The notes below the pieces were generated by a model. It was given only the letters and a program-made list of their open reading frames with translations, made no database searches and was not told where the DNA came from. Below are positions 1 to 64,000 of a stretch of 64,000 nt of DNA, piece by piece; position 1 is the stretch's first letter; each line of letters begins with the position of its first letter. This stretch comes from Bugula neritina (taxonomy: Eukaryota > Animalia > Bryozoa): NCBI GenBank assembly GCA_964035545.1, contig OZ037767.1, positions 18,878,259 through 18,942,258 on the forward strand. Direction: 5' to 3'. The position numbers were made by a program, and so were the translations under genes.

Positions 1-2174
1 TAATATATAACTAAAGTTCAGTAAGACAAAACCCATGTGCTTCTAGTAAACTCTCTTATTAATAAAAGAAAGATTTAGATTACAATCAAATAAGTAATCA
101 TTAACATTCTGATAATCGCATTCAGTAGTCTGAGTGGCAATCATAACCCTAATGAAATATGATTGATAATATTATCCACAAAACAGTAATCATAATGATA
201 ATGTGTTAAATTCGACTTCCAACCTGAGTCTTAATTTATCACGCTAACTATCAGTGTCAGTACTAGCAGTAGTAGCATAAGTAGCTGTAGAAACGTTATT
301 CTTCATTATTAATATTGATTTTTTCATTAATACTATTAAATTTAGCATTAATATGACTACGAGTATCAGTTTGAGCATGAAAAATTATCATCATGTGTGG
401 TGTAGTGAGGCAAAAGGAAATAAAGTGTACAAAAAGCAAACTACATAGTCAAAAGGATGTTGAAAATATAAAGTTAAAAATCAAAATTGCCAAAATATAC
501 AACACACAGTCTAATTCTTTTGGAAAGCAAGCTGGTGGCTAATTAGCCTGACGCAGGAGAAGCAATTGCATTAAACACAGTAATATGGCGAGGCAATGTT
601 GATTGTGGCTGGGTGTTTTTTATTCCTTTTTACCAGCAATAGTTCTAGAATTTTTATAAAACGCGTGGTCAAAAGCAAATTCGGTCAAAATACACTTAAT
701 TGGTTCATAAAAGATTTAAGTTAGCCGTTAATTTTTTTAGCAATAGTGCTTTATGCAACTTTACTTTGATTTTGCATAGTAATATCAGGGACATAGTTCC
801 ATCAATTTAATTTGAGAATAGTTCACAATGTTGATGGAATTGCTCCAAATTTTTAAATGTGATAATTATAAATAAATAGCTCACAATTCACAACTATACA
901 GCATGGTAGTCGAAACTACATTTCTGTAAAGGCTTATTTTAGTCGCCATTCTAAGTTATTTATTGTCCACACCCTTGCTTGAAGACTGCTCTGTTTGCAG
1001 CTGATTGTTGACAATATACCTCTTTCTCAAACTGTGTATCAGACAATGTTATGCTTATAACATGCTTAAAACACTGGACTTCCTTTAGCTCTGTATTGTC
1101 AATAGAGACCTACTGTTGGTAATATAATTTACAGGGAGCTGGTTGAAAGATAACTCTAATTTTTCAAACTTACTCAAGACCAGAACTATAGTTATAACTT
1201 AGTATGCATTGTACTTACTTTCACTTTAAGGTTTGATAAATTCAATACTAATACTAGTACTACATTAATAATGATAATCATGCTTAACTTGAAATAAAAA
1301 CTAACACCATTATTCGACTCAATGAAAAAGTAATAAGTATTACAGTATTAGTAGGGCCTATGGGTAAAACTATAAGCATTGCTATGGCTACTGCTGATCT
1401 TATAGTAATCTTATAGTAATAGTAATACTAATAGGATTAAAAGCTGAAATTCCATATAGTTTTACTTAGTCTTATACTACTAATAGACGAACACTTACAT
1501 AATTCTAGTTTATACTCAGTCATTGTCATACTTAATGGCCATTTAATTTTATTCAATTTGACATTTAGTGATTTATTTGCATTATCAAATTCAATCTGAA
1601 ATTGAATATCAGTATATCAAAATCAACATGCATATCATATTATTATTACTATTGAATTTGATATTATAACTATTCTCATAGTGATAGTCATACTAATACT
1701 CAGTCTCTTAGACGTGATGTTAATAGTAATTGATAATCAAAGTGATAGTGATTCTGACTGTCACTGTGACAATCCTACCAATTTTTAGTTTAACAGTGAC
1801 ACTGATAAAGATGGTCATTGTGACAAGTGACAGTGATTGTGAATCAGTGAAACTGAATGTGGTTCACTTTTACTTTCGGACTGTTCATTGTAATACTTTA
1901 CTAAGTCTAATAGTATTACTATTACTATTAGAGTAAATGTAATACTAATAGTAATACTATTAGTATTATTATTAGTAATAGTAATTTACTACTTCTAACA
2001 CTAATACTAATAGCAATAGTAATACAGACTTAAATAATGCTAAGTCTAATAAATGAATAGCCAAATACTAATTCATAATCGACTAATAGTCATAGTAATA
2101 CTAATAGTAATACCAATACTAATAGTAATACTAATACTCTAATACTAATAGTTATAGTAATACTAATACTAATA

Positions 2175-2670
2175 GTAATAGTAATAGTAAATGTAATACT
2201 AATACTAATACTCAGTATTAGTATTACATTTACTATTACTATTACAAATCAATACTAAAAAGCGGAATAAATCGGAATAAATGAATAAATTATAATTATC
2301 ATAATTACAATTTGAATTACTCAAAGTCAATAGTCAATTGCTATTAGTATTACTATTAGTAATAGTAATACTAATAGCAACTGACTATTAACTTTGAGTA
2401 ATTCAAATTGTAATTATTATTATGATAATTATAATTTATTCATTTATTCCGATTTATTCCGCTTTTTAGTATTGATTTTGTATGTTTACTTTTAGTTTTA
2501 GTGTGAAATTTCGTTATAAAAATAGTAATTACACTGAAACTGATAATTAATATTATTATCATTTATGATTATTAGTCTCACTCTCAGTGTAATTACAATT
2601 TTATAACGAAATTTCACACTAAAAATAAAAGTAAACATACAAAATCAATACTGAAAAACAAAATAAATCG
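2175..2670. repeat. Three stacked, partly overlapping long inverted repeats
   Basis: Arms read directly: 2175-2206 with 2214-2245; 2246-2357 with 2361-2478; 2450-2537 with 2584-2670. Confidence 0.85.
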
Positions 2671-2789
2671 TTTAAAAACATCAATTGTAAATTTTCAGAT
2701 TATTCTTTGATAAAATGACATGATAATGAGTGTATAAAAATCAAAATTAAAACTAAAAGTAATGTTCAATCTAACAGTTTTTAAGCGGA

Positions 2790-3091
2790 AACGTTGCTTG
2801 CCCATCTTGGCAAATCACATGATTACCACGTGGTTACCCTACTGCTCTCTCATTCGTGTCCTGGTAGACAATTCGCCTCGTGGCTTATATTTTGATACTG
2901 AACAAGCACGTGTGTTGTAGCTCATGTTTATATATTATTTACCAGCGATCGCTCAGCAATGATCTTTCCACCATAGTACCCGTCAAACTCGTTTTTCTTT
3001 ATTTTAGAATTTATGGCTTCAGTGAGTCGTAGTAGTTTCTCAGATGTATTGCTTTTGACCAGAGTGACCAGAACAGAGCGGCTAGCCTAGG
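2790..3091 (+). promoter_or_regulatory. Putative promoter and first non-coding exon of the zinc transporter
   Basis: Locally GC/CpG-richer island with M-box/E-box motifs (TCACATGA 2815, CACGTG 2827 and 2907), ending in a strong donor G|GTAAGT at 3091/3092. The ATG-containing exon at 8700 is preceded by an acceptor (TTTTTGTAG), which implies an upstream exon. The link between the two is inferred. Confidence 0.4.
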
Positions 3092-6000
3092 GTAAGTCTG
3101 ATGACACCACAGGCTTAACTTTGGATCCGTTCTAGACTTTAGTGATTCACACTGTGTCAGTGTGTAACGAACTGAAATATTATTTTAAAATATTAAAAAC
3201 TTTTTTCATGGTAATAAGTTTATAAGACTAAGACAGTAACTGTAAGAGTTACTGTTAGAGTAATTACAACTAATACTATAACTAAGTTTAATGCTAATAG
3301 TTATGTTTATATGTTAATACCTAAGGCTAATCTTATTACTATTACTATTAGTATTAGTGCTACTATAAGTATATTTATACTAGACTTAGTTATTAAATTT
3401 AATGTTATTGTCATCGAGTCACATAATGATAATCATAATGTCAATGATATTAATTAAATTGATAGTCTTGCCTATGGAATATGAATGTTATTAATAAAAT
3501 TAAATGTAGTATAAAGGGAAGTGCAAAACTCAAACTATAACTATAAGTATATATTTATAAGGCTGAACAATATTTGTGATTATGATCATGATGCAGTGGT
3601 TTGATAGTTGATATATTTTGTTGTTTAAATCATTTGCCAGTATCACTTAGTTCCTTAGGTTTGAACTTAGAGTTAATAGGTTTGACACAAGTACAAGTAC
3701 ATGCATTTACTGTAATTGTATCAACTGGAGATGGAATTATAACATTACTTCCAATCTCAGTCCTAATTTAGTTGCACTGTAATTTACAGGCATCATTGTT
3801 TTATCATCTAATTTATTGTAATATTGCCATTGGAGTTAGTGCATATGGCCATGCTAACAGCAGCTGTAAATATAACTGGTCAATTGCAATTAATTCACTT
3901 TTAAAGTTGCCCTTAGTAAATTAATATTGAATTAGTAACTTATTTTATTTATATTGCTCCGACAGTCACCCATTAGGTATATTTAAAATAGAGTCTACAG
4001 TATTTAGTTACCTTAGTTAGTTGTGACTGTGAATCCCCAATAAACGCCTAAATTTTATCAATACGCTCTGTAAAAAGCAATTGCAATAAGTTTTAGTTTA
4101 CCCACTCTCAGAATTGCAATTAATACCCAAACCACATTTAACTAAGGAAACTTGGCATCAATATTTGCAATGTTTTGGTGATATTAAAAGACTGGATTAT
4201 AATGAAATAAACTATTTTTCCCTGAAAGCTTAGTAATGCTGCTAATCTAACCTGTTGCATGCTCCGCTTCTTGTTAATTTCCACGATGGCTATTGGAAAT
4301 GTTACAGAAACAGATGATGTTGTGTAGTTTAGCCATGCTATCTGCATGTTTAATACAAAATGAGAAAAATAATCAGTAGTCTATAAAAAGTAACAAATGC
4401 AGTTTTTGCTTATGTTTTTAAATAAATTCATTTGTCCATAATGAGTAGTTTTCCAACTAGTAGATAAAACAACATGAATTTTAAGTACTTAAATGTGTGC
4501 AGTAAATTGAAGGTCCTAGTGATAAATGCATTGTTTTTCAACTATTATTGATGTAAATGGTATCATAAAACAAATTCTATCACCACGGTTGTCATCTCAA
4601 GTAAAAGTCTAACTTAGCTACACTTTGAATTTTGACGGTAATTCTTCGTCCAAAACAAAAATGCTGTTGAGTGTTTCCAGTCAGCTAAAAGCCTAAAATA
4701 AAAGCATCACCTAAATTAAGTAAAGTATATAATTATACTACATGTAGTAGTGTATACATGAAACTGTGATTTGTCCTCATTGGTGTGAGAGGGAAAATTA
4801 TGAGGGGCTATACTAACAATAGTGCTGATGAGTTAGTAATGCATTAGGATCAGATGCCATAGCAGATACTGCCAGCTTCACTTCAGCAGCCCTTGTATTT
4901 TGGCCAGGTTTGGCTGTATGTATGTCAGCTGATATGAGCAATGAATGTAACTATTGGGTAGTGTGACTAATTTTTTCAGATTTATGCCACATGGAATCCA
5001 GCTTTAAAACTGCTAATTAACCAGGATATATGTTTCCTTTTAATTTTCAGCTATGTTTATTTTTGAAACTATGTTTAAACTGTTTTTATGACAAAACCAG
5101 TACTATATAAAAACAAAGTCCATTTTCACTGTTTATCCAACATTTTACACTGGTCTCTTACAAATGATTATTTTGGTGGCTCTTGGTTAGTTTGTGGAAA
5201 TTCAGTCTATGAAATGCTTCGAATCTTACTAATACACACTATTTACAAATGGTCATGTCACAAACATAGCCTTAATTAACATCTTGAGATGTCCCATAGG
5301 TTATTTCAATTAGCTGGCTAGAGTAATATTTTTTAATCATCTATACAATAACGTATACTGAAATAGGCTAGCGTACTACTACTGTGCTGACAGTTCTGCA
5401 TTCCTAATCTAAAAGTATTAAACATTCAAGTCACAGTAGTTCCTAATGGAAGATTTATTTGTCTGTAGCTTAATTCATTGCTACTTCAGAGTACCTAATC
5501 AAACTGTATTAAACTAATGGGATAAACTGAAATTATTGCAATTTCTGTAACTAACTTATAATTTAAATGCTCTAAGAATTTAGCAATGGGAATTATGTAT
5601 ATGACCTTGTTTTTGAGAGGAGGCAGTAGTTGTTATCTAATTGCTTCATTGAGTGGCCAGCTAATGGCTGGTTCACATGTAATCCTACTCCATGCTAGCT
5701 AACTGGTCCTCTAAACTAGCTTGTAGGATATGAAATCTTGTAAATCCCAACAGTCCTGTTAAATGCTGCCTGTATAAGAATGCTAGGAACATAATTATAA
5801 TGGTTATGTCAGCCTCTAACCACAATCTTCTCGATGGTTAAATAGTCTAGACAAGGCGGAGTCGGATTGGCTTGTTTCAGATCAGCTGACTTTTACTTTT
5901 TACCCCCAGTTTCAAAGTTTTGGAAAAGCCATCGTCATTGTTTTAACAATTGATTTTTCAATGTGAGAAATGAAACATATTATTTAGCTAAGGGTAACTG

Positions 6001-6862
6001 CAAACGTGTAGAGTGTAGACATAGCTACACGTAACTGCAGATTTTTGTGTTTAACTTGGTGTTTGAACATGGGCATGTGATTGTTGAATTAACTTTTCAT
6101 CCTAGCAATTTTACATGATCTAATCTATCTGTTGGCACTGCAACTTTGATCTATTATTTGACATTCCCCAGTCTCTCTAAGCACCTGCAACTGCCGGGTA
6201 TTCAGGGTGATAGATATTATTTATCTTTAAGCTTTTAGTATTAATAATAAAATATGAAATAATACTATACTAGTACTTACTAATCAGTGAACCGTGTTAA
6301 TGCTAGAACGCTTATTGTACTTACTAACTGGAATTTCCTCTAGTAAACCTTTCAGTTACTTGTGTCTGTTTTTAACCTATGCAAATAGTACAGTAGTCTT
6401 AATTATATTTCTATTAAGTAGTAATAGTTTGTAGAACTTTTTGTTTTTTTTAACCAATGGGCTTTCATCATCAGTTATTATATTTACGAACAAACATTTA
6501 TACTGCCTTCCTTTCACTAGGCAGGTAAATATTTAGTTATACTGCAGCCAACTTGCACTAAACTTGATAACATAATTCCAGGAACTCTTATAGGAATATG
6601 TAACTAATGGTATTTTAATTTCATTTTAAGCACACCATTAGCTAATGCATTTTCATGAAAAGAGAGTAGAAGTAGAAACACAATATTACGTTATATAGAG
6701 CTAGACAGTCGTCTATTTCGTTAATTAGGACTTGAAAGTCATTTGTCATCAGGCGTCAACTTACATGAAATATTCAATCAATTTGTACCTATTTTAGGTT
6801 TGCAATGTTTAATATGGATCTCAAAAAATAATTGCTTTGTTTTATAGGCAATTCTAATACTA

Positions 6863-6975
<113 letters not shown>

Positions 6976-8767
6976 ATAATATGAAAACTGCCTTTTGGCA
7001 AGCCCTTTTCAACCACTGAATGGTTATCCAAGTGTATAAAGAGCATGTTATGCTATTCCATGGGTATAGAAAGTTGACAAGTTATAATCATGTTACCACC
7101 ATGAGATGTCAGATAAGCACGTGATTTGCCACAGTCTTGTAATTATGTAACACTGACAGTGAATGTTGACATACCAGAGCATGTAAACATCCTAGTTGAG
7201 CAACCGTATATAATATTGCATCAAATGCTATTTAATTGAACTAATAGTAGGTTAGCTTTTTTCAAAGTGATATATATTGCGTTTTGACTTTTTTGCTTTT
7301 TTCGTGTGCTCCTTACAGCTCGTACAACTGTAGTTACATGTTTTTCAGTAACTTTAATAGTTTATCCAATATATAATATATAGTAATAATATTAGTCTAT
7401 TCTTTCCCTTATGTTTAAACTTCGTTTTATATTTCTACTTTCAGATCAAATATTAAAAATCCTGTTCTGACTCCTCATTGCAGGGGCTAATTTTGTTAGT
7501 TTTGAAGGCAACGGCTTCAACACATTGGAATGCAAGTTCTCATAGCCAACAGTGTCTATGCTAGCCATATAGGAAAAATATGTTGTCATCCTGTTGTGTT
7601 CAAACTCATTTCTTAGTTTTAGTTAAATATTATTTAGCTAATATCAAACTTTTGCACTGTTGGTATTTTCAGTGTAGCATACAGCTAGCTGAAGGTGTTC
7701 AACTAGTATTGGAAGCAGTTTTGTGTACTTTGATACTGAGTGATGTAATATTGAAAACACAAGAGAAAACCAACTAAAATATTTGAGTTTAGTGCCACCA
7801 GGAAAATTATTCTGTTACAAAACAAACACCTGTTCCCAGTGGCACTACTTATACAAAGTTGAACTAGAAACATTCAGCTCTAACTGAAACTGCTAACAGC
7901 ACTGAACTTGACTCCACTGTACGTTTAGTAAGCCAGTAGTAAGGTCTGAGTATGGACATATCATTGTAAACTGGGGTTATCTCATCATTTGACTTGTTGT
8001 GTTAACTCAATTGAGTTATAAGAAACCACTTGAATCCTCTTGTTTATCTACATTTCCATCTGTTAATTTCTCACTGTATATCTATCTATACCAACTACTG
8101 TATATTATGATCATTTAGTAGCTCAGCCTGTGCTACAGCTTCTGTCTAGTACATCTTTCAAAGCCCTTATTTGTTGCAGCCGTTGGTTGCATATTTAAAT
8201 AGTGAATAGACATGTACTAACTTACTTTTGATACCTTCTTGGTCAGTTTTAAAAGAAATGGACAGCATTGCTTTTGCATGTTTAAGAATAAAATTGTCTT
8301 CCTGGCTATAAATTGAAACAGTCATGAAGAAACTGCCAGTGCTTAATAACTAGAACGGAAGGTAGGCGTATAGGAATGGAAAAATTGAAAGAGCCTAACT
8401 GTCTTCTAGATTAGAAATGTAGTCAAAGAAGTTGTTTTCTCCCAAGAATTTCAACCGACCCAAACTAGAATTTAGTAAGGAAACTAAAGAACTTTAGCAA
8501 TTGGAATTCCTCTACCGTTGCACTTACATATTATATTATTTAGAAACACAACATCAAGCCCAGCATCAGGGAGTTGTCTACTCATTCAATTTGATGAATA
8601 TTAATGGCTGTATAATACTTGCAGTCCAACTGGTTTAAGTCCTGTAAAAGTTTTGTTTATTTTGTCAATTTTTATTAATATCTCTGTGTGTTTTTGTAGA
8701 TATTGACCCTCGGATATACTTTACTGTGCCATTCACTAACTAATCAGACCTAAGGCTAATCTCAGAC

Positions 8768-11700
8768 ATGGGGGATGACAGCTCACCGTATCGATATCAG
8801 CGCCTTTCTGGGGGAGAAGCTGAAGTAGTGTTCAGGTATGAGTAGTATTATATATCTAGAGTCTAGACTCTATACTATATATTCTGACTGACAGCTGTAG
8901 AACAGGATATTATGGCAACTCTGGCTAGTGCTCTTTTTAATATTTGTCATCTCCCTTAGATAAAAGTGCTAGTTTGAGTGAGTGAGTCAGTTGTCTAAAG
9001 GTGGAAAGGTGTACACTCCTAGGGGCTTTTTACTGATCCCTTGCATGCTCTTTAGTGATGTAAATAAATCACCTTTTCCAGTTGGTTAAGTACACTAAAC
9101 TAAAAATAATGATAATTTTTTTACTACAACCTGCTATTTATTACCTCTATAATCAGTGTTTAGGAACTTGTTATGGACTAATTTTAAATTTGATCAGTGA
9201 ACATTAATATGACTCCATGACCATGTATGACTCCATAAGTGTCTGCATACAACTCAGAGAATATCCCTTCACATTCTAAAGCTACTTTGTCTTATTGAGT
9301 TTACATCTAGTATGTTTTACTATCTCTGGTAATACTCTGCTTCAAGCAAAAAGTTGTCTTCTCTTCAAGTGTGTAACTTCTGAGTTGTCTTCTCTGTAAA
9401 CATGAAGTATTATAATATTATGCTTTATTTAGTGCTTCTCAAAGAGGCTGGATACCTTTTCATAGCTAAATGGGAGTGTTTTGCTTTCCACCTCAGTTTT
9501 GTAGCAACTAGGCGCAGCTTATTATTCAACTGGAAGTAATATACCTGTTTTAAGTACTTTACTTATTGGTCATTCAAACACCAGTTCTTATTTTACTTAT
9601 CATAAGTTAGGGTCCTAGATTTCTAGTTTACCTCAACTGAACTGCAAAATCATTTAGCCCAAATTCCATACTGCTGGTTGCATTTGGGTAATTTACTTCC
9701 CAAGCTTTTCTTGGGGACAGTTGCCAACCCCTCTCCAGTAATCTGAGCATTTCAAACCTAGGCAAAGGATATCTGAAATTAACTGAGTTAAGAAGCTACC
9801 ATTATGTTGGTGTCGTACTTCTCTTTTGTATATTGAGGTGCATTTTATCCCAGTGAATAGCGTATTATTCGAAGCAGTGTTTCAAACAATCAGCAGTCTA
9901 TTTGACTATAACTTGGAGAAGATTCAAGGACCCGTTAGTATATGGGAGGTCAGAATTACAAATATGAATAGAAAACAACAAAAAGATGATTGATACCCAC
10001 TAGCTTGTGGGGACCATTTAAGTTTAAACATTTTTAATGGAATTTTTTATGTTAAAATGTTTTAAACCTGAAATTGCCTCATCCCATTCTTTGACTGTTG
10101 AATGTTGTTGAATGTTTCATTCTTTGAATGCCTTTTCTAGCAATACTTGCGCGAATCTTCATGAATATGCTATACGTCCATGGGTATTTCATTCTACTAC
10201 CATAATAGAAAGAACATAGCAAGATAAACTGATAAAGCTATTAGCAATCTACTTGAAATTTAAGTTAATATGTGACCAGCGTTCATTCCACTTTTTCAAG
10301 AATAATAAGCAATTTAAGGATATAATATTTACGTAGGAGTGTCAACCATTTCGAAATCAGTGAAGTGGATAATATATGCATTCACTGTCGTATAAGGGCA
10401 ATACAAATGAGGTCAATGGATTCCTAGTAAGACTAGAATTGATTAGTTTGTTAAAATCTTCTGAATCTAGATATAGATGGGGAGAAAGTTTAATAGACCA
10501 AGTTCTTCAAAAATTCCCTTAGAAAAGAGCTACTGGTTGTAAGACAGTTTATAAAGAACACAAGCTTTTTTCAAATTTCTTTTTCCTGGCCTTCTTCACT
10601 AACCTTGACCTTAGGCTGTACTCATTTGTAAAGTTCAACCTCTTAAGTAAAGAAAGATGCTCAGTAAAATTGTAATAATGAATCTATAAAATGTACTTTT
10701 CCAGTAGCTCAAAATCAAAAAATCTAAACTAGTAAAAACTCAAACATAATCTTTTAAAAATAAAATCCCAAAAATCACAGACACCGTTTGTAGCTCCTGA
10801 ACCTGCATTGTATATCCCAAGGCAGTGATAAGTTTTCCCCACAATCTTTGCATATAAACCTGGACTCTCTAAGAAGGTTTTCAGCTGTTACTGTGACAGT
10901 TTGAGAGTGCCTGCTGAATAAGTCAAGGGGGATAAAACTTATTAATAGATGTCACCAGGTGTCATAATCTCAATAGCTGACTGCTGTGTAGATGCTGACT
11001 CTAAAGTCTAAACTATCTCGGGACTCAACTGCTATATACAGCTGAATACATTAGCTTAGTTTTTATAATTCACTATAAAATTAAAACTGTTTATTAAAAG
11101 ATGGATTCAGCCCAAGTATTTGTGTATTTGAACTTTCCTTAGATGATAAGTTTTAATTTTTCCTAGTTTTTAAATTGTTTCTTTTATTTAAAATACGTTT
11201 ATAGGTTGGCATTTATAACCCTGATAGAGTTTTTCACTGCTTAAATTCATTGGTTGTATTATTTTATCAATAATGTAAAATGTGCCATCTGCTGCACTAT
11301 GTTACCTGGGGGACTGATACATTATCCTAAATGAGTATGTTCATTGAACTAGTTCTAGTTTAAATGCTGGTGTTTAATCAGTTAGGTTTTTTGTTTTAAT
11401 TTTCTTGTAGTCTATAAAGATAGCTACTTGTTCATTCAGTAATACTAATAGAAATGCCCTCCCTACATTCTAACTTATTAATAATTCATATTGGTTATTT
11501 GTGATAACACTGAATTGATAATTCGTTTTTAGTGATTTATGTTTTGTTTGACTTGCGTCGTGACACAATAATGAAATATTTCTATAGTGTTTTATCAACT
11601 GCACAACACAGAAATTCCTTGGGGGTTGTGGGTCATGTAGCTCTTTTATGATTGGCTAATTTGCTGGAGGCTTGAGCGAACTCTGAAATCAAAATCAGTT

Positions 11701-13863
11701 AGCTGCTTCTAGTTTCTGAGGCAGGTTTTGTCACAGACTCGGATAATTCTCTTAGCTGCGATGGAAAGGATGAAAAAGACATTTAGTTTGCTTCAGGGTC
11801 GACTATTTAATTCACCTGATAAATATAAGAAATTAGAAGAGGCTGGACTGAAAGGTAGCAGAATGACGGAGCTGAGTCGGTCTTCATCCAGCATCTGTAC
11901 TATGTAAGAGCGTAGAAGGAGTTGTGCAGAAAGATTTATTTTACTAATCATTACGTAATGCATACATTTATATACATATACGTATACAATATACATCTGT
12001 ATATGTATATACATATACATATCTATGCATATATGCATATACATATGTATGCATATATACATATACAGATGTATATGTATATACATATACATATACATAT
12101 GTATGCATATATTATGTATATACATATGTATGCGTATATACATATACAGATGTATGCACATATACATATATATGCATATACATATAAATATGTATATGCA
12201 TATGTAGATGTATATAACACGTTTTAACTTATAAGCATTCACTTGAAATCTATCTCACTAGTCACTTGCCCCTGACTTGCGAAGTTAGCTAGTAGAACGG
12301 AGAAATATTTTATGAGTATATTATTAAATATACTAAACATTGCTTTTGGATAATAATGTATACATATACATGCATAAATGTATATAGGTAAACATTAGTA
12401 TGCACATGCATATCTGCTCATGTGTGTGCTTGTATGTAGATGTGTGTGCTTGTATGTAGATGTGTATGTATGCTCTTTGAATTCAATTTCTTTGGAAAAT
12501 ATTTGCGGTAAGTTTATTCAAAATTTTCATTTCTCAAATCCAAATAAACAATGAATTATCCTTATTCAAGACTGCTTGGTTTTGATCAATCTTTATATTT
12601 TTGCAGCAGCGTAGAGAAGCTGCAAGTTTTAATTTTTGGCGGCAGAAAACTGCTAGTTTCAACTAAATCAATTGTTACTGTGACTTAGCTGTGGCAACTA
12701 TAGCATACTTGTAAACTGAAGGCTTATAGCTGAATGTAACATGCTTATTAAAACTATAGCATTTTTACAAAAAGCTTTATTAAGAGATAAACTCAATTTC
12801 AGGTCCTAACCATTTTTAAGCTCAAAATTCCCATGATTATTATTAAAAGTACCCATTGCCGTTTAATTTGCATGATATAAGCCATAACGTACATTATGAT
12901 GGCAAGATAATAATCAGTGTACGTGATGGTCTAGGTATATTCATTATATTCACTCAAGTTTATTAATACAGCAGGACAAAGGTGAGAATATTATAATCTT
13001 TTAAGATTCATTTGATTGGAATGCTATTTGGTAGAGACTAGAAAGTGAAACCACCAACACTTATTAAGTGTCCTTCATCTCCAAGGTTGAATCACGGGCT
13101 TTCCATGGATTGATCTCACTGAGATAGGTCTGAGACATGTGCTCAGATCGATCTCGCGGAGTTGCTTCCTCTTAAGGGAAGAATACTTTAATAGTATAAT
13201 TTTTTCACCCACCTGAGTGATAAAAGCTACTGCCGTTAGAAAACAAAATTTCCATAGTCTAAAATTTAACACCAGCTATAAACTTTGCGCAGTAAAGCTT
13301 TTATTATGAAGTAATGTGGCCAATTTAAGATAATTAATTTTAATATTTTAGCTTGACAGCTTATATAAAATTAATAGCTGTTGTGCAGATTATTCATAAA
13401 CTTACGAGACTATTAGGCTTAAAAATTATGCAGCAAATAGCTAATGAAAGTGAGTTTTACTAGTCATTTAAATTCAATTTAAATGCTCCCACTTTTTGTA
13501 TCTTCTACCGTCTATGAGATCAATCTGAGTTCGAGCTCTACAGACCCACCAGCTCAGAACAATTGAGATCAATCTTTAACGTCTTTCCATGGATCGATCT
13601 CGCCGAGGTCGATCTGAGATCGATCCATGGAAAGCCGGTGATTATGTTCAATGGCAATCCTGTATGTATTGTTGAATAGTTTGCTTAAGTACTTGACCGA
13701 TTGACTTGAATAACTACTTGAAGACTTGACTGACTTGAGGACTCTATTCCTGCATGAATAATCTCTTCAGAGGTGTGATGTCATAAGCAGCTTTGGTGTT
13801 CTCCTGCCTATACATAGTTCTGTCTGTACTTTGTCATATTATTCACTTGTAAATTGTATTAGA

Positions 13864-13902
<39 letters not shown>

Positions 13903-16900
13903 GTGTACAGCAGCTGTTTCGGGATTTGTCCCCTCATCAGCACAGAACAGAGTACCATGGCCCACACCTCCGCAATAATAGAAACTTATAGTTTTACCAA
14001 AGCATATTTAAAACGTATGTCAACATAAGCCAGAGAGCTCAGGTGATTCTAGGGGTCACCTAGGAGTCACTTGAGTAAATATGACCTAAGTTACTCCATG
14101 ATTGTAGATTACCTAATTAATATAATTATTACTTTTACTTGAAGGGAACACTGTCCACCATATCAGCTGTGAAAGGGACTTTTTACTTGCAACTTAGATA
14201 TTCAAAAAACGTCCTACATTCAGATACATTTTATACAGCTTGACTTGGCTTATGAAATGGATTTTTGCATCATTTGTTTTGCCTCTAAATAAATATATAA
14301 TTTTGTTTTAGTGAAACCTGTATGTGTTGTGTTTGCAGATCTCGTTCAATGTCAAATAGTTCCATGGCTGACCCACCAAGTAGCACCGAGAATGGAACAC
14401 ACTGTCACACAGAACTCAGTGCTCGTATGCCGGAGGTAGATAAGATAGCCAGGAAGAAGCTGATTGTAGCCAGTGTTCTCTGTCTCCTGTTCACTATTGG
14501 GGAAGCTACAGGTTAGTGTCCTACTTGGAAATCTGCTGTTTCATTCACCGGCAATATTTTATGGTGATCTTGTGGAGTTGTCTTCTTCAATATTACTGTT
14601 GAGCTGCCAGTTTTGTGATGAAGAATTAACATGCTGGTAGTGTGGTTTGAACCATTGCACCACCAAATGATTAGGGGATAAACAAGGTGGTATTGGGGCA
14701 GCTAAACAAGAATTTAAAATAAAATCTATAAATTAGACCAACAGTAGTTACAATTTAACACATAAATTTGAAGTACAATTAAAAAACAAATGTTTTGCTC
14801 TGTTGTGTGTGTACAATAGCTTAAAATTTAAATAGTCAATTTGTGGCAAAGTGACTGGCGTTTGAATTAAAGCAGCCAATAAGAGCTCTTCATGTTCCCT
14901 GAAGCTCTAGAATTTTCAATTTACCTGTTATAGACTGTAAGAAACGTAATCAGGTTTAATAAAATTCTCTCTTCTCAATTTCAAGTTTCATTTTCTCCTT
15001 AGCTGTAGAAATATTATATAATGAGGCAAAACTTTGTAACCAAAGATAAATTAGAGAAAAAATATGCATAAGAACTACTCCAGAAAAAACGAACAAGACA
15101 ACAAAAGTGTCTGAAGTAAAGAATATAAGTATACCAAGCCCATATAAGTTTTTCTTACAAGCACTTCAGTAGCTGATTAGCCCAATGCTGAAGATGCGAA
15201 TACACAGGAGAGTGTAATTTAATCTTGACCAGTGGTTAACCCTTTTATATGTTGAAATTTAATCATCTGGTGCACTTGTATTACAATACAAGTGCACCTT
15301 GACAGTAGTCAATATCAATACAATTTCGAAATTGTTACTATAGACTATAAAATTCTTTCTGCTCAATGAAAATTGTAAAATATCATATTTCTATGGCTGT
15401 TTTGTTTTCACACAATCATATACTTATGGTAATTGAAGACACTTTACTGCGTGTGAGAGAGCTGCTAAAATTTCAGAATTATTCAGTGAATTAAATAGAT
15501 TAGAAAGATTCTGGCAACTCATCTCAGCTAACGATAGTAGCTTCCATTTCATAGGTTATCTAACCAATTAGCTATTCACTACATAGTGAAGTTTCTTTTT
15601 ATTTTGCTGCATTCTAAAGGTTTTAGCCTTGGTTATTAAGAAACAAATCGGTCTGCCTTGAGAAAATGTATTTTAACATCTGTCAAACTTTACTTTACAA
15701 CACTTTTAGTAAATGTTGTTTATGAGTTGCTATAGTAACTAAGAATACATGATTTTTCTCTATTTTTGATGAACACTTTGATTAGTTTTGTAGCTATAGA
15801 TTTGACTTCACACAATAAAAGTTCAGTGAACCCCTGCTGAAGACAAAGCATCAGAATTTTGTTAGAGCTCAAACTACTCATTGTTTGAGTCTTGACATAA
15901 AGACAATTTTACTTTTATTTCCTAACCAATATTTTACATATTATATATTCAACTCATTGAGCACTATAGCGGAATTGGAAGTTTTACTTTCAATCACTGA
16001 GAGGTTTTGAACACATTGGTTAACTAAGTGTTACAGCTTACCATATTGGTGATTGTTTAGATATTTTATTACTCTTGCTCAATACTATATATACGAGTAA
16101 TTCATCATGGCTGACAAAGATAAATTGAGAATTCTGCTGAATAAATTTAGTCATAGTTACTTTGTTGTCTGGAACTTTGTGTATTACATCTTGTGTGAAT
16201 CTAGCCTAATTATTTATGGTTTGTTTTGACAATGACTAAAAATTATAGGAACAGTTTGGTGAAGTTTTCAAATCCAAGAATTGCATGCGTTTATTTTACA
16301 CATCTTTCATGAACTAACACCAAGTTTTAGCTAAAATAAATCACATCTTCAAGTTAGCGTAATTTCCAGTGACTAAGTTTTTGCATAATAATTTTATTTT
16401 TAGTATAAATAAGGTAACTTTGTAAAATGTCCATTTTAGTTATGCCTAGGTTTTACATGCAGGTTGAGAGCTGTGCCTATAACCATGCTGGAACAATTTA
16501 AATTTTATGCAAACATGTCTTGAATTGATTTGGGATTTCTGAAGTTCTAAGTTTAAGGTTTCAAGGCAGCTATGTGTTGCAACAGCTAAAAGTTCGCCAA
16601 GAGTCCTATTACTTTTATAATACTGGACTTTGAAGTAAAATGGAAACATTATTAACAAGCTATCAGAAATCCCCAATCAATTAAAGACATATTTGCATAA
16701 AATTTATTATAAAACAAAGTTGTTTGAGCATACAGCCCTCAGACAGTCTGCAGATGATAGCTAATATTTATATGAATATTTTAATAGGGGTAATGGGGGG
16801 GGGGGGCACAACGGTCATAGGGGTACAAAAAGCCGGCCAAATTGTGAGAGAACCTATTGACTTAGAGTTGTGATTTTTTTTTCATAAAAAGATATTGACA

Positions 16901-18256
16901 TAATTATTCAGCCTCTGTAGTTTCAACACTTGCGGAATTTTCGTGTTGAAAAGGCGAGTAAAAAACTGTTTTTACCTACTTTTTGTAAATTTCTTAGGAT
17001 GTCATTGAAGCCTTATAACTTTTTACACTCAAATGCAAGAAGCCTAAATTTTATTAATATTGTTGCCATTGCTTGTCTCTGCAATGCTTAACTAGTATAA
17101 CAGCAAACACTGGAATAAATTTTTGTTGAGGCACATTTATTTTCTATTTGGCCACACGGGGCACAATGGGCCACGCTGACCGGGGCACAATGGGCCACCT
17201 GATTATTGCACCCTGATCACTGTTATTAGTTTGTTTGCCCAAAAAGTTGGTTGAACTGTTACTAAAATTTATAAATATAGCCATTTCTGACCTTTTTGTA
17301 AAATATCAAAGACATCATGGTAAGACTACAAAACTACAAGTTGAAGCTCCCCTAATACATACATCTGGTAAGGTTAAAGCTTTGCCATTTTATACATAAT
17401 ACAAAACACTCTGCTGTTGCTACTAGTAGATAGTCATGATAATCATTATATATTACACCATTGAGGGAATATACATGCATTTGACTGAAATAAATTGTGA
17501 TTTGCTAATTTGCTCCCCCCTCTCCCTTTCGTACTCCAGTCACAAACCTCAGCCATGATGCACCTTAGCTACAGTTCATGGAAAAAAGTTCACTCAGAAT
17601 TTTTTAGTACATTTTAGTAAATTTTTTTTTAATAAACGTTGCTCTGAAGTGAAAATAACAAAACATTTTTAGTTTTAATCAGTAGTGATAATGGCACTGC
17701 AAAACTGAATGACGTGCGTTTGATTTTGCCTTCCTCTGCTATCTGTAGTGGAACAAACTGTACAGCTAAAACATGAATTTTGCTGTAGATCTGAAAGAGT
17801 ATCTTTATTTATTTGTATTATTAAATAAATAAAGATCAGATATAACAAAATATGCAAAATTTCAATATATTTGTTGCGTTCCACCCAGTGGCCCATTGTA
17901 CCCCGGTACCGGGGCACAATGGGCCAATTTTTTCGTCATGAAAATTTCATTATTCTGAAAGTTGTGAAAGAGATAGAAACAACAAACTGGTACCTGTAAT
18001 AGACAACAGATGTAGCATTAAGACTAGAGATTATTGAACTAGTAACTTGAAAAACAGACGAATGAGAGCAACAAATGCAAAATTCGGCCCGTTGTGCCCC
18101 CCCCCCCCCCCCCCGTTACCCCTACTGCATAAACAAGGTGTGTCAGGGATTCTTTAATATGTATGTGTGCTTCACCGCTAGCCCCAGTCTGGTGGTACAC
18201 TGTTGTAGTCTGAGTAATATACTTACTAGAGTAGCGTCAATGACTGGCATTAGCTT

Positions 18257-18288
<32 letters not shown>

Positions 18289-21200
18289 ATAAATATATGT
18301 ATGTATATAGAATTTTTTTTTAAAAACTTTATTAATGAAAAAATTGAAAGCTTATACATTAAAAAGAACAAAAGCAGCCATGTTTTCCATTTATGCTCAT
18401 GTAAACTAACTGCGCATGCAGATAAGTGGCATAATAAAGATGCCTCAGTGGCGAAAGTCAAAAGTGCCATTGGCATTATTCTTCAACCCTTTGGTTGTAG
18501 TTTGTCGTATATGTCTATACAACTATGCCCTATGGCTACCTGAGATACAGTGTTTCATGTATTTATGGTTGCATTATATTACTATAATATACTGGCTTCT
18601 TTTGTGTAGGAGGTATATTAGCTGGCAGTCTAGCAGTTGCTACGGACTCGGCACACATGTTGACAGACTTCACTAGTTTCATGATCAGCTTGCTCGCCAT
18701 TCACCTGGCGTCCCGGCCTGCCACCACCAACCTCAGCTTCGGCTGGCATCGTGCAGGTATTGCATCACTTCCTGTAATATACTATACTATCTCTGTATTA
18801 TACTATCTCTGTATTCTACTACATGTATTATACTATATGTATTATACAATTTGTATTATACTTATATATGTATCATATTTTAGAAGATTAAAGTGTCATG
18901 ACACGTACTTTTAAAAAGAATTAAAGATTATTTTTAAAAAAAATACAAATTTATTGTCAGCATCATTCCACAAAGTGACACGACTTGGGTTATTAAGTAG
19001 GAAAAAAGTTTTTGTTTACCACAAAATAAATATATTAGTCTTGGCTAAATCTTCCCAAGTTTCTGTTAGGAATTACAACAGAGCAGTTTTCTTTCAATTG
19101 TAACTTTCTATCAAGCATAAAATAGTTATAAAATTTTCCTGCTTCACATTATGTTGAAATCTTCCAGAAATCATAGGAGCCCTGGTGTCGGTGCAGCTGA
19201 TCTGGGTGGTGACAGGAGTTCTGGTGTACATGGCTGTCCAGAGAGTCATCAACCAGGATTACAAGATTGACGCTGTCCCTATGATAGCCACAGCTGGTGC
19301 TGCCGTCTTTGTAAACATTATGTAAGTGTCTGATGCTGCCAGATAGCTTCACCTGCGACCTTTAATCAACATTGAATTTGCACACAGGTCAATGTTATTC
19401 ACAACCCTTGTAGCTGAAAAGCTTTACTGTACATAACAAGTAAACATAAAATTCATTTTGTTAAAAAGAGAGAATCATAGTGACAGTGGTGGATTAGCTG
19501 GTGAAACTAAAATTAGTATCAAAAAATAAAAAAATAGCCCCCCATTTAGTTCAACTTTGAATGTTATAATCTCTTTCGTATTGTAGAATAGCAACACTGT
19601 TAATTTGCGTTTATACCTTCACGATTTCAGTCAGAAATTCAATTTGGCGGGGTTGAAATTTCTCGGAGATGCATTGCATTGTAAAAGCCACTCGTAAAAA
19701 TTTTTGTACTCTGATAACTTAACCGGTCGAGTTCAGAATTAATACTCAAAAGGAGTAATAACTCCTTGTAAACATCGTTATTTAATTATGACTTTGTCGA
19801 TTAGATGACATACTTATATGTTAATAATTATCTCGCCTACGCCTTCTCAATTATTGCTTTTATACTGTCAGCCTTACTAATTCATGATGTTTTCAAAAGG
19901 CATCAAATAGCGATTACGCTAGTCAGATTTCACTTTTAGAAAGTGAGCTTCCGCATCAATTTGATTTCACCGAGTTTCAGTTTGACTATAAATAGGTACT
20001 CGGACGAGTGTTATTAACTGAAACTTGGCACTTTTTTCAGCAGAGGTATAAACGCAACTTTAGTGTATAATAATAGTAAATAATTTTCTTGTTGTAAATT
20101 TATGTAATTCTTATTGTACGCACGACATATATATGTATAGATATAATATTAGTATAAAATTTTAATAATTTCATAAAAATAATTGATTTTAGCTAGTAAC
20201 TATTCAGAATTACTGTTTCTTAACAAACTGTCTCGTTTTCCATATCGCCATTTTCCAGCCAGAGTTTTTATACTTGATTTTTGTGCTGATATTCAAATAG
20301 AATTGTTGAGGCAGCAGCTGTTAGTGTCTAAATCTATTCATGAGTATTCAGTCAGCTTTCTTCTGAGTCAGATTCTCTTGTCTCTCAGTTTAGGTATGAC
20401 TCTACACGGGGTCGGAGGTCACAATCACTCTCACTTCGGCGGAGGTCATTCGCACAGTAAAAAAGACGAGGACGTGTCTAGTGAGAACCCTCTACTAGAA
20501 GATGTGGAAAGGAACTCGGCTACTTACGGTGCTACATCATCCAATGAGAGCGGTTAGTCTTAAGTGTATGTGCATCTGATTGGTCAAATATTCTTCTAGC
20601 TGACCCCAATTTTGACTTCTCTGTCATACAGTTGATTTGAGATTCACCTAATGAAAGCTACATTGGAAGTTGTATGCTATATTTTAGAAGGGAGTGCAAT
20701 ATGTGTGGTTAACCCTTCATTCACACTTTGCGGTATCGTACGCCATAACGTAATATATCAGCCATTTTTTCACAAAAGTCTGAGGTTCCTGTACGGTGCT
20801 ACGGTACGTTAGGGTCAAGCACTGCTTGATTCAAATAAGTTGCGTCGGGCTCCTATTAGACAGAAAACTTTTGCATTAGCTCATATAACTGTCCAATGAA
20901 GTGTCACAAATCGTACCTAATAGGGGAATTTAAAAACTTCAGCTCGGACACATTAAATATGGCCGACATTTTATGAGGGGCAAGTCAAACAGGTGAAAAC
21001 ACAGAAAATGAAAAATATTTATTTTACTTTCAAAGAAAATATAAATTACATGAATGCACCTACAATATGCATAGTTATACATACACCAATGTAATGCAGA
21101 CATGCAACTTCTAACATGCAGAACTTTTCTAAATCAGTGTAACTGTGTGGTGCCACAGCTTCTGCAATCAACAAAGCCTCTGTGGCTTGTTTATCCAGTA

Positions 21201-24200
21201 AAATAAAGCTTCATAACATTGCAGTCCCCTACCAAACTGCCATTCTCAAACTTTAAGTTTCTTTTCTTGCCCCATAAACTGTGGCCGGTAGAAACATTTG
21301 ATTAAACTTCTTTCTGTACTAATCATTGCAGTTTATCTAAATGTTAGTTTCCTTGATAACAGCAACTCTGTCGTAGCATGTCCAACACTGAACCTGAGCA
21401 TTTAACCTAAAATAAGAAAAACTCCATCTAGTCAGGTTTAAATATTCTAAAATTAGGCTATAACTTTTGTCTTTTCTCTGCAATGCCATCCACTGCTTCC
21501 ATTGCTTTGAATGATGCTAAGGGATGCTCATAGGGTGAACTTGTAGTTGTGGTTTCATTCAATGCTACTGTGTCCAAACATAGCACCAAACATTCATTCG
21601 AATAATGCAAAGCTGGAAACGTAGTGATTATGTCTATTTACTTGTCACAAACCTGAGGGTCAGTATAAACACTTTTGTCCCCTACCCTGGGATTCAAACC
21701 TCCAACTTCTGACTTGCAAGCCATTGCACTATAGAAACTACTGGGGAATCTTAACACTACAGGCCGCATATTTATAGGTGAGTCACAGAAAAGTAAAAAT
21801 GCTGACATAATTCCATGTACCAATACAATACCAAAGGGTCATATTGGGAGAAGCGTTGTAACACAATCACATAAGGATGTAATGCCTGCATGTAGAGTAT
21901 TTATAAAGTACATCTATATATTATGAATAACTTTCAATTCGGTCAGAACATTATGTTGTGTGTTGCAGAATTTTCAGAGGCTTACAATACTTATACAGCA
22001 CATAGTTTTTTACAGAAAAATTCCGGTAATTTTCTTAAACTATTTCTCTTGAAAAATTAACAGAAGCAAGTTGGCCACGTTTAGCTCACAATGACCAAAC
22101 TATGGCCAGCCCTGTTCCAGAGTGTAGGTGAAATCAGTGGTTTTATTTTTTGCAATTAAGCAGTACCTGGTGGCTAGACACTGTCAAACAATTCATCATT
22201 AATTGCTTCTTTCTCTGAATGACACTCTGTTTGCATGCAGCAACAGAGTCTCCCTGGGTTCTTTCACCATCCCGTTGGCAGTACACCAAGTTGTCAAAAA
22301 GCCTCAAATTAGTTTTTATGGCTCTAAAGCTGGAGTTAATTGAGTACCAAAGACCATTTTAAAATTAAAATCACTGATTTATTTTACCAGAAAGTTGATT
22401 TTTCACCTACAGTATTATTTATAAGTTCAATAAATTATTACTTTGACTTAGTTGCAGTTTTCAAATGTACTCTGAGAGTAGGCTACTTTCTAATGCCAAA
22501 GCATTTGTGATTTACTGCCAATATGAAAGAAAAAGTGATGTGATATAATTTTCGACACTTCCAAGTTGTGATATACTTCTAAAAAAATTATCGAAAATAA
22601 ATATTTTGCTAGCTAATAAATTCTGTTCCCATGGCTACTCAAACTTAAGTATGCACATAAACCCCTTTGACACTATATATTTTTGTGATAACTGTCAACT
22701 TTATTTGAAAGCCATCAACAAATTATTATAATTTATTTATACCATAGAAGGAGAAGTTTGGACCATATGATGTGCAATTTCTATTCTCTCTACGATTTGC
22801 AGTGACTTCACAACACCAGACAGATTATTTACTAGCTGAAATCCGGTAGTTGGCATATCATGTGACCACAATCATTCGTGAAATATTTTGGTGACAGTTT
22901 TCAATTTTTTTTCTTTTGTGCCAGAAAAACCATAAAAATCTTTCAGATTAATTTATAAAAGTTACTAGAAAAGTTAAAAGTAGCTTGTAGTTCATAATAA
23001 ATACTGCATGTTTATATAATATTATATATCAATCTCATGGCTATTAAAAACGTTCTAGCTCATTGTTCTGGTTAGTAACTAGTAAACTTTCATCATCTCG
23101 GGGCCTCAACTCAACAGCCTATCCTAGGTTTTACCTAATTTCTTTTGCAACTTTTTACATGCAGTTTGTTATCTTAAAACAAAATAAACCTTTGAACTGA
23201 AGAACTTCAAATGCATTTGGTGAACATAACAGAATTGGCTTAGCAAAGTTTTGTAATGTTGATTTTGGGTAAATTTTACTCATGCTTTGCAGTAAAACAC
23301 AGGCTTGTAGAGAAATTGCTAGAAGTTGGATTTTGCTTTATTGCAATATAAAGTTCGCTGGAAGGTATCTTTTAGTTTGTAGTAATCAGAGCTCTTGTAT
23401 ATTTTGGTAATGTGAAGTTTTCTTCCCATTGCCCTCATGATTTTTTTTCAGAAAATGCAACTCTAAATAAGCACATTCACCTTGTGGTGGGATTTTCTTA
23501 TTGTTATTCATTTTGCTTCTTTTAGAGAACACAAGCACTGCCATTTTAAAAATCTATAAAGTTTTCAAGTATCTTTATACTATAAAAATGGAGGACAGTG
23601 TTAGTGAATATGACATCTGTTACACTTGTAGGTTGTTTCTGCAAGTCTATTTTCTAGAGTATAAGAGTAGAGCTACCACCTAGAGGTGCACCAATACATT
23701 AGCTCTTTGTGTGATAAGTTTAATATTTTAGCAGAAGATGCTAATCATGGACACTCCCATAGCAAAGAAAACCTGAATGTTAGGGCTGCGCTGATACACG
23801 TTATCGGTGATTTGATACAGAGCATAGGAGTTCTGGTGGCTGCAATAATAATATACTTCAAGGTGCGTGTTACTCAAAGAATCTACCAATCAAATTGCTG
23901 CTTGCTAGAAACCTGCCAATTATGTTGCTGCTTCTATAAGAACCTGTCAGTAAAACTATGGCTCAGCAAAGAATGACAACTTTTATAAGTCAGAAACTGA
24001 GCTTGGTGTAGCTGTCAAACGCAAGCCATAAAATATTTACCGTGCAGATTGACTTGTATCTGGAACAGTGTAAATTGACATTGTGTTTCTAAGCTTTACC
24101 TGTATTGTAGATAGCTTCATTTATTCATTAAAATTATCTCATTATTTTCGTCTTGTAGCCGGAATGGAAAATAGCAGATCCAATTTGTACATTTATCTTC

Positions 24201-25179
24201 TCCGTATTAGTCCTAATATCAACACTGAATATACTCAAAGATGCTATTCGAGTTTTAATGGAAGGTAAGTCGCTATCTTTGTTATACTCTTTGGTGTTAC
24301 TTGGTGAAAACCTATGCTGTCAATCATAGCTTAATACATTTTTTCTGACTCATAATAGTGTTCTATGTTGTGGCTTATGCTGGCCATTCAATGAAATATT
24401 CTCATTTTTTCTGCCTATATGTATACATGCCCAGGCGTGCCCATTCAGTTACAAGCTTGCAGTGGCACATTAGTTACATTCATTATCTAAATATCATAAG
24501 AAGTCCTGATTAATGATCAGCTAAATGCATTTTGGGAGTTGTGTGTCCATGAAGTTTGTTGTCATAAAGACATGCTTCAACTAATCAATGCCTGCTGATT
24601 AGTCCATCTCCCATTACTCTAACTCATTCTCTAACTCGCATACGAATTCATTGCTTCGCTCATGCAATCTCTCACTCATTCATTCGCTTTTCTAAAGTCA
24701 TTTCCATTAGAATTATTTTGGCATTTATTATTTTAATAAATTGAGATGAATTCTTATTGATTCTGCAGCAACCCCAAGGCACATTGAATATAAAGTGATG
24801 AAAGACCTGCTAACTTCAGTTAAGGGGGTGAAATACGTCCATAACCTACGGATATGGTCCCTCACTACCTCCAAGTTCACCATGTCTGTGCATTTGGCAG
24901 TGGGTAAGTGAAGTTGTGTGCTCTCGCTTAGCCTTAACATAAAAACTGTGAGAAATGAATAAATTTGAAATATTTTTTTTGCTTTTTCTGCTAATTTGTT
25001 ATGAAAAACAACTAACAATCTAAATTTCAGATAACATCTCCCGGTCCCAAGAAATCCTGCAGGAGGCATCACAGCTGTTGTGGAAAAAATTTGACATTCA
25101 AGATTCGACCATACAGATTGAAAGCTACGCCTCGGAGATGGATGATTGCGACCACTGTCAGGATCCAGTTGATGACTAG
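8768..25179 (+). CDS. CDF-family zinc transporter, ZnT2/ZnT3/ZnT8 (SLC30A2-like) type, 9 coding exons, about 408 aa
   Basis: Exons 8768-8835, 14339-14511, 18610-18756, 19168-19321, 20389-20552, 23732(or 23735)-23862, 24159-24264, 24769-24903, 25031-25179, all GT-AG with matching phases (1227 nt). Motifs: N-terminal [20 protein letters not shown]2 DSAHMLTD (HxxxD), SFGWHRAEIIGA, His-rich loop, TM5 [39 protein letters not shown]-terminal CDHCQDP. Confidence 0.95.
11960..12215. repeat. Degenerate TA/CA/TG alternating purine-pyrimidine repeat
   Basis: ATATACATATGTATGC-type units; source of several spurious ORFs. Confidence 0.9.
13093..13640. mobile_element. Non-autonomous DNA transposon (MITE) with CAC...GTG ends, CMC/EnSpm-like
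   Basis: About 26-bp TIRs CACGGGCTTTCCATGGATTGATCTCA / TGAGATCGATCCATGGAAAGCCGGTG, AT on both flanks (2-bp TSD), repeated subterminal GATC(G/A)ATCT motifs. The superfamily assignment is inferred from termini only. Confidence 0.75.
13900..13946 (-). ncRNA. Minimal type I hammerhead ribozyme motif (Penelope/retrozyme-like)
   Basis: Minus strand reads UCUGUG-CUGAUGA-GGGG(ACAAA)UCCC-GAAA-CAG(CUG)CUG-UA/CACAGA: complete core, stems I-III and a GUA cleavage triplet; abuts a (TA)n tract. Confidence 0.8.
16785..18124. mobile_element. Non-autonomous TIR DNA transposon (Tc1/mariner, pogo/Fot1-like), copy 1
   Basis: TIR TAGGGGTAA-G(n)-CACAACGG / CCGTTGTG-C(n)-GTTACCCCTA; internal GGGGCACAATGGGCCA motifs; colinear second copy at 47110-48390; no transposase ORF. 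Confidence 0.88.
21110..21410 (-). pseudogene. Decayed hAT (Charlie/SPIN, GTF2IRD2-like) transposase fragment
   Basis: Minus-strand translation with stops and frameshifts gives [18 protein letters not shown] and KQATEA..IAEAV...[12 protein letters not shown], resembling from memory the SPIN/Buster N-terminal zinc finger and the following ATEASF..A..KPFTDGEF.K.CML block. Confidence 0.5.
21680..21735 (-). mobile_element. tRNA-derived SINE head fragment
   Basis: Minus strand ...GGCTTGCAAGTCAGAAGTTGGAGGTTTGAATCCCAGGG contains a B-box-like GGTTTGAATCC and a tRNA-like 3' half. Confidence 0.4.
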
Positions 25180-26863
25180 GGGTTTAGATTGCTGCCAAGG
25201 TGCTGTTAGAAAGCATTTCTTATCCTAGAATGTTTTATTTGATTTGGAACTTTGCTAAAATAATGCATAGTATATTTGGCAACTCATCACAGTGCAATGC
25301 AATTTACTTCTTTTAATCAGTGCATATATTTGTATAGTTTCATATTTTGTTTATCTTTGTAAGCTTGTAAGTTTAATTAAGCATCTTCAGCTCAAACTCT
25401 ATCTTTATCCCATATGTTTTGGTGATATAATGTTATGTTATTTCATTTCTCATGTAATATAAAGCCTATTTGAACAATCCAGCTTATCATAAATTGAATT
25501 CATTGTACACCACATCCTACTACTGTATTGTATTATTAAATACAAGACGTATAATCTGAGGTCAACATTCATAAGATTATTCTACACGGTTTCAAAATGC
25601 TCAGTCAATAATCTTGTTTAAACAGTTTTGAATCTGTTCAATTCGGACTTCTTTCAAAGATTTACAGAAAACATTAAAACTAAAAGTATGCAATTATTTT
25701 AAGACTAAAGAAAACTGTTTTTATTTCTATCTGCAAAAACAATCTAATTTGTTACTCAAAAAATATGCAGCTTCTAGAAGTTTGGTAACTTTATTAGAAA
25801 TATTTACTTGTAGTTATTTTCTCATCATTGGTCTCGATAGGCCTTCTCCTCGAGCACCAGCTGTGTTATAGTGACAATAATAACTGCACAGCTTACATTT
25901 GTGTTTTACCTCAAAAACTAGCGCCAACTATTCTTAGAGTTCACCTGTTTGTTCAGCTACTAGCAGCTCTGATTTGCTAATTTGCTAGTCAAGTTTACTG
26001 TGTCAGCTGACATGGTCAGCAATAAGATCCTCCCAAGATATGGTGTCAAGTCCTTTCGTGTCTCCGTTAGTCTTATTCCTGGATGACCAAGTTGTCTTTT
26101 TAAATGCTGTCATAAGATTATGACGTCTGATGGACATAGTCTAACCACCATACTCATGGCATAAATGTTGCACAGGCTCTAAATATGTAGTGGTAACAGA
26201 AAAGTGCACACGCTGGCTAGGTTAGCTCAAGAAAGAACTTCCGTGTTGATAATTTTGTCTTGTGAAGAGATCTCTTGTGTTCACGTAAGCTTTTAAGAAA
26301 AAGACTATTTCGAAATAGCTACGGGCTCAATTACTCTACTCAGCCATCTTTGTCTTCACTGTCAGTTTCGGTGGTCTAATGCTCCAATCATTAAAGGACA
26401 GGCTATAGCTGATGGTAGTTTCTATAGTGTATAATAGCCTGTTGAACTTTAAATCTGTAGCCATTGTATTTGTTGGCAGTAACAATGTGTTTTACATTAA
26501 ATAGTTGGCATTCAATTAAAACCATTTCTTGATATAACAAGGCAATCATATTTTTATTTCTCTCAGTGTAAACTGATTTTATTTAATGGGAATTTTAATT
26601 GTTTATTTCAAAATCTGGAAGGCAATAATTTGAATGTCTGCATTATTGACATACCTCAATATATGTAATATTGAAATTCTGATGATGTCATACATATTAT
26701 GGCAGCTTGCCAATAATTGCTGCTAACTACAAAATAATATTGATTATAAAATATTACGTTATTATTCAATATGGATAATGCATTGCATGTGCTGAGCACT
26801 GGAATAAATTGAAATATCTGAGTAGCTGTAAATCAGCTGGTCTGAGCATAGCCTGTAGCATTT

Positions 26864-29800
26864 ATGAGTGGGATGGAGGATGCCTCCCTAGCCGTCCCCG
26901 TATGCGAGACTGACTCTGGCAGTGATTTCAGTGATCAACTTTCCACTGATGGCTTAGGGTTTAACTTGAAATCTCACAGCACCCAGTCACTAAACGATGA
27001 CAATACCGTAGAGGTTCTCAACGCTGCCCAAATTGTAGAGTTTATGAATCGAACTATTGCTGACATTGCTAGCATTATAGAAGAGGAGACCACCATTACT
27101 AGACTTCTTTTGTCTCATTTTCACTGGGATAAGCAAGTGCTACTCGAGAGGTGGGTAAATGTCAGATAATAAAACTCACACGTTTATAGTCACTATCCTT
27201 GCTAGAACTGCTAATGGAAAAGGTTTTTCAAAGTGGCCTAAGGACTTATTTAGATCAGGCACAAGAGCAGTTATGACTAGACGCTCTTCCAATGGTCTTT
27301 ATTGGGACGCAAGTCCATGACCTCCAGTTTACTAATCCAATGCTCTAACCAAGCAAGAAAGCTTCTCAAACATTTTAATGTTTTGATTTCTAGACAGTCT
27401 CTTTGTTTAAGCAGAAGAGCAACTTTTCATTGTACTGATATGGCAAAAAAACTTGAGTTTTGCTTCAGCAATGAAACGTTTTTATTTTCTTGCATCGTGA
27501 TTCTTCTGCTGTATAACTTTTCTCCTGCATGCTCAACATTTATCAAACATTTCTCCTTTTATCCATTATATTTAATTTTGTTACATAAATTTGCAAGTTA
27601 TATAATGATTCGGTTCTTTGGTATAAAAGATATTTTCAACAGTTTTTGTTTAGGTTTTATGAAGGTGACAAAAGCGGTCTGTTCAAGGAAGCCAATATAG
27701 TACATCTGTACAAGAGTAACTCTCTAGAAGAAATCAACAGCCAGACAGTGTTTAGTGACGCTCTCCAGCATGTGCCTGCTAGTCCCATGTCATCAGCCCA
27801 GAGCCATGTGGCCGACAAATCCATCTCCTTCAGTGACGGCAAGCATCTTGGAGTAGATAAGGAGGTGTCTAAGTCCATCTTAGACATGAAATCTGTGAGC
27901 GAAAATGAATTTCAGCCAGTGAAGTTGGAGATTCGAGCTTCAACCAATCCGATTGCGAAAATTTCTGACTTGTCGGGAGATGGTCAGTTCGCTGCCAGTG
28001 CCGAGAGTTCGGTGAAGAGGGTCATTGCGGGAGGGGAGTGCGGGATTTGCTTTCTCCCTGCCGAGACAGCTGATCACAGCTTTCAGTTGTCTTGTGGTCA
28101 CAGATTTTGCTCCGAATGCTGGCAAGCTTATATCAAGCATTGTATTTTGAATGAAGGTGCATAGATTCTAGCCCTGTTGTATACAACTAATCAGCATAAT
28201 AGTTGTATAAACTCTTTTTTTTCAATTATTACAAATTCTATATAAATTATCATCTTGTTATTAATAATTGTGCATTATTTTACATTAATTGTATCAGTCA
28301 TACGTTATGAATGGAAAGACAAGTTGTCAAGCTGTGGTTTTCTTCAATGCTATGTAGCTTTCAAGAAAAACAAACAGCATAAAAATACACTTTGTATTTC
28401 TCTTTAAATTCATTTAGGTCTGTCTCAGAACATAACCTGTGCAGCTTTCAAATGCTTCATTTTGGTTGGAGATGCTAACGTAATGAACCTCATTGGCGAA
28501 AGTTCTGTAAAAGTAAAATTCCAGCAACTAATTTCCAACAGTTTTGTATCTTGTAACAAACACTTGAGGTGGTGCCCGGCCCCTGGATGTGATAAGGCTA
28601 TCAAGGTAACTGGTATAACAAGTTCTGCTGTATCTTCAAGCCATCTCTAATGAAATTCTCTTCTATGTGTCAAACACTATCACCTTCTTATTCATTATAC
28701 ATTCTGTGAAGTCGAAAGCTCTAATAGCAAACGCAACATTATTGAAACTATTTTTAGCAAAAATATATTGTTTATGTTTATAAATATACTAAGCATATAG
28801 CTGCAAAACTTTAGTTTTAATTGTTTATAACATAGCTGTTTCAATTTTAGTTTTTCTAACTCTACCCCATCTTACTATCTCACCTACCTAGCTTTAGCCC
28901 ACCTACCTAACTTTAGCTCACCTGACTAGCTTTAGCTCACCTAACCTTAACATGATTGTGTGTCAGGCAGATCTGGGTACTAAACAAGTGATGTGCTCAT
29001 GTGGAGCGAAGTTCTGCTTCCAGTGCGGAGAGAAATGGCATAACCCCGTTCACTGTGACTGGGTGAGGAACTGGAAAAGGAAGTGTGAGACAGACAGTTC
29101 AACCTCATCTTGGCTAGCAACCAATACCAAGGTAGTTGGTGGTGGTGGTTGTACTAAAATTATTTATAAACCTCTGTCTGAATTACCAAAATTCTCATTC
29201 AAGTTTTTTCTTTTTTAATCTATATTATGACATTTTATTATTTACTTTTATTATAGTATACAGGCGTGCATGTAAATATATATGTTTACTTGAGAGCTCT
29301 ACAATAAATTAAGATGTGTGAAGCAACGTGCTGCATTACGAGAACCAAAATACATTTTGTATAAGTAAGTGTATTATATTATATGCTTTAAATGTAATTA
29401 GGAATGTCCAAGATGCAAGGCAACCATTGAGAAAGATGGCGGTTGTAACCACATGGTGTGTAGGAAAGACAACTGCATGTACGAGTTCTGCTGGGTCTGT
29501 ATGGGTCCATGGCAGGAACACGGACAGAACGCTTGGTATAACTGCAATAGGTTCAACGAGAAGACCTCCAAGGATGCCAGAAGTGCCATGGACCGGTCTA
29601 GGAGCAGCATGATCAGGTAGGATCTTTCCGATTGCAAGCTACGAATGCTTTCATCTAAAAGCAAAGTTCAAATAGATGTAATTTGAAAACGCATTATATT
29701 TGCTACTTTACATATTAAATATGGAGCTTTTGTTTTTCTTTACTAATCATGTAGATGGTGATTAGGTAATTGATGTAGAAGGTACACACAATAAAACACT

Positions 29801-31193
29801 CTAATTTATATTTATAAAAATTGCATAAATTCTTATTTTTCTTGTGTATACTCATTACTTTATTTAGATTTCTTCATTACTTGAACCGCTACACCAACCA
29901 CGCGCAGAGTATGAAGTTTGAGACAGAACTCTACGAGAAGGTGAATAGACGCATCACAGAGCTACGGGATGGCCACGGACAAGCTTGGAACGAAGTGAAG
30001 TTTATACAACTAGCAGTAGACGTGTTATGTGGTGCAAGACAGACGTTGATGAACACGTACATATTTGCTTACTTTGTTGTTCCAACCAACCAGACTATGA
30101 TATTTGAAGAGAATCAAAGAGATCTAGAAGTGGCTACGGAGCAGCTATCCGAATATCTTGAAAGAGACATCTTTAAAAAAAGTAGGTCTATAGTAGATTT
30201 TCTTTTAGTATTGAGATTGTTACATTATTCTCTTCTCACCAAGTTCTGTTTTATTGTTCTCTAATATGTAAGAAAATAACTCTACAGTCTAAGCTATGCA
30301 TGAAAAGTACAACAGTCAATGAGAAAATAACTCTTAATGAGCAGTGTATATTTATAGTGAACAGGTATATGAATACATCAATCACATTAGTTCAATTAAA
30401 CAGTTTTAAAAATGGCACATCGTATTGAAAAGTTAAATAAGTCTGCAACCTGTTTAGTTAATAGTGATGCTTTCTAATTGAGGACTGGTTGAGGTTGATC
30501 AAAATACAAACCATTGCCATGGCGGCATGTTTTATAACATGATGCTAGTCAATAGACAAAGAAAGCTCTAACTAACATTGAACTATACATTCGTCTTCTT
30601 AGCAATTTATAGCAGATTGTTGCTAATAAACACACTATATGATAGAATTTGGATATTATAAATATTTCCACTTCAAACAAAGTCTAAAGGAGGCAAATTT
30701 TATTTCAACTAATAAGATTATAAGACTATTAAGGACATTCACTTATAATTTGCTTTTTAGTGGTTTACAGATCCATTTACTAGTTGGCCTATCTATAACT
30801 GTAGTAACTTGTATAGTTTATTGCACCAAACAAAATAGATAAGACCACTTGGTCAGACTGTGCTACTATCTGTTTAACATACTGGAAATCGTAAAAAAAA
30901 AGAAGTTAGGTTTTTGCTTTTTTTTTCTTCGTCAACGCAGGTCTTCACTTACAAGCTCTTATTTCTCAGTACTCACCGTTAACTCAGATATTGGTTTCAA
31001 GTCCTTTTCAAGAGACTTATGTAATATCTTCTACAACAGCTGGTGATTTTTATATTTTTCAGGCATAGAAGAGATCAAACAAGAAGTGATTGACAAAACG
31101 AATTATTGTGGCAAAAGATGCTCAGCTCTCGTCTCTCACGTCCAGGAAGGGTACGACAACTGCTCGTGGCAGTTCGCTACAAACCTTCGCTGA
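26864..31193 (+). CDS. ARIH1: Ariadne-1-like RBR (RING1-IBR-RING2) E3 ubiquitin ligase, 7 exons, about 600 aa
   Basis: Exons 26864-27150, 27654-28156, 28418-28605, 28967-29131, 29402-29616, 29868-30181, 31063-31193 (1803 nt, phases consistent). UBA-like [19 protein letters not shown]; RING1 CGIC...[10 protein letters not shown]; [10 protein letters not shown]...[21 protein letters not shown]; RING2 [21 protein letters not shown]...FCWVC; Ariadne domain [13 protein letters not shown]...[22 protein letters not shown]. Confidence 0.95.
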
Positions 31194-32553
31194 AATAATT
31201 AAGCTTCATATGTAGCCTTTCATAAGAAAAATCAATTTCCTGCACTCTAAGGCAGTAGAATGGCTTTTTTAAACAGTATTATTAAGAATTCTTCAACAAA
31301 ACTGTGACATTCTAACCATCTAAATTTTCTAAGATAAATAATGCATTTTTCATCAGTTTGTTGTTATATAAACATGTAATGAAAGTAAAATTATTTCTGA
31401 AATTAACATGCAAGGGGTTTATCAAATTTTGACAAACACAATAAAAGCAACTCCATGTTATATATTAAAAATGTTGGACTAATATTTAATATTTTTCCTA
31501 TTCCATCTCCATGCTCTCTATGATTTAATTTAATGCAGGTTTAAGCGTTGAACTCAGCAAATAACAATTCTCTCTCGAGTGTTATTAGCAGAATAGACTT
31601 AAAGTCTTTCATACATGTTGCAAAAGATGCACATATGTGTATAAACTTAATTAGTAATACCAGATATTGTTAAAATAATCAGTACTGGTAATGGAAAAAT
31701 TGGCATTTGTGTCACAAGGAAATAGTATTGGTAATGCAATAATTGGTATTCTTGAAGCAGATTTGGATATGCATTAACGAAGCATTTAGCTTCCTTAGTT
31801 CACTAAAGCTGTTTTAATTTACAAAAAACTCATTTTATAAAAAAATGTCTATATAAAGTATTTAGCATGTTTTTTTTTCTGAATTATAGTCTTTTTTGGC
31901 AAATGTTGAACAGCTAGAAAGAAAATCTCAAAATACCAGACATGTAACTTTTATTTATTCATTTATAACCCAAAGTCGAAAAGATCATACATTTTTCAAG
32001 TAGGCCTATAACCATAACAACTAAATTATTTTAGCAACTTTATTAGTTGTAGATTGCATACTGATAAATAATTTAAAATTTTTAAAATTCTCCAGTATTT
32101 AGCAAAAAGCTATGTATTATAATATATCTGTGCATAATACAAGGCAATACATGCATTACAAAAATGGTATAAGCGTAATAGTTTTGCAAAACACGTTTTT
32201 GCTTTAAAGCAATTAATTTCATCAAATTTATATCTAAGAATCAAACTTTTCTAACACTACTAAACATTAATTTTATCACTGTTTGTAAAGTAGCGAGTTA
32301 TGTAATATAATTTATATTGCAAATGTTCAACTCGCATTTCCTATTTACAGTAAAATACCGCCATAGAAATTTTGGTCAAAATAAAAGAGATATATTAAAA
32401 TAGATTATGCTTTAAATATATTAGTACATAAATATAAAAACTCCTTTATCTGAATCAGGTGGAGTCAAAAGATGCAAGGCTAATATAATTACTAACATTC
32501 TCAATATTTTCATATCATTTAGGTTTGATTTATAAAAAATGTAAAAATTGGAG

Positions 32554-33425
32554 TCAAGATAAAGGATGATCAGGATATTGAAACATCTCAAAGTCAATTC
32601 GATACAGATCCTGTAAATACTTTAAAGTGCTGTGGCTCACATCTCCCCATAAGTCTTCATATAGAATGCTAGTCTTATTTGCCTTTTCATTGGGTAACAG
32701 ATGACTGTTGGCATCTGCTATAGTTTGATCTATGTCTTCAAAACCGAATGCATTCAAAATAACTCTTTCATCTGATTTCATTGTTTCTATTTTACCTGCA
32801 AACAAAATAAACACACACTTGTGTTCGACTACTAACAATACAATAACTAATTTCTAAATACTGTGGAACTAAATATGTACATAATGTAAATTGTCATTAG
32901 TATACCCATATATTTAATCCATATTGTACATCTACAATTACTTACTGGAAGTATATTTACACTATAAAAGTAAATATTTTCACTGTACTTACTTTATCTA
33001 CTCATATGTACTGATATTGCTAAATTATTATTATAACTGCACATGGTAGAGTAATTTTACAATAGTTTTCATGAATATCCCTGGTTTGTTAAATTAGAGC
33101 TGTGCTGAAGCAAAAATACCATTGCCTAATCCTCCAACATAATAAAACAACTCAGCTAACCAATGAAAGTATACTCAAGGTCACAGAATGAACACATGTG
33201 GTACTGGGGTCTCCAGTGGCCATTCTGTGCTAGGATTCCTCCTTCTTTGTGTTGGCCAATCACACACATCTCCAAGTAGTTAACAAACGACATTGCTTGT
33301 TCTCTATTAATTCTGTAATATCTAGAAATATATATATATATATATATAAAATAAAAGTAATGAACGATAAAATTTGATTTAAAACACTTTATTACTACTA
33401 GTTTCTTTAGTGGTAAACTATACAC

Positions 33426-33497
<72 letters not shown>

Positions 33498-36400
33498 GCT
33501 GTAGTGTGAGTTTGTTAAACAGCAGATAAAAGAGTGCTCAAATTATTATATGTACAATAATGAGCAATTATATTATCAAGAAAAAGAGCAATTTAATTAG
33601 ATTTTATTCTATTATGCTGCTATTAGTTTCATGTCTCTTCATCACAATATTGAATTCAAACTTTTACATTAAGAAAATCAACATGTTAAACAAAACGTAA
33701 AAAAACATAACATAACAGTATATATTGTGGTGGTTCGTGGAACTACCAGCAGCACAACATGTAGGGTCGCGTAATTGACCCGGAACAATGGATAGCCAAT
33801 TAGCGTAGTTGATAGTTAGCAGCAATTGTAGTTTCCCGCTGCTAACTCAGTCGAAGCTAGAGTGTGAAATAGACTAGATGTGTAACTTGTTTGGAAATAA
33901 TGTATCGTGTTTTTATAATGTATAGTTGTGTGTAAAATATACTCGTTCACTCGACTTATCCTGGTGCAGTTCTATAGTAGATAAATAGACTCTCTGGATA
34001 GCACATCAACCCTAAATCTGAAAATCTTAACAGTGGTGGCAGCGGTGGGATAGTGCATCCAAGATGGAGACTGAAAATGCTGGAACTCAACCACCGGCAA
34101 TCGAAGGTGAGCGTAGAGACAATGCTGTAGAGACAATGCCTGTTAACCATGTAGTAGAAGAGCGAAGGGTTCCGCGAGAACTAGCTGAAGACCGCTACAG
34201 GTTAAAGGCGCCCACCTTCACGGGTGAAGAGGGGGTGGAACAATTTATCCAAGAGTTTAGCGACGTAATGGACGTCGCTCAGTGGCCCCCTAGGGTGGCC
34301 CTGCTGAAGCTTAGAATGGCATTGATGGACAAAGCCAAGCCCTATGGGCTGGGCGTAGACATTGATAATATCTTTGCTTCTCTGCGGGCCCGCTTTGGCC
34401 TCTCTGCTACAGATGCCAGGGCCCGATTGCAGAGGTTGCGGCGTGATCCCCGCACCCCGCTGCGGGAGCATGCCGCCGCGGTCATGAAGCTGGCACAGAT
34501 CGCGTACAGCGACTTGCCCCCAGTCAACCGCGAGAGGTACACCCTCGACGCTTTCATAGCATCTGTCGACGATCTGGGTCTCCACCACCAGTTTCTAGCT
34601 AGGGGAGTCACCACCGTCGAAGATGCTCTGACTGAGGGGGAAGCTTACCTCCTAGCTAATCAAATGCATAAAAGTCGCGGAAGCTCCCGCCAAGTGGAGA
34701 TAGACCGTGCAGACACGGCCGCGGGACAAGGGGAGGAAACACCCGCCGCGGCTGCCGTGTCCCAGTTGGCGACGGCATCAAAAGTCACTCAACTGACGGA
34801 CATGCTAGCCAAGCTGATAGCAACACTGACACCGCAAAACCCAGTGAGTACCGCCCCTGAGCCCATGCGGCCATCGGCGCCGCCACAGGGAGAAACAGTC
34901 AGTTTTTGCTGGGAGTGCGGAAATCAAGGACATTTCCGCCGATATTGTCCCTTCCTAAATCAGGGGTTAAACTACCGCGGCCCGCAGATGTTCCCACCTT
35001 CCGCGGGCCGACGATGAAACCTCTAGGGAAGAAGAAACGCAGGTCACCCAGACGGGTACCGCGTACTGGCAACCAACAGTGGCAACAGCCACGACGGACC
35101 AGCAAGGGGCTTCGCCCCGCGGCTGCCTTTTCTATGCCCCTTCACAACAGATTCACAGGGCTACAAGTCCAAGAATCTGGATGGGAGCACACAAAGGTAG
35201 CTGAGAATCTAGCCTCGGCACCCCCGAGGCCTACCTATCACCGCCCCAAGAGACCTCCTTCGTGACCCAAAGCGAGGGAGGTACTCCCTGCGAGAGTAAG
35301 GCCTGAAGGGAGAGTTCAGGTGCAGCCCCATGGGAACAGCTATTTCTTGCCCGGTAAACTGGAAGGCAAAGCTGTTACTTTTCTCATTGATTCGGGCTGT
35401 ACCACAAACCTCTTAAGCCGCCAACTCTTCGACACCCTCAGCGCTAGGGTCAGGGGCGAGATGGAAGCATACGAAGGGGAATACGGCACCCTAGCTGACG
35501 GGTCGTGCCTTCCCTTCTATGGTATAATTGAGCTGACGGGACGAGTCCGCGATCAAACGATCCAAGAGACGTTCATCGTCAGTCAGCTCAAGGAGGATGC
35601 TATCCTCGGGATGCCGTTCCTTAAACGGCACGGATGTCACATAGATTTTAGCAGATCTGCAATGATGATGTCCGGGCGGGAACTCGCCTGCGTCGACAAG
35701 TTCGGCCGACCTTTAGTGGGAGGTGTGCAAGTGGTACGCAACCGTACCATACCAGGCCGCTCCCGGGCTACCATTCACTGCAGGGTGAATAGTAGCCGGA
35801 TCTCTGGACTCGGGGTTGTTGAAGGCGCGCACGAAAAGATCCAACTTGCCAGCAGTCTGAATCAGCTGACTGAGCAAGGGGAGATCTTAGTGCAGTGCGT
35901 CAACCCCTTTACCGAGCCTATCAAGCTCCCGGCTGGGTCGATGCTGGGCCGTTTTCACTCTGTTCAGGAGGGAGACGTAGGCTCGTCGCTGGGTGATGCG
36001 ACAGAGGCACTCCCTCGACACCCTATTCAGGGACGAGGGGCAGTCCCAACACATCTCCGGGAGTTATATGAAACAGCCAGTGGCGGCTGCGCGAGTAACC
36101 GGGAACGCCAAGCTATGGCTAAGTTACTACGCGACTACGGTGATGTGTTCAGCAGCGGGGAGCATGACGTGGGACTGACTGGAATTGTCAGACACGAAAT
36201 ACCGCTGACTGCAGGGACAGTCCCTGTCCGGCAGCCCACCCGCAGGTTGGGGCCGGAGAAAGAGAAGGAGGTTAGCCGACAAGTACGGGATCTTCTGGAC
36301 CGGGGACTGATAGAGCCCGCCCATAGTGCGTGGAGCTCGCCAGTCGTACTGGTCCGGAAGAAAGACGGCAGTTGGCGGTTCTGTGTGGACTACCGCAAAC

Positions 36401-39400
36401 TCAATAGCGTAACCATACAGGACGCCTACCCTCTACCTCGTATTGACGAGTCATTGGACGCCCTAGCCGGCAGCAAGTACTTCAGTACGTTAGACTTGCT
36501 AAGCGGCTATTGGCAAGTTCCTCTGAGTCCCGACGCCCAGGAGAAAGCGACGTTTATTACACGGGACGGTTTGTGGAAGTGGAAGGTGCTGCCCTTCGGG
36601 TTAACTTCCGCCCCAGCCACCTTCCAGAGGCTGATGGAACAAGTAAGTCCTTAGCGGACTCCATTGGAAGACACTGCTGGTCTACCTCGATGATGTCATC
36701 GTAATCTCCCCAGACTTCGAGACACATGTCAGTCGTCTGCAGGAGGTTTTCGAGAGACTCCGAGGTGCCGGTCTTAAGCTCAAACCTTCCAAGTGCGCTC
36801 TATTGCAGCCGGAGGTCAAGTACCTGGGGCACGTTGTCGGTCGAAACGGCGTGGCAACGGATCCCGAAAAGGTACGGGCAGTAGAAGACTGGGTCACCCC
36901 CCAAGACTTGACCGGACTCCGGGCTTTCTTGGGGCTGGTAGGGTATTACAGGCAATACATACCAGACTTTGCGGGCATAGCCCAGCCGTTAAACCGGCTC
37001 ACCGCAAAGGGAGTGACGTGGCAGTGGACTCCAGTCGAACAAGAAGCGTTCGACCGCCTCAAGGGCTGCCTACTAACGGCGCCCATCTTGGCCTACCCAG
37101 ACCCCACTCTGGAGTACATCCTTGACACGGACGCCAGTGACCAGAATGTTGGCGCTGTGCTGTCACAAGTGCAGGAAGGCCGAGAGGTAGTAGTAGCCTA
37201 CTACAGCAAGTCTCTCTCACCCGCTGAACAAAATTACTGCACTACCCGCAAGGAGCTGCTGGCAGTAATCAAGTCAGTGAAGCACTTCAGACCATACCTA
37301 TACGGCAGGAAGTTCCGGCTGCGTACGGATCATGCCTCGCTGATCTGGTTGTGCAGGAGAGCAGAGCCCTCTAGTCAGGTCGCCCGGTGGCTCGAAATCC
37401 TAGCTGAATTCTCGTACCGGATCGAACACCGACCGGGCAAGAGACACAGCAATGCGGATGGGTTGAGTCGCCGACCTGACGGAGGTTGCAAACAGTGTCT
37501 CAACATCGAGAGGAGGGATGGAGGTCCCCCACGATGCGAGTTGGAGACGCTGGCTCATCACTGAGCACCGTTTGATTGGGATCAAGGTCAACTCAGGCAA
37601 AGAGTTGATGAGTCCCCGGAGGATGTACAAAACCTCCGCGCCAACCCTGTACTGGCCGGTAATGTTCGAGAGCTGAAGAAGCTCCAAGAAGAGCTGCCTG
37701 GAGTCGTGGCAGACATATACCGGGCCAAAAGGGAAGGGCGACGACCCAGCGAGGAACGCATACGACAGGGATGCGCCGAGTTCCGGCTATACTGTCAGCG
37801 TTGAGACTCGCTGCGGATCGGGCAGGATGGGTTGCTAACCATCTCTCTAGCTGCCAGCGGCAGACACCCGGAAAGGAAGAGGGTAGTCTGCTCCACAGCC
37901 ATCCGCCGTGAGTTGATTTGGGATACTCACAAGCAGGCCCACGCAGGGGTCAAGCGAGTGATATCCAAATTACGACTTCGGTGGTATTGGCCACAAATGG
38001 AGCGTGATGTCCGGCTCAGAGTCAAACAGTGTGAGATCTGCCAGGCCAGTAAGCATAGCCGCCCCCCTGGTGAAGCAGGACGGCGGAGGCTATACGCTGG
38101 TAGGCCCTGGCAAGTAGTCGCTGTAGACCTGGTCGGACCCATGCCCCTGACCCCCAGAGGCAATAATTGGATCCTAGTACTAACCGACCACTTTACTAGG
38201 TGGGCGGATGCTCTGGCTATCCCAGACGCATCAGCCCCAACAGTGGCCAGGGCACTAGACCAACACGTATTCTGTTATTTTGGGCTCCCCGAACAGATAC
38301 ACTCTGATCAAGGCGCTCAATTCCAGTCTCAACTGATGAGCGACCTTTGCCGCCTCTGGGGAGTAAATCAGAGCAGGACCACCCCCTACCACCCTCAAGG
38401 TAACGGGGTGGTGGAGCGCAACAACCGGATGCTAGGTGATGCACTCCGGAGTCTCCTCCTTGGACGCGGTCAAGAGGAATGGGATACGGTGTTGCCGCAA
38501 GTCATGCGTGCATACCGTAGCACCCCACACACCAGTACTGGTGAGACCCCAAACCTCTTGATGCTCGGGAGAGAGACTCGTGTCCCCGACCATCTCACCT
38601 ATCACGTTCCAGAGCAAGATAACTCAGTCCACGAGTATGCCAGTGAACTAGTGGAACGGATGAAGGCCGCACACGAGATACTGCGCCAACAGCAGTGGAA
38701 GGTGCGGCACGAAGATTCCGATGAACCACCCCTCTATCAAAGGGGAGATAAGGTGTGGATGGTCAATTACCGTAGGCGCCGCGGACAGGCTGATAAGCTG
38801 AAGCCTAAGTTCGTAGGCCCCTACGTGGTTGTCGAGGCTATGCCCAATCATACGTACAAGATCGAGCGCTCAGGACAGGTATCTATCCAGAATGAGTCTC
38901 GCTTGAAACCGTATTGGGCTAGCCCCGGCGGAGTGGGAGAAGCCCCCCCGTTGTTAGAGCCCAGGAGGCAGACAACAACGCGCGGGCGACGGCGGTATGG
39001 ACCTGAATACGAAGTGGTCATACCGCGGGAAGAAAACTTGGTGAGAGAGGAGCGGCAGCTTCTACCAACAGAAGCGTGTCCGCCACCGCCAAGTCTAATT
39101 CCATCACTTCCAGAAACCGAGCCGGTTCCGGAAGTGCAAACCCCCACGGAGGGAGGGGCTCCATCCGGAGAACAAGAAGAGGTGACTGCTGACGGTGAAG
39201 TAGAGACGCCATTAGAGGCCCCTACTAACGAACCGGCAAGCGTGTCACCCCCCCTAGAAAGGGGACAGCGTACGAGGCAACCCCCCGCATACTTGAAGGA
39301 CTTCGTATATGACTGCGTTAAAAGCGGCACGCATGAAAGTCTAGGGGAAAGCCGTACGAGAAAAGAATCGAGCAAATGTGGGAGTTGTCAACACCACGGA

Positions 39401-42400
39401 AATATCAACTTTTACATCGGCGGAAATAGAAATAAAATTCATCCGCCGGGTGCACAAAGTCTTAATCACGCACCCCAACCACGTTGCTCGATCTTTTCAT
39501 ACGCTGATGCAGTCAGGAGTAGACGTGTTTCTAAGCAGTAGTTCAAACCATTTCACACATTCAGTATGTCTTACGACAACAGATCGTGGGGTGAGTTAAC
39601 TATATCTTAATACGAAACTAGATTGCATCGCTCAGCTCTGACTCACCGAGTCAATCGAGCTGGAGATAGGTTAGTGAAATACCGTAGTAAGAACTCAGTT
39701 TGACTTAGAGATTTTTATAATCTCATTGCAATACGTGTTCTATCTGACTATTCACTACCATAAATCTCTACGAGGTAACTGAATTAGGAGTTGCCAAGCT
39801 GTTCAAGCTGACAACACAGCAGTGTACTGTATTACCACTGTTGAAACTTTTTCAGATTACACTCGACCCGCTACAACCAGGGTACGGGATAGAACACTTC
39901 CCGCTCCGTATCCAGAGGAGTATGCTAGTGGTGACCGGCCTGAGCCACTACGCCGCCGTTGGCGGTAGGTGTCTCCACAAACAGAAGAAGAAATAGAAAC
40001 AGCCTGGGGGTCCAGAGGACGGACGAGATGCCAGATCTGTGGTGAAGATTGCGCCTCTCACCGCTCCCTTAAACTACACGTCAATGCTCATCTCCTACTG
40101 ACATTCTGCCCCTGCGGGTACAATGATGTGTATCCCTACCCTGTCACCAGACACAGAGCGGCGGGCTGTTTCCCTGGAGAAAACTACGTGGTCGACGCTA
40201 AGCTATACCCGGAGTTCCTCACACTTATACGACCTCTGGTGAAGAAGGCCATGCTATTAGCCGTTCTGTCCTCGGGGTTCCAACGTGTGTTAGACAACGC
40301 CCGCCAACAATCCCCGTTGGTGTCTGACCGCCCTCAAATCACATACACCCCCGAGGAAACTACATATCCAGAAGAAGGAGAGATCTCCCCTACACCGGCG
40401 AAGAGACGAACCAGGTCCCCCAGTCCACCCTTGCGCCGCAGACGGACACCGTCCCCAGACCCAGTACGCCTAGCCACAGTAGAAGAACGCCTCCTGCGAT
40501 TACAAGAAGAGTTCACCCAGCTGGCGCCAGACCTACTTAACACTACAACAGGACTCTTCCAGCTAAAGGGATCCGTATGCCGTATGAAACGGAAACTGCG
40601 TACATGCCAAGCCAAGCACCGGCGTGCCCAACAAGGACTCTAGTTGGCTACCCAGAATACTCCGCAACTTCACATCTTGGGAGGACCCAAGATGTCATGC
40701 AAATGTTTAACTGCTTAACAGGTTATCCCCTGTCTAACACCACAGCTAGCTAGTATTCCTCGTCTATCTACAGCTGGCCAATTGTATGCAACGAATCGTT
40801 ATGATGACTCTGTTTATTACTATGTCTCTTCCTGTATATTATGTGTTATTTTTGTCCACTGATGTATGCGGTTACTAATGAATGTTTTTTATATATATAT
40901 CAGAAAGATGGCTTTCTGCTGGTGGGGGCGGTGTGGTGGTTCGTGGAACTACCAGCAGCACAACATGTAGGGTCGCGTAATTGACCCGGAACAATGGATA
41001 GCCAATTAGCGTAGTTGATAGCAGCAATTGTAGTTTCCCGCTGCTAACTCAGTCGAAGCTAGAGTGTGAAATAGACTAGATGTGTAACTTGTTTGGAAAT
41101 AATGTATCGTGTTTTTATAATGTATAGTTGTGTATAAAATATACTCGTTCACTCGACTTATCCTGGTGCAGTTCTATAGTAGATAAATAGACTCTCTGGA
41201 TAGCACATCAACCCTAAATCTGAAAATCTTAACAGTATATATTTTAGTATTTTACATACAGTGTATGTATACAAAATACTGAAATAGTCAAAACTTGCTA
41301 AAATCTTCATTTGGTTAATCATTTGAAAAACCTGATTTTCAACTGCCAGTTATACAAAGCATCCCTACGGATATACACATATTTGCTATGTTTTGTGTTT
41401 TGCGACTATCTTCTAGTTTTTACTAACACAATGCTGAATAAGCATGATATATAGAGTTAAATAATAAAGTCGACTACATCATGGCTCACTTGCACCTTGA
41501 ATTATATCACTAGGCATTTTATACAAAGCACTAAACTGTATGTTGAGTTAATCATATAATGAAGGTCAAAAATTGGAAGCTTCAATTAACTAAAACGTTT
41601 GGCAACATCAACACGAAGTTTACTGTAAATATAACAACTTACTTGTAAAGTCTCGGAAATCTAGTCTTAATTTCACAGAAGCCTAGTCCCTGCCTGGTTT
41701 CTATGAACTTCTGTATGTACACACTTACGAGTCTCCTCCAAGGGTTCCGCACCAGAGCAAAGGAAAAGTAGCTAAGAAATTCTTTCGTGTTTCCAACAGC
41801 GATCCTGTTGCCTCTTACTAAATACCTGAAATATTTTATTGAAACTGGTATGACTACTAAACTTATTTTGAATATATAAAATACATAGTATATCTGTTAA
41901 AATAGAAATAGGCTACATGTCTTTCTCTGTTTCATTTTACATATATTTCATTATTTCAGATACAATGGTGTTATAGAAACAACGCAGTACTATTTTTATA
42001 TTTTTAGTGTAGTAATAAGTTATGAAATCAAATGGTTGTTTTATGTGTAATATTCTATAATAATTTTACTTTTGTAATTAAAAAGTGCATCAAATTATTC
42101 TTGTGGTATGCAAAAAGCCTTCTAGTAATCTAAATAAAAAAATGTTTTTATCAATTAAACTTTAGATATATTTTAAAAAACCATTAAGCAGACGAATTCA
42201 ATGCAATCAATGACCATTACATAATTACTATAGCTCTTCCCTATGTACCCAAGACTTCTAGCATATATACTCAGAACTTTTAGATGTAACTAGCTACAAG
42301 TGTGCTTTAAGAAATGCACGTAGTTGTGGTTTGTCTTTCTAATATCTATAGACATATTGTTAGGCAATGGAAAGAGATTATATTGTAGAGATTAGAGTGT

Positions 42401-45400
42401 TTTAACATATTAAGTAACAGTGAATTGTGATTTACAGGCTCTAAAATGAGGAAACCTATCATATTTAGATTCTTCATTTTTAAGTCTAACATTAGTTGAC
42501 AAACAAGTTCGATCGTGCAAACACAATTGCATTGTTTTTAGAGATCCTAGAAAATGCATTTGTTAGATAGTCTTTTAAATTAAAGTAAAACTAAAGGGTT
42601 TGCAAAACACTTGAAAAGTCACTTTGAGTTTTATGTCTAACATTTTCTAATATTTTGTGATAACCAGTTATATAATAGTAATATAATATAACAGCATTTG
42701 ACTACTCCTCCTAGTAAGACAATCTAGGATAGTAATTGTTGCAGCTGCATGGTCCCATGTAGTGCATTGGACCAACTCAATGTAATGTAAGATCTGTCAT
42801 CCAGTCATAAAAATCTCTCTCACAAAAACTCCATAACCTATACGTATAGCTTATAACGACATTTTTTGATGTGTGGCATATATTGGTAAAACTGGCAACA
42901 CTCTTAGTTGACAAAAGCAACTCACCGGGGCACCATATTGTGTGGTTTTAGGTTTTTTATGTTGGAGCAAGGAGGGCCCCTGAACCAACACAGAAGTCTA
43001 AGAATGTTGGTGCTTCCAGCCTTGAGTATTGGACAGAAGAGGACATGTTTGTGTGTAGAGATCAAAGATCTGTGACCGGCTGTCACTCCGAGTATGTACT
43101 CCTTGACATCAGGTCTTTTGCAAGTCTGAAATACACAACTTAACCAATCATCTGCTTTGTTACACTTAGTCTACCAATCATATGCTCTGTTACAATTAGT
43201 TTACTAATCACATACAAACTTTTAATTAATAACTCAACTGATACAAGTTTAAGCAATGTTACTTCACCAATCATTTGCGCTGTTTGTAACCGTTTGTAAC
43301 TCTTATTTAGCTTAGGTTTTTGTTTGAGATATATGGTCTGTTTTACTCTCACAAGAGTAAATGAATATTTGCTAGAGCTCATATCATTTTTGTAATTTTA
43401 TTATTCAAATAAGAAACAATACCGTCTGTAGCCGAAGAGCCTATAACCTGAAATTACCTGTATGGGTTTTGAAAAGCGCTGAATAGTAAAACACTTTTTT
43501 ATGAAAGCAATTTTGTTGGAAATACCAGAAAACATAATCAAAATAATATATTTACTAGTTGAAAAAGTGAGATTTTAGTAAAGTAAAGTAACATGCAAGT
43601 CATGAATCCATGTTTGTACATAACAAGACTATTTTTGACTCCATCAAATAACAACATGGAAAATGTGAGAGAAAGAAAAGTCAAAGTTTAATATCAAGCA
43701 TTTGCAGCAAAGTGTGTAGCTTTTTAATGCAAAGCAAAGGATTACCATAAAGGCTTTGTTGTGAAATTACGAGATGATAAAATAGAGATTTCCTGTTCAA
43801 CTATTGCAATAGAAGAAGACTATAAACTATAAAGTATCAGATACACATGGAATAGCAATAAAGTTACAGCTCCTTCACTGTTTTAGTATTTTAATCTGCC
43901 ACGGCTACATAAAGATATATAAGTGACTCACCTCTCTAATTAACTGATGCCTTTCTACCTGCTGCCGAGCTACCAGACTGGCGTTGTAGGGCAGCTTATC
44001 TGAATCTCGAGTCAACCAACCCTGGTATGGCCTGCTTTTCATCTCTAAAAACAACATAGCATGAACTTCATGTGAAAGTAGAACTGGCTGTAAAGCTCGT
44101 AAAGGTAGTTATAAAAACGCTGACTGCTCGGCTCCTATTAAAGTGATTTGTGATGTCAGACAGTGCGCTCAGTCATGGTTACTGGTATGCTGATGTAGAA
44201 AATACATCAAACTCAAAAGTTGTAAATTTATACAATTAAGGAGAAGAAATTAGGTCCAATCATAAAAATATTCTATCAAGATGGTTCAGCAAAAACAAAG
44301 ATACCGCAGCTTCTTCCAACAACATTTAATGCAAGGCTGTAAATATTAAATCAAATTATATTATGCATGACAGCTGGCTGCTTCAAATCATAATGCATTT
44401 AAAATAATCGCTCATTAGTCGTAGTATAATTTCTAAACTACAGCCTTAATTTCATAGCTCTAAGCGCTTATAGAAAGTTAGTAACCATGGTGTAGATGAA
44501 AAGGCTTTCATAAGAATTTTGCTGATTATAAACAATTTAAGATGAATGCACTGTGACATAATATTTACCGATGCATAAGCCTTGTATATCTATATCTATA
44601 ATGCAACGTTCTTAGTTTTTACTATAGTAAAAAAAGCATATTTAAAGTGAGGTATTATATATTTAACTTTTTCACAAACTCAATGCATTGGTTATTAAAC
44701 ACGTAACATTTGGCGGAAATCTATAAGGCTTAATGTAGCTAATATCTGTAGCAATGTGCCACATGAATCAAAAGATTACGTTCAGAGTGATACGGTTGGA
44801 CTCTGTTGATTCAAGTTGATTTATATTCGTCACCAAGTTAGAGAAGCAAAGACAAAGTGAAGATGTAGTGTAGCAGGTGATTTATGGACCATTAGTCTAC
44901 ATTACTCAATGCTGCATATCAACTGTTAGAAACTATATGCTACTAAATAGTACCATATATTTCTACTAAATTGCATGGTTAAAGGATTTTTGTTTGTTTC
45001 TCATATAAATACAGGTGGAGCTTGAATGAATGGGATTGGTGACACAAACAATGTGCTTAGCTTGTGATATTTACAAAAGCAGAATGATATGCCATAGTTA
45101 GATATATACAGTAAGGAAATCACAAATTGTTTTTACAAACTTCATCTGTTTATATCCAGTCATTCTAATGTATAATATATTCTAATAAACAGTACAGAAC
45201 TGATAAATCCTAAAAAGGTTTATTTAGAGAAGGAGAAGTAGTTACTTTACCCTCTAATGTAAGTATCCTAGAGGAAGCTCTCTCCCCTACAGCATTGTCT
45301 ATTAAAGAATCTGCAGTTGTAAGGACTTGTGTGTTGCTATAGTCACCTCTCTTTGAGATGACCTCTCTAACTGGTTTGTGGGAATTACTTGCTGAAGTTT

Positions 45401-46148
45401 TTAGATTGTCTTGTTGTCTACCAAAATTATCTTTTTCTATTGCTATACTATCACCTCTGCAACCAAAATATCAGCTACATTCTATGAATCGTAACTTAAT
45501 AAATTTGTGTGTATATTTAGTACACAGATATAGTAATCTGCTGTACACAAATTTCATATAACTTCTTTTGTGTACAGCAGCTATTTCAAGTTTTGTTCTT
45601 TAATTAGAACAGCTTAGAAAACCATGGTTGACTTTGCTTTATTGACGAGATTCGAAATTTGGTTTTTGCTACTTTACTTTTCAAATATGAAAGCACAGAA
45701 ATTAATAATATTTATTGCCAGCTATTATACCACGCTGTTTAAAATGTCAAACATAAAATATGTTTAAGTTTTTCTGCCATGTGTGCTTTTGCCAACATGC
45801 TGAAAAGAATATGGGGAAATTTCATAGACTCGTTGTAGGTAAGAAAAGTTATGCTAAAGTGTAGTCACATTCTGCCATATGATGCTCAGCAACAACTCAA
45901 GTGAATATTTGTAAGATGTAGCAGCAACCAGGAGAAAGAGAAAGTTCTAACTGCAGAAGTAGATTACTTTAAGAAAAGTTTTAGGATACAATATCAAAAC
46001 TAAAAAAACTAACTGATCAAGTAAAATCTTAAATATTGGTGACAAAAACTTACCTAGATTTAATATTTTTAGAGGACAATGAAAGCAATAATAGGGAGAT
46101 AATCCCAACTGCTGCCACTATTGAAACTCCCTGTTTGGCAAGAGCCAT
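32554..46148 (-). CDS. Golgi carbohydrate sulfotransferase (Sulfotransfer_2 family, CHST8-14/HNK-1ST-like), 7 exons, about 399 aa
   Basis: Minus-strand exons 46148-46054, 45456-45251, 44044-43932, 43125-42926, 41825-41643, 33321-33161, 32795-32554 (1200 nt). N-terminal type II anchor IVAAVGIISLLLLSL; 5'-PSB FCPILKAGSTN; 3'-PB VRNPWRRLVSVYIQKF; NGHWRPQYHMCSFC..YTFIGKIETMKSD; C-terminal LYRIDFEMFQY. Confidence 0.92.
33430..33494. repeat. (TA)n microsatellite
   Basis: Pure TA run. Confidence 0.97.
33726..34032 (+). repeat. 5' LTR (307 bp)
   Basis: TGTGGTGGTTCG...TCTTAACA; differs from the 3' LTR by one substitution and one 4-bp indel by eye. Confidence 0.97.
34034..34051 (+). promoter_or_regulatory. 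Primer-binding site complementary to the tRNA-Leu 3' end
   Basis: TGGTGGCAGCGGTGGGAT is the reverse complement of ...AUCCCACCGCUGCCACCA, the metazoan tRNA-Leu(AAG/UAG) 3' end; lies 1 nt after the LTR. Confidence 0.9.
34064..35017 (+). CDS. gag: Gag (capsid plus CCHC zinc knuckle)
   Basis: Intact 317-aa ORF; KAPTFTGEEGVEQFIQEF capsid-like start; knuckle CWECGNQGHFRRYC. Confidence 0.93.
   Translation: METENAGTQPPAIEGERRDNAVETMPVNHVVEERRVPRELAEDRYRLKAPTFTGEEGVEQFIQEFSDVMDVAQWPPRVALLKLRMALMDKAKPYGLGVDIDNIFASLRARFGLSATDARARLQRLRRDPRTPLREHAAAVMKLAQIAYSDLPPVNRERYTLDAFIASVDDLGLHHQFLARGVTTVEDALTEGEAYLLANQMHKSRGSSRQVEIDRADTAAGQGEETPAAAAVSQLATASKVTQLTDMLAKLIATLTPQNPVSTAPEPMRPSAPPQGETVSFCWECGNQGHFRRYCPFLNQGLNYRGPQMFPPSAGRR
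34966..35030 (+). promoter_or_regulatory. Putative -1 ribosomal frameshift signal (gag to pol)
   Basis: G_TTA_AAC in gag phase at 34966-34972, 5-nt spacer, stem CGGCCCGC (34978-34985) with GCGGGCCG (35003-35010); the pol frame is -1 relative to gag and open across this site. Confidence 0.75.
34972..39541 (+). pseudogene. pol: Pol polyprotein (protease, RT, RNase H, integrase), disrupted
   Basis: FLIDSGC (PR); WSSPVVLV..RFCVDYRKLN, LPFGL, YLDD (RT); LDTDAS, ELLAV, TDHASL, NADGLSR (RH); HKQAH..CEIC, VDLVGP, SDQG, VER and GPY (INT). Lesions: TGA 35263, 4-bp AAGT duplication near 36642-36649, TGA 37562, TGA 37802. Confidence 0.95.
39566..40643 (+). CDS. Retrotransposon accessory ORF3, spliced (39566-39590 + 39856-40643, about 270 aa): C2H2 zinc finger, Arg/Ser-Pro-rich tract, coiled coil; one in-frame TAG at 39966 in this copy
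   Basis: ATG TCT TAC GAC AAC AGA TCG TGG G|GTGAGT ... CTGAC ... CTTTTTCAG|AT TAC ACT joins in frame with ORF 39969-40643 (CQICGEDCASHRSLKLHVNAH; CPC...HRAAGC; PAKRRTRSPSPPLRRRRTPSP; heptad LATVEERLLRLQEEF). Confidence 0.72.
40919..40931 (+). promoter_or_regulatory. Polypurine tract
   Basis: G-rich CTGGTGGGGGCGG directly before the 3' LTR, preceded by hairpin CAGAAAG-ATGG-CTTTCTG. Confidence 0.75.
40932..41234 (+). repeat. 3' LTR (303 bp)
   Basis: Near-identical direct repeat of 33726-34032. Confidence 0.97.
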
Positions 46149-47109
46149 CTTGTTTTTCACGGCAGACCGTAACTTGATGTCTATTTGTATCTCCTATGGA
46201 GAAGTTGCTAAAAGTTTGTATATTGCCATATGCAAGGAATACCGTGATAGTTTCCCTTGGTGGCTAGCTTAGACCTAACTGAATTTCAGCTGTTACCTAC
46301 CAATACATACAAAACTTATTCTTTTAATGACGATCCATCAACATAGGCTTTACTGACTAATCTTTAATAATGTCGGTGAGGAGCAGTCAACCTTGACACT
46401 GGTATGGTGCTGCACCAGTCTACACTCAAATACATATCTTAATCCGGTTGCATTACTCAATCGGAGCTGTAATTCACATATGGTCATATGCTGGTTTGTA
46501 GAACAGTAATATGCTGGGTACCTTCATGCCACCAATGTTACCTTAAATATTAAATTTTGTCTTCAAAAACCGTTTGTTAATCTTTTTTTTCATATGAAAC
46601 AGAATAGTAATTTATGCTGCAGTTTTGTATAGATGTTACATCTCAAGTGTTGAGTAGTTTAATTCATGCAGGAGAGCTATTGGGTACAAAAACTTATACC
46701 TTATTTATATGAACTAGTTTTAAGATACACGCAGACTTTAAAATAATTACCATTAGATACTACACTGCATTTGCCTTTGCACTGCAAGTAAATTGTTTTA
46801 GCTAAGACTGGTTTTGCTGAGTAAATCAGAGAGAGGAAATATATTGAGGATTAGCCAGTAATCTGTCTTTACTAATCTCACATAATGGCACTTCAGCTGA
46901 TGAGAATACATTGGCCATAAATCATAGGATTAGATATTGCTAATCACCAGCCAGTGACTGTAATGTTTATTGTGTGGTATAGTACAGAGTAGAGTAGTAT
47001 ATAAAATAGTATATAGTATAGTATAATATATGGCATAGTATAGCACATAGTATAGACAGTACAGTATAGTATAACATAGTATAGTATAGTGAGTTATAGT
47101 GTAGTATAG

Positions 47110-48390
47110 TAGGGGTAACAGGGGGGAGGGCACAACGGTCATAGGGGTACAAAAAGCCGGCCAAATTGTGAGAGAACTTATTGACTTAAAATTGTGATTT
47201 TTTTTTCATAAAAAGGTATTGACATAAGTATTCAGTCATTGTAGTTTCAACACTTGTGCAGCATACGTGTTGAAAAGGCGAGACAAAAACTGTTTTTATC
47301 TACTTTTTGTAAATTTTTTAAGATGTCGTTGAAGCTTTATAACTTTTTACACTCAAAGGCAACAAGCCTAGATTTTACTGATATTGTTGCTATTGCTTGT
47401 CTCTACATTGCTTAACTAGTATAACAGCAAACTCTAAAATAAATTTTCCTTGAGGCACATTTATGTTTAATTTGACCATCCGGGGCACAATGGGCCACCT
47501 GATTATTGTACCCTGATCACTGGTTTTTGTTTGTTTGCCCAAAAAGTTGGTTGAAATGTTGCTAAAAACTATATATATAGCCATTTCTGATCTTTTTGTA
47601 ACATATCAAAGACATCATGGTAAGACTACAAAACTACAAGGTGAAGCTCCCCTAATATATACATCTGGTGAGGTTAAAGCTTTGCTATTTTATACATAAT
47701 ACAAAACACTCTGCTGTTGCTACTTAAGTAGATAGTCACGATAATCATTATGCATTATATCATTGAGGGAATATACATGCATTTGACTAAAATAAATTGT
47801 AATTTACTCATTTGCTCCCCCCTCTCCCTTCCGTACCCCAGCCACAAACCGAAGCCATGCACCTTAGCTACAGTTCATAGAAAAAAGTCCACTCGGAATT
47901 TTGTAGTACATGTTACTAAAGTCTTTTTTCTGATAAAAGTTCCTCTGAAGTGTAAATAAAAAATATTTTTAGTTTGAAACAGTAATGATAATGGCACCGT
48001 AGAACTGAGTGATGTGCGTTTGATTTTGCCTTCCTCTGCTATCCGTGGCGGCACAAACTGTACAGCTAAAACATGAATTTTGCTTTGGATCTGAAAGAAT
48101 ATTTTTTATTTATTTATAATATTAAATAAATAAAGATCAGATGCAACAGATGCAAAGTTTCAATATAGTTGTTGTGTCCCACCCAGTGGCACAATGGGCC
48201 GATTTTTTCGTTACGAAAATTTCATTATTCTGAAAGCTGTGAGAGAGATAGAAACAGCAAACTGATACCTGTAATAGACAACAAATGCAGCATTAAGACT
48301 AGAGATTATTGAACAAGTAACTTGAAAAACAGACGAATGAGAGCAAAAAATGCAAAATTCGGCCCGTTGTGCCCCCCCCCCTTACCCCTA
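47110..48390. mobile_element. Non-autonomous TIR DNA transposon, copy 2 of the 16785-18124 family
   Basis: Same TIRs and colinear internal sequence; inserted in a (TAGTA)n-type satellite (46975-47109 and 48400-48575). Confidence 0.88.
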
Positions 48391-49594
48391 TAGCATAACA
48401 TATTATTGTATAGTATAGTTGGAGCAGTATATAGTAAAGTATAGTGTAGTATAATAATATAGTATAGTACAGTATAGAGTAGGATATATAGTATAATGTA
48501 CAGTACATTACAGTATAGTGTAGTACCTACTGTATAACATATTAGTATGATTTAGTGTAGTATAGTATAGTGTAGCGTGGTACTCAATTGGGCAAATACT
48601 TGGTGACGTTTTAAAGGTGATGATTGCACAATAACATTTTTAACCGTCATGAAATTTTTGCATCCAGCAGGAAAATTACTATAGTTGTTGTTTATCTCAG
48701 GTGTACTTGTATTTCTACTTAATGTATAGAACCTTTGGTATTGCAGAGAGAGGATAATTTCCAATTCTTCTGTCAACTGCTTATATTGTGTTCTTAAGGT
48801 CACCAACCAGTTGTAATATTTCAAGTGTTACACTGAGCTTGTTGAAAATAGCTTTAGTGAAGCTAATTACCATGTAAAATATAAGATAACCATGAAGTAT
48901 GCTGCAACTTTGATAAAATAAAATAAATAAAAACTTTACAAAGAGGCCAATGTTAGGGAATTAACTAGAACAAGCACACCAGTTCCAACCTAATAGGTTT
49001 ACTCACTGAAACATGTAAAGTCACCATTCAAGATGAGATTGTTAACTTGAGAATGCATTATCTATAATATAATTCTAATTAACAAAACTCTGAATTTTTG
49101 TGTGCTGCTACAACTAGCAAATTCCTGTTACTTTTTCAAAGCTAAACAAGCTTAACAGTAACTGAAAGTGGTTAGCTTTGTTGGCGTTAGATGATACGTG
49201 TCATATAAAATAGTGTATGCTCCATTTGGTAACAAACTGAATGTATTTAGCGTGCTGAGTAGCCTGTATAATATAAACTTCACGTAATAGAGGCACAATC
49301 ATAATTTTTTTTATTTTAATAACAGCCTGAAGTTGGCAGCACAGAATGTATGGTTCTGTTAAAAAAGAAACACGATTGGTATAAAAATAATTTTTTACAA
49401 ATTTACTGCACATAAATTCCCAATTGCTAAATTTAGCAAATAACAGGAATTATTGGCTCTCATGTAAGTTCACATTGATATCTTCATTTCAAATGCAAAC
49501 TCATTAACCTCGGCTTTAATCAGTATAACATTTAATGCATTGTGTGCATCTGCAACGCCACAGCTACTCAACTATATTTCTTTCCTTCCGAGAT

Positions 49595-52500
49595 TCAAGA
49601 TGGTCGATTCTGTAGTTGAAGCTCACTCAGCCACTGAAGCAGTCGGTCGTGTTTGTCCAATTCTGCCAACTTATACAGGAAGTCTACGAGCACCGAGTCC
49701 CCCGCCAGCAGTGAAGAAACCCCTGCTAAGGTGACCTTGACCCTGTGATCAGTGACCCTGTCTTGCGGATAGTTGTACGTGCGAATCTTCTCATTCCTGT
49801 TAGCCCCGCCTATCTGCAGACGTCTCATGTGACTCGTGTTAGCCTGCTGTTCGCTCAACTGCTTCCCGTATAATCGTGATTTCAACTCTTCTAAGGCTAG
49901 CTTTTTGTTTTTAATTTGAGAACGATCTTGTTGGCACTCTACAACCGTCCCTGAAACAACAGATAAACCCTCCATAGAGAAACTGAGCTAAAACAATGCA
50001 TCTATTCACATATACAAAAAAAAAGAAACATAAAATTTTTTTTAGCAAATTATATCTGAGCCGACAACTCTAAGGGCCAATAATTTTTAAATGCTAAAAG
50101 TTCATTGCTTGATGATAACTTCCATTGACAAAATGTTGAGCCAGAAATCTGTACTAAACATCATACTAATACAACTAACCTGTGTTACGTGTCACTTAAC
50201 GTGACTACTAGACACTCACCTGTGTTATGTGTCACTTATACATTACTACTAGACACTCACCTGTGTTATGTTTCACTTATACATGACTACTAGACACTCA
50301 CCTGTGTTATGTGTCACTTATACTAGACACTCACCTGTGTTATGTGTCACTTATACTAGACACTAACCTGTGTTATGTGTCACTTATACATGACTACTAG
50401 ACACTCACCTGTGTTATGTGTCACTTATACATGACACTCACCTGTGTTATGTGTCACTTATACTAGACACTAACCTGTGTTATGTGTCACTTATACTAGA
50501 CACTAACCTGTGTTATGTGTCACTTATACAGATGACTAACCTGTTGGTAGATGAGTGATTCTCACAGCTGAGTCAGTTGTATTCACACTTTGACCTCCAC
50601 CACCACGAGACCTGAATACGTCAATCTATAGGAAAATAGAGATATTTTAATGCAAGAACAAAGAAGGACGACCTCTTTAGAACAATTAAAAATAGTGCAT
50701 CTATGCAGGCAAAAGTGAGTAAGAGCTGTGAGTAAGAGCTTGAATCAATAATGAAAGGGTCCAATTAGAGATTTAGAGAAATCTAGTTAAGCTTTATATA
50801 CTATATTTATATGTACCTAGAGGGAGCAGCCGTGGTCTAGGCGTTAGAACACTGGCTTAGTAAACACGAAGTCATGGGTTCGAAACCCAACAAAGGCCAT
50901 TGGTGATGTTAGGAAGAGCATCCAGTCATAAGTGCTCCAGGAACACATATGAATAAGTCCTTAGCCCGATTTAACAAAGAAAAAACTATTTCCATCAGGG
51001 GTTTCTTATAGGGATGGCGACTATAAACTTATGTGAGTTTTATTTACATTTAACTGGCTTCAAAACGAAATAGCAGTGTGAAATATTTAACACAACACTA
51101 GCTGGATCCCCTACAACAGCTAGTAGCAGAAACAAAAGCATTATGAGCTGATAGAGTATAAGCAGAACGTCATGACTTAAGGGCTAATCATTACATAGAA
51201 TAGTAACAGAACCTTGAGATCTTTCTTGTCAATTTCAATATGAATATTCTGTGGCTTGGGGAGGACAACCACTACAGAAGTGCTGGTGTGCATTCTTCCG
51301 GATCTTTCTGTGGCTGGAACTCTCTGCACACGGTGAATACCACCTGGAACAAACAACTGAATACTTCAGTGTATGTGTGTGTGCTACAATGCTTACACTA
51401 CAATCATGCGTGTGCTACAGTGACTATATATTTTTAAAGCAAGATTTTATATTGTCCTCACCCAAACATGTCTCAATATAAAACTATCCATGATTATAGT
51501 GTTTAGACAAGAAAGATTTAAAAAGGAAATGACACAAAACACACAGCATAAAGTAAGTAAATTCACTCAAACCATCAAGCGCTGTAACAGTTCAGAACAA
51601 CCAACCAAATAAAAGACATACTCTCAAACTTGAGTAACTTGTAGGCCTGGTGACCAGAGATCTGGAGCTGCACTTTATTAATAGACTTGGAGGAAGAAGT
51701 TGACTCCATTTCCTGTAAGTGAGTCACGGAATATCTCCACCCCTGACTCATGCACAGCCTGCGAATGAATCACACTAAATGATATCATTAGATAGCATAG
51801 CAGACGACATGATGTCACAAGGTATAATCTCTTCAATCATATCAACTAATTTGAAAATGTTTGCATTGAATTTCTCATGATGAGTTAAATGTTAATAACT
51901 CTAAAACCTGAACTTGTTCATTAAAAAGTCTTAATTCTAGCAACAATATCTTCATTTAATTAACAATTTACTACCCAAAAAGGTCAATTAAATCAACATT
52001 GAACAGTTTCAATTACAGCTTAACATACGTACTTTATTGACGGCAAGATTTGAAAAGGCTGTATAGTATTCAACTAATTTAAATGAATAAAAGTCCAAAA
52101 AACTCACACTATAACTAGAATTATCATAATATATATTTAACAGTATATCCTGGAAGTCATAAATGAAGACTTGTCAATCCTTGCCTTCTTCCCAGCATAG
52201 AAACTGGACCTCTCAACTAACCTTTCATACATACAGTAGAGGTCATAAGTGAAGAGCCCCGCTTCAACCCCGCCCACACCGGCATGAACTTCCAACAGAA
52301 CATCCGTCACCTCATCTGAAATTATCATAACCACAACTACACTGTGATTCTACCGCAGGGCCTTTACATGATATATAGTACATCTTATAAATTTGTCTCT
52401 GGTTGTTTAAAAAGCATCTCTATCTACACTTCACCTGCAAGAGACTTAGTTTTAAAGTGAAAACCAACACCAACTAGTATTTCAAAACACATTGAGCAAT

Positions 52501-54177
52501 TTAAAAACTACAACTTTTTGAAAATCTGTTGAACTCTAATTCTCAAAACTGCTAAGAAAGAATGTTGGTAAAAAAGTGAGGTTATTTAGCAGGGGACAGA
52601 ACTACCAACTTTACTGAGCCGAGAGTAATGAAAATTAGTTGAAAAGATCATTGCTTTAGTCATGTGACTTTACGACTATTTCTAACCAATTTTAAATAGA
52701 AAGTTTAAACGAGTAATCCACAACTACTACATATATGCATTACCAGCTGATGAGCAACAAAATGCTAGAGTTGTTTCTCCATCTGTCACAATGAAGCTGA
52801 GATGTTTCCAGAGCTGGCACACGGTAACATATGACCCACCTGTTTCCAGGGCTGGTACACAGTAACTAATGACTCATCTATCTCCAGGACTGGTACACAG
52901 TAACTGATGACTCATCTATCTCCAGGTCTGGCACACGGTAATTGATGACCCACCTGTTTCCAGGGTTAGTACACAGTAACCGATGACTCATCTATCTCCA
53001 GGACTGGTACACAGTAACTGATGACTAATCTATCTTCAGGTCTGGTACACAGTAATTGATGACCCACCTGTTTCCAGGGCCGGTACACAGTAACTGATGA
53101 CTCATCTATCTCCAGGTCTGGTACACAGTAATTGATGACTCACCTGTTTTCAGGGCCGGTACACAGTAACTGATGACTCATCTATCTCCAGGTCTGGTAC
53201 ACAGTAATTGATGACTCACCTGTTTCCAGGTCTGGTACACAGTAATTGATGATGTCAGAGTACAATTGCTGCTGAGATTCTAGAAGAGTTTTCTTCTCGT
53301 CTCTCATCAGTTTCTTCATGCTATCATCTTCTTCCTTTTCCATCGCCAAATTGATCTCTTCGACATCACTCTCAGACTTCTTGACCTCTTCATACTGCAT
53401 TGAGAAAAAGAAATAATCTGCAAAACTCAATCAAGCGTGGTGATGCATTTACTTTGTAAATCGAAACATCAGCTCAAATATATATAATCTGGTTTCTGGG
53501 GCCTTTAAACTTTTGCTGGTAACCACTTTGCAAGGACTTTAAAACAGGATAACAATTGTATTATAGATGCATTTGCTAACTAGCTATTCCAATTGAAAAA
53601 TTTGATCCGTGCCATGTAATTGTGGTGAGAAGGTGCTCCTATTTGGCAGGTCGAAGCTTACAAAAAAACTTCAGAAGCTCTCTAGGAAGTCCATTTTAGT
53701 GAATAAATGAAGCTGAAATTTGATTCTGCTAAATTTCGCTTTGATATCAACATAGAATGACGGCACAGTACATCAAAACCAACCAGCTTTGCAGTTTCAG
53801 TTATCTGCAATAGTTTGCGTCTGCTGTTGCCATCCAGTTTAGAGGTCATTGCTTCAGAATTCAGTCTGTGATAGTCACTTAGCAAATCACTCAAATACTG
53901 CTTGAACTTTGAGTTCTCAGCAACTGAAGAGGTTGAGGAGTAAGTGGATACACACACAGCTGGCTTTAACAAACTTTGTGGAAATCTGAAACCAACACAT
54001 ACACAGATTTATGACTGTATGTACTGCAATCGATATTTATCCAGTCTAATATGTAATCTACATAGCTAACTTTAGGTGACAAAAAGTGTAGTTTAAAATA
54101 CATAAATACTTGATAAAAAGCTTGTAATATTAGGCCTACCTTGGTCTTTGACGGAATCGCGATAATATTTTATGCAT
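49595..54177 (-). CDS. MTRF1L: Mitochondrial peptide chain release factor 1-like (mtRF1a), 8 exons, about 405 aa
   Basis: Minus-strand exons 54177-54140, 53985-53784, 53394-53220, 52315-52222, 51758-51622, 51343-51213, 50625-50541, 49950-49595 (1218 nt). Basic N-terminal presequence; [15 protein letters not shown]; [25 protein letters not shown] (PxT); [20 protein letters not shown]; [19 protein letters not shown]. Confidence 0.95.
50173..50540 (-). repeat. Minisatellite (about 10 units of 32-41 bp), each carrying a 5' splice-site copy ACAG|GT(G/T)AGT
   Basis: Plus-strand unit CCTGTGTTATGTGTCACTTATA(CATGACTA)CTAGACACT(C/A)A, starting right at the exon-7 donor. Confidence 0.92.
50826..51030 (+). 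mobile_element. tRNA-derived SINE, copy 1
   Basis: A box TGGTCTAGGCG, B box GGTTCGAAACC, body GTTAGGAAGAGCATCC...AGTCCTTAGCCC...ATCAGGGGTTT; related inverted copy at 55610-55816. Confidence 0.75.
52803..53253 (-). repeat. 38-bp tandem repeat (12 units) made of the MTRF1L exon-3 end plus its donor
   Basis: Unit TGTTTCCAGGTCTGGTACACAGTAATTGATGACTCACC with a 38-nt period from 52803 to 53221; the unit at 53221 is the coding exon end. Confidence 0.95.
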
Positions 54178-55609
54178 TTCCAATAGCCTGCAAAGGAGAG
54201 TTGCACAATCAGACAAAGCAAGATATATATTTATGAAACCAAACGAAGATGTACTTTTTACATGAGTTTAGATAGTCAAACAAGTCTTCTATGATAAACA
54301 CGATGTCATAAAATACGAAACATTAATGATCAAATCTAACAAGAACCGTTGATTAGTCTAACTGTGAATATAACAATAACGACAGTTAGGAGTGACTTTT
54401 GACCTAGTGATGACCTCACATCTATTGACAGCAACCTTGAATGAATTGAATTAGCAGTAGCAGTAACATCACTGACTTAGTAACAGAATCAAGGTAAGTG
54501 AGTTAACCTCACAGTCACTGTTAGCTATATGATTACGACCACATAAAACTCAAATTATACTGTAACTGATACCGTGGCTAATGAGTTATACTTATATTCA
54601 TATTGAATTCGATAATGATATTTATATTGATAAGAAATAGAATATTCAACTTCTATTTTTAAGCCTAAAAGTTTTACTGTAAAAGTAAATGAAAATGAAA
54701 AAGAAGTTGTATTACTTCAGTTTCAGTATTAATATCACTTAGTAGTGCATACAGAATTATTGGTAGCTATAAGTAAATAAGCAATACCAAAAATATTAAT
54801 ATACTAATATACTAATATACATAAATACATATTACGCATGTGATTAATTAATTCATTGCTATTCTGATTCCTTTCAAGTTCATCAATGAAATTTAACGCA
54901 GGAAACGCTTGGGGAACTTTCGCTTTAGGACTCTGATAGACTAATTTAAAGCCTTATAATTTTGACAATTTATTTCGCTGTTATTACGGCTGAAATAGGT
55001 AATAGTTAGTTCGAAAACTCTCAGGTGGTACTTTAAATAGTGAGAGAAAACTCCAACATGCAAAATTAGATCTTTGATAACACCGAACTACGATGAAATT
55101 GGTATTTCCGTTCATTGGTTGATAACTTGTTAGAAATTTAACACTTATTATGTAATTGTTATGTTAACATAGTACATAGAATGATATCATTATATATTTG
55201 AACTTCTACCCTTTGATAATACTGAGATTACTAAAAAGCACTATACTACTATGTTAACAAAAATACTAAAAGTTTATGCTACAGTACCAAACCCTCTGAG
55301 CAATTTCTGTCATTGTGCTAATGTTGAAAACATCAAAAGCAACAAATTTTTTAGAGCCACATAAAAAGGGCTCAAAGCTACCAATTACACAAAAAGCATT
55401 AAATGGAATAACAACTCAAAAAACGACGCTTCTGTATCTCAAAATACAATAGTATTATAATAAGAAACTTATTATTTGCATTTGTGCAATGAAAATGTTT
55501 GCTGATTTATCTACAAATTGATCAACTGTAACTCAAACTTATACGAGTCAATACATTTGCATATAGCATATGAATAATAGGGCTGATTCATTGTATATTT
55601 AAAAGACTC

Positions 55610-55816
55610 TAGTGAGTTTAGAGTCGCTAGTCCCGTAAAAACCCCTGATAGATTAGGAAGGGAGGAGTTGGGGTTGAAACGGGCTAAAGACTTGCTTTCT
55701 ATATTGTGGAAAAGGAATTCTTCCTAACACGATCAATTATCTTTACTGTACTAATTTGAGTCAAACTGAATTTGTGTTTACTAATCTAGTGCTCTAATCA
55801 CTAGACCACTGCTGCT
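55610..55816 (-). mobile_element. tRNA-derived SINE, copy 2
   Basis: Reverse complement AGCAGCAGTGGTCTAGTGATTAGAGCACTAGATTAGTAAACAC...GTTAGGAAGAA...GTCTTTAGCCC...ATCAGGGGTTT is colinear with copy 1. Confidence 0.7.
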
Positions 55817-58579
55817 ATTTCATTCACTTTACAGCTTAAAGGCGGTAAGCTTCCAGGTTATTTATTACATTTGAGCAAAAGTTTGCATGCTTTTCAACTG
55901 TTTTATCAGCATTTTATCCAATTTCTTATACGAAAATACTACAAAAATGTAAGTAAAAGTGGTCATATTAGGTGTCTTGGACTTGCCCAGACTTGCCCGC
56001 GAGCGTGCCCTCCGTGTCCTATTCTGACGTGGGGATGGCAAAATAGCCCTATTGTAGCGTGAGTTTATATCGCGTAAAGTTATTAAGAAGCGGGTTTGTC
56101 ACAGATTCTCGTTATTCGTAGTTCAAATCACATGAATGTTACTCTTCGGGCGGCTACTAATAACTAACGTTAGCTACGCAACATCAAGAAAGGTAACTAA
56201 TTTGACTGTTTTCAAATAGACAATTCCATTTTGCTAGTTTGTAACTATCTGTAAATCACAAAATAATTATTTTCCCTATTTTAATTTCAATTATCATGTC
56301 GACCACACTACCAGAAAATTACTCTTAAATATGCAGTAAATGATGATTTTCAACCGTTTTGTGATGAATTATAGGTTAGTAGTTGTCTACGTAAAACCAA
56401 GTTTTAAAATTTGTAACTGAATCAGTGAAACTGAATCACAGTATGAGTATCAGTATGAGTATCACTAGTCTATGTCTATGACTCTCACTCTAACTCTAAG
56501 TCTATGACTATCGCCTATTGGTGAACTATTATTAATAATATTCAATGGTTATATTTATTAACACTATTATTAGTCATAATGATAATCATATGGCAGTATC
56601 AGTTTCGAAACTAATACTTATAATATTAGTTATAACTATAAGTATAGGTTATACCGATAGCTATATTTATATTAATATAAATATTTATATTCATAGTAAT
56701 ACTAATAACAAATGTAATATTATTATGTTAATCGTTATACTTGTAAGTTATAATATAAAGCAAACGACACAAGTATTAATTTGAACTGCTGGTCTTAAAA
56801 TAAAAAGTAAAATAAATAATAATATAAATAATAAAATATAAATTATAATAATTTAATTATACTAATACTAATAGCAATACTTATACAGTAATATAATTAG
56901 AATAAATTTATAAAACTTAAACAACTTTAAATTTAAGGAACAACTTTAAATACAAACAAAGATAATATTAAATAATTATAATCATAATGATCATAACAAT
57001 AAATATAATTATGATTCCAATAATTATCAATATATTATGTAATATTTAAATTATTTTAATCTATAATTATAATCATAATTTTTATAGTTATAGTGAATAA
57101 ATTCAATTTGACATAATAACTATAATATTATAAAGCAGTCAGCCTATCTCTAATGCTGATTGATATTCAGATTGTTATGACTGTATCATTATTCACTAAC
57201 TCTAAGAGTAAGTGGCTACAATTATTAGTATCAATGTTGTGTTAGAGTACTATACCTATTGGAATTTTGATATATCCATTATATTTACAACTCTGCCTGT
57301 TACAGCTATTAATAAATTGAACCAAAATACCAACAGTGCCTAATAATCGCCTTATTTATAAAATAATCACAATCATAATGCTCAAGTTAATAGATTGGAA
57401 ATTATTGAAAATTATGTTGTTGCCAATATAAATATGACATTGTATGCATCCAAGTAGTGATGTTGTAATATATCTTGGAAGATAATTACATTATAATAAG
57501 AGTTAAATTCCTCTAAGTAACTTTTTTTGCAATTATTCCTTAGAATAACTATAACTTATACTCCTAACATTTAATAGCGCATTAGTTTTAGATTGAGCTA
57601 CTAATTGTATTTATTGCATGTGAAAGTTAGTTATTCTCCGCCAGCTGCATGAATGTGACTGGTAAATTTTGTAACCTTTGGCAGTAATAACTTTGTAGCA
57701 TAAATTAGACAAATTTTTATGAAAATACATAATTTTAATGCTATAGCTGCTAGTAATTTTAATGGGTGTAATAATATTACTTTCACCAGCATTAATTTTT
57801 ACTTTGTTCATGCTTCATAAAGCATTTTCTAAATTCTTTTTTGAATAAATATATGTATATAATGTGCTGAATAGATTACATATGTTGGGGTTCTTCCTAT
57901 ACTGCAGCTCAGCCTACACTCCCCGCCACAAATGTTCCTAAACTACTAGCTTCATCAGGATACAGATTGATGGAGCTGTATTGATAAAAACTTCTCTTTT
58001 AGCAGTAGAGGCATCATAAAAAAAGGCAAGTATTTTACTCAATAAGAATGCGGTTTTTTACTTCTACAAATTTGATAGCCTACACGATTCTATTTAAATG
58101 GAAACTGGTCTGACATAATGTGTCTGCAATTTATTAGTTATAATATAGTAAATACTATGCGGGTCTATAGATCAAATGGCTCAAAAAAAATTAAATAAAA
58201 CATTACACAATGCTGTATTTATTAGCAATGTAATACTTAGCAAGTAATTTCACATTATTATTGTTTGCAAAGTTTCATATATCTACATATGTTTGTTCAA
58301 TTCAGTGTTCTGAAGTAGAAGGTTCCAACAGCAGGGAAAAGCCTTGAACAAGATATTATGTTCTACATCTCCAACTCATTTTAACTTTGCTGGTCAGTTC
58401 ATTGTGTATCTGGAGCATAGTTTTGTATTTTCAAGTAGTCCATCAGATACCTTTGTAGATAGTAAAGATTAAAATGCTTGTGCAATGATGTCCATAATGT
58501 TGAACCGATTTATTGAAACTAAAACTGTTCTTAATTATAACAAAACTTGACAATCTTTACGTAAAGAATAATGTCCTAT

Positions 58580-59204
58580 AATCTATCTTCATTGTAAACA
58601 AAATTAGAAAGTTCCACACCAGCAAATTGTTTATCATCATCTGTAGGTGGAAGACGCGTGCACTCAGTTTTAAAGGCAAGCTGGCAGTGGTTTTCTTTGC
58701 CTTCTATGAAGATTTGGAAAGAGCCAGAAAATTAATACTCTATAACTGCAAAACCATGTTGTAGTGTCTTGTGTTATTGATTGAATCGTCTAAAAGAAAA
58801 ATTGTTGTATCATTATAATTTTACTGTTGATGAATTAGCAAATCTACTTATCTTGGTAAATATATTCAAGAACAAATACTATAGTGTAACTCAGTTTTGG
58901 TTATGTGCATGCTCCTTAAGTGAATTTACAGCAGATATCAAACTATATATTAGAGACTGATATAGGAATTAAATTTAAGCTAACCATGATGATGTAAATA
59001 GCTGTTGTATGTGACTTCGAGAACTCTGCTGGCCATGTCAGTTCAAATACACCAGGGTGATCTGTTACGAATTTCATGTCATTATTGAAATTCAGCTTTT
59101 TCAAGTGCCTCTTCACAACTCTGGCAGCATTCTGACTGCTACTTAGCTTTCTGCGCCTGAAATTTCTTCTACTTGCACCATTCTTCTATTGGTGGAATGT
59201 TAGC
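58580..59204 (-). pseudogene. Decayed two-exon gene for a P2X7 C-terminal ballast-like / Kolobok KolX-like Cys-rich protein
   Basis: Exon-like 59204-58985 gives EEWCK*...SECCQSC...WCI*...RVLEVTYNSY; 58789-58580 gives FCSYRVLIFWLFPNLHRRQRKPLPACL...PPTDDDKQFAG, resembling the AYR.F..W....LG...R..LPSC.....FP....Y.G consensus; several stops and frameshifts. Confidence 0.6.
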
Positions 59205-61524
59205 CTATAACAAACAGGTGTACCAAAGCTAAAAAAATATCTAATTCACTGCACTAGGATATTATTCAACTCATTTAAATTTAATATATAGCAGTAAAAC
59301 AATCACATAATTGTTTTTATTTTATCAGCTTTACTTTACAAAGCTGAACCATATAATTTAGTAACTTGTCACCATAATAAACTTTGTACAACATACAAAT
59401 TGAAAACCTGATGTGATTGCTTTTTTAATAGAATATACATCAAAAACATGTTACTTTGATAAGCGTGTTTATAATAAAAGTATTAAACCAGTTAAAAAAA
59501 ATTATTTTGTTATATAAGGGATCACAAAACTACATCATTTTAGACCTGTAGCTCAATGTTCCTCAAGCAACGGGCTGCTATGACTAATTAATTTTCTATC
59601 ATTGCATTTGATTGTTCTACTCATAGTGTATTGGCGAGTTAAAATTATTGGTAATTTAATGTATATTTTAGCTACCTCTGTACAATCAATGTCATAGTAA
59701 TATCAATTAGGTTTTAAATTTCACTGAGTTTATAGTAAATTACTGCAACCGTTACATAACATTTGGCTAGTTCTCTAGTTCATTAAATAACCATACGAAC
59801 TTAAATTTACAACATGAAAAAAACACACAAAGCAAAATCAAAATAAGCATATTATGAACCAATGTAATTGATAAGCGATAATGCTGTTATATAACATAAA
59901 TTATCAAATTGAAATAGTTATTATTACTATTAGTATTACTATCATTATAACAACTATAATTATTATTAGTATTACTATTACTATTAGTATTAGCATTAGT
60001 AGTAAAAAATGAGTCGAGTTCAACATAATATACAATCTAGCTTACTATAAAAGTAGAAGTAGAACTTTTAAAACTATCATCTGCATCATTATCAGAACTA
60101 TGAGTAATACTAGTAGTTGTACTAATAGTAATACTAATTATTAATAGTAATAGTATCACTATGAGTATGAGACTTGGGCTGGCAGTGATTATCACGATCA
60201 GTATCAACATCGTCATAGTCAAAAGTTACAAGAATAGAAGCCATATTCATATTGATATTCTCATTGAGTTATGCATAGTCATATTCATAGTAATACTAAT
60301 AGTCAATCACTGATTGAGTTTATGTCATAGTGATACTCATACTCATAATTAATTTATACGATACTCATACTCATAGTGATACTTCACCGTGAATTTAATA
60401 ATAATTTTAATTTAATATTATCATTGTTGCTAATATTATGTCTTACTCTTAGTCTAACAGCAGCTCTATGAAGAAGTTAAACATAACTGATAACAAAACA
60501 AATTAAAAAAATAATACTGCAACAATCAATATAATGTATATCAATATGCTAGCAACCTAATTTTCAGCTCACTTCATTAACTTTCCGTGCAGTATTGTGA
60601 ATTGTGATAAAATAAATTTATTAATGGTGACCTTGACATCTTCGTCCAAATGCCTTTCACGTCAAGCCCCGAACCAATTTGTAAAAATTTTGGATTTTTT
60701 ACTTTTGATTATTTTTTACGAAAAGAGCTTCAAAATAAATTTAAAAAAAAGTGAGCTGTTGTCCACATGAAAAGAAATATATGAGCTAATTTTCTAAATT
60801 CAGGAAGTTACCAGAGGGTCACAATATTTTTTTAAAAAAATCTTTATTTTCACGACAAGCTCTATATATTAATATAGAAAAATAGAAGACAACTCTTTTT
60901 TCAGATTTTTCATGTGCCACGGTCACGTCAATATCAGTGCTATTAACACATATATTTTAATTCATTTTTTCTGGTATATTGAGTTGAGATTTTTTGTATA
61001 TATTTTGTGAATGCAACTAAAAAAGTATGATCTTTTAATTAACAGTAATTGATTTTATCAAAATAACCTGGATGCCTACGATGTTTAAACCCTGTTCTTG
61101 TAACCAATATTAAATAAGAATACTTGACTAGTGATAATATAGCAAGTGCAACTATTAGCGCTTGTCATGTTTTAAAAGATTTCACATTGTATTTTATGGC
61201 AATGCTTTTATGAAATCAGCAATATTTTAGTTACGACTGTTGATTTAAAGTATTATAGCTAATGTCATTTATATAGAATACCAAGTGTGTAGCAAGTGGT
61301 GCAATATGCCTGTACATGCTCTATATCTGTATAATATATTGTGTGTCTTCTTAGGAAGTCATTCTCAGGTGACCTGCCAACATGACGCAGCACCTGTTAT
61401 TCTTACCAGTGATTATTGTTGTATAAACAAGCAGAGTGTGAGGGTTGGCAATGGTGAAGTATGCAGAGCCAGATTCCTTATACTTGGATGTAGCTTTCCC
61501 CCACACATAAATACACAGATTGAA

Positions 61525-61765
61525 GTGTGTATGTGTGTGTGTGTGTGTGTGTGTGTTGTGTGTGTGTGTGTGTGTTGTGTGTGTGTGTGTGTGTGTGCCT
61601 GTGCACGCGCACGTGTGTGTGTTGTGTGTGTTGTGTGTGTGTGCGAGTGCGAGTGTGTGTGTGTTGTGTGTGTGTGTGTTGTGTGTGTGTGTGCCTGTGC
61701 ACCATGTGTGTTGTGTGTGTTGTGTGTGTGTGCGAGTGCGTGTGTGTGTGTGCATGTGTGTGCGC
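61525..61765. repeat. Compound (TG)n microsatellite
   Basis: Interrupted TG run; generates spurious Cys/Val and His/Thr ORFs. Confidence 0.97.
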
Positions 61766-61885
61766 GCTATGATGGCAAGTTAGCTTGCCTCTAAAATATC
61801 AAATGTGACAACTAAGATACTACAGTATGACATTGTATGGTTGAACATCTTTGACTCTTGAAATAATTAGAAGAATTATTTGTAT

Positions 61886-61910
61886 GTTATATATATATAT
61901 ATAACATACA

Positions 61911-61977
<67 letters not shown>
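61886..61977. repeat. (TA)n microsatellite
   Basis: TA run with one interruption. Confidence 0.95.
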
Positions 61978-61981
<4 letters not shown>

Positions 61982-63277
61982 ATGTAATGTAATATGTTTA
62001 CTGAAGCTGGTATTAGGTTGATAGACTCACATAATAATATCATGCTTTATACCTATTATAGCTAGAATAAAGATGTTTGTTTATTTTGACATGGTACACG
62101 TAATATTGTGCAGCTGGTGGTGTTACTAACAACCACTGCTTTGTCTCCCCACCTGATAATTAGACTCCTGGCTGAATAAGCAGTCAGCAAGTGATGTTTA
62201 AATACCAACACAGTTTAATCTAATAATATTTCTATTACATCTGCATAAACATACCTTTGAAACAAAAGACCTAGTACAAATAATTGAGCTTCTTTTTTCA
62301 CATGACAGAGTATAGAGTTGCTGACCTGATAGGTAATATCTACCTGTGCATATCTACCTGCACTCTGCAGGATGTTCTCTACTGTGGCAGCATTCACAGT
62401 TTGAAATGTCCAGCATTACTGGTCAGTAATTAGATTGACAGCAGGCATCACAGAAACACTGCAGGCTGTAAACTCTATCATAGCAGTAGGAAACTTGGAT
62501 AGTAAACCTGTAGCACAGTAATTACTCTATTTTACAAATAAAAGAAATATTATTCGGAAATAAAGACTGTAAAACTACACTCCAACCCATGGGCCATTCT
62601 AGCAATACTACATTTCCCCTTTGCATTAAAAAATTGTATATCTGTATCGAGTGCATATAACCCCTCCCCATAAGCATATTTTCTTACCTTCATCATCCCA
62701 AGTTTAACATAAAGTAGGATTTGGCAGTTTTAACTACAATTAAGTTTTAACAAGCTAAGTTAGAAAGGGTTTAAATCAATAGAGTAACATACAACTGCAG
62801 GAATGATGAAACTCTAAGAGTATATATAAAACAAAGAAAAATTGACAACAATAATTACGATTGCAAAGAACTTATTCTTATCTGTAAAGTGTAATCCAAA
62901 AAAATTTTGATTTAATAAATAATAGAGTAAATTGTAATATTAAGCTTAATGCAATTTCTCTTTTACTCTTTGCATTATAATACATAAATTAAATATACTA
63001 TTAATAGTTCAGTGTAATTTATCATTCTGGGTTTGGTCTACAGCAAACTATCTTTAACTTAGCTATGGTAATTGACCGCTGCTGCCACAGAAGCATGTGT
63101 GGCAGCAGTTGTATGTAATACACAGGATATCCTGTATTTTGATACTGTCAGTCTAAAAGTACTCGTGATTTCATTCATGAAAAGTATCCCTATAGATAAA
63201 ACAGCTGTGTGCGCCAGTTGGAGCCTGTCTAAGTATAAACTCCACTATCAGTATGAGAACATCTATACACATGCATC

Positions 63278-63395
63278 AGTGTAGAGTGTAGATGTAGAGT
63301 GTAGATGTAGAGCATGTGGAGTGTAGATGTAGAGCATGTAGAGTGTAGATGTAGAGTGTAGATGTAGAGCATGTTGAGTGTAGATGTAGACTGTA
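63278..63395. repeat. GTGTAGATGTAGA-type short tandem repeat
   Basis: About 13-bp units with AGCATGT interruptions. Confidence 0.85.
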
Positions 63396-64000
63396 GAATG
63401 TAGGGCTTCATTCATTTATTCTAGAAACTTCCTTTGGTTTGAAGTCGAAATACCTGTCAGAGATTATATGTAAGCCTATAGGGTTTTCCTGGGTTGGCTA
63501 AGAACTGTGCCCCCCTCCATTTTGGTGTGGAGGGTTTAATGTGGTACAAGAGAAATTGTGATCAGATGTGTTTTCTGGTTTCAGCAATGACCTTGCTAGA
63601 ATTTACCTTGCACAGGTGTATCATGCCAAATCAGTACCTCAACTAACAAAGCCTTGTTATGTTTATAAACTAAATTTTAATATTTACTCTCCAATAGCTG
63701 GGTATTAAATTGTCTCAAGCAATTAATACAATAGCTTAATTTTCGAAATAAGAATTCAATACTTTAGCATTTAAAATATTTCTACCTACATTTAAAACTA
63801 CCTATATTGACATTTTTATCAATTACTACCATGGAAATGCTTTTTATTGCAGCTGGTAATTAGTTATATTACTATTATAACTTGTTTAAAATAGTGTTAC
63901 CTTGAGAGTCTATGTGATGTATAACTGTGTTGTTTATTTGGTGATTAGCAACACAATGGTTTAATAATATCAATCAGTTACTACTAACTGCAAATCATTT

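Follow-up and report, generated by a model that had tools for sequence, protein, structure and literature searches.

The window, a 64,000-nucleotide stretch of Bugula neritina contig OZ037767.1, holds at positions 33726-41234 a Ty3/Gypsy LTR retrotransposon, recognised by its paired LTRs, its PBS and the pol order PR-RT-RH-IN, and carrying behind pol a third open reading frame, ORF3 (Table 1). The best solved-structure match of the RT/RNase H part of pol is Ty3 (E 2e-55), and the 5' and 3' LTRs are one substitution and one 4-nt indel apart. The copy is complete and young but broken, its pol changing frame near 36641-36654 and being interrupted by stop codons at 37562 and 37802; a further stop is found at 35263. 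The indel at 36641 is polymorphic among contigs of sequencing run X1, so this break is not common to all copies. The PBS is presumably that of tRNA-Leu. When the integrase was used as the query of a search for related loci, five distant loci at 27-38% identity were returned. Behind the SH3-like domain of the integrase, pol runs on into a long acidic, proline-rich tail (38950-39541) that has no Pfam match. The sole substitution between the LTRs (33932 versus 41134) falls in a TATA-like word, with TATAAAA in the 3' LTR only, and the TSD is odd (33711-33725 and 41235-41242), reading GTATATAT (8 nt) on both sides when CA is taken as the LTR terminus and TATAT (5 nt) when a shared G is assigned to the LTR. 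The element is antisense to a minus-strand sulfotransferase-family gene, between whose exons (32554-33542 and 42922-43170) it lies; an Ariadne-family exon is found on the plus strand at 29818-30264, and another repeat, ~1.3 kb long, is present in two copies (16797-18113 and 47121-48388) at 88-94% identity.

Table 1. Features of the ORF3-bearing Gypsy copy, in positions of the window
Feature	Positions	Strand	Remark
5' LTR, TG...CA, 307 nt	33726-34032	+	
PBS, TGG start	34034-34051	+	upstream of gag donor
gag ORF, weak CCHC knuckle match	34064-35017	+	
First 43 nt of gag (14 codons + 1 base), likely the first coding exon of ORF3	34064-34106	+	P0021 junction
Splice donor AAG/GTGAGC inside gag, phase 1	34107-34112	+	
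pol, PR-RT-RNaseH-IN, broken in window copy	34861-39541	+	pol stop codon 39539-39541
26-nt piece between acceptor-like CAG (ends 39564) and donor 39591; contains ATG 39566	39565-39590	+	
Proposed 265-nt intron; likely 3' end of long intron; acceptor CTTTTTCAG ending 39855	39591-39855	+	
ORF3 main exon, in-frame stop 39966-39968 in window copy	39856-40643	+	stop codon 40641-40643
Zinc site 1, classical C2H2 spacing C-x2-C-x12-H-x3-H	40029-40091	+	
Zinc site 2, C-x-C...H...C (C2HC); predicted packing with site 1 in one domain	40107-40169	+	
Arg/SP-rich linker; subfamily-specific among close relatives	40395-40457	+	
Predicted 59-residue helix, coiled-coil type, basic C-terminal end	40464-40640	+	
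Polypurine-tract-like G-rich stretch ahead of 3' LTR	40920-40931	+	
3' LTR, 303 nt	40932-41234	+	

The local features from which an earlier note on this DNA had built a spliced accessory gene are all in place, namely the pol stop codon, the ATG at 39566, a donor G/GTGAGT at 39591, the acceptor AG at 39855 in matching phase, and a frame that stays open to its stop codon apart from the internal stop at 39966-39968. A search with the ORF3 exon, the in-frame stop entered as X, recovered from 1419 candidates 64 relatives at E <= 0.001 and 46-98% identity, none of the 64 bearing a Pfam domain or a name; this is more than chance would give. The open part of ORF3 gave 81 matches at E <= 0.001 among 50%-identity representatives, including a group near 30% identity; the sets of 64 and 81 overlap. 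When the window copy was aligned with 30 of the longest matches, the column of the internal stop held one and the same residue in all 30 relatives, and the stop is therefore decay of the window copy, as the earlier note had thought; its further guess that a CAG codon had become TAG is not borne out by the shared residue. Variants within the exon lean weakly toward synonymous change (7 of 13, P 0.057). Judged by its sequence, ORF3 is a real, conserved non-env accessory gene under constraint, and the family it belongs to is apparently undescribed: in the literature searched, no Gypsy element of a bryozoan or other invertebrate is described as having a zinc-finger ORF3, though such elements may be on file in Repbase, Dfam or GyDB. 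A profile search with the ORF3 alignment over metagenome, viral and prokaryote contigs gave no match.

The conserved core of the protein is formed by two Cys/His clusters, both of them present as earlier described. Across 72 hand-picked rows, from which short fragments were left out and which reach about 20-30% identity, the ligands of site 1 (P0021 numbering) are kept in 63 of 69 rows for C75, 69 of 70 for C78, 67 of 71 for H91 and 71 of 72 for H95, and those of site 2 in 72 of 72 for C101, 69 of 72 for C103, 67 of 71 for H116 and 70 of 71 for C120. These eight residues are almost invariant and by their pattern make up two sets of putative zinc ligands. The first is a classical C2H2 finger with a hydrophobic core, which in the window copy falls below the Pfam cut-off; a tandem array of classical fingers is absent from ORF3, the second site being of the form C-x-C...H...C. 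Prediction from the window copy itself, for which the alignment was shallow, gave a poor model (pLDDT 51.5). AlphaFold2 applied to the relative P0021 (261 aa) gave a mean pLDDT of 84, with residues ~41-170 at >= 90, and modelled one globular domain, a loose linker and a single helix at 202-260. The predicted architecture is thus a compact two-zinc domain, a flexible linker and a long helix.

The same P0021 is instructive as to how ORF3 is expressed. Its residues 1-14 are identical to residues 1-14 of gag P0121, after which it enters ORF3 exactly at the acceptor. The donor at 34107 agrees with the consensus at 6 of 7 positions, which in a donor scan ties it for best in the element, and both it and the acceptor at 39855 are of phase 1. 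It is likely, on these sequence signals, that exon 1 of ORF3 is the start of gag and that the intron is the 5.7-kb stretch 34107-39855, spanning gag-pol. The PBS lies upstream of the donor and would therefore be retained in the spliced RNA. From 115 gag relatives, 59 cover the donor site, and in these rows gag residues 14, 15 and 16, the best conserved part of the gag N-terminus, are kept in 46, 52 and 55 cases, the five flanking positions on each side in 22-41; residues 15-16 are donor-compatible in 54 of the 59, even with a shorter exon. A pattern scan for the exon start matched 16 of 142 proteins, one of which was a false match (P0193) and was dropped and another P0021 itself; in the 14 unjoined relatives Ser or Leu precedes the exon start without exception, compatible with a YAG acceptor. 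The junction of gag with ORF3 is known from one protein record, P0021, a query with its residues 1-48 having returned P0021 and no second junction protein. The contig that encodes it, at 5320 nt, exceeds the expected mRNA and may therefore be a retro-copied spliced RNA. No splice joint was found among those listed for the assembled contigs of six sequencing runs, which are mostly of DNA or of unknown kind and from which rare forms had been dropped; the sole RNA run, X2, gave low-depth pieces, one in ORF3, that may be DNA, and most runs held a small share of the words. Two gag/ORF3 pairs from equal-size contigs of more than 8 kb, a coincidence reached in 1 of 20,000 jittered trials (the ORF3 and gag match lists have four contig sizes in common overall), indirectly support a linkage of ORF3 with gag in elements ~50% diverged. 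The joining of gag P0175 and the ORF3-like P0223 on one 1926-nt contig was rejected, the two having no compatible overlap beyond 9 codons.

The earlier note had instead opened the protein with the peptide MSYDNRSW at ATG 39566 and removed the 265-nt intron alone. As the main structure this is rather improbable, for all that its signals are present and in phase and that the gene call of the distant relative P0024 begins with Val-Ser some 95 residues ahead of the exon, at the place expected for a GTGAGT donor (an indirect point). The sole junction seen, however, joins the gag N-terminus to the acceptor; no 39590-39856 joint is listed in four runs over 39540-40140; 0 of the 142 scanned relatives begin with an MSYDNRSW-type peptide joined to the exon; and an ATG 25 nt past pol requires an upstream splice or promoter. 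The same structure may occur as a minor, three-exon form. What also favours it is the keeping of 39557-39605 in diverged contigs: in run X5 some of these align over about that stretch only, and in run X1 a deep contig spans 39559-39715 with one difference. The 26-nt piece within it (39565-39590) may serve as an optional micro-exon or as an RNA element. Inclusion of these 26 nt behind the gag exon would shift the frame, unless ATG 39566 were used. In a predicted hairpin the donor at 39591 is paired with an upstream pyrimidine stretch, and 39540-39860 folds better than its shuffles (z -2.8), several pol windows being as good or better; 150-nt windows of the LTR, where a TAR-like hairpin for a Tat-like transactivator might be sought, fold no better than z -1.9, and the post-pol region has no Rfam match.

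Named members were found in 4 of the 30 clusters of ORF3 relatives that were looked up, and all are bryozoan gene models. XP_067940964.1 and XP_067944745.1 of Watersipora subatra and KAF6040923.1 and KAF6037488.1 of Bugula neritina have the same two-zinc domain as ORF3, and several also end in a coiled-coil-type helix. They differ from ORF3 in that they are uncharacterised, that some have the domain twice, and that they may be either host genes or annotated genes of elements. A quick unrooted tree of 123 columns gathers the 34 near ORF3 rows in one group (support 98) and leaves the named bryozoan models outside it, among unnamed rows. The zinc domain occurs twice in some distant relatives (P0196/P0260, P0227 and P0241/P0264). 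Two others, P0265 and P0269, one of which is a Bugula model, have in common an acidic N-terminal segment of ~64 residues before diverged zinc domains; this segment could represent either the first exon of a host gene or, in another family of elements, the beginning of gag. The end of the segment is similar to the first motif conserved in gag.

A Gypsy precedent for a gene of this layout, which the earlier note had supposed to be lacking, is provided by CERV of the C. elegans element Cer1, a protein made from a spliced mRNA that has the N-terminus of gag at its start and finishes within the post-pol ORF (PMC10309623). CERV is encoded by five exons and measures 517 aa, in which H, M and G-protein-like domains are recognised together with a possible C4 finger; outside nematodes, according to that account, it shows no obvious homology. 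It is credited with a leucine zipper and a Cys finger, and a stop codon in CERV blocks export of the genomic RNA (PMC10309623). ORF3 resembles it in the spliced gag-N-terminus/post-pol layout, as judged from one junction protein and from conserved in-phase signals. In contrast to CERV, and comparing by description, ORF3 is of ~260-280 aa, has C2H2 and C2HC sites and a C-terminal helix, and gives no match to a G-protein fold; moreover, the role of CERV is demonstrated, whereas that of ORF3 is proposed by analogy. Set apart by CERV's description, the ORF3 protein appears to be unrelated to it.

The most plausible function for ORF3, held tentatively and at somewhat less than an even chance, is that of a nuclear factor acting on the unspliced RNA of its own element, helping it to escape splicing and to be exported in the manner of CERV. 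Because splicing from the strong donor at the start of gag would remove all of gag-pol, the element must also release unspliced RNA, and since the layout is that of CERV, with a similar list of parts on a different domain, a CERV-like role is ranked first. The ORF3 mRNA would be subgenomic, its splice running from the donor that follows the first 43 nt of gag to the post-pol acceptor, so that splicing by default would remove gag-pol and yield ORF3. The protein might dimerise through its helix, enter the nucleus by way of its basic cluster and bind the RNA of the element, and it would then shift output toward full-length RNA for Gag/Pol and for packaging, a feedback of the sort proposed for CERV. 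Behind the domain, a basic cluster (>=5 R/K in 8) occurs in 23 of 34 near rows, almost always at the end of the helix, and in 14 of 26 far rows, 7 of which have it 47-65 residues from the end, before the helix. Several observations stand against RNA export. The Arg/SP stretch and the Leu-rich helix that had been read as Rev-like signals are present in the window copy, the latter as a long C-terminal helix, but as conserved Rev signatures they are not supported, the Arg/SP stretch being found in 3 of the 31 rows of the close alignment and 2 of 31 having a class-1 NES-like pattern within their C-terminal 75 residues (helical NES classes being indistinguishable by pattern from the heptad); and the best matches of finger 1 are with DNA-binding fingers.

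Those matches bring forward the alternative that ORF3 works as a dimeric regulator that binds DNA or chromatin; it would attach to the LTR or internal DNA of the element and transactivate it or shield it from silencing, a reading that ranks close behind the exporter and merits serious if cautious attention as a distinct possibility. When the ORF3 profile was compared with PDB sequences, its finger 1 scored highest with fingers of SALL3/4, ZBTB48-type and HIC2 proteins (E 1.5e-6 to 4e-4), the helix matching weakly; the top row of a Foldseek search, itself non-significant, is the Kaiso DNA-binding domain (E 1.0); the near group ends in a zipper and a basic tail; and those bryozoan models that have this domain carry a C2H2-type label. 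The need for an export factor is also open to question. In errantiviruses env is spliced from a site in gag or close to it (PMC12992720), and in simple retroviruses a cis element suffices for the export of unspliced RNA (PMC10309623), both managing without such a protein as far as these sources say, and therefore splicing alone demands no Rev. Against DNA binding, ORF3 has a single classical finger and no tandem array, and its structural matches are non-significant, none with E <= 0.001 having been returned by Foldseek from PDB or from viral models. A wide VIA structural search, in which the zinc domain was barely probed, gave generic coiled coils only (best Z 6.7), and the clusters returned by the ESM Atlas were poorly recognised and either unnamed or generic C2H2 ones. 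Furthermore, CERV, the closest architectural precedent, acts post-transcriptionally (PMC10309623).

It is improbable, in our estimate, that ORF3 is instead a protein adaptor that has no specific nucleic acid binding and either blocks a host restriction or small-RNA factor or aids the assembly or targeting of particles. In the predicted fold one compact domain with extra helices buries both zinc sites, and sites of the C2HC type often bind proteins; yet basic clusters are widely kept in the family, and no partner is indicated. Far less probable again is an env-like or cell-fusion protein, suggested by the env position of ORF3 and by its likely splicing, as env is spliced. Errantiviral env-F is comparable as a third ORF behind pol with a short upstream exon, which in one subclade comes from within gag (PMC12992720); ORF3 differs in having neither a conserved membrane segment nor an env match. 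A hydropathy scan of 31 rows found no conserved membrane anchor or signal-type segment, the 19-residue peak reaching >= 1.6 in 3 of the 31 and there within a Lys/Arg-containing helix predicted to lie inside the domain, and no env family or fold was matched, so that the non-env character first claimed for ORF3 is upheld. That ORF3 is a host exon captured in the window copy only and in neutral decay, as the domain shared with bryozoan models and the stop in this copy might suggest, can hardly be credited, given that the ligands are kept in dozens of diverged relatives of element type, and given the conservation of the splice codons in gag and the gag/ORF3 contig pairs.

Returning to the CERV-like exporter, likenesses can also be drawn with Rev, Rex, Rem and Rec, in that ORF3 is a small accessory protein with a likely spliced mRNA, a basic segment and a predicted coiled coil, and Rev-like proteins mostly have predicted coiled coils (PMC5568270). 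ORF3 differs from them in its two-zinc globular domain and in belonging to an invertebrate, and no conserved class-1 NES was found in it. ORF3 may work like CERV or like Rev and is here filed as a member of neither, the domains of CERV being absent from the model. Among other invertebrate elements, the LTR elements of bdelloid rotifers likewise have a non-env ORF3, but theirs encode GDSL esterases, DEDDy exonucleases or TM proteins, and the word "zinc" is absent from the main text of that account (PMC5408684). The relevant parts of a metazoan survey are concerned with env only (PMC13524379), and the sORFs of MDG1 are small unspliced ORFs (PMC11952523). A bolder version, which is on balance unlikely, holds that ORF3 is a Rev-like exporter that arose independently of retroviruses and of the nematode CERV from a two-zinc domain common to bryozoan host genes, and that it is tuned by a frame-shifting 26-nt micro-exon with a hairpin-hidden donor; if this were true, a splicing circuit in the style of the complex retroviruses would operate in an env-less retrotransposon.

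The means by which intron-containing genomic RNA leaves the nucleus has been demonstrated for very few LTR retrotransposons, and CERV is the one dedicated Gypsy-encoded export factor found in the literature searched. Should ORF3, an apparently unrelated protein with the gene layout of CERV, prove to be an exporter, this solution would have arisen more than once outside the retroviruses. If on the other hand it binds DNA, ORF3 would be a candidate transactivator or anti-silencing factor of an LTR element in an animal. Either way, it presents an unannotated two-zinc domain that, to judge from its relatives, seems to have been exchanged between elements and what look like host genes of bryozoans.
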